Part shown: positions 1-28,692 of the stretch, piece by piece | Layout of the letters: each line of letters begins with the position of its first letter | Position numbering within the stretch: position 1 is the stretch's first letter | Source of the DNA: Armatimonadota bacterium | Lineage (GTDB): Bacteria; Armatimonadota; Fimbriimonadia; Fimbriimonadales; GBS-DC | DNA length: 28,692 bases | Assembly: GCA_037445735.1 (NCBI GenBank) | Contig: JBBIJY010000030.1 | Coordinates: forward strand, 1 to 28,692 | Reading direction: 5' to 3' | Translations under genes and position numbers: made by a program | Notes under the pieces: generated by a model | The model's database searches: none | Told to the model about the DNA's origin: nothing | What the model saw: only the letters and a program-made list of their open reading frames with translations

Positions 1-68
1 GCAATAACAGGGCTGGCGAGTGTCAGAGCCAGCCATCCGAGAATCCCCACAAGCATCGCGTATCGCAT
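1..68 (-). CDS. 5' end of a secreted protein (runs off window)
   Basis: GGAGGT RBS, then ATG at 68 reading MRYAMLVGILGWLALTLASPVI, a Sec-signal-like N-terminus. An alternative in-frame ATG lies at 83. Confidence 0.7.
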   Translation of the reverse strand, partial: MRYAMLVGILGWLALTLASPVI

Positions 69-89
69 GGTGTTGACCTCCATACCTTC

Positions 90-118
90 ATTATGCATCG
101 GGTGGGCGCGAATGTCAG
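90..118 (-). promoter_or_regulatory. sigma70-type promoter
   Basis: CTGACA (118-113), 17 bp spacer, CATAAT (95-90) on the minus strand. Confidence 0.55.
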
Positions 119-164
119 CAATTTGCACGAAAATGCAACACTCTCTCACCTGTGTGCGGGGGAG

Positions 165-1475
165 TTATCCCGCCCTGAGTGAGGCGATGACCTTCTCAAA
201 ATCGGGGAAGCTGGTCTGCACGCATTCGACATCGCGGATCACCGTCTCACCCGATTGGGCGACCAGCCCCGCTATTGCCAGCATCATCGCGATGCGGTGG
301 TCGCCATGACTCTGCACCTCTGCGCCCCTCAGGGGTGTGGGTCCGTGAATGCACAGTCCGTCGGGCAAGCACTCGATTTGCGCGCCCATCTTCCTCAGCT
401 CGGTGGCGATGGCGTTTAGGCGGTCTGACTCTTTGACGCGCAGTTCGGCGGCGTCGCGGATGAGCGTTTCGCCCGTTGCCTGGGTGGCGAGCAGGGCAAG
501 GACGGGGATTTCGTCGATGAGGCGCGGGATGAGTTCGCCGCCGACCTGCATGGCGCGCAGGGGCTGTGGGCGCACGCGCAGGGTAGCAACTGGCTCGCCC
601 GCCTGCTCATCGAGCTGCTCCCAGCCCAGATGCACATCGGCAGCTGCGAGCGCCTCCAGCAGCCCCGTGCGTGTCGGGTTGACCCCCACGCCCTCGATTA
701 CCAGCTCCGATTCGGGCAGCATCAACGCGGCGGCAATCAGGAACGCTGCCGACGAGAAGTCGCCTGGCACCCGCAGCGCGCACGCCTGCAGGGTTTGACC
801 CCCGCGCAGGCGGACGCGATGCTGACCGCTGTCACCCATCTGAATCACCAGCTCCGCGCCGAAGGCTTTGAGCATGCGCTCGGTGTGGTCGCGCGACAGG
901 GATGGCTCCATCACAACGGTTGTGCCCGCCGCTCGCAGTCCCGCCAGCAGGATGCACGATTTGACCTGTGCGCTGGCGATGGGTGTGAGGTACTCGATTG
1001 CCCGCAGGTCGCCCCCGCGGATGGCGAGCGGTAATCGGCTGGCGCCCTCACGCCCATCGATCTGGGCGCCCATGCGCTGCAGGGGTTCCACGATGCGCCG
1101 CATCGGGCGCTGCCGCAGCGATTCGTCGCCTGTCAGCACACTGAAGATGGGTGCCGACGCCAGCACGCCCGCCATCAGGCGCGCGGTTGTGCCGGAGTTG
1201 CCCGCGTCCAGCACATCGGGTGGCTCCTGAAGCGGGTTGCGCCCGACGCCCCGAATGCGCCAGCGCGACTCGCCCACCCGCTCCGCCGACGCGCCCAGCG
1301 CCTGCACCATGTTCAGCGTGCGCAGGCAGTCGTCCGACTCCAGAAAGCCGTCGATCTCGGTGACGCCTTCCGTTAGCAGCGCCAGGATCGCCGCGCGATG
1401 GCTGATCGACTTGTCACCCGGCGGTCGCCACCTGCCGCGCACCCCACGCGCTGGCTGAATCCGCCACTCGCCCAT
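165..1475 (-). CDS. aroA: 3-phosphoshikimate 1-carboxyvinyltransferase (EPSP synthase, class II)
   Basis: Motifs PGDKSISHR, DAGNSGTTARL, RPM, SAQVKS, RDHTERML, ELRVKESDR, DHRIAM. Confidence 0.98.
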   Translation of the reverse strand: MGEWRIQPARGVRGRWRPPGDKSISHRAAILALLTEGVTEIDGFLESDDCLRTLNMVQALGASAERVGESRWRIRGVGRNPLQEPPDVLDAGNSGTTARLMAGVLASAPIFSVLTGDESLRQRPMRRIVEPLQRMGAQIDGREGASRLPLAIRGGDLRAIEYLTPIASAQVKSCILLAGLRAAGTTVVMEPSLSRDHTERMLKAFGAELVIQMGDSGQHRVRLRGGQTLQACALRVPGDFSSAAFLIAAALMLPESELVIEGVGVNPTRTGLLEALAAADVHLGWEQLDEQAGEPVATLRVRPQPLRAMQVGGELIPRLIDEIPVLALLATQATGETLIRDAAELRVKESDRLNAIATELRKMGAQIECLPDGLCIHGPTPLRGAEVQSHGDHRIAMMLAIAGLVAQSGETVIRDVECVQTSFPDFEKVIASLRAG

Positions 1476-1504
1476 CCCCTTCTCGATTCGCCTTCCGCAG
1501 CGGC

Positions 1505-3097
1505 TTACCTGTTCTGGATGGCGACGGCTTCAACGATGCCGTCGCGATAAACCAGAATCAGTCGGGGTTGACCCTTCAATCGCGCGGGCAGCACGGCAAT
1601 TAGCTGACCCCGCTGGGATACCTGCGCCCCATACCAGCGATTGGCACGGTACTGCACAAGCCAGACGCCTTCGTCGCTGAACCCCTTGCCTAACACGATT
1701 TCGCCTGCGCCATCGCCATCATAATCGCCCGCCCACAGAATCTGCCGGTCTTCCAGCACCGGCATGTTCCATCGGGAGGGATCTGTCGACGCTGGCTCGG
1801 AAAAGCCTGCCAATACGCTGTATATATTTCGCGCGGCTGTGCCTGCCAGCCGACGGAAGAGGAACTCCTTCTGTCCAGTCCGCGTGTATGCCACGCCGTC
1901 AGGGAGCTCCACTGCGCCCGAAGGAAACTCGCTCAGCGCTTCAGGAAGCGCACTGGTGAACGCTTTTTGCTGGAACTGCCCGTTTTCGAAGCGCAACACA
2001 TGCCAGGTTTGATTGGCTCTGGTCTGTGCTATGATATCCGCTATGATAATCTCGGTTTTGCCATCGCGGTCGATGTCCTTGAACCAGAGATGGGCAGTTC
2101 GTCCGATAGGCGCTCCCCATGAAGCAAGCTGCCGAAATGCGCCCTCCCTCACCTGATAGAGGGTCAATCGCAGAGGAGGTGTCGGGGATGCAGAGAGGGG
2201 ATGCTCAATCACCAGTATCTCGCTGCCTGGCTGTCCATCCATTTCCAGCAGCATCGGCTCGCCGCTCCCGATGAGGAGCCGCTGCTTCGTGCGCGAGGTT
2301 TCCAGATAGCTCTGCCTGGCAGAAACGATGCGTTCGGGTTTGCCATCGCCATCGATGTCGGGGAGCGACTGCGAGACAACGAGGGTGCCGCTGCTGCGCA
2401 AGTAGGCGAACGCTCCTACCCCCACCCCTGTGAAGACGGGAAGTGCGGCATGGCTCACGGGCGGCTTCGTGCTGATGGAGCGCAGTTGCCATCGCCCGCT
2501 GGCGTCCAGCTCCAGCCATGCATAGCGCCCCGATTGAGTGAGCAGAACGGCGTCATCAATCTGCCCATCCAGGTCGGTGTCGGTCCAGGCTGCATCGTGT
2601 ATCCGCTCTGTCTGTAGCGGCGGGATGGACCGCACTTGCCAGTGCTCGCCTGCGCGTGTCAGCAGGGCGATTTGCCCCGTGTTCACATCCCAGCCAATCA
2701 GCTCGCGTGGGAGGGGCGGATTGCCTTGCTGGATTCAGGGGATTGGTTTTTGCAAATCTGTGTGAGGGGCGGAAGGCGACAGCACGAAGAGAGGCATCGG
2801 CTGCGGCTCCCCGCGCAGGTTGTGCCAGACGGCGCTGTGCGGCATGCCCGCCTTCTGCCAGTCCAGATAGAGCGCAATCACTTCAGGTTCGCCATCGCCG
2901 TCCAGATCGCTCAGGCAGCTGGCACCCATCCAGACTGACCCTCTGGGCACAGGCGGGAATCTGCCCAGCGACTGGCGCTGGATTGTGAGCGCGGCGTAGG
3001 GGGGCGGCGGTGTGTAGAGCTGCCAGCGCAGAAACGCCATCAGCCCCAGCAGAGCCACAATCGCCACCACGATCCACGGCGCATGTTTGCGCATCAT
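1505..3097 (-). pseudogene. Membrane-anchored FG-GAP/VCBS-repeat protein interrupted by one in-frame TGA (2735-2737)
   Basis: ORFs 2735-3139 and 1505-2686 share a frame (CCC TGA ATC CAG ... GAT GTG AAC). N-terminal TM segment and repeated DxDGDG motifs (DLDGDGEPE, DLDGQID, DIDGDGKPE, DIDRDGKTE, DYDGDGAGE) occur across both parts. Confidence 0.75.
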
Positions 3098-3119
3098 TAT
3101 TCCCTCTGCTCCCGTAAGC

Positions 3120-3150
3120 GGGCGAGCGGAGCCAGACATCCCGCTCGCCC
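3120..3150. other. Intergenic stem-loop
   Basis: GGGCGAGCGG-N11-CCGCTCGCCC, a perfect 10 bp inverted repeat with no U-tract. Confidence 0.55.
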
Positions 3151-3169
3151 ACAGCCAGGGATTAGGGGC

Positions 3170-4291
3170 TTAACATCCGCTGCCGAAGTTGAACAGGACT
3201 GTCAGCAGGTCGGCGTCGTCCACCACGCCGTCGCCGTTCACATCTTCGGGCAGCCCGCTACCCGTTTGCCCGAAGGCGAACAGCACTGCCAGCAGGTCGG
3301 CATCATCCACACAGCCATCGCCGTTCACATCGCCTTCAACACCCGCGAACACCCGCACATCGGTGAAGTTGGTGTAGCGCAGGCTGGAGGTGGTGCGACT
3401 GCTGGCATTGAGGGTCGGATCCTGACCGTACTGATTCCCCTGCGGGATGACCAGTGCCACATAGCGAATCCCGCTCTGCCCCGACACATTCAGCGTGGCG
3501 TACCAGAGGTCGTTGGTGGGATCCTGATAGAAGGCGATGCCTGCCGAGTTATTGCCGCTGAGAAAATTGATAAACGTCTGCGGGCACTCGCCGAAGGTGT
3601 TGTTCGTGTTCGGGTCCCACTGGCACACCAGTGGGATCGTGCCGTTCGCCACGCTCAGCGTGCCCACCAGCGTCCATTCGGGATTGCCCACAGGGCTGGC
3701 GGACGGGTTGCTGTCGGTGCTGGCGACATACACATCGATTCGGGCGGGCGCCGCCGTGTCGGAGAAGGGACGGGTTTTGGTGCCGCTCGATTTATGGATC
3801 ACATCGCGCACATCCCAGGTCCACACCTGGATTTTGCGCACATTCCAGCCGCTGGGGTTGCTGTCGTCCAGAGCGTACTTGATCCAGACGGTTCCGATGG
3901 GATTATGGTCACCTGCCAGGCTGTTGTTGGTGTAGGCGCCGCCCTGTCGGAACAGATAGCGCGGGACGGTGAAGGTCGCGGGCCAGCCCGCCTGCACCAG
4001 CGAATCCACGCTGGTGATGGTCACGCTGCCGGTGTCGTCGCCCTGCCCGAAATCGGGATCGTTCAGAAGGGCGTTCTGAATGGTGTAGGCAGGCCAGAAG
4101 CCGTAGACCTCGGTATTGGTGGAATCTGAAAAGTTGCGTCGGCTCCACTCCAGCGGCAGCTCGCTCGTGTTAATTTGTGCCAGCGCGTTGGTGGCGCGCA
4201 CCGTGCCCTTGTTATTGCCCAGCACCTGCTGGGCAGGACTGGCGCATAGCAGCGCTGCCACTGTCAGAATAAGTGTGCCTGTTCGTATCAT
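3170..4291 (-). CDS. Secreted protein with C-terminal tandem dockerin/EF-hand-like module
   Basis: AAGGAGG RBS, signal peptide MIRTGTLILTVAALLCASPA, Thr/Asn-rich body, tail GDVNGDGCVDDADLLAVLFAFG...EDVNGDGVVDDADLLTVLFNFGSGC. Alternative ATG at 4297. Confidence 0.88.
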   Translation of the reverse strand: MIRTGTLILTVAALLCASPAQQVLGNNKGTVRATNALAQINTSELPLEWSRRNFSDSTNTEVYGFWPAYTIQNALLNDPDFGQGDDTGSVTITSVDSLVQAGWPATFTVPRYLFRQGGAYTNNSLAGDHNPIGTVWIKYALDDSNPSGWNVRKIQVWTWDVRDVIHKSSGTKTRPFSDTAAPARIDVYVASTDSNPSASPVGNPEWTLVGTLSVANGTIPLVCQWDPNTNNTFGECPQTFINFLSGNNSAGIAFYQDPTNDLWYATLNVSGQSGIRYVALVIPQGNQYGQDPTLNASSRTTSSLRYTNFTDVRVFAGVEGDVNGDGCVDDADLLAVLFAFGQTGSGLPEDVNGDGVVDDADLLTVLFNFGSGC

Positions 4292-4345
4292 CGTCATCAG
4301 CCTCCTTTTCTGGGGTGTCCCCATGAAAAGTATACCCGCCTGCCA

Positions 4346-6048
4346 GATGTCGCAGGGGCGAACTGGTTCAAACAATCCAGCAACCCAGCAATGCCCCCAT
4401 TATAGCGCTGGCTTACCTGCGCGATGGTCGCCTGCTGGGCGTGGCGTTGAGGCGCGAAGCGAACTATGACTACCGCCTCTGGCTCTGGGATGTGCTGGGC
4501 AATCGCGAGTACCCCACAGCGGTGCTGGTACGGGACTGGTGGGGTATTCTGGCGCGGTTTTCACCGAACGGGGACAAGCTCCTGCTGAGAGCGACCGATG
4601 GGGAGAGTTCACGCCTCATGCTGGTCGAGGTCGAATCGGGGCAGATGCTCTGGTCGCAAGTGGTGGACTTCCGTGCGGATGCCTTCGATTTCACTGCGGA
4701 TCAGCAGGGCATTCTGCTGACTGGTCCTACGGACTGGAGCCGTCCATCATTTCTGCAGCTGCGCTCCGCCGCAACAGGCGAGGTGATACGCTCACAGACT
4801 TCGAATCGACTGGACCTCTCTGGCGTGGTTACGCATCCGAACCAATTATGCCTTCGTGGGACGCGAGGGCGGCTCATGGATAGGCATCTGGGACTACACA
4901 ACTGGCGAGTGGATAGGACGCCTGGGCAAATACGGACCTCTGTCGGTGCTGGACTTCGTGTCGGACAAGCGTCTGGCGATAGCCAGTGGGCGGGAGCTGT
5001 ACCTGCTGAATGTGTCGGATGGAACCGTCGCGTTCCACCTGTCGGCGCCCTCTAATATAACAGGCGGTCGGCTATCGCCTGATGGGAGCCTTTTTGCGCT
5101 GGTAACAACTGGTGAGGTCATCCTTTACCGTTTGCCCGAATGGTCGCTCTGGCGGCGCCTGCCCGGTTCAGTGTCCAGCTTCGATTTTTCGCCGGATAGT
5201 CGTTATCTGGCGACGAATCTCCATGTCTGGCGTTTATCGGATGGCGCATCGATGCTCAATCTCCCAGAGGGAGTTGCCAGCGTCACCTTCACCCACGATG
5301 GGCGCTGGCTGCTCGCAGGCTATTCCTACAGGGTCTGTCATGATGAATATTGCTGGAATGAATGGCACACAGCGGGTCATTTCCAGCGATGGGCGGTCGA
5401 TTCATGGCAGATGGTGACGGAAGCGCCAGCCGCAGGAGGTGTCGTTGCGCTTGCTGCGCTGCCCCGAAACCGCATGCTCTTTGGACTGGTCAATCGAGCG
5501 GCTGGATTGAGGTATGGGATACGCGCGGCGAGCTGGAGCTGAGAGACCCGATTACCAGCACTCTCTACACCAGTCAAGGGGGTGGTCTACCCTTAGGAGC
5601 GGTTTCATCTCGCACGGGGCGCTACGCGGTGCTATTACGCCTCCGATACTATAACTACGCGGGCGATCTCGAGTTCACGCGCACCGTCGGACTGACACTA
5701 TGGCGCTTGCAGGGTGATACCGTGAGTGTATCCTATACCTATCCCGATTATCAGTACGATGTGATTATCGGCGATGAGATCGATCTGCTCTCCAATCAAG
5801 CCAGCCTGGCGATAAGCCCCAGCGAGCGGTGGATTGCCTTCTCCAGCGGCGCGCTGGTGGTCGTGCGCAACCCGCTTTACACGCCGTATGGCGATATAGA
5901 TAACAGCGGCTGCGTGGACGACGGCGATCTGCTCACTGTGCTGTCAGCGTTTGGCAGCACGAACGCCGCCGCCGATCTGGATGGGAATGGCGTCGTGGAC
6001 GATGGCGACCTGCTGATAGTGCTGTTCAACTTCGGGCAGGGCTGTTAG
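4346..6048 (+). pseudogene. 5'-truncated, frameshifted WD40/beta-propeller protein with dockerin-like tail
   Basis: WD40-like text (FSPNGDKLL, LSPDGSLFA, FSPDSRYLA, FTHDGRWLL, IEVWD) continues across three ORFs, with frame switches near 4840 and 5480. No start or signal peptide is visible. Tail GDIDNSGCVDDGDLL...FNFGQGC. Confidence 0.8.
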
Positions 6049-6095
6049 CTGCGCGTTTCTGTCAGCCCTGCCGGTGGGGTATGCTCTGGGGTGGC

Positions 6096-6857
6096 ATGGA
6101 GGGCACGCTGACGGAGGCAGGACGCGCCACCCTGTTAGCGGTCACCATTCTGGGCGTGCGCGTGCATCGGGTGGGGATGCAGGAGACCCTCGATTGCATC
6201 GAGGGCTGGATTCGCGAGCGTACCCCCCGCATGGTGATTACCGCCGACGCGAACGCGCTGGTGCTGGCACAGGACGATAGCGAGTTTCGGCATCTGCTGG
6301 CGACGGCGGATCTGGTCACGCCTGATGGGTTCGGCTTGCTGTGGGCGGCGCGGCGGTGCGGGACGCCCTTCCCGGAGCGCGTGCCGGGCGTGGAGCTGGT
6401 GGCGCGACTTGCCCAGCTCAGCCACGAACATGGCTATCGGCTCTACTTTGTGGGCGCGGCGCCCGGTGTGGCACAGCGCGCCGCCCAGAACCTGCTTCAA
6501 CGCTTCCCCAGCGCCCGAATTGTGGGCATCGACCACGGCTACTTCACGCCCGAACAGGAGCCTGAGGTTCTGACCCGCATCCGCGCTGTCCAGCCCGATG
6601 TGCTGCTGGTCGGGATGGGCATGCCGCGTCAGGAAAAATGGATTGCTCGCCATAAAGACCAGCTGGGCGTGCCCGTGTCGGTCGGTGTGGGTGGCAGCTT
6701 CGATGTGTACGCCGGCGTGGTGAGGCGTGCGCCCCGCTGGATGCAGCGTTACGGGCTGGAATGGCTCTGGCGGCTGCTGCAGGACCCGCGCAAAATCGCC
6801 AAAGTGCGCAACCTGCCCCGCTTCATGTGGCGCGTCTGGCAGGAATCGAGGCGATAG
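6096..6857 (+). CDS. WecB/TagA/CpsF family glycosyltransferase
   Basis: Motifs ADLVTPDG, ERVPGVEL, GMGMPRQEKW, GVGGSFD, RRAPRWMQRYGLEWLWRL. Start uncertain (6081 or 6096). Confidence 0.93.
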   Translation: MEGTLTEAGRATLLAVTILGVRVHRVGMQETLDCIEGWIRERTPRMVITADANALVLAQDDSEFRHLLATADLVTPDGFGLLWAARRCGTPFPERVPGVELVARLAQLSHEHGYRLYFVGAAPGVAQRAAQNLLQRFPSARIVGIDHGYFTPEQEPEVLTRIRAVQPDVLLVGMGMPRQEKWIARHKDQLGVPVSVGVGGSFDVYAGVVRRAPRWMQRYGLEWLWRLLQDPRKIAKVRNLPRFMWRVWQESRR

Positions 6858-6877
6858 GGGATAATAATACACCCGCC

Positions 6878-8032
6878 ATGCGAATCGTTATCGGTCTGCT
6901 CGGTTTGATGGTCGCGCTGAATCTGGCTTCAGCACAGCTCAGCCGTGAGGAACGGCGCGAGGGCTTTCGCCCCCTGTTCAACGGCAAAGACCTCACGGGC
7001 TGGAAGGTGTACGCCGGACCCGACTGGCGCGTGGAGAACGGCGAGCTGGTCGGACCCAGCCAGAGCGCCGGCTGGATCGGCACCGAAGCCGAGTACGACA
7101 ACTTCATCCTGCGCGGCGAATACTGGATCGACAAAGGCGACACACATGAATCGAACAGCGGCATCTTCATTCGCGCCCAGCGCACAGCCACCCCGTGGGT
7201 CGATGGCTACGAGATTCAAATCAGCCTGCAGGACCCCAATAACCCCACAGGCAGTATCTACGGGCGCGTGCCCACCAATCTGGAGCGCATGCGCGAGGTC
7301 GCGCCCGAAAAGCAGTGGAACCGCTTCGAGATTCGCTCCTGCGGCAGCCGCATTCAGGTCAGCATCAACGGCGAGATGGTGCAGGACGCCGACCTGCACG
7401 AGTTCTCCAGAGGCGTGATCGGCTTTCAACAGCACCATCCGGGCGTGACGGTGCGCTTTCGCAATATCCGCATCAAACCGCTCAAGCCTGGCGAGTGCGA
7501 CGAGGGCTGGCAGCCACTGTTCAACGGCAAGGACCTCACGGGCTGGTTTGCAACGGGCTGGGCACGCTGGGAGGTCAAAGACGGCGTGCTGATCGGACAG
7601 GGCGGGATGGGACACCTGTTCACCGAGAAGACCTTCCGCGATTTTGAGCTTCGCGCGATGATTCGCATTCGCTCCTTCCGACCAGAGCAGTTCAAGCCGA
7701 ATAACGGCATCTATTTCCGCGCGAAGCCGAACCCCACGAATCGCGACAGCTGGCCCGTCGGCTACGAGGCGCAGGTGTTCAACCATATCGAGAATCAGCC
7801 TTTCACGGGTTCACTCTATCATCAGGCACGCGCCAGCCGGCTGCTCACCCGCGATGAGGCGTGGTTTTCGATGCGCATCGTGGCGAAGGGGGATCATATC
7901 CAGATTTTTGTGAACGGGCAGAAGGTGGTGGATGTACGCGACCGCGAGTTTCGGGAGGGGCACATCGCCATTCAGTGCCACGACCCGTTCACGATTGTGG
8001 AGACGCGCGATCTATACTGGCGTCCACTCTGA
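6878..8032 (+). CDS. Secreted tandem DUF1080 (3-keto-disaccharide hydrolase family) protein
   Basis: Signal peptide from ATG 6878 and two domains each starting LFNGKDLTGW, with NSG/NNGIYFR, GYE.Q, GSIY/GSLY and G.I..Q.H motifs. Confidence 0.92.
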   Translation: MRIVIGLLGLMVALNLASAQLSREERREGFRPLFNGKDLTGWKVYAGPDWRVENGELVGPSQSAGWIGTEAEYDNFILRGEYWIDKGDTHESNSGIFIRAQRTATPWVDGYEIQISLQDPNNPTGSIYGRVPTNLERMREVAPEKQWNRFEIRSCGSRIQVSINGEMVQDADLHEFSRGVIGFQQHHPGVTVRFRNIRIKPLKPGECDEGWQPLFNGKDLTGWFATGWARWEVKDGVLIGQGGMGHLFTEKTFRDFELRAMIRIRSFRPEQFKPNNGIYFRAKPNPTNRDSWPVGYEAQVFNHIENQPFTGSLYHQARASRLLTRDEAWFSMRIVAKGDHIQIFVNGQKVVDVRDREFREGHIAIQCHDPFTIVETRDLYWRPL

Positions 8033-8043
8033 AAAAAAACAGA

Positions 8044-8271
8044 TCAGCCTTTCAAAAGCTCCAAAAACTCGTCTACTGTCAAACCAGCATTCCGAATTAA
8101 CGCTCTGAGCGTGCCAACCGATAGCTCTTTATGCTGGGGTACTGAAAGATTAACAGGCACGCCCGGTTTGGTCAGAATTACATGGCTGCCGACTTGACCG
8201 ACCACCTCCCATCCCGCCTTGCGAAACGCCTTAACGGCTTCTTTACCCGATATGTTCGCCAGACGCGCCAT
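8044..8271 (-). CDS. hicA: HicA family mRNA interferase toxin
   Basis: 75 aa with GW...GSH, VPQHKEL, GTLRALIR.AGL.VDEF. Confidence 0.93.
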   Translation of the reverse strand: MARLANISGKEAVKAFRKAGWEVVGQVGSHVILTKPGVPVNLSVPQHKELSVGTLRALIRNAGLTVDEFLELLKG

Positions 8272-8281
8272 TTTTATTTAT

Positions 8282-8509
8282 TCAGATAACCAGCAGAACG
8301 ACCGATTGCTTTTTGGAGCGTCGCTTGTGAGCCTTGATTGCTTTCTGATCCTCAGCCCAGAGCCACGCTTGAATGGCTTCGCGGATATTCGCCAGTGCCT
8401 CTGCTTCATCCCTGCCCTGCGAGACGCAACCTGGCAGCGCGGGACATTCGGCAACTATCCAGCCGTCTTCCGCCTGTTCCAGCACGACATGAAAGGTCAT
8501 GATGCTCAC
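8282..8509 (-). CDS. hicB: Short HicB family antitoxin
   Basis: EDGWIVAECPALPGCVSQGRDEAEALANIREAI, with no C-terminal DNA-binding domain. Start is GTG 8509 or ATG 8500. Confidence 0.92.
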   Translation of the reverse strand: MSIMTFHVVLEQAEDGWIVAECPALPGCVSQGRDEAEALANIREAIQAWLWAEDQKAIKAHKRRSKKQSVVLLVI

Positions 8510-8518
8510 CCGATGTTG

Positions 8519-8526
8519 ATTATACC
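8519..8526 (-). promoter_or_regulatory. -10 element for hicBA
   Basis: GGTATAAT directly after the upstream stop and 9 nt before GTG 8509. Confidence 0.55.
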
Positions 8527-8527
8527 T

Positions 8528-9568
8528 TCATCCTTCGTCAATGGTCAGCACGATTTTGCCGAAGAAGTCGCGGCTTTCGAGTTTTTCGTGGGCGGCGCGG
8601 GCTTGAGCAAGCGGGAACACGCTGTCCACCACCGGCTTGAGCTGTCTCTTCTCCACATAGGGCAGCAGCTTTGCCAGCTCCGCGCGGGTGCCCAGATAGG
8701 CGCCGTAAATCTCCAGCTCGCGGCTGAACAGGTAGCGGATGTCGAACTGCCCTGTCTGACCAGTGGTGGCGCCGCAGGTGACGAGCCGCCCGCCTTTGTT
8801 GAGCAGGCGCACGCATGAGTCGAACACCGCCTGCCCGATATGCTCGAACACCACATCGATGCCCTCGCCTTCGGTCCTCTCTTTCACCGCGCGCCACCAT
8901 TCGGGTTCGTTGTGGTTCACCGCGGCGTCGGCGCCCAGCTCCAGCGCGCGCTGCATCTTTTCCTCGCTGCCAGCGGTGGCAATCACGAGTGCGCCGCGCA
9001 GTTTGGCAATCTGGATGGCGGCGCTGCCCACGCCGCTGCTGCCACCCATGATCAGCGCCCACTCGCCCGGTTGCAATCGCGCCCGATGGATGAGCATGTG
9101 CCATGCGGTCAGAAACACCAGGGGCACTGCCGCCGCTTCTACAAAGCTGAGCGTGGTGGGCTTGGGCAACAGATTGCGCGCGGGCACGACGATATACTCG
9201 GCGTAGCCACCGTCCCGATGCGCCCCGATCACCTGCACCTCCAGACAGAGGTTCTCCCGACCCATGCGGCAATAGCGGCACTGCCCGCAGCTGACCAGCG
9301 GATACAGCACCACCAGGTCGCCCCGGCGCCACTCTTTGACACCTTCGCCCACCTCCACAACCTCGCCAGCAATATCGCTGCCCAGGATGTGGGGCAGTGG
9401 CGTGTTATAGGCGGGAATGCCGTTGCGCACCCACAGGTCTAAATGATTCAGCGCACAGGCGCGCACCCGTACCAGCACCTCGCCTTTCTGTGGAACGGGT
9501 TCGGGCACATCGGTCTCGTAGACCAGCTTTTCTGCCGTGCCAAACTCATGAATGCGAACCGCCTTCAT
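8528..9568 (-). CDS. Zinc-binding alcohol dehydrogenase / MDR oxidoreductase
   Basis: MKAVRIHEFG start, PHILGSDIAG, structural-Zn CGQCRYC...C, GGSSGVGSAAIQ, GKIVL. The catalytic-site region reads ALNHLD/GSD rather than C/GHE. Confidence 0.95.
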   Translation of the reverse strand: MKAVRIHEFGTAEKLVYETDVPEPVPQKGEVLVRVRACALNHLDLWVRNGIPAYNTPLPHILGSDIAGEVVEVGEGVKEWRRGDLVVLYPLVSCGQCRYCRMGRENLCLEVQVIGAHRDGGYAEYIVVPARNLLPKPTTLSFVEAAAVPLVFLTAWHMLIHRARLQPGEWALIMGGSSGVGSAAIQIAKLRGALVIATAGSEEKMQRALELGADAAVNHNEPEWWRAVKERTEGEGIDVVFEHIGQAVFDSCVRLLNKGGRLVTCGATTGQTGQFDIRYLFSRELEIYGAYLGTRAELAKLLPYVEKRQLKPVVDSVFPLAQARAAHEKLESRDFFGKIVLTIDEG

Positions 9569-9575
9569 AGCCCCT

Positions 9576-9599
9576 ATGATACCCGCTACGGGGTACACT
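9576..9599. promoter_or_regulatory. Back-to-back -10 elements of divergent genes
   Basis: Minus strand GGTATCAT, 7 nt before ATG 9568. Plus strand GGTACACT (hexamer 9594-9599), upstream of GGAGG and ATG 9620. Confidence 0.55.
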
Positions 9600-9619
9600 C
9601 TGACCTGTGGAGGAGAGAG

Positions 9620-11422
9620 ATGGCAACGACCACTTTACCGCGCTGGGATATGAGCGTTGTGTATACGGGGCTCGATTCGCCCGAGTTTGAGCGCGATTTT
9701 CGCGCCTTTGCTCGCGCGATTGACGAGCTGGAGGGGCTGTTCGATGAAGCCCGAATCGATCGGATGGAGCAGCCGCTGCCGACGGAGGTGGCGGTGCAGC
9801 TGTTTGATGCGCTGACCCCGCGCTATAATGCCCTGAACGAGCAGGCGTGGACGCTGAACGCCTATATCTACAGTTTCGTAGCGACCGATTCACGGGATGA
9901 GTTTGCGCAGGCGCGCTTGAGCGAGATGGAGAAGCAGATGGTGCGCCTGTCGAAGCTGGGCACGCGCTGGGTCGCCTGGGCGGGCACGCAGGATGTGGAT
10001 GCGCTCATCGAGCGTTCCGAACAGGCGCAGGCGCACGCCTACTGGCTGCGTCGCTGCCAGATTGCCGCCCAGCATATGATGTCGCCTGCTGAAGAGGCGC
10101 TCGCCGCCGAGATGCGCCTCACCGGCAGCAACGCATGGAGCAAGCTCTACGGCAATCTCACCTCGCAGATCCTGGTGGAGATTGAACTGCGTGGTGAGCG
10201 GCAGACGATGCCCATCAGCATGGTGCGCAATCTGGCGTTTGATGCGGACCGCGCGGTGCGGCGCACTGCCTATGAAGCCGAGCTGCGCGCGTGGGAGCAG
10301 CATGCTTTGCCCATCGCCAGCGCGCTCAACAGCATCAAGGGCGAGACCCTCCTGCTGACCCGCAAGCGCGGCTGGGCGTCCCCACTGGAGGAATCGCTCT
10401 TCCGCAGCGCCATCGACGAGGCGACACTGGAGGCGATGTTCACCGCCGCGTACGAGGCGTTTCCCGACTTCCGCCGCTACCTGCACGCCAAAGCGCGGCT
10501 GCTGGGCATCGAGCGGTGCGCGTGGTACGACCTGTTCGCCCCTGTCGGCAAAGAGCCGCGCGCGTGGGACTACACCGAAGCGACACAGTTTATTATTGAG
10601 CATTTCGCTACCTATTCTGATAAGTTGAGCGCGTTTGCGGCGCGGGCGTTCCGCGAGAACTGGATCGATGCCGAGCCGCGCCCTGGCAAGCGCGATGGCG
10701 GTTTCTGCATGCGTTTGCGCCGTGATGAATCGCGCATTCTGGTGAACTACAAGCCCGCCTTCGGCGCAGTCAGCACCTTAGCGCACGAGCTGGGGCACGC
10801 CTATCATAACCTGTGTCTGGCGCCGCGCACCTATATGCAGCGGCAGTTGCCCATGACGCTTGCCGAGACCGCCAGCATCTTCTGCGAGACGATTATCCGT
10901 CAGGCGGCGTTGCGCGATGCTGACCCCGAAGAGCGCATCGCGATTCTGGAAGGCGCCCTGCAGGGCATGTGTCAGGTGGTGGTCGATATCACGAGCCGCT
11001 TTCTGTTCGAGAAGGCGGTGTTCGAGCGGCGGGAGCAGCGCGAGCTGAGCGTGCAGGAGCTATGCATGCTGATGCGGGAGGCGCAGCGCGAGACCTATGG
11101 CGACGGGCTGGACGAGAACGCCCTGCACTCCTATATGTGGGCAGCGAAACCCCACTATTACGGCAGCACCTTCTATAACTATCCCTACATGTTCGGGCTG
11201 CTGTTCGGGCTGGGACTGTACGCGCTCTATGAGGATGACCCTGATGGCTTCCGCGCCCGCTATGATGACCTGCTCTCGCAGACGGGGATGGCGACCGCGG
11301 TCGATCTGGCTCGCGCTTTCGGCTTCGATATTCGCACGCCCGCCTTCTGGCGCAGCAGTTTCGATGTGATTCGTCGCGATATTGAGCAGTTTGCATCCGC
11401 CTGTGAGGCGGGTAAGGATTGA
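9620..11422 (+). CDS. pepF: M3 family oligoendopeptidase (PepF/M3B)
   Basis: WID..PRPGKRDGGFC, TLAHELGHAYH zinc motif, LAETAS, PHYY..FYNYPY.FG, and a GGAGG RBS. Confidence 0.93.
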   Translation: MATTTLPRWDMSVVYTGLDSPEFERDFRAFARAIDELEGLFDEARIDRMEQPLPTEVAVQLFDALTPRYNALNEQAWTLNAYIYSFVATDSRDEFAQARLSEMEKQMVRLSKLGTRWVAWAGTQDVDALIERSEQAQAHAYWLRRCQIAAQHMMSPAEEALAAEMRLTGSNAWSKLYGNLTSQILVEIELRGERQTMPISMVRNLAFDADRAVRRTAYEAELRAWEQHALPIASALNSIKGETLLLTRKRGWASPLEESLFRSAIDEATLEAMFTAAYEAFPDFRRYLHAKARLLGIERCAWYDLFAPVGKEPRAWDYTEATQFIIEHFATYSDKLSAFAARAFRENWIDAEPRPGKRDGGFCMRLRRDESRILVNYKPAFGAVSTLAHELGHAYHNLCLAPRTYMQRQLPMTLAETASIFCETIIRQAALRDADPEERIAILEGALQGMCQVVVDITSRFLFEKAVFERREQRELSVQELCMLMREAQRETYGDGLDENALHSYMWAAKPHYYGSTFYNYPYMFGLLFGLGLYALYEDDPDGFRARYDDLLSQTGMATAVDLARAFGFDIRTPAFWRSSFDVIRRDIEQFASACEAGKD

Positions 11423-11435
11423 AACGAGCAGTTAG

Positions 11436-12797
11436 CTATGCCAGCAGCTGGGCGAGCGGGCGATTGAGCGCGTCGAGGACGGCGGCGGCGGCGCTGCGCG
11501 GCACATCGTCGCGCACCAGCGTGCTGCCCACCAGCTCCTGGCGCGTCTCGTCCGACTCCCAGAGCAGCACCGCGTTAATGATGGTGCGCCCTTCGTCGAC
11601 GGTTGCCTGCGTGATAGAGAGCAGGGTGATCGAAACGGTGGCGGGCAGTCGGGTTCGCAGGGCGTTGAGGGTGGCTTCGGCGACGAGTCGGAGCGGGTTC
11701 GGCTCGCCTTCGGCGGAGCCGCTGAGCGGTGTGCCATCGATTTGCAGGTAGACCCGTGCCTGGGCGCGGCGCCCCTCGCGTTCGTAGCTGACGCTCTGGA
11801 TGCGCACGCGCCGTTCGGGTGGGCGCGTTTCCACCGCCGCCTGAATCGGCAGCGCGAGCTGAGCGCCCTGCGATGGCGCTTGCGACGCCTTCATCATCAG
11901 GCACTCCTGGCTGGCGAGATTGATGAGGTTGTCCACGGTGGCGGCGTAGTGGACCTGCTCGCGCTCGCGGGTGCGCTTGCCACCCTGATAGCCGTAGGAG
12001 GCGGTGATGGGCGTGTCCACATCGGGCAACTCGATGGCGGTGATCTGACGGCTGATATGGTGCGCCAGCAAGCCTGCTTCCTCGCGACGGCGCAGCGTGG
12101 CTATCGCGAACTCGTCGCCACCCCAGCGGCACACCACCTCCGTTTCAGGGTCGGTCTCCGCCTGCAGCACCTGCGCCACCCGACGCAACACCTCATCGCC
12201 TACCAGATGCCCGTACCGCTTGTTAAACATGCCGAAGTTATCCAGGTCAAAGAAGATAATGCTGATTTCGCGTCCGTGCGAGAGCTGTTCGATGCTCCAT
12301 TCGCGCAGGAAGTCGGACCATGGCAGCCCTGTCATGGGGTCGTGGCTGCGCCCGATTTCGGGCAGTAGATCGTACACGGTGAGCAGCCCTACCAATTGCC
12401 CTTCCTGGGCTACGGGCAGGGTGGTGTGGCGGTGCTGGCTGAACCAATCGGCGGCGGTTTTGAGGGGCGTTTCTGGTGAAAGTACGGGGATGTCGGTCTG
12501 CATGAGGGTCTTCACGGGCTGATCGGGCGGGGCGCCGAGCAGCTGCTGCAGTTCGAGCATGCCGCGGATTTCGCCGCTTTCAATCACTGGCAACCCGCTC
12601 AGTCCGTGTCCGCGCAGCAGGATCAGGGCGGTCTCCACCGTGTGATCGGGGTTGACCCAGACCCGTACTGGTTTGATGAGATGAGCGATTGTGCGCATAG
12701 GCAGCTCGCGCGTTGGGCGCGGCGTCGAACGGTGGTTCACTCCTTTGCCAGAGAAGGGCAACAACCCTTCCACCACCTTCAGTGCCCGCGAGTTCAC
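11436..12797 (-). CDS. Diguanylate cyclase: CBS pair + GGDEF + C-terminal alpha/beta domain
   Basis: CBS repeats (LSGLPVIE, TLPVAQEGQLVGLLT), DPMTGLP, DLDNF..FNKRYGHLVGDEVL, intact RWGGDEF. GGAGG RBS before GTG 12797, alternative ATG 12698. Confidence 0.9.
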   Translation of the reverse strand: MNSRALKVVEGLLPFSGKGVNHRSTPRPTRELPMRTIAHLIKPVRVWVNPDHTVETALILLRGHGLSGLPVIESGEIRGMLELQQLLGAPPDQPVKTLMQTDIPVLSPETPLKTAADWFSQHRHTTLPVAQEGQLVGLLTVYDLLPEIGRSHDPMTGLPWSDFLREWSIEQLSHGREISIIFFDLDNFGMFNKRYGHLVGDEVLRRVAQVLQAETDPETEVVCRWGGDEFAIATLRRREEAGLLAHHISRQITAIELPDVDTPITASYGYQGGKRTREREQVHYAATVDNLINLASQECLMMKASQAPSQGAQLALPIQAAVETRPPERRVRIQSVSYEREGRRAQARVYLQIDGTPLSGSAEGEPNPLRLVAEATLNALRTRLPATVSITLLSITQATVDEGRTIINAVLLWESDETRQELVGSTLVRDDVPRSAAAAVLDALNRPLAQLLA

Positions 12798-12946
12798 TGC
12801 TTCGCCTCCATGCCTGACCTTTAGCCTCGGATGGGCTGCATGCATGAGGGCGCCGTTTGCGCTTCGGCTGCCCCCATCCATGATACACGCCGTTGGACGA
12901 TTCGGTACCCTGTAAAGATACGGGATTTGGCAGGCATTTCCTGCTG

Positions 12947-14236
12947 TTATGCGGCATGGGGTTGTTCGGCGCGGTTGACACTCAGGCGTTGCTCGGCGAG
13001 GGTCAGAATCGCCTCGCAATCGTTGCCCTCATCGGGGTAGTAAGCCCAGCCGTAGCGCACGGTGAACCGTGCCGCGAGGTTCGTGGCGAAGCTGGTCTGC
13101 AGCCACTCCTGCAGGGCTTCGTACACGCGCTCGGCGACGGCAGGGGTGTGTTCGCCGGCATAGGGCAACAGCACGCCCAGCATCGCCTGCCCGTAGCGCC
13201 CGATGATGTCCGCCTTGCGCACCACCTGCCGCACAATCGCCGACGCCTGCAGCAGCAGCTCGCCAATCGCCAGTTCGCCCAGCGTGTGGAGCAGCTGCCG
13301 ATCGCACACGAACTCGAAGATGGCGAACCCGACGGCGTTCTGATAGCGGGCGGAGCGCTGCAGCTCCTCACGCAGGCGCACCTGCAGATAGTCCGCAGAA
13401 TACATTCCCGTTTGCGGGTCCAGGATGCGCGCTTCGAACTCGCCGCGCGCCTCCGCCCGCGCCCGCATCCGCTGCTGGTCTATCCACTCCTCTTCGCTGA
13501 TGATACGGCGCAGCTTCTGCGTCGCGTTGCGCAGAATGTGCGACACATAGTTGCAGGAGATGCCCAGCCGATGGGCGATCTCGGTCTGATTGTAGCCCTC
13601 GTTGAAGAACAGGTGCAGAACCTGCTGTTCAATCTGCTTGAGGCGCTGCATCGCGCTCTCCACCACGAGGCGCTCCTCTATCGGCAGGTTGAACCCGTGA
13701 ATCGATTCGACGGGCAGCTTCTCCAGGTCATAGCCGTAGCCGTCCTCGTCTTCATCGTCTTCGATCGCATCGAGGGAGCTGACCTTGAATACCTCGCGGG
13801 TGAGCAGCACCTCCTCGACGGCTTTGGGCGTCATGCCCAGAAAGTCGGCAATCTGCTGGATGGTGGGCGGCTGACCCAGCTGAGCTGTGAGTTCATTAAT
13901 CACACGGTTGATTTTGGAGTTGAGTTCCTGCAGCCAGGCGGGTTCCTTGATGATTTTGCCCTTGTCGCGCAGGTAGTGCTTGATCTGTCCGATGATGAGG
14001 TGCGTCGCGTAGGTGGTGAACTTCACGCCCTTGCCCGGATCGTATAAATCCAGCGCGTTGAGCAAGCCGAGATAGCCCTCCTGGATCAGGTCTTCGATGG
14101 GTTCGCCAGAGCCGATAAATTTGCGGGCGACGCTTTCGACCAGACCCGACAGCTGGATGGTGATCATGTCGCGCACATTCAGGTCGCGCGTGCGACAATA
14201 TTCCTGCACCAGCTCTTCCGTGTCGTACTTCTTCAT
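12947..14236 (-). CDS. SigB/SigF/SigG-type sigma factor fused to a degenerate GGDEF domain
   Basis: Region 2 EDLIQEGYLGLLNALDLYDPGKGVKFTTYATHLIIGQIKHYLRD, region 3 PTIQQIA, region 4 NQTEIAHRLGISCNYVS, then DPQTG...RLREELQRSARY...RKADIIGRYGQAML. AGGAGG RBS. Confidence 0.92.
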   Translation of the reverse strand: MKKYDTEELVQEYCRTRDLNVRDMITIQLSGLVESVARKFIGSGEPIEDLIQEGYLGLLNALDLYDPGKGVKFTTYATHLIIGQIKHYLRDKGKIIKEPAWLQELNSKINRVINELTAQLGQPPTIQQIADFLGMTPKAVEEVLLTREVFKVSSLDAIEDDEDEDGYGYDLEKLPVESIHGFNLPIEERLVVESAMQRLKQIEQQVLHLFFNEGYNQTEIAHRLGISCNYVSHILRNATQKLRRIISEEEWIDQQRMRARAEARGEFEARILDPQTGMYSADYLQVRLREELQRSARYQNAVGFAIFEFVCDRQLLHTLGELAIGELLLQASAIVRQVVRKADIIGRYGQAMLGVLLPYAGEHTPAVAERVYEALQEWLQTSFATNLAARFTVRYGWAYYPDEGNDCEAILTLAEQRLSVNRAEQPHAA

Positions 14237-14284
14237 GTTCGCTCCTCCTGAGCCAACGAGCCTCCATGGTTTCGGATGAGGTTG

Positions 14285-14474
14285 CCCTCACCCCCGTGCC
14301 CCCTCTCCCACACTGTGGGAGAGGGGGTTCCAGCCACCCTCTCCCCGGAGGGGAAAGGGAGTGCCTTTGCCCTCGCCCCATGTGGGGGAGAGGGTCTGGG
14401 TGAGGGGGGTCGCTCACCGTGCGCCTGCGATATGCCCCTCACCCCAACCCCCTCTCCCCAGAGGGGAGAGGGGG
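14285..14474. repeat. Cluster of four REP-like palindromes
   Basis: Units of the CCCTCACCCC..CCCTCTCCC-N-GGGAGAGGG type in both orientations, e.g. CCCCCTCTCCCACACTGTGGGAGAGGGGG (14299-14327). Confidence 0.85.
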
Positions 14475-14479
14475 AGAGT

Positions 14480-15691
14480 TTATTGAATGGCGCTGACCAG
14501 TTTGAACATCGGCATCATGATGGAGATGGCGATGAAGCCGACGATGCCGCCCAGAAACACAATCAGCATCGGTTCGATCATCGAGGTCAGCCCCTTGATG
14601 GCGGCGTCCACCTCCTGCTCATAGAAGTCGGCGATGCGCACCATCATCTCGGAGAGTCGACCCGACTCCTCGCCGATGTCCATCATGTGGATGACCATCG
14701 GCGGGAACAGCCCGGTGGCGGCGAACGGCGTGCTGAGTGGCTGACCCTCGCGGATGCTGGAGCGCGTGCCCTCGATGGCGGCAGCCAGCACCGCGTTGCC
14801 GGAGGTCTCGCCGACAATCTCCAGCGTGCGCATCAGCGGCACCCCACTGGCGACCAGCGTGCCGAAGGTGCGGGCAAAACGCGCCACCGCCAGCTTCAGC
14901 ACCAGATCGCCCAAAATCGGCATCTTCAGCTTGAAGTAGTCATACTGATAGCGTCCCTTGGGCGTACGGATGTAGCGACGCAACACCAGCAGACCACCAA
15001 CGATGGCACCCGCCAGCGCCCACCAGTAGCTCACGAGGAAATCGCTCGCCGCAAACAGAAACTGCGTGGTGGCGGGCATCTCCACCTTCATGCTGTCGAA
15101 TATCTCCTTGAACTTCGGCAGCACGAACATAAAAATTGCAATCAGCACCAGAAAGGAGAAGATCAGCACCATCACGGGGTACATCATCGCCGATTTGACC
15201 TTCTGGCGCACCTCCAGGTCCTTCTCCAGAAAGGTCGCCAGTCGGTCGAGAATCTGATCCAGGATACCGGCGACCTCGGCGGCGCGCACCATGTTCACAT
15301 AGAGCGTGGAGAAGACGCCAGGGTGTTTTTCGAGTGCCTCGTTGAGCGCCATGCCCGCCTTGACATCTTTCCGCACGGTGTCGAGTGCGTGCTTGAGCGC
15401 GGCATCTCGGGTCTGGCTGTGCAGGATGTCGAGGCAGCGCAGGATGGGGATGCCCGCGTCGATCATGGTGGCGAACTGTCGGGAGAAGACGACCATCGCC
15501 TGCAGTTTGGGCTTTTTGGGCTTGCGAAGGGTGCTGAAGGTTGCCACCCGCGCTTTTTGCGGGGTGACGCGCACCACATGCAGCCCCTGCTCGTGCAGGC
15601 GACTGATCAGCAGCTGTTCGCTGTCGACCTCTAAAGTGCCGCGCAGGGTGCGCCCGCTGGAGTCGATGGCTTCGTACGAATAGAGTGGCAT
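14480..15691 (-). CDS. pilC: Type IV pilus / T2SS platform protein (PilC/GspF family)
   Basis: YSYEAID..G, FSRQFATMIDAG, KVKSAMMYP, GEESGRL, IEPMLIV and three TM segments. Confidence 0.95.
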   Translation of the reverse strand: MPLYSYEAIDSSGRTLRGTLEVDSEQLLISRLHEQGLHVVRVTPQKARVATFSTLRKPKKPKLQAMVVFSRQFATMIDAGIPILRCLDILHSQTRDAALKHALDTVRKDVKAGMALNEALEKHPGVFSTLYVNMVRAAEVAGILDQILDRLATFLEKDLEVRQKVKSAMMYPVMVLIFSFLVLIAIFMFVLPKFKEIFDSMKVEMPATTQFLFAASDFLVSYWWALAGAIVGGLLVLRRYIRTPKGRYQYDYFKLKMPILGDLVLKLAVARFARTFGTLVASGVPLMRTLEIVGETSGNAVLAAAIEGTRSSIREGQPLSTPFAATGLFPPMVIHMMDIGEESGRLSEMMVRIADFYEQEVDAAIKGLTSMIEPMLIVFLGGIVGFIAISIMMPMFKLVSAIQ

Positions 15692-15703
15692 CGCTTCGCC
15701 TCC

Positions 15704-16882
15704 TTAGCCTGCCATCTTCAGTAGATGGGTGAAGTTCTCTTTGTCCATCGCGCGGTTGATGGCTTCTTCGAAGCTGATGTAGCCGTTGCGGTGCAGGTCG
15801 GCAAGAGCGCGATCCATCGTGATCATGCCCTGGTTCGCGCTGGTCTCCATGATGGAGTAAATCTGGTGGGTTTTGCCCTCGCGAATGAGGTTGCGGATGG
15901 CGGCGTTGGCAATCATCACTTCAATAGCGGCGATGCGCCCACCACCCAGCATCGGGATCAGCTGTTGCGCGAAGACCGCCTCGATGGTGTTCGCCAGCAG
16001 CACGCGAATCTGCTCCTGCTGATGCGGTGGGAACACATCGATGATTCGGTCGATGGTCTGGGGCGCGTTTCGGGTGTGCAGGGTCGCGAACACGAGGTGC
16101 CCCGTCTCAGCCAGGGTGAGCGCCGCCTGAATGGTCTCCAGGTCACGCATCTCGCCGATCAGGATCACATCGGGGTCTTCGCGCAGCACTGCGCGTAGCG
16201 CGTTATGAAAGCTCTCGGTATCGCTGTGCACCTCGCGCTGATTGACCATCGCTCGCTTGTGCGTGTGCAGATATTCGATCGGGTCTTCGATGGTCATAAT
16301 GTGGCACGAGCGCGTCTGATTGATGAGGTCGATCATGCAGGCGAGCGTGGTCGACTTTCCAGAGCCGGTGGGTCCCGTTACCAGAATCAGCCCGCTGTGC
16401 TTTTTGACCAGTTCATAGATGACGGTCGGCAGGCGCAGCGATTCGATGGAGGGGATTCGGGATGGGATGACGCGCATGGCGGCGCCGACGCTACCCCGCT
16501 GCATATAGACATTAAAGCGGAATCGGGCGACGCCATGCACCGAGTAGGCGAAGTCGAGTTCGTGATGGCGTTCGAACTGCTCCAGTTGCTGGTCGTTCAG
16601 CACATCGTAGACCAGTCGGCGTGTGTCGCTGGGAGTCAGCGGTTTGTAGGGGAGCGGGGTCAGCTGCCCGTTCAGGCGGATGGTGGGCGGTAGTCCGACG
16701 GTGATGTGCAGGTCGGAGCCGCCGCGCTCCACGCACTCGCGCAGGAGATCGTCGAGAATCACATCGTCGACGGGTTTCTCTTCGCCTGCGACGCACAGTT
16801 CCACATCGGTGGCGCCTGCAGGCTGTTCGGTCGATTCGTCCGATTCGAGCCCTACCAGTTTTCTCCAGTCGAAGCCTTCCAT
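15704..16882 (-). CDS. pilT: Type IV pilus retraction ATPase
   Basis: GSDLH, Walker A GPTGSGKSTT, TIEDPIE, LREDPDVILIGEMRD, ETGHLVFATLH and the PilT-specific AIRNLIRE. Confidence 0.96.
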   Translation of the reverse strand: MEGFDWRKLVGLESDESTEQPAGATDVELCVAGEEKPVDDVILDDLLRECVERGGSDLHITVGLPPTIRLNGQLTPLPYKPLTPSDTRRLVYDVLNDQQLEQFERHHELDFAYSVHGVARFRFNVYMQRGSVGAAMRVIPSRIPSIESLRLPTVIYELVKKHSGLILVTGPTGSGKSTTLACMIDLINQTRSCHIMTIEDPIEYLHTHKRAMVNQREVHSDTESFHNALRAVLREDPDVILIGEMRDLETIQAALTLAETGHLVFATLHTRNAPQTIDRIIDVFPPHQQEQIRVLLANTIEAVFAQQLIPMLGGGRIAAIEVMIANAAIRNLIREGKTHQIYSIMETSANQGMITMDRALADLHRNGYISFEEAINRAMDKENFTHLLKMAG

Positions 16883-17020
16883 AGCGTGAACCCCCCTCAA
16901 CGGGGCGCGATGACCGCGCCCGTATCTGGCTGGCGAGCGTGGTGGTGTCCTGGCTTGCCCGCTGCCATAAGCCTATTTTGGCAGTGGGCGTCGGAAACTT
17001 TATGCCTTTCCCCCTCGGCG

Positions 17021-18055
17021 TCAGATGATCTGCACCTCGCGGGGACCGCGCTGCACCTCGCCGATGAGCCATGCGGTCTCGCCCGCCCGCTGGAGCGCAT
17101 CCAGAATCTCGCCGATGCGCTCGCGCGCCACAATCAGCACAAAGCCGATGCCCATGTTGAACACGCGGAACATCTCGGCGTCGGGCACATTGCCCAGCTG
17201 CTGAATGAGCTGAAAGAGGGGTGGCACCTCCCAGCTGCGTCGGTCGATGGCGATTCGCAGGTCGCTGGGCAGCACGCGCGGGATGTTTTCGTACAGCCCG
17301 CCGCCCGTGATGTGCGCCATGCCGTGAATCGCGCCTGTCTCCAGCAGGGGATAGACAGCGTGGAAGTAGCTGCGGTGCGGTAATAGCAACGCCTCGCCCA
17401 GCATCAGACCCACTTCGGGCAGGTATTCATCCACGCGCAGGTTCGCCACCTCGAACAGCACTTTGCGGGCGAGCGAATAGCCGTTGGTGTGCAAGCCGTT
17501 GGAGGCGATGCCGATGACGGCGTCGCCCACATTCACCTGTGCGGGCGTCGGGATGCGTGCGCGCTCCGCGATGCCGATAATACAGCCTGCCACATCGATT
17601 TCGCCAGGCATATACACATCGGGCATTTCGGCGGTCTCACCGCCAATCAGCGCGATGCCGTGCGCCTGACACGCTTCCGCCGCGCCCTCCACCACCTGCG
17701 TCAGCACCTCTGGCTCCAGCTTCGCCATCGCCAGATAGTCCAGAAACAGCAGGGGGCGCGCCGCATGCACCAGCAGGTCGTTGACCCCATGCACCACCAC
17801 ATCGTGCCCCAGAACGCGATAGCTGTTCATCATGCGGGCGACACGTACCTTCGTGCCCACGCCATCGATGCTGGCGACCAGCACGGGCTGCTCCAAACCT
17901 TCGGTTTGCAGTTGCATACAGCCCGCGAACGCGCCCAGCTCGGTCAGCACAGCAGGCGTGAAGGTGCGATGGACGCTCTCCTTGATCTGGGTGAGGGCGC
18001 GGTTCATGGCGTCGATATCGACGCCCGCATCCCGATAGGTGTACTCTTCTGGCAT
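17021..18055 (-). CDS. purM: Phosphoribosylformylglycinamidine cyclo-ligase (AIR synthase)
   Basis: YRDAGVDID, DGVGTK, GGETAEMP, SNGLHTNGYSLARK, HITGGG, FNMGIG. Confidence 0.97.
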   Translation of the reverse strand: MPEEYTYRDAGVDIDAMNRALTQIKESVHRTFTPAVLTELGAFAGCMQLQTEGLEQPVLVASIDGVGTKVRVARMMNSYRVLGHDVVVHGVNDLLVHAARPLLFLDYLAMAKLEPEVLTQVVEGAAEACQAHGIALIGGETAEMPDVYMPGEIDVAGCIIGIAERARIPTPAQVNVGDAVIGIASNGLHTNGYSLARKVLFEVANLRVDEYLPEVGLMLGEALLLPHRSYFHAVYPLLETGAIHGMAHITGGGLYENIPRVLPSDLRIAIDRRSWEVPPLFQLIQQLGNVPDAEMFRVFNMGIGFVLIVARERIGEILDALQRAGETAWLIGEVQRGPREVQII

Positions 18056-18061
18056 GCTTGC

Positions 18062-18069
18062 AGTATACC
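18062..18069 (-). promoter_or_regulatory. -10 element 6 nt upstream of the purM ATG (probable leaderless mRNA)
   Basis: GGTATACT-gcaagc-ATG with no Shine-Dalgarno. Confidence 0.6.
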
Positions 18070-18106
18070 CTGCGTGGACCGGGCGTCGCCGCCCGGGCAT
18101 AACAGG

Positions 18107-20155
18107 TCAGCGTGTGGAGGCGGGTTGCTGGCGGGCGAGGCGCAGGATTTCGTTCAGGCGGGGGTCCTGCCAGCCGTACTCGATCAGCTCGCGGGCGAGC
18201 CGCTCGGCTTCCTGCGGGCGCCCCTTGGCAATCAGCAGTCTGCCGCGCACGTAGGCGAGCGCCAGGCGGTCGCCCCCCAGCTGCTCCGCACGCCGATAGA
18301 GCTGCTCGGCAACATCCAGCTCGCCCCGCTCGATATTGACCAGCACACCTGCCAGCCACACGCCCGGACGGCTCAAATCTTTCAGCAGCTGTTCGGGCAG
18401 GCTGTCGCCCGGCAGCGGCAACGCCTGGAATGCCTGCTTCAGCACTGGCTCCGCTTTATCGGGGCGACCCTGCTTGAGATAGAGGATGCCCAGCGCCTGA
18501 TAGCCCATAAACAGCGGGGGACGACCGATTACGTGCTGGCGCACGATGCGCTCCGCCTCCACGAACTCGCCCCGCTCGCCCAGCATAATCGCCAGATTGT
18601 TCCAGCCAATCACATTCGCTGGCTCGATCTCGGTCGCCCTGCGAAAGTGCTGCTCGGCTTCACTGGCATGTCCCAGCTTGAGCAGGGCGACGCCCTTGTT
18701 GACCCAGCCCATGCCCGAATCGGGCGCGAGCTGGATTGCCCGCTCCGCCGCTTTGAGCGCGTCCTCATGCCGCCCCAGCTTATTATACATATCGGCGAGG
18801 TTGGAAAAGCCAATCGGTGAACGCGGCGACGCGCGGGTCATCCACTCCCACAGCGTCAGGTTCTCCTTCCAGTTCGGCATGTTCAGAGCGACGGTTATCA
18901 GCGACGCGCCGAGCCACACCGATGTGCCCAGCATCAGCAGTCGCTGCCCGCTCAATCCCTTCTGGAGCCAGGCTGTCGCCCGGCGATTCAGCGCGGATTG
19001 GTGCACCCACGCGACCGACAGAGCCGCCTGGCACGCCGTCAGCACAAACAGCGTTAGCGGGAAGGTCAGGAACCGCTCCGCCGTGTAGATGCCCTTCGCC
19101 ATCTCCAGCGGGCGCAGGTTCAGCACAGGCAGAAGGCTGATCATGCTCGCCATCAGCAGCCAGCCGACCGCTGGCGCCCGCCGAATCAGCCACACCGCCC
19201 CGACTAAACAGGCAACCATGAAGCCCAGCTGCAGCCATGCCAGCCCGTCATTCAGCGGCACGGGCAACGCCGAATGATGGGCCGGGCGGATGCTGAAAAA
19301 CGGGAACACCACCAGCCCGATCAGCGTCGCGAAGGTGCGCCCGATCAGCAGCAGATGTTGAAGCGGAGTGCCGACCTCCATTCGCGCTTCCGACATGGGC
19401 GGCTGATGCAGATAGCCCAGCGCGGCATAGCGCATGCCCAGATAGACCACGCCCGCCATCAGAATTATCCCATAGGTGCGCCCTTCCGCCTGAAAAATCT
19501 GTCGAACCCGCTCGCGCCAGGTGAGATCGGGCTGGGTCCGATAGCTGTGCGCGAGGTGCCACGCGGGCAGCAACAGGGGCAGCACGACTGCCATCTCCTT
19601 GCACAGCGCCGCCAGCAAAAAGCACAGTCCCACGCCCAGCCGATGCCAGCGTCCCGTGCCCATGCTGATAATCAACGCGAGCAGGAGAAAGGTGGTGACC
19701 GTCAGGTCGTAGCGCGAGGCGATGAAGGCGACGCTTTCCGTCATGGCAGGATGCAAGCCGTAGAGCAGCCCTGCGAGCGCGGTGCCCCAGCCGTGCCGCC
19801 ACAGCCGCCATGCCAGCACCATCACCAGCGCGGTGTTCAGCGCATGCAGCAGCCCATTCGCCCCATGGAACGGCGCAGGGTTCGCCTTCCAGAGCCAGAT
19901 TTGCACCAGCAGGGTGCTGAGCGCGAGCGGGCGAAAATAGTTCGGCGAGAAATCGAGCGGCTGGCGCACCGCTTCCAGCCAGCGGCGCGGGTCGTGATAG
20001 TCCGCCCTGCCGAACAGCACCTGCTCGTCGTCCCACACGAAGCTGAAGCCTGCCGTCGGCACATAAATCAGCAGTGCAAGCAACGGCACCGCCGCCCATA
20101 CCGCCCACATCCAGCCCACACCAGCCCCGCGAATGGCTCGATTGCGTGTCCCCAT
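18107..20155 (-). CDS. TMTC-like GT-C fold membrane glycosyltransferase with C-terminal TPRs
   Basis: F.WDD, YFRPL, FH..N.LLH, HP..TESV.FI..R.D, KE.A and ERF motifs, many TM helices, TPR repeats in the last third. Confidence 0.85.
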   Translation of the reverse strand: MGTRNRAIRGAGVGWMWAVWAAVPLLALLIYVPTAGFSFVWDDEQVLFGRADYHDPRRWLEAVRQPLDFSPNYFRPLALSTLLVQIWLWKANPAPFHGANGLLHALNTALVMVLAWRLWRHGWGTALAGLLYGLHPAMTESVAFIASRYDLTVTTFLLLALIISMGTGRWHRLGVGLCFLLAALCKEMAVVLPLLLPAWHLAHSYRTQPDLTWRERVRQIFQAEGRTYGIILMAGVVYLGMRYAALGYLHQPPMSEARMEVGTPLQHLLLIGRTFATLIGLVVFPFFSIRPAHHSALPVPLNDGLAWLQLGFMVACLVGAVWLIRRAPAVGWLLMASMISLLPVLNLRPLEMAKGIYTAERFLTFPLTLFVLTACQAALSVAWVHQSALNRRATAWLQKGLSGQRLLMLGTSVWLGASLITVALNMPNWKENLTLWEWMTRASPRSPIGFSNLADMYNKLGRHEDALKAAERAIQLAPDSGMGWVNKGVALLKLGHASEAEQHFRRATEIEPANVIGWNNLAIMLGERGEFVEAERIVRQHVIGRPPLFMGYQALGILYLKQGRPDKAEPVLKQAFQALPLPGDSLPEQLLKDLSRPGVWLAGVLVNIERGELDVAEQLYRRAEQLGGDRLALAYVRGRLLIAKGRPQEAERLARELIEYGWQDPRLNEILRLARQQPASTR

Positions 20156-20389
20156 CAGTTCCTGGTGGCTATCATTCCCGCTCCATCTGCCACCTCCTGC
20201 CGAAGAACAGGCAGGAATCTGCCTCCACAGGGAGAATCGGTTGCATCAGGAGGTGAGCGTAGAGGAAGCGCCATACGAATGGACGCCTCTGTTGCTTGCC
20301 GGCTGAATTTTGAGCGCGAGTGGCGCAGCGAATAGAAGCGGGGTATGCCCGCGTGCAATGAGGCGCAACGGGCGTCAAGGGTTTTAACG

Positions 20390-20442
20390 AAAAACAGTTT
20401 CTGATGGTAGCCAGTGAAGGCGCGGGCTACCAGCCTGTTTTT
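20390..20442. terminator. Possible bidirectional terminator hairpin
   Basis: AAAAACAG..TGGTAGCC-N12-GGCTACCA..CTGTTTTT. Confidence 0.4.
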
Positions 20443-20501
20443 GCGTCTTCTGCAACCTCCTTCCTCCTTTTGAACTCAAATCCTCGCTTGCAGTGCCCCC
20501 C

Positions 20502-20530
20502 TTGACAAACGCGCCCGGATGTGCTATATT
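20502..20530 (+). promoter_or_regulatory. Near-consensus sigma70 promoter of the toxin operon
   Basis: TTGACA, 17 bp spacer ending TGC, then TATATT (extended -10). Confidence 0.8.
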
Positions 20531-20577
20531 TAAGAGCAGGTAAAACGACCAGGCACAACCAGAGGCGGAGGCGAACG

Positions 20578-22421
20578 ATGTTCGGGAAAGGCAACACAGG
20601 GATTGCAGGAAACCACCCTCACCGCCGTAATTGTGCGGGGGGGGGAACTATAGTTCGAGCGACCGACTGACCGCGATTCGACGCCGATGCTGCCCGGCGC
20701 TGGCACGGGTTGTTCTGCTGTTTCTGGGCATTACGGCGGGATATGTATCGCTTCAAGCGCAGTCCAACAACAATTTGCAAGTCGCAATTGGACACAACCG
20801 GCTGGTGCTTTTAAATGCTGTTCCCAGTGGCTATGGCTACTTTGAAGTGCCGGACACGGTTTCCTCGCAGGAATTGGGTTTGGAGTATGAATGCCCATCA
20901 CCTCAGGAAGGTCAACCACCTTACTCTCCTGCCTGCGAATATTACCCGATACCGCTTTTCCCTTACCATCGCATCATTATGTGGGTAAATGACGATTCGG
21001 GCTGGCAGCCAGCTACTATAATAAGAGATGGAAACGTTATACGCGTCAACACATGGCAGCGCTTGCAACTACCAGGTAATCATGACACTGTAAGTTTTTC
21101 ACTTCCGGGTGAGACTGAAGAGCGTACCTATCGGGTCTATCTGGGAGACTGGATTCCGACACAGGAGCCGGGGCATCTTGTATTTGTGCCGTACCCGTAC
21201 CCATCCGACAACGCGCCTTCCGCATGGGAAGGGGATACAAAAACAGAAAGAGACTTGATAGTGATTGTGGATGCATACGGCTATTACTGGCAGTTGTGTT
21301 CTCGCAACTGGATTCCACCAGGCGAGACTGAGACTCCACCAGAAGGCGAAACTGCGTGGACGAATGAATATCTCTGCGATTATTCGTGGCAGTGCCCAAC
21401 CTGTTGTCCAGATAATCCGCCCTGCTGGACCAGGCGTGATGGCTGGACAGGTAAGCCCGATTTCAATGGCTCGTATGGTTTCCCGCATCTATGTGGCTGG
21501 TTCCAGTTGGTCTGTAAAAGGTGGGCAGGGGAATATTATTTTTGCCGTAGCAAATGGAAGTTTGTATGTGTTGGCGGGCGCGATCTTCGTCATCCAAGGG
21601 CGCATGTTCTTTTCAGAGGCAAAGTGACCTCGTTGCCCATCAGTGCAGGGATTCCCGAGTCGGCGGATGCGGCGGTGGATAGCCGTCCTGTGTGCCCTGA
21701 GCCGCAGGCGCCACCCACTTTTGCAAAGTTTGGGCGCTATGCCTATCTGGGCGGGCTGTTCGTGGGGCAGGTGCCATGGTTTTATGGCAACCGCTATGAT
21801 TGGCAAACCTCGCCCGATCTGTCGGGCACGGGACGTACCCTGCTGAAGTTTTACAATTACACTGTCTCTCCCGATAATTCCCGTAATTCCACCAACTTTC
21901 CCACCTCTGTATTTGCAGCTTGCCTTTCGCTGGCTTACACCGGCACGCCGCAGGGCGTTGCCGCCAGCAGCCCCTCTCCAAAACAGATTGGCGTGGTCGC
22001 TGTGCCCCGCAGCGACTGGGACGAAAACAGCGTCAGCTGGCAGTTTCTGCAAGAGAATAACCTTGCCGGAGCATTCACGAACACCCAGTGGGTGGGCTGG
22101 ATAGGCTGGACGGTGAACCTCAACGAGTTGCTCGCTCCTCTTCCTCCTGAAAATGCTCTGGACGATCAGGGTCAGATTGTCATCCGCTCGGAGCGCGACT
22201 GGGAGCGCAGCTGGCAGCAAATCAAGCGGGTGGTAATCCCTTTGAACAGGTGGCCAGTCCAGGACAACTCTCCATTCCTCTCGTTGCTGCTGGCGCTCTA
22301 TCCGGAAGTAGAGTTTGGTCGCGACCTCTCGTCGTATGTCTGGTACTACTTCTTCGGTAAAGATTATCCAGCGACTAATGGGCGCACCTGTCCGCGCCTG
22401 TGGTATGTCTGGCAACAATAA
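20578..22421 (+). CDS. Secreted Cys-rich protein with C-terminal DNRLRE-like domain, out of frame at a G9 tract
   Basis: GGAGG-N6-ATG 20578 stops at 20670 with G9 but would join the 596 aa ORF with G10 or G7. Signal-like RVVLLFLGITAGYVSLQA, and GRTLLKF...ACLSL...WDENSVSW resembles DNRLRE. Confidence 0.75.
20637..20645 (+). repeat. Poly-G (G9) simple sequence tract
   Basis: TGTGC-GGGGGGGGG-AACTAT. Confidence 0.9.
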
Positions 22422-22434
22422 CAGGAGGTGGGTC

Positions 22435-23472
22435 ATGAAGCGGCTTCTTTCGGGACGGCACAAGTTGGTCTGGTGGCTGGCGAGCTTCCTGACGGCTTGC
22501 CTGATGCTGGCAGGCGTCGCATGGTGGCTGCAGCGGGCGTCGCGCCCGCACACTCGCCCGACTCACATCGTGCGCCCTGCGCCTGCCCTGCCGCCCGCTC
22601 TGCAGGAGCCGCTGACCCGCGCTGCGACAGCGCCACCCCAGCAGGCAATCGAACTCTACCGCCAGATTGCTCGCCGTAAGCCTGCGAACGCCACTGAAAA
22701 ATATGCTGTCGGCTACGCCCACTACCAGATTGGTAAGCTCTACGCTCAGCAGAAAAAGTTTCGAGCTGCCCGGCAGGCGTTCCAGCAGCTGGCGGAACAG
22801 CGGATTGCTGTGCCCGCCCTGCCCCTGGACCCCAGCTTCGGCACCTGGAGCGAGCAGGGCGCGTATCAGGCAGCTATCTGTGCTTATCAGATTAACCGTG
22901 AAGAAGGCATCCGCCAGATGATTGCGTTTATTGAGCAGCACCCTGAAAGCCCGCTGGTGTATGGTGCCTATAAGCGCATTCTGCGCTGGACGAACGAGAA
23001 GCCACCCGCAGCCGCAGAGCGCGCGTGGCAAAAGGCGCAGGCAGCCCAGACAGAACGGCTCAAGCGCGCCGCCGCCTGCGGACCCAAAGCGCTCGCCTAT
23101 CTCCTGACCCACGAGTTTAGCCAGCCAACCGACTGGCAAACGCTGATGAAAGAGTGCGACACGGACATCGGCGGCACCTCCATGTGGGCACTGGCGCAGG
23201 CAGCCCGCAAGCGCGGACTGAGCGCCATAGGGCTGGAGGTCTCCCGCAAAGGGCTGCTGCAACAGGAGCCACCGTTTCTGGTGTGGAACCCCATCGGGCA
23301 CTACGTCGCGGTCATTGCCAGAGACGGCAACTGGCAGATGTATGATCCCGAAACGAATTCGCTCCAGCCGTGGCTGGAGGCGAGCCTCCCCGATGATTGG
23401 CGTGGAGCGATTTTACTGATACGCTCACGAGCAACACAGTACGCACAGCAGAACGGAGGTACAGAGCGATGA
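22435..23472 (+). CDS. Membrane-anchored TPR protein with C-terminal C39-family cysteine peptidase domain
   Basis: AGGAGGT RBS, N-terminal TM, TPR-like helices (AHYQIGKLY), CGPKAL...GTSMWALAQAARKRGL...HYVAV...YDP giving a Cys-His-Asp triad. Confidence 0.85.
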   Translation: MKRLLSGRHKLVWWLASFLTACLMLAGVAWWLQRASRPHTRPTHIVRPAPALPPALQEPLTRAATAPPQQAIELYRQIARRKPANATEKYAVGYAHYQIGKLYAQQKKFRAARQAFQQLAEQRIAVPALPLDPSFGTWSEQGAYQAAICAYQINREEGIRQMIAFIEQHPESPLVYGAYKRILRWTNEKPPAAAERAWQKAQAAQTERLKRAAACGPKALAYLLTHEFSQPTDWQTLMKECDTDIGGTSMWALAQAARKRGLSAIGLEVSRKGLLQQEPPFLVWNPIGHYVAVIARDGNWQMYDPETNSLQPWLEASLPDDWRGAILLIRSRATQYAQQNGGTER

Positions 23473-26400
23473 CACACAGGCAGCGTGAGATTCGGTATCG
23501 CTGGTTCCGACGCATCGGCTGGATGGGCATTCTGGCGCTGGGCATTCAGACCGCGGCGCCAGCGGCGGAAGCGGGCGTTCGCACCGTCGAACGCGCCTAT
23601 CGTCGCTATCAGGCACAGCGTGCGAACCGCCCGGAGGCGCCACCCGATGTGCGCGTGCTGCGCAAGAGCGAGATGCTCCACCTCAAAGGGCGCGGACGCA
23701 TCCCCAGCCTTGCAGGGCAAGCCAAGTGGGATATTATCGATAACGGCGTGAATCTGCGCACGCGCAACTACACCTACACCGCCACCGATCTCACCCTGCC
23801 AGGCGCGATTGGCATCCCCGTGAGCGTGGTGCGCACCTGGAACGCCAACGACGACCGTGAAGGACCCTTCGGCATCGGCTGGAGCTGGAGCCTCGATGTG
23901 CGTCAGGCAGCGGGCGGGCTGATCAAGCGCAAAGCCGCCCCCAGCCGCACCGTGCCCGCTCAGATCAACAACGGGCGGAACATGCCCGTGGCTAAGATAA
24001 CGGCTGGAAGTGGCGGTCCTTCTGTTCAGGTGTTTACCGTAGACGGCGCCCAGTGTCAGGACGCCAGCGGCGACCAGTGGATTGCCTGGCGCGACGCCGA
24101 CGGGCTGTACACACCACCCCCATGGGACCACAACGAATACGAAAGCACCTACCAGTCGGTTCGTATGGGCAGTGGAGAGAACCAGTACCTGCGGGAGTAC
24201 GCCGTAAGCACAAAAATCACCACACCTGACGGTACGGTCTACTTCTATGAAACAGTGCCACAACCAGACGGCTCACTTGTGGTGACAGACAGCAACGGCA
24301 ACGAGGTTTATGCCGAGCAGGTGCTGAAATGGGTGGAGGACCGGCACGGTAACCGCACGACCTACACATATCAACAGGCGGAGGTTCTACATACATACGA
24401 CACTTCCTCTGGCGAGCGTGCGAGCCGATGGGTCTGGAAACCCTTCGTCCAGCAGGTGACCAACGCCTGTAACTACAGCCTGGTTGTTCAGTGGAACTTT
24501 GCGCCTGGCGCTCGGCAGGTGTTCCATCCGCGTGTTCGGCAGGTCAGCAGTTATGCGCCAGACGGCGCACTGCTGGAAACGATTGAGTATGTTTACCCTG
24601 ATGAGTCCCGATCGGTGCGACAAGTATGGCGTCATCGCGAGGGTGCAAGTCGCCTGCTTGCGGCGTATGAATACACCAGCTGGCGCGTTCGCGATGAATA
24701 TTGTTCCTACCTGCCCCCAGGGTATAGCTGCATTGAAACTGATTTGCTCAGCGAAATTCGTGATGCTGATGGAGTAAAGACTCAAATTTTGTATAACTCT
24801 GAGATACCTGACAATCAGGATAGACACTGGTACCGTGTAGCGGTCTCTTCTCTTGCTTTGCCAAGTGGAGAAATTCGAAACTACCTAGACCTTCTGGCGA
24901 TTGAGCCTTTTACACCTGAAGAAATGCTTGGTTGTGTTGTTCAAGTTTACTACAATGCTGATGGTTCATGTATAGAGCGTAAGATATTATACGAACAGTA
25001 TGGAATGGATTTTGGGGATCCGATAGATGGTAGCTTTGCTATGCGTGTTCAGTTGGTCGGTTCTATTCTTCCTACCTTTGCCCCAGATTCTCCCTACCAA
25101 ATCACAGAAACTCGTATATATGGTGGTATCACACAAAACTTGAGAGTAAGCATCAAAGGAGATTTGTTTGCTTGGTTAATACGATCTTCCATAGCTTGTG
25201 GAATAGCAGAATTTGATCACTACTTCAGATTATTATCTCCAATTTTGGATAGATTCACTGACGAAGACCGTCGTTCAGCATATGTATTCGATCGCCTTTC
25301 TGCTCGTGTTCCTCTCGTCCAAAACACATACCTTGATTATAATTGTTTCGGTCAGCCACTTAGAGTGATACAAAGCCGTCAAGAATGGATTAATCGAGGC
25401 AATGGGTATTGGCAGCTGCTCACTGAGACACTCACCATCCAGCAAACCGAATATTATGGCAAGGAGTTCTACTATCAGAAAGCGTGGGAGAAGGACGCGA
25501 AGGGACGCACTATGCGCTATTTCTACCACAGCCGCAACGCCCCGCAAGGCTACAAGGGGCAGCTGCAAGCGGTCTATATGGACAGCATTTCAACTACCTA
25601 TCCTGTGTCTGAAGTGCTGGAATACAATCAGAACGGTCAGCCTGTGCTCTCTCGCTCCTTGCAACGGCTCAACCCGCTCCGTTATGTCTATACCAGAACC
25701 TTCTACACCGATAACGAGGGCGAAGGCGACGATGCAACGGGTCAGCCGCAAAAAGTGATTGAAGACTATCGCTATTCGGGCGACACCAGCGCTGCTGCTG
25801 GTATCAACCGTATCAGCACCACTCGCTACGATCAATATGGGCGCCCAATCTATCAGTCTGTCTACGCGCCTGACTCCAGCAGCAACGAGTACGCCAATCC
25901 CAGCCGACTTGTCCGTCGCCTGCACACTGTGTACGAAGAGGGCAGCGATCAGGTGGCGCTGGTAGAACGGGTCAACGCCAGCAACCAGCCCATCCAGCAA
26001 CTGGCTGCCTACACCTATACACCTGCTGGACGCCTGCTCAGCGCTACTGACTACCTTTCGCAAGTGTCTAATCATCTGACTTATGATTCTGCAGGACGCG
26101 TGCAAGCCAGCGAGGAATACTGGCAAAACCAGCTCCGCTACCGATGGGACTATGCTTACACAGGCGCCGACCTGACCAGTAAACAGCTCACAATTTACAC
26201 AGGCAATCAAAGTCAGGTCTGGCGCTGGCACTACAGGAACTATATCACAGGCTCATTTCACCCGTGGAGCCGCGTTTTTACACGCGTGATAATGGAACCG
26301 CCCGCCAACATCTCCGTCCCAGTACCCCTGGTGGTCGATTATGTGTACGATCCGACCGATAAGCTGCGGGGCGTACGCTTCAATGTGACGCCGAATCCTG

Positions 26401-27929
26401 CCCGCGGGGTTCAGGAGCTGCTGGATGAGCCGATGAGCGAGCAGGCTCCCCAGGCGTATGTGTTTGCCTGGTACGTTTATGATTCCCTCGGACGGCTCAA
26501 CGACCTGCGCTACTACAAAGCAGAATGCACTGCCTCCGACCCTAACAATTGCAACGAACAAACTAACTACACATACCAGCCCCTGATGCGCTTTGAGTAT
26601 TTCCAGCGTGATGCGAACTACACCCCTGCTTATGATGCCACGAACAACCGCTTGCTGATGCGCGCTTATGACTATCCCGATTTCAATACGCCGCAGCTGG
26701 TTCGCACCGAGCAGTATGAATATGACGCACTGGATCGGCTTGCTGGGGTCTCCTATAATGGAGGGGCATGGCAAAGGTGGACCTACGATGTAATGGGCAA
26801 CCGTTATGGTGCAGGCAACCCTGCCTATGACGGTTTGAACCGTCTTACACAGTTCGGCAACGCCCCTATCCAGCACGACCTGCTCGGCAACCGCTTGCAG
26901 GACGGCAGGTATCGCTATCAGTGGGACGCCCTGAACCGCCTGATAAGCATGCAAACCTACCAGCAGAGCGGACGCTTTGTGGTGATAGGCGACAGCTGGC
27001 GGTTTGCCTATCGCGCCGACGGCTTGCGGGTGGTCAAAGAGAAGGTGTCGCAGGCAGTGGGTCTGGAGGGTTCGGCAGGAGGTTCGTCGCGGGTGGAGTA
27101 TCTGTATGATGGGCAGATGCCCGTGTGTGAGCAGGAGTTTGTCGGCAGCACTTTGCGCACGAGTCGGGTAAACTTTCTGGGAGCGCGAGGGATAGAGGCA
27201 GTGCTGGCGATAGACCATACGCGGGGTAATCAGGCGCGTTTGAGCTGGTTGCTGTACGATGGGCACGGCAACCTGGTGCGCACGATGGCGTCAGATTACA
27301 CGCTGTCTGGGTTCCAGTGGCGTGGGGTATGGGGCGAGGTGCAGAGTTCGCTGGGTGCTGGCAGGGGCTATTGCGCCAATCTGGGTCATTTGGAGGATGA
27401 GACGGGGCTGGTCTATATGCGAGCGCGATATTATGAGCCTTTGACAGGTCGGTTCATCTCGGAAGACCCTGCGCGGGATGGTGTGAACTGGTATCTCTAT
27501 GCCGATGGGAATCCGGTCAATAGAATTGATTATGATGGAAAGGCTGCTTGGCTTGAGAGCTTTATCAACTGGCTCACTGGTATTTTAGAGAGAGCAGGTC
27601 AATATGCAGTTGCGCCACTCTTGGAAAAAGTTCTGAAGATTCCTAAAATACTCGCAGGTCCAGAAATTTTAGCTGATTTCGTTTTTGGGGTCGCTTGCAG
27701 TCTGGAGAAAATAGCGCGTTCGCTGATACGAGGAGGTCTAACGCATATTGCGGAAGCCTCTGTCTGGCTAAGGGCAGGGATGGCTGGTGGATCACTGGGG
27801 CAAATGGCTCTGGGGAGTTATATGGGGGCGCGTTCTCTTATAGGAGGTGCCCTAGAAGTGGCGGCAGGAATTGCGCTTCTGTCGCTTGCGTATTTCCTTG
27901 CAGGAACAGCTTATGGGCTGGCAGAGTAG
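23469..27929 (+). CDS. Rhs/YD-repeat polymorphic toxin with Sec signal peptide
   Basis: GGAGGT RBS and ATGA overlap with the upstream stop. Signal peptide ending AAEA, DUF6531-like GVNLRT..DL.LPG..RTWN..GPFGIGWS, YD repeats, core YMRARYYEP.TGRFISEDP...NPVNRIDYDG. Confidence 0.95.
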   Translation: MTHRQREIRYRWFRRIGWMGILALGIQTAAPAAEAGVRTVERAYRRYQAQRANRPEAPPDVRVLRKSEMLHLKGRGRIPSLAGQAKWDIIDNGVNLRTRNYTYTATDLTLPGAIGIPVSVVRTWNANDDREGPFGIGWSWSLDVRQAAGGLIKRKAAPSRTVPAQINNGRNMPVAKITAGSGGPSVQVFTVDGAQCQDASGDQWIAWRDADGLYTPPPWDHNEYESTYQSVRMGSGENQYLREYAVSTKITTPDGTVYFYETVPQPDGSLVVTDSNGNEVYAEQVLKWVEDRHGNRTTYTYQQAEVLHTYDTSSGERASRWVWKPFVQQVTNACNYSLVVQWNFAPGARQVFHPRVRQVSSYAPDGALLETIEYVYPDESRSVRQVWRHREGASRLLAAYEYTSWRVRDEYCSYLPPGYSCIETDLLSEIRDADGVKTQILYNSEIPDNQDRHWYRVAVSSLALPSGEIRNYLDLLAIEPFTPEEMLGCVVQVYYNADGSCIERKILYEQYGMDFGDPIDGSFAMRVQLVGSILPTFAPDSPYQITETRIYGGITQNLRVSIKGDLFAWLIRSSIACGIAEFDHYFRLLSPILDRFTDEDRRSAYVFDRLSARVPLVQNTYLDYNCFGQPLRVIQSRQEWINRGNGYWQLLTETLTIQQTEYYGKEFYYQKAWEKDAKGRTMRYFYHSRNAPQGYKGQLQAVYMDSISTTYPVSEVLEYNQNGQPVLSRSLQRLNPLRYVYTRTFYTDNEGEGDDATGQPQKVIEDYRYSGDTSAAAGINRISTTRYDQYGRPIYQSVYAPDSSSNEYANPSRLVRRLHTVYEEGSDQVALVERVNASNQPIQQLAAYTYTPAGRLLSATDYLSQVSNHLTYDSAGRVQASEEYWQNQLRYRWDYAYTGADLTSKQLTIYTGNQSQVWRWHYRNYITGSFHPWSRVFTRVIMEPPANISVPVPLVVDYVYDPTDKLRGVRFNVTPNPARGVQELLDEPMSEQAPQAYVFAWYVYDSLGRLNDLRYYKAECTASDPNNCNEQTNYTYQPLMRFEYFQRDANYTPAYDATNNRLLMRAYDYPDFNTPQLVRTEQYEYDALDRLAGVSYNGGAWQRWTYDVMGNRYGAGNPAYDGLNRLTQFGNAPIQHDLLGNRLQDGRYRYQWDALNRLISMQTYQQSGRFVVIGDSWRFAYRADGLRVVKEKVSQAVGLEGSAGGSSRVEYLYDGQMPVCEQEFVGSTLRTSRVNFLGARGIEAVLAIDHTRGNQARLSWLLYDGHGNLVRTMASDYTLSGFQWRGVWGEVQSSLGAGRGYCANLGHLEDETGLVYMRARYYEPLTGRFISEDPARDGVNWYLYADGNPVNRIDYDGKAAWLESFINWLTGILERAGQYAVAPLLEKVLKIPKILAGPEILADFVFGVACSLEKIARSLIRGGLTHIAEASVWLRAGMAGGSLGQMALGSYMGARSLIGGALEVAAGIALLSLAYFLAGTAYGLAE

Positions 27930-28374
27930 GCACAAGAACAGAAGAGATAACATCAGATGGTCAAACGACTCTCTGGCGTATGGGTGCGCCTATGGGGTTG
28001 TCGCTGTAATCACGCTGGTCGTGGTCGTTCCTGTGTTGGTGATCTTGCAGCTCTATTTCCCGCACTACTGGTGGCTCTGGATGCTGTTAGGCACTGCTCT
28101 TTCTTTTTACATATTTGTATTTATATATATTCCAGCAATAGAAAAGACGAAAGCTCATGGGCCAAGCGAAGTGGATTGGGAAGAATTGAAGTTGTTGAGA
28201 AAGAAATATCCAAATTTATGGCGGCAGGTGGTTCAGGAGCGTCTTGAACAGGGTTTGCTTGCCACCATCAGGCATGCTCTTCGGGGTAGTCAGCGAAGCA
28301 TGGATGAAGAGTTTTTAGAGCGCGTGCGCCAGTTAGAAAGCAGCAGCACCACCGATGATGAAAGGCGCAACTAA
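27913..28374 (+). CDS. Putative immunity protein with two TM helices
   Basis: Overlaps the Rhs stop, AT-rich, AGGA 7 nt before ATG 27913, two hydrophobic segments followed by a charged tail. Confidence 0.7.
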   Translation: MGWQSRHKNRRDNIRWSNDSLAYGCAYGVVAVITLVVVVPVLVILQLYFPHYWWLWMLLGTALSFYIFVFIYIPAIEKTKAHGPSEVDWEELKLLRKKYPNLWRQVVQERLEQGLLATIRHALRGSQRSMDEEFLERVRQLESSSTTDDERRN

Positions 28375-28384
28375 GTATTATGTG

Positions 28385-28692
28385 ATGGGCAACCGTTATG
28401 GAGCAGGCAACCCTGCCTATGACGGTTTGAACCGTCTTACACAGTTCGGCGGCGCCGCCATCCAGTACGACCTGCTCGGCAACCGCTTGCAGGACGGCAG
28501 GTATCGCTATCAGTGGGACGCCCTGAACCGCCTGATAAGCATGCAAACCTACCAGCAGAGCGGACGCTTTGTGGTGATAGGCGACAGCTGGCGGTTTGCC
28601 TATCGCGCCGACGGCTTGCGGGTGGTCAAAGAGAAGGTGTCGCAGGCAGTGGGTCTGGAGGGTTCGGCAGGAGGTTCGTCGCGGGTGGAGTA
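28385..28692 (+). repeat. Orphan Rhs cassette 5' part, direct repeat of 26793-27100 (runs off window)
   Basis: 308 bp copy with about 6 mismatches by eye, open frame MGNRYGAGNPAYDGLNRL..., no obvious RBS. Confidence 0.92.

Follow-up and report, generated by a model that had tools for sequence, protein, structure and literature searches.

A sigma factor joined to a degenerate GGDEF domain in Armatimonadota: a candidate c-di-GMP receptor-sigma factor within a motility gene network

The question raised by the locus described here is whether the second messenger c-di-GMP can be coupled to promoter choice within one and the same polypeptide. The window, that is the whole analysed stretch of 28,692 nucleotides from an Armatimonadota bacterium, contains on its minus strand a gene of 429 aa (12947..14236), which begins with ATG directly downstream of an AGGAGG ribosome-binding site and which, according to its open reading frame and to Pfam, joins a sigma factor to a GGDEF domain. 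No description of a sigma-GGDEF fusion was found in the openly readable literature, in which an entry of a domain-architecture table could escape notice. Several components of such a system are known already, as far as the accessible portions of the cited reports go: degenerate GGDEF domains that serve as receptors (PMC2952852, PMC10118264), control exerted by RsiG on WhiG (PMC8325347), and contact between a separate GGDEF protein and a sigma factor (PMC13232838). In the literature surveyed, however, c-di-GMP control of sigma factors has hitherto been exerted only via separate proteins, RsiG and RmdB. With a slight leaning in its favor, we propose that the fusion is a one-component alternative sigma factor gated by c-di-GMP, which would bind the ligand and whose activity would be controlled by the resulting cross-linking, the 'off' direction being favored.

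With regard to the sigma part, all Pfam matches exceed their cut-offs: Sigma70_r2 spans residues 30-94 (13955..14149, with HYLRD in region 2.4), Sigma70_r3 residues 104-165 (13742..13927) and Sigma70_r4 residues 195-243 (13508..13654), the latter including a helix, SCNYVSH (13538-13558), that comparison with homologues marks as typical of the family; all lie on the minus strand. The three regions had been recognized as complete in a sequence-only reading of this DNA, and their presence, together with the absence of region 1.1 (just 29 residues precede region 2), is what characterizes group 3 sigma70 factors. The same reading had assigned the protein to the SigB/F/G type, which holds for the best-scoring family and fails for formal membership, as the sigma part scores best against the SigB/SigF/SigG model TIGR02980, with 172 bits, below the curated cut-off of 234. 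The score against the FliA/WhiG model TIGR02479 (107-108 bits) is likewise below its cut-off of 189.6. The SigB/F/G models, among which that of cyanobacterial SigF (NF005644) is also one of the best-scoring, match 59 of 59 members scanned, with a best E value of 2.7e-57. Judged by these profile scores, the sigma factor would work like SigB/F/G, yet its sub-cut-off score keeps it from being filed there.

The C-terminal part is a degenerate GGDEF domain (residues 272-422, Pfam E 4e-16; 12971..13423, minus strand), which lacks both hallmarks of an active diguanylate cyclase: GQAML (13178..13192, minus strand) replaces the catalytic GG[D/E]EF motif, and AIFEF (13310..13324, minus strand) stands where cyclases carry the metal-binding Asp. 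Both replacements, pointed out by the sequence-only reading, can be read directly in the sequence, and the GGDEF fold that it proposed is corroborated by the Pfam match and by structural comparison. In particular, the C-terminal domain of an AlphaFold monomer model (mean pLDDT 83.9, pTM 0.44) aligns with 6d9m over 156 residues (Z 19.3, rmsd 2.7) and with PleD 2wb4 over 157 (Z 18.7, rmsd 2.4). In this model the last helix of region 4 continues as a single helix (228-264) into the linker (residues 244-270; 13427..13507, minus strand), and the orientation of the sigma part relative to the GGDEF domain is not fixed, given the pTM value.

PelD is an example of a degenerate-GGDEF receptor with a dead active site and an intact RxxD motif. 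The fusion carries the same motif as RKAD (residues 340-343; 13208..13219, minus strand), precisely at the coordinates and at the distance, five residues before the signature position, given by the sequence-only reading, and this is the predicted primary c-di-GMP site. In PleD, according to the available part of the structural report (PMC7288161), the site is composed of R359, D362 and R390 of one domain and R313 of the other. Alignment with the PleD range, which is weak (E 0.7) and is supported by the fold match, places R340 and D343 on R359 and D362 and, with a one-residue gap, R370 (13127..13129) on R390 as the predicted third residue of the primary site, and R294 (13355..13357) on R313 as the predicted secondary-site arginine supplied by the partner domain, both on the minus strand; the four residues are spaced as in the PleD site. 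As far as the accessible texts describe PopA and the PleD I-site (PMC2952852, PMC7288161, PMC10118264), the fusion shares with them the RxxD motif and the fold, and with PopA also the dead active site. It differs from PopA and PelD in its partner domain, a sigma factor and hence an output domain, whereas the usual partners of degenerate GGDEF domains are PAS, GAF and REC sensors (PMC2952852, in the part accessible).

Since RxxD is common in GGDEF domains generally, a single occurrence is weak evidence: degenerate GGDEF-only proteins mostly retain it (PMC2952852, as far as accessible), and it is present in two of the four intact GGDEF proteins of this genome. The argument rests instead on conservation of the site against a decayed background. 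A first protein search yielded 1144 matches, the best 120 of which comprised 117 full-length fusions once P0032, P0034 and P0035, with aberrant tails, had been dropped; among these near homologues R340 and D343 are present in all 117, R294 in 116 and R370 in 113. A broader sample came from the 150 best cluster representatives listed (50% clustering), which include 69 fusions, 68 of them spanning the site. Among the latter, GG[D/E]EF is found in none, RxxD in 60, R294 in 61 and all four residues in 52, so that the conservation of RxxD in orthologues on which the sequence-only reading had made its proposal depend is observed. Mean identity in this set is 24% for the GGDEF domain and 42% for the sigma regions. 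When the 161 positions of the domain are ranked by conservation, with the other positions of the same domain, rather than a matched degenerate-GGDEF family, as the yardstick, D343, R370 and R294 occupy the first three ranks and R340 is tied for the fifth to seventh. Moreover, RxxD persists in proteins of family f7 whose domain scores just 15-38 bits against the family profile. The alignment from which the detection profile was built, A2, had omitted RxxD-lacking and f7 homologues; its invariant columns are therefore not used as evidence, and the count over 68 representatives includes both groups. On the strength of this pattern, c-di-GMP is very probably bound by the fusion at the retained four-residue site. 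Outside the ligand site, a family-specific face formed by R287, E290 and E291 is also conserved. As for the eight representatives without RxxD, one has a frameshifted-looking tail, one stands separate, and six form one subclade (support 93). The members of this subclade (P0168, P0173, P0176, P0177, P0180 and P0191) retain the fusion, with H in place of R in four; they represent a natural control and possibly have another ligand or none.

A profile search of 401 Armatimonadota genomes returned matches at E<=1e-60 in 291, mostly in one copy. Subtraction of 18 genomes of two families, whose checked matches were sigma-only, leaves about 273 carriers, counted by profile rather than verified singly, the GGDEF part being present in 28 of 30 sampled loci. 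Among the best 120 and the best 150 protein matches, named records belong to Armatimonadota, apart from one labelled Chloroherpetonaceae and several given just as 'bacterium'. In a FastTree phylogeny of the sigma domains (SH-like support, midpoint root), a branch with support 98 unites all 79 presumed fusion rows with 12 sigma-only rows, part of them fragments and part apparent losses of the GGDEF domain, while eight FliA rows form a branch of their own (support 100), apart from all fusions. A single origin of the fusion is thus suggested by the sequences. In family f34 (loci L109 and L110) the sigma factor is kept without the GGDEF domain, and since these members are nested among fusions a secondary loss is probable. 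A protein of 1274 aa, P0196, matches the family profile in seven stretches, best in the GGDEF part; its cluster is named diguanylate cyclase-like.

In lineages devoid of cyclases, degenerate GGDEF domains lose their site, according to the accessible part of PMC9239204, an observation that prompted a comparison of the fusion with the occurrence of other GGDEF proteins. The fusion is found in none of the 32 genomes out of 401 without a strong GGDEF match, versus 273 of the 369 with one; 12 of the 32 were deduced from gaps in the match list, and related genomes are not independent. In the genome under study, four GGDEF proteins besides the fusion have intact motifs; there are also three matches to the HD-GYP motif and four to MshEN, and no match to EAL was obtained. 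One GGDEF gene adjoins the fusion in the window itself (11436-12797, minus strand, start uncertain) and encodes a CBS-CBS-GGDEF protein with an intact GGDEF motif and no RxxD. As a conserved partner this downstream gene was rejected, being next to the fusion in 1 of 80 loci. By eye, a sigH-like site (GCAGGA, 16 nt, CGTAT) lies just past the fusion stop codon and may be the promoter of the CBS-CBS-GGDEF gene itself.

The position of the fusion gene connects it with pili. On the minus strand of the window it follows a pilT/pilU-family ATPase gene (15704..16882), the first of the unit in this lineage, and a pilC/gspF-type platform gene (14480..15691), its conserved upstream neighbor; the spacer between pilC and the sigma gene (14237..14479) measures 243 bp and contains hairpin-type dispersed repeats, as compared with 38 bp in the relatives L003, L004 and L021. 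pilC lies upstream of the fusion in 39 of 68 loci with room for it, or 40 of the whole set of 80; pilT does so in 36, and pilB, with an MshEN-like start by eye, is also present in about 16. In general, the fusion gene is either the last of a (pilB)-pilT-pilC unit or found by itself, as is mostly the case in Chthonomonadales. A link between pili and this type of sigma factor has a parallel in cyanobacteria, where SigF controls pilin expression.

In all three arrangements, a site consisting of a CTAAAG-like element, about 15 bases and G(G/C)C(A/G/C)A(T/A)AAT precedes the first gene. In the window, the candidate sigma28-type promoter of the pilT-pilC-sigma unit is located at 16975..17003 on the minus strand (TAAA, a 16-nt spacer and GCCAAAAT; 16.7 bits), with 3 mismatches to the strict flagellar consensus TAAA-N15/16-GCCGATAA; the consensus was taken from the accessible text of PMC8325347, and the site described by our matrix appears to be of that type. 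Sites of at least 12 bits are present in 64 of the 75 regions and, when the opposite strand is scored, in 2 of 75, a comparison that is partly circular. When trained on stand-alone loci, it recovers 14 of 19 pilT-led and 7 of 16 pilB-led loci (1 and 0, respectively, on the reversed strand); when trained on pilT-led loci, it recovers 14 of 40 stand-alone loci and 1 of 16 pilB-led ones. In 30 held-out distant loci no enrichment of the matrix was detected (3 versus 2 on the reverse strand); pilC lies upstream in 15 of these, whose promoter is therefore out of range.

Across the genome under study, the matrix marks 108 sites at 15 bits or more, against 31-39 in shuffled sequence, and at 14 bits it marks 42 of 2239 upstream windows, the corresponding figures being 26 for antisense and 6 of 1834 for mid-gene windows, with flagellin as the top-ranked match. 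A Pfam check of promoter targets, covering 33 proteins that do not all derive from the 42, confirmed among the 42 flagellin, FlgM, FliD, FlhA, FlhB, an FlhF-type GTPase, FliM, FlgF/G, FlgA and PilM, and further two MshEN ATPases, two HD-GYP-type and two HDOD proteins, in addition to the pilT of the window. In Rubrobacter, according to the part of PMC8325347 that is available, the predicted WhiG targets are type IV pilus and c-di-GMP enzyme genes. By eye, a sigma28-type site was also seen before a nucleotide-sugar dehydrogenase-like gene (G000:C13:53708-55036), as well as in the distant loci L166 and L167, suggesting that this gene is a conserved glycosylation target of FliA. A prepilin-type start motif occurs in 33 frames of this genome, which, with three PilM-type genes and the four MshEN matches already mentioned, points to several pilus or secretion systems, and its flhF gene heads a run with a pilM-to-secretin cluster (G000 C16:52566-62562).

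The question then arises of which sigma factor reads these promoters. FlgM, three flagellin-type matches and sigma28-type sites are found in this genome together with no FliA over the cut-off, which suggested that the fusion, its best FliA_WhiG match at 108 bits, might itself replace FliA, read the sigma28-type promoters and be held by FlgM. This idea was rejected and is highly improbable, as 310 of 401 genomes have a FliA/WhiG that scores over the cut-off, the five nearest relatives, one of them with a 97% identical fusion, being all among them, and the sigma part of the fusion groups apart from FliA in the tree. Moreover, the 3.7-kb fliA locus of the relative with the 97% identical fusion has no megablast match in the assembly studied here, which points to an assembly gap. 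The most economical interpretation is that the pil-sigma unit depends on FliA for its transcription; transcription of the fusion gene together with pilT and pilC by a canonical FliA/WhiG is considered likely. Within families the fusion follows motility, though not strictly (FliA lists compared by eye). In f24 one set of 18 among the 23 genomes carries fusion, FliA and flagellin alike; in f10 fusion and FliA occur in 26 of 33, with flagellin in 25 of those; in f7 all 23 genomes have the fusion and neither FliA nor flagellin; and in f26 all 15 have FliA and no fusion. Over the 401 genomes, fusion and flagellin are combined in 197, the fusion occurs alone in 76, flagellin alone in 55 and neither in 73. 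The fusion probably acts downstream of FliA and was lost along with flagella in several families. As observed by eye in the relatives' loci L124 and L125 (genomes G373 and G333), fliA is not located behind flhF; it is preceded there by a frame resembling glycogen synthase and by a gene for a small membrane protein.

The promoters served by the fusion itself were sought by word-pair enumeration over the upstream regions of this genome. The promoter classes that emerged are sigA-like, sigH-like, sigma28-like and two ECF-like ones; in these regions, SigB/F-type -10 words are not enriched and no class assignable to the fusion was found. Similarly, the variant GGCRATAAT gave 7 and 0 sites in two genomes of the Chthonomonadales group, with no coherent gene set. 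The sigH-like class (AGGA, 16 nt, CGAA) occurs before 59 of the 559 genes that lack sigA- and sigma28-like words, and two sigma factors labelled SigH-like by eye are encoded in the genome. Another element, TGTCCGCTTTT followed after about 11 nt by GAGTC, is present at G000:C16:24591-25134 and at 11 further sites (contigs C1, C2, C3, C5, C10, C12, C14, C17, C18 and C36), where it precedes the genes of 11 proteins that look secreted as well as a sigma gene of ECF type, split in two frames; these sites are a candidate autoregulated ECF regulon. Elsewhere in the window, a lower-GC stretch on the plus strand (22315-27929) encodes a protein with a C39 peptidase domain followed by a 1510-aa frame with DUF6531, a locus that resembles the RHS type.

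The mechanism that we propose starts from the architecture described above, in which an intact group 3 sigma factor on the SigB/F side is joined via a long helix to a GGDEF domain devoid of catalysis. c-di-GMP would bind at the retained R340/D343/R370/R294 site and, as a fairly probable further step, intercalated c-di-GMP dimers would bridge R340, D343 and R370 of one chain with R294 of another, as in PleD, leaving two sigma factors cross-linked through their GGDEF domains and the linker helix. In such cases, with a modest preference for this outcome, the cross-link would hold region 4 unable to work with the core polymerase, the sigma factor thus being off at high c-di-GMP. A dimer model bears on the cross-linking step: the segment 184-425, modelled as a pair together with four c-di-GMP, reaches 0.69, against 0.00 for the best control, the ligand being outside the score. 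The mark is attained by 20 of 30 solved pairs and by 1 of 23 single chains, and no fewer than 46% of contacts are shared between runs, at a pLDDT of 80 or more. In the model, helix 290-297 packs against the 340-344 loop of the partner, which is the PleD cross-linking geometry, and linker residues 244-263 share the interface. The pass may reflect memory of solved complexes of the same kind (PleD/WspR).

The gating by c-di-GMP would replace an RsbW-type anti-sigma factor, which is missing in many carriers. The earlier remark that no anti-sigma gene is adjacent holds for the window, where Pfam found no anti-sigma gene, RsbW/SpoIIAB included, among the 22 ORFs scanned; for the genome it has to be amended, as FlgM is encoded elsewhere. 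No anti-sigma or antagonist cluster was seen among the shared neighbors of 80 loci, compared without a Pfam scan, and of 17 carrier genomes 5 have an RsbW-type match (E<=1e-12) and 12 have none, four of the latter being listed as single-contig. Together with the score of 172 against 234 bits, the SCNYVSH helix of region 4 and the C-terminal GGDEF domain, this absence in 12 of 17 carriers distinguishes the fusion from SigB/F/G. In the hierarchy of flagellum and pilus genes, transcription by FliA/WhiG would make the fusion a lower tier.

By analogy with RsiG-WhiG, high c-di-GMP would more likely turn the sigma factor off than on. The converse, in which the empty GGDEF domain blocks the sigma factor, and ligand binding at the same site or dimerization frees it, as c-di-GMP rises, for surface-attachment or pilus genes, draws on the same conservation and co-occurrence data. 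It would also fit the MshEN-like N-termini of the neighboring pilB products (by eye) and the four MshEN matches of this genome, given that the Vibrio pilus ATPase MshE is activated by c-di-GMP (PMC8325347, as far as its accessible text goes), and the conservation of the R287/E290/E291 face beyond the ligand site. We nevertheless regard activation as unlikely, as the monomer model has no confident intramolecular packing of the sigma part against the GGDEF domain (pTM 0.44) and RsiG-WhiG, the one characterized c-di-GMP-sigma switch, is inhibitory. Furthermore, sigma factors on the core polymerase are monomers.

Two other readings do without direct control of polymerase binding by c-di-GMP. In one, the domain binds c-di-GMP or a partner, and its output is localization, proteolysis or docking to a cyclase, a phosphodiesterase or the pilus platform, in the manner of PopA or RmdB. 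PopA, whose localization is altered by c-di-GMP at the RxxD site (PMC2952852, in the part available), provides a precedent, and the location of the gene after pilC in 39 of 68 loci also speaks for this reading; the other 29 loci, however, have no pil linkage, the cross-linking R294 is kept in 61 of 68 representatives and the homodimer model passes, which makes this reading rather unlikely. In the other, the GGDEF domain works without ligand as a structural or dimerization module, and its conserved residues either serve folding or descend from an ancestral cyclase, as the frequency of RxxD in GGDEF domains and the six related homologues that retain the fusion without it would allow. This is quite improbable in view of surface arginines that outrank most core positions at 24% identity, of RxxD surviving in f7 domains of 15-38 bits, and of the fusion missing from every one of the 32 genomes that lack a strong GGDEF match. 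Returning to the c-di-GMP-gated sigma factor, c-di-GMP probably switches it directly within the motility gene network.

One-component control is also known from ECF sigma factors with regulatory C-terminal extensions, such as ECF41, in which a fused domain takes the place of an anti-sigma factor. Such factors belong to group 4 and are without region 3, and we know of no ECF regulatory extension with a cyclic-nucleotide receptor fold. Among c-di-GMP systems, RsiG-(c-di-GMP)2-WhiG of Streptomyces and Rubrobacter likewise acts on a group 3 sigma factor, with a separate coiled-coil anti-sigma factor as the sensor and a sigma factor of the FliA clade (PMC8325347, according to its accessible part). 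In contrast, the fusion has its GGDEF sensor in the same chain, its sigma factor is SigB/F-like, and a true FliA/WhiG coexists with it. A closer precedent than RsiG alone, judging from the part of the 2026 report that is available (PMC13232838), is RmdB-WhiG of Streptomyces venezuelae, in which contact with a GGDEF domain influences how available the sigma factor is. That domain belongs to RmdB, a GGDEF-EAL phosphodiesterase that is a protein of its own and works against RsiG. The GGDEF domain considered here, in contrast, is part of the sigma chain, is not accompanied by an EAL domain and retains the RxxD site.

At the level of the phylum, there is a slight inclination towards a sigma family in which each member's own receptor would cross-link two sigma factors by means of c-di-GMP, providing a gate free of anti-sigma factors and a third, FliA-driven tier of flagellum and pilus control. 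If true, a receptor and a sigma factor in a single chain would link the second messenger to promoter choice by the shortest possible route, and ligand-induced cross-linking would be a new mode of sigma factor regulation. It would also offer synthetic biology a compact c-di-GMP-responsive transcription part, a small soluble protein for which exact point mutants are possible. Finally, about two-thirds of the genomes sampled from this little-studied phylum conserve the fusion, so that c-di-GMP may act on transcription in these bacteria mainly through it.

Follow-up and report, generated by a model that had tools for sequence, protein, structure and literature searches.

The window, a 28,692-nucleotide stretch of an Armatimonadota contig, encodes a stand-alone C39 peptidase directly followed by a large Rhs/YD-repeat protein (Table 1). 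The two genes overlap as the earlier note had described, with the peptidase stop codon TGA (23470-23472) and the Rhs ATG (23469-23471) sharing the tetranucleotide ATGA at 23469-23472. AGGAGG lies 6 nt 5' of the peptidase ATG and GGAGG 9 nt upstream of the Rhs ATG.

The ORF 5' of the peptidase matched no Pfam family, and the NCBIfam profile DNRLRE_dom reached only 15.3 bits (E 0.015), below its cut-off of 34. This ORF is conserved 5' of the peptidase in 8 close loci at 41-49% identity, and DNRLRE-domain genes adjoin Rhs in four loci (L071, L072, L051 and L080). It is a possible third component, a DNRLRE-like secreted protein. At the other end, the C-terminal region of the Rhs protein matched no Pfam family with an E-value of 0.1 or below; that it is a membrane-active toxin is a guess. 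The small membrane ORF overlapping its end has a weak, below-cut-off match to DUF2207_C (E 0.005) and is, from its position, a candidate immunity gene. Within the orphan Rhs fragment, 28380-28679 repeats 26788-27087 at 98%.

Table 1. Genes and sequence features of the C39-Rhs locus. Residue numbers refer to the respective protein.
Feature	Position	Strand	Evidence
Upstream ORF, 596 aa from TTG (true start uncertain), Cys/Trp-rich, signal-like N-terminus	20631..22421	+	Sequence
Stand-alone anchored helical-repeat and C39 peptidase gene, 345 aa	22435..23472	+	ORF, Pfam, alignment, AF2, Foldseek
Peptidase N-terminal anchor, residues 1-35: K/R-rich start, hydrophobic helix, lipobox-like L-T-A-C	22435..22539	+	Sequence; AF2 helix 3-35
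Peptidase all-helical TPR-like repeat region, residues 54-212, invariant block SEQGAYQAAICAYQ	22594..23070	+	AF2 helices, alignment columns
Peptidase_C39 domain, residues 212-332	23068..23430	+	Pfam E 1.4e-11, triad alignment, C39 fold
Rhs/YD toxin gene, 1486 aa	23469..27929	+	ORF, Pfam, NCBIfam-type profiles
Signal-peptide-like Rhs N-terminus, residues 1-35, ending ...AAEA	23469..23573	+	6 K/R, uncharged hydrophobic 12-mer, mean hydropathy 1.6
Predicted Rhs propeptide, residues 36-75	23574..23693	+	Variable linker, conserved motif in alignments
Double-glycine-type leader motif of Rhs, residues 61-76	23649..23696	+	Sequence, alignment; predicted interface
DUF6531 domain, residues 92-145, start of predicted mature Rhs body	23742..23903	+	Pfam E 6e-10, 39.8 bits vs 24.1
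Rhs-associated core, residues 1306-1357, usual boundary before C-terminal toxin	27384..27539	+	TIGR03696 E 1.5e-16, 60.7 bits vs 32.5
Rhs C-terminal toxin region, ~129 aa, hydrophobic, Gly/Ala-rich	27540..27926	+	Sequence
Small membrane protein ORF overlapping Rhs end	27913..28374	+	ORF
Orphan Rhs fragment running off the contig	28355..28690	+	Repeat match

The C39 peptidase and the leader-like motif of its Rhs neighbor

The peptidase matches the Pfam family Peptidase_C39 (PF03412) with 44.8 bits against a cut-off of 22. Its AF2 model (pLDDT 88.6) consists of an N-terminal helix (residues 3-35), helical repeats (54-212) and an alpha/beta domain (215-331). All of the top ten Foldseek matches in the PDB are C39 or C39-like domains, in agreement with a papain-like C39 fold; the best are the HlyB CLD (3zua), PCAT1 (7n87), ComA (3k8u) and LahT150 with leader (6mpz), with E-values of 2e-5 to 2e-4 and TM-scores on the target, as isolated domains, of 0.65-0.71. 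The C39-type triad lies where the earlier note had placed it, namely at Cys215 (23077-23079, context RAAACGP), His289 (23299-23301) and Asp304 (23344-23346). The three residues are invariant in all 18 aligned relatives, a set drawn from the 27 found by leaving out fragments and near-duplicates. As judged from its sequence, the stand-alone protein is a true member of Peptidase_C39, with predicted activity.

ComA-type enzymes carry an oxyanion-hole Gln a few residues before the catalytic Cys and an Asp adjoining it. The window's enzyme reads RLKRAAA-C and has neither, as the earlier note had cautioned; in the long-form relatives (TPR-C39 proteins like the window's) the residue before Cys is A, L, M, Q, T or E. 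Because Gln and Asp are missing, it is the conservation of the triad that speaks for catalytic competence. PCAT/AMS exporters are bifunctional, with C39 fused to an ABC transporter. Here, the 345-aa protein carries no ABC domain in Pfam, again as noted before, and it is the sole PF03412 match in its own genome (99.2% complete), which, having no second C39, has no PCAT.

The "TPR" of the earlier label "TM-TPR" holds in part: the region is all-helical, TPR_6 scored 18.5 bits (E 0.003), under its cut-off of 26.3, and the structural matches to TPR/BamD found by Foldseek were weak. Cys22 of the lipobox-like L-T-A-C lies at 22498-22500. The lipobox is kept in only part of the aligned relatives, so the protein may be a lipoprotein or may be held by a signal anchor.

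The Rhs protein combines an Rhs core, YD repeats (YD_repeat_2x, 19.4 bits vs cut-off 15.8) and an N-terminal DUF6531, as do Rhs/YD-repeat polymorphic toxins; Pfam RHS_repeat gave no match on it at E up to 0.01. Signal peptidase would cut after Ala35. Residues 36-58 of the predicted propeptide are variable, and a conserved leader begins at about residue 59 (PDVRV...), with LRKSEMLHLKGR|G standing 30 residues after the signal-peptide-like N-terminus. C39 peptidases cut bacteriocin leaders of the consensus LSxxELxxIxGG. The earlier note had pointed to a similar motif, and its coordinates and register hold: LRKSEMLHLKGRG comprises Rhs residues 64-76 (23658-23696), aligned as V61 (-15), L64 (-12), E68 (-8), M69 (-7), L72 (-4), G74 (-2), R75 (-1) and G76 (+1). 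The motif thus has the hydrophobic residues at -4, -7, -12 and -15, the Glu at -8 and the Gly at -2 of a GG leader. It differs at -1, where Arg75, like the residue of most long-form partners, departs from the Gly, Ala or Ser accepted by known C39 enzymes. It also differs in position, as GG leaders form the extreme N-terminus of a cytoplasmic precursor without a Sec signal and this one lies behind a signal-peptide-like segment. The predicted scissile bond is Arg75|Gly76, between 23693 and 23694.

To gauge chance, we searched the same genome with the relaxed pattern L-x3-[ED]-[MLIV]-x2-[LIVMF]-x-G-[GASRK], taking the N-terminal 120 residues of every six-frame ORF that was 100 aa or longer. It occurred in 14 of 7821 ORFs, one of them the window's Rhs; a stricter pattern with S/T at -11 occurred 4 times in 1.89 million residues of that genome. 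By these counts a single occurrence is only mildly unusual, and the motif is lifted above chance by its conservation in relatives.

Three forms of the pair in Armatimonadota

In close loci (11 fetched), a motif-bearing Rhs is the next gene in all nine with downstream DNA, and the motif is identical or nearly so in each while the linker before it varies. Across 24 Rhs N-termini otherwise sharing 25-42% identity, L at -12, E at -8, M at -7 and G at -2 are at least 90% conserved. A profile of the TPR-like region plus the C39 domain matched 93 of 401 genomes of the phylum, and we read its 29 best loci outside the own genome by eye. In 20 of the 29, the long TPR-C39 gene shares its cluster with an Rhs whose motif reads L-[ST]-x-x-E-M-x-x-L-x-G-R; this Rhs lies directly downstream in 17 and elsewhere in the cluster in three (L071, L072, L080). 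The others show Rhs pieces with the N-terminus outside the view (L016, L030, L035), reach a contig edge (four loci) or show no Rhs (L020, L041).

A second form has short C39 genes. All eight are followed by a signal-peptide Rhs with the canonical L-[ST]-x-x-E-[ML]-x-x-[IM]-x-G-A, one having R instead of M/L at -7, and lipoprotein lipoboxes are present in five of the eight peptidases. In the third form, all six proteins returned by the search are fused chains of the order TPR-C39-LxxxE...GG-CCG-DUF6531-Rhs, in which the motif L-x3-E/D-...-G-G and then C-C-G follow the C39 domain; in one, TPR spans 170-227, C39 265-381, the motif 395-406 and DUF6531 434-510. No recognizable motif was seen in six other fused C39-Rhs proteins (L060, L075-L078, L086). 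Counted by hand, at least 32 of the roughly 135 C39 places listed are followed on their own strand by a DUF6531 place no more than 1 kb away, a lower bound since 150 of 278 DUF6531 places were among the matches listed. The pairing is phylum-wide, not a single oddity, and takes three forms, and the motif conservation it proposed to look for in Rhs neighboring or fused to C39 is present, including canonical GA and GG versions. Note that the loci are relatives within one phylum, so their counts are not independent events.

The residue at -1 differs between the forms. Short forms have Asp before the catalytic Cys and Ala at -1 (7 of 8 by script; 8/8 with L082, which also has the Asp and whose GA motif was read separately). 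Long forms have no Asp before Cys, and their -1 residue is mostly Arg, otherwise Lys or Ser. Fused forms have Gly at -1 (6/6). Gly at -2 is invariant in all three classes, and the catalytic Cys, His and Asp are kept in short and fused forms also. The +1 position, Gly76 in the window, is not conserved (L, T, Y, I, S, Q or A in relatives). The match between subtype and -1 residue could stem from shared ancestry.

In each of 37 Rhs rows, an uncharged hydrophobic 12-mer ends 8-61 residues before the listed pattern match (in L018, the match falls on a segment lying 10 residues ahead of the actual motif), with 2-6 K/R preceding it in 35. As controls we hand-picked 20 DUF6531 places without a listed C39 neighbor, of which two proved to be fusions and were removed; 16 of the remaining 18 lack the motif. 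One control Rhs of the same subfamily has no leader and comes from a genome (96% complete) in which PF03412 found no match. Two motif-bearing Rhs genes (L047, L051) have no C39 gene in the ~2 kb fetched and would therefore need a peptidase in trans.

Predicted complex and a proposed maturation route

We modeled the peptidase-leader complex, as the earlier note had proposed, and the motif docked on the catalytic face with a score of 0.76 (runs 0.76, 0.78 and 0.75) compared with 0.00 for the best of three controls. Of the solved complexes, 58 of 80 attain the score mark, as do 2 of 110 mismatched pairs; these counts hold only roughly here because we supplied our own alignments. The runs have at least 64% of their contacts in common, with a partner pLDDT of at least 58. 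On the peptidase side the interface includes Cys215-Gly216 and residues 288-290, and on the Rhs side residues 58-64, 66 and 68-76, given without pairing to Cys215. As solved C39-leader complexes exist (6mpz, 6v9z), the pass partly reflects likeness and may come from model memory of them. The model supports binding of the Rhs motif to the C39 catalytic face, and binding only.

We think it probable that the two genes form a translationally coupled maturation module, in which C39 cuts the leader of a Sec-exported Rhs toxin in the periplasm. The Rhs protein would be made with an ordinary signal peptide (residues 1-35) and a propeptide of ~40 residues, the last 17 of which would act as a bacteriocin-type leader with Arg replacing Gly/Ala at -1. 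The peptidase would sit on the outer face of the cytoplasmic membrane, held by its N-terminal helix or a lipid anchor, and present its helical-repeat domain and active C39 in the periplasm. After Sec export, the leader would lie in the C39 groove as in ComA, LahT and PCAT1 and be cut after Gly74-Arg75, freeing an Rhs body that starts just before DUF6531. The domains, the triad, the motif and its register, the linkage and the fusions are observed; that both proteins are exported and that the leader is cut, at which bond and to what end, we infer. The cut could mature the toxin cage, license it or hand it over to an outer-membrane step. The idea of bacteriocin-style leader processing outside the cytoplasm, already put forward in the earlier note, is supported by motif conservation, by the complex prediction and by the compartments, as the short-form lipoboxes, the anchor helix and the hydrophobic segment before every motif all suggest that peptidase and leader are on the same side. 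Of the outcomes that the note had named as refuting, neither a motif lost in homologues nor partners in different compartments was seen.

A C39 domain that holds the leader without cutting it, as a HlyB-like periplasmic receptor or chaperone for the unfolded Rhs N-terminus, would suit a prediction that speaks to binding, and both the top structural match (3zua) and the missing Gln and Asp lend it some weight. HlyB-type C39-like domains have no catalytic Cys. Here the triad is invariant in the 18 relatives and kept in the other two forms, and the invariant -2 Gly, like the Gly-Gly then Cys-Cys-Gly of the fusions, looks like a cut site; we consider a purely binding role improbable.

There is a similarly small chance that the cut falls at another bond near the motif, after Gly74 or Gly76, or needs prior trimming of the propeptide by a different protease. 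At -1 and -2, known C39 enzymes require small residues, and the window's G-R-G offers a Gly on both sides of Arg75. In the available excerpt of Rouse et al. (PMC5557850), C39 sites are given as GG and sometimes GA. Against a shifted cut, the hydrophobic residues at -15, -12, -7 and -4 and the Glu at -8 assign position -2 to the invariant Gly in each of the three classes, and Gly76 varies among relatives.

Somewhat less probable still is that the motif is a structural element of this Rhs subfamily and that C39 acts on the DNRLRE-like protein, the immunity protein, the cell wall or target cells. Conservation does run unbroken from the motif into DUF6531 in close relatives, two motif-bearing Rhs genes have no nearby C39, and a third gene family recurs in the clusters. 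However, the last motif residue changes in step with the peptidase subtype, the fusions carry the motif directly after C39 and before a low-complexity linker, outside the Rhs fold, the same-subfamily Rhs lacking the motif comes from a genome without C39, and the complex prediction passes where its controls score 0.00. Finally, a cytoplasmic C39 cutting the leader before export by an unrecognized transporter, the hydrophobic Rhs N-terminus then not being a Sec signal, is very unlikely: all characterized PCAT/AMS processing of GG leaders is cytoplasmic according to the excerpt (PMC5557850) and the window's anchor helix, flanked by 4 K/R on each side, gives an ambiguous charge balance, but the short-form lipoboxes place the domain outside, the motif always follows K/R-rich and hydrophobic segments by 8-61 residues, the genome, having this C39 alone, lacks a PCAT, and FapD is an existing exported C39 enzyme (PMC5557850).

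Relation to known C39 systems

With the PCAT/AMS exporters ComA, LahT and PCAT1, the window's peptidase shares the Pfam family, the fold, the Cys-His-Asp triad and the substrate register of LSxxELxxIxGG, and relatives of its Rhs partner end their leaders in the canonical GA or GG. In contrast to these exporters it has no ABC fusion and is probably anchored outside the cytoplasm, its leader belongs to a 1486-aa Rhs protein, where it follows a Sec signal, and not to a small peptide, and the pair has Arg at -1 and no Gln and Asp before Cys.

Large exported or secreted proteins are processed at their N-terminus in other systems as well. In T6SS Rhs effectors this cleavage is autocatalytic and is not known to involve a C39; such autoproteolysis is reportedly treated in the Tse5 structure paper. 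LapG, a periplasmic cysteine protease of another family, cuts the giant LapA adhesin near its N-terminus at a di-alanine site, leading to release. Unlike the window pair, neither system is known to involve a GG-type leader.

An exported C39 is not unprecedented. FapD of the Pseudomonas Fap amyloid system is the nearest precedent: in the available excerpt it is a stand-alone, Sec-exported periplasmic C39, and secretion of Sec-exported cargo depends on its catalytic Cys (Rouse et al. 2017, PMC5557850). Its authors suggest there that this class may use another recognition sequence, and state that substrate and cut site were unclear in 2017 (PMC5557850); our literature search found no later paper naming FapD's target. 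As far as the excerpt goes, FapD's partners are the FapF outer-membrane channel and amyloid subunits, whereas the cargo here is an Rhs toxin and the peptidase carries an anchor and a helical-repeat domain. No Fap family, as would mark a fap operon, was matched in the six ORFs scanned between 18107 and 28690.

C39 domains are also associated with Rhs or CdiA polymorphic toxins in Tox-PL-C39, described as a C-terminal toxin domain (Zhang et al. 2012, PMC3482391, in excerpt), and StbD-CT, which auto-processes and cuts Gly-Gly motifs (bioRxiv 10.64898/2026.05.07.723447, in excerpt). As those excerpts present it, the C39 domain is the delivered C-terminal toxin; the C39 of the present pair instead belongs to a distinct membrane-anchored protein encoded upstream, or in the fusions forms an N-terminal module, and is predicted to act on the propeptide at the N-terminus of the toxin itself. 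Giant Omnitrophota proteins carry an N-terminal C39 near signal peptides, for which self-cutting was suggested; the available part of that report describes no leader motif, Rhs cargo or split two-gene form (bioRxiv 10.1101/2023.11.21.568195).

The Rhs cargo and the Gly-Arg specificity appear to be new for an exported C39. The prediction provides a concrete substrate and cut site for a stand-alone exported C39 peptidase, and Rhs toxin biology would gain a maturation protease of its own, acting in trans, as well as a leader tag by which Sec-exported Rhs toxins of this kind can be recognized in sequence data. With Arg, Ala or Gly at -1 matching changes beside the catalytic Cys, the three forms (split, short and fused) make a natural series for studying C39 specificity. 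A bolder reading, possible but doubtful, is an undescribed Armatimonadota route for Rhs independent of T6SS and T7SS: after Sec export, an anchored TPR-C39 'gatekeeper' would cut the leader and so license the cage for an outer-membrane step, in which the DNRLRE neighbor may take part, with Gly-Arg, Gly-Ala and Gly-Gly pairs insulating parallel systems. Overall, the recurrence of the C39-Rhs pairing in one phylum points to an undescribed maturation step for Rhs toxins.

Peptidase, Rhs gene and their surroundings

Profile, fold and catalytic triad all assign the peptidase of the pair to family C39. Pfam places Peptidase_C39 at residues 212-332 (E 1.4e-11, 44.8 bits, cut-off 22). Against PDB sequences phmmer returned weak matches only, the best being PCAT1 (E 0.058), so a fold search was needed. 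An AlphaFold2 model with 18 relatives as input (mean pLDDT 88.6) consists of a long N-terminal helix (3-35), a disordered stretch, all-helical repeats (54-212) and an alpha/beta domain (215-331). The ten top PDB matches of this model in Foldseek are all C39 domains (E 2e-5 to 7.5e-4), with a TM on target of 0.65-0.71 for isolated domains, and include the HlyB C39-like domain, PCAT1, ComA and leader-bound LahT150. The "TPR" label is borne out as far as all-helical repeats go, but TPR_6 stays under its cut-off and TPR/BamD proteins appear only as low-ranking structural matches. Of 27 relatives found in a large protein collection 26 contain PF03412, and the catalytic Cys, His and Asp are invariant in all 18 that were aligned after leaving out fragments and near-duplicates. 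C39 enzymes usually have Gln and Asp before the catalytic Cys. The window peptidase departs from the family in this feature, its Cys context being RAAACGP, as the earlier note had cautioned.

The peptidase TGA (23470-23472) overlaps the Rhs ATG (23469-23471). No family was found for the 129 C-terminal Rhs residues after the Rhs-associated core, and the contig ends within the orphan cassette that follows the membrane ORF. Polymorphic Rhs toxin loci are usually built in this way, with core, C-terminal region, membrane ORF and orphan fragment, and the C-terminus and the overlapping ORF here could be a membrane-active toxin with its membrane immunity protein. In two other genomes, G181 and G021, arrays of several orphan Rhs C-terminal cassettes lie between the Rhs and the TPR-C39 gene; an Rhs N-terminus sought up to 7.5 kb upstream of the TPR-C39 genes there yielded orphan cassette arrays only.

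Further neighbours were observed. A secreted DNRLRE-domain protein recurs beside the Rhs gene in several clusters and might belong to the system as its third component. The upstream 596-aa ORF of the window, compared with all fetched loci by BLASTP, found close relatives only and one weak match in locus L054. The divergent 682-aa TPR protein upstream is probably unrelated to the cluster.

Coordinates of features in the window and, where a locus is named, in related loci
Feature	Position	Strand	Description
682-aa protein	18107-20155	-	divergent, upstream of cluster; multi-spanning membrane N-terminal half, strong TPR repeats at 430-655
Upstream Cys/Trp-rich ORF	20631-22421		weak DNRLRE match, E 0.015
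Peptidase ORF	22435-23472	+	345 residues; AGGAGG 6 nt 5' of ATG
Catalytic Cys215, His289, Asp304	23077, 23299, 23344		located as in the earlier note
Rhs ORF	23469-27929	+	1486 residues; DUF6531 92-145, YD repeats, Rhs-associated core 1306-1357
Leader motif	23658-23696		Rhs residues 64-76
Rhs C-terminal region	27540-27926		Gly/Ala/hydrophobic-rich; no family match
Small membrane protein ORF	27913-28374		overlaps Rhs end; immunity candidate
Direct repeat	26788-27087 and 28380-28679		300 nt, 98% identity; orphan Rhs C-terminal cassette 3' of immunity candidate
DNRLRE-domain gene	L071:6107-7000	-	NF033679, E 7e-7 to 7e-6 in L071, L072 and L051, below cut-off
DNRLRE-domain gene	L072:3-911	+	NF033679, as for L071
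DNRLRE-domain gene	L051:475-1905	+	NF033679, as for L071
DNRLRE-domain gene	L080:2033-3508	+	NF033679, E 1e-67
C39-Rhs fusion	L070:3731-5113	-	contains Cys-Cys-Gly after Gly-Gly

The leader motif in relatives and controls

The Rhs N-terminus runs from six Lys/Arg through an uncharged hydrophobic stretch ending in AAEA and a 30-residue gap to the motif, which reads, as claimed from sequence, LRKSEMLHLKGR and then, after the predicted cut, Gly. With Arg75 at -1, the register is Val -15, Leu -12, Glu -8, Met -7, Leu -4 and Gly -2, so that all positions defining the consensus LSxxELxxIxGG are matched except -11 and -1. The stretch resembles double-glycine leaders, but it deviates at the -1 residue and in its placement, as leaders of that class stand at the very start of a cytoplasmic precursor. 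Of 7821 six-frame ORFs from this genome, 14 match a relaxed pattern within their first 120 residues, making the window motif alone only mildly unusual. Two other pattern matches in this genome were read. One, in an ABC ATPase, is cytoplasmic and most likely due to chance. The other, a pilin-like protein (G000:C2, minus strand, 616-aa ORF), has a prepilin-type N-terminal helix and, about 20 residues later, LAQQELERLKGR, which shares the L-K-G-R ending of the Rhs leader; the likeness could be accidental, or the peptidase could have this protein as another substrate.

We fetched 11 close loci, nine of which have DNA 3' of the peptidase gene; in 9/9 an Rhs bearing the same motif comes next, and the 20-odd residues from signal peptide to motif vary. 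The pairing was surveyed more widely within Armatimonadota, where a profile search finds the peptidase family in 93 of 401 genomes and DUF6531 in 157. By source, the proteins of two family members are from Armatimonadota, and the source of one relative (P0024) names candidate division WOR-3. Of the 29 best loci from other genomes, 17 have a signal-peptide Rhs directly downstream in which, read by eye, L-[ST]-x-x-E-M-x-x-[LAW]-x-G-[RKS] stands just before the DUF6531-like part. Three have a motif-bearing Rhs elsewhere in the cluster (the order in L071 and L072 is Rhs, small ORF, peptidase; in L080 one gene lies between peptidase and motif-bearing Rhs), three show Rhs pieces with the N-terminus outside the view, four end at a contig edge and two show no Rhs. 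An alignment of 24 such Rhs N-termini, which outside the close group are 25-42% identical, shows conservation of at least 90% at each of Leu -12, Glu -8, Met -7 and Gly -2. Counted by hand, DUF6531 follows downstream within 1 kb and in the same orientation at 32 or more of about 135 C39 places, a lower bound taken over 150 of 278 DUF6531 places with up to five C39 candidates scored per genome.

As controls we chose, from the upper and middle parts of the list, 20 DUF6531 places without a listed C39 neighbour. Two turned out to be fusions, and no C39 ORF was found in the 1.7-3.1 kb fetched around each of the remaining 18. The motif is absent from 16 of these, their N-termini being PAAR-like, Ig-like or other; the two with the motif (L047 and L051) have no peptidase nearby, and both genomes have C39 genes elsewhere. 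In L054, from the same Rhs subfamily, a short signal sequence leads directly into the conserved body with no leader, and its genome, 96% complete, gave no PF03412 match.

Short and fused forms of the pair

Besides the long TPR-C39 forms, we found eight short C39 proteins of 245-325 residues, five with a lipobox, and in 8/8 a signal-peptide Rhs follows with a fully canonical motif such as LSMKEMSNILGA or LTAFELKRITGA. With the N-terminal portion of one C39-Rhs fusion as query, a search gave six chains that all run from C39 through the motif (for example LSPEELRNAWGG and LAEVEMNSIYGG), Cys-Cys-Gly and a low-complexity linker into Rhs. In one of them Pfam finds TPR at 170-227, C39 at 265-381, DUF6531 at 434-510 and RHS repeats, with the motif at 395-406. 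In two further fusions the post-C39 segment ends in Gly-Gly-Cys-Cys with a weaker match upstream. A second fused class (L060, L075-L078 and L086) was also observed, with an N-terminal C39, a DUF6531-Rhs of 1700-1900 aa and a conserved Cys-rich segment after the peptidase; no recognisable GG-type motif was found in these six.

Judged by sequence, the last residue of the motif tracks the peptidase subtype. Asp before the catalytic Cys pairs with Ala at -1 in 7/7 short forms whose motif was caught by the pattern script, and the short form L082 also has Asp before the Cys, its GA motif having been read separately. Long forms have no Asp before the Cys and carry Arg, Lys or Ser at -1; fusions carry Gly. 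In long, short and fused classes alike the invariant Gly occupies -2, as would be predicted for a cut after -1.

Cys-Cys-Gly after Gly-Gly is invariant in all six fusions (P0028-P0033). If a fusion were cut after Gly-Gly, its Rhs would start with two cysteines, whose role might be a disulfide, acylation or metal binding. An AlphaFold2 model of the N-terminal 461 residues of one fusion, built on a 6-row alignment, had a mean pLDDT of 53.2, falling below 50 from residue 314, too low to show docking of the GG motif in cis.

Modelled binding, compartment and proposed processing

The earlier note had proposed modelling the peptidase-leader complex. A prediction with peptidase residues 60-345 (18-row alignment) and Rhs residues 36-88 (24-row alignment) scored 0.76 (runs 0.76, 0.78 and 0.75) against 0.00 for the best of three controls. 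Of 80 solved complexes 58 attain the mark used, as do 2 of 110 mismatched pairs; because the alignments were our own, these counts are only approximate. At least 64% of contacts are common to the runs, and partner pLDDT is 58 or higher. The confident interface takes in peptidase residues 212-213, 215-216, 245-251, 254, 265-270, 272-273, 276-277, 284, 288-290, 306, 323 and 325, among them the catalytic Cys and His, and Rhs residues 58-64, 66 and 68-76, which run through the motif to the first residue past the predicted cut. Since solved C39-leader complexes (6mpz and 6v9z) are among the Foldseek matches, the pass may reflect likeness to those rather than independent evidence. The prediction bears on binding and is silent on cleavage.

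The window C39 domain is the only one in its genome, which therefore has no PCAT exporter, and the peptidase itself is not one either. In the short forms, the lipoboxes place the C39 domain outside the cytoplasm, in line with the location first proposed. In the window peptidase the anchor helix contains a lipobox-compatible L-T-A-C that is partly kept in relatives, so lipid anchor and signal anchor are both possible. Two to six Lys/Arg precede the hydrophobic 12-mer in 35 of 37 tabulated Rhs N-termini, and in 37/37 the distance from the end of this 12-mer to the listed pattern match is 8-61 residues; in L018 that match lies 10 residues before the true motif. Many of the hydrophobic segments end in Ala-x-Ala-like sites. 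These features suggest that the Rhs would be exported.

An exported C39 has precedent in FapD: Fap secretion needs the catalytic Cys of this enzyme, whose target, in the part of that report available to us, is still unclear (PMC5557850). In the available portion of Zhang et al. 2012 (PMC3482391), C39-like domains of polymorphic toxins occur only as C-terminal toxin domains, and an excerpt on StbD-CT describes one such domain (bioRxiv 10.64898/2026.05.07.723447). Giant Omnitrophota proteins carry N-terminal C39 domains near signal peptides, according to the accessible sections of bioRxiv 10.1101/2023.11.21.568195. Our literature searches returned no description of a C39 peptidase processing an Rhs N-terminus.

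Overall, the original sequence observation is confirmed, and comparative and modelling evidence supports its reading as leader processing. In the mechanism we propose, Sec would export the Rhs with loss of its signal peptide, and the remaining propeptide of about 40 residues would present the GG-type leader to the anchored C39 domain. This would cut after Gly74-Arg75, and the mature Rhs would start at Gly76, just before DUF6531. We consider it likely that the leader is bound and that it is cleaved here or right beside this point. The cut might serve cage maturation, timing, or transfer to a step at the outer membrane.
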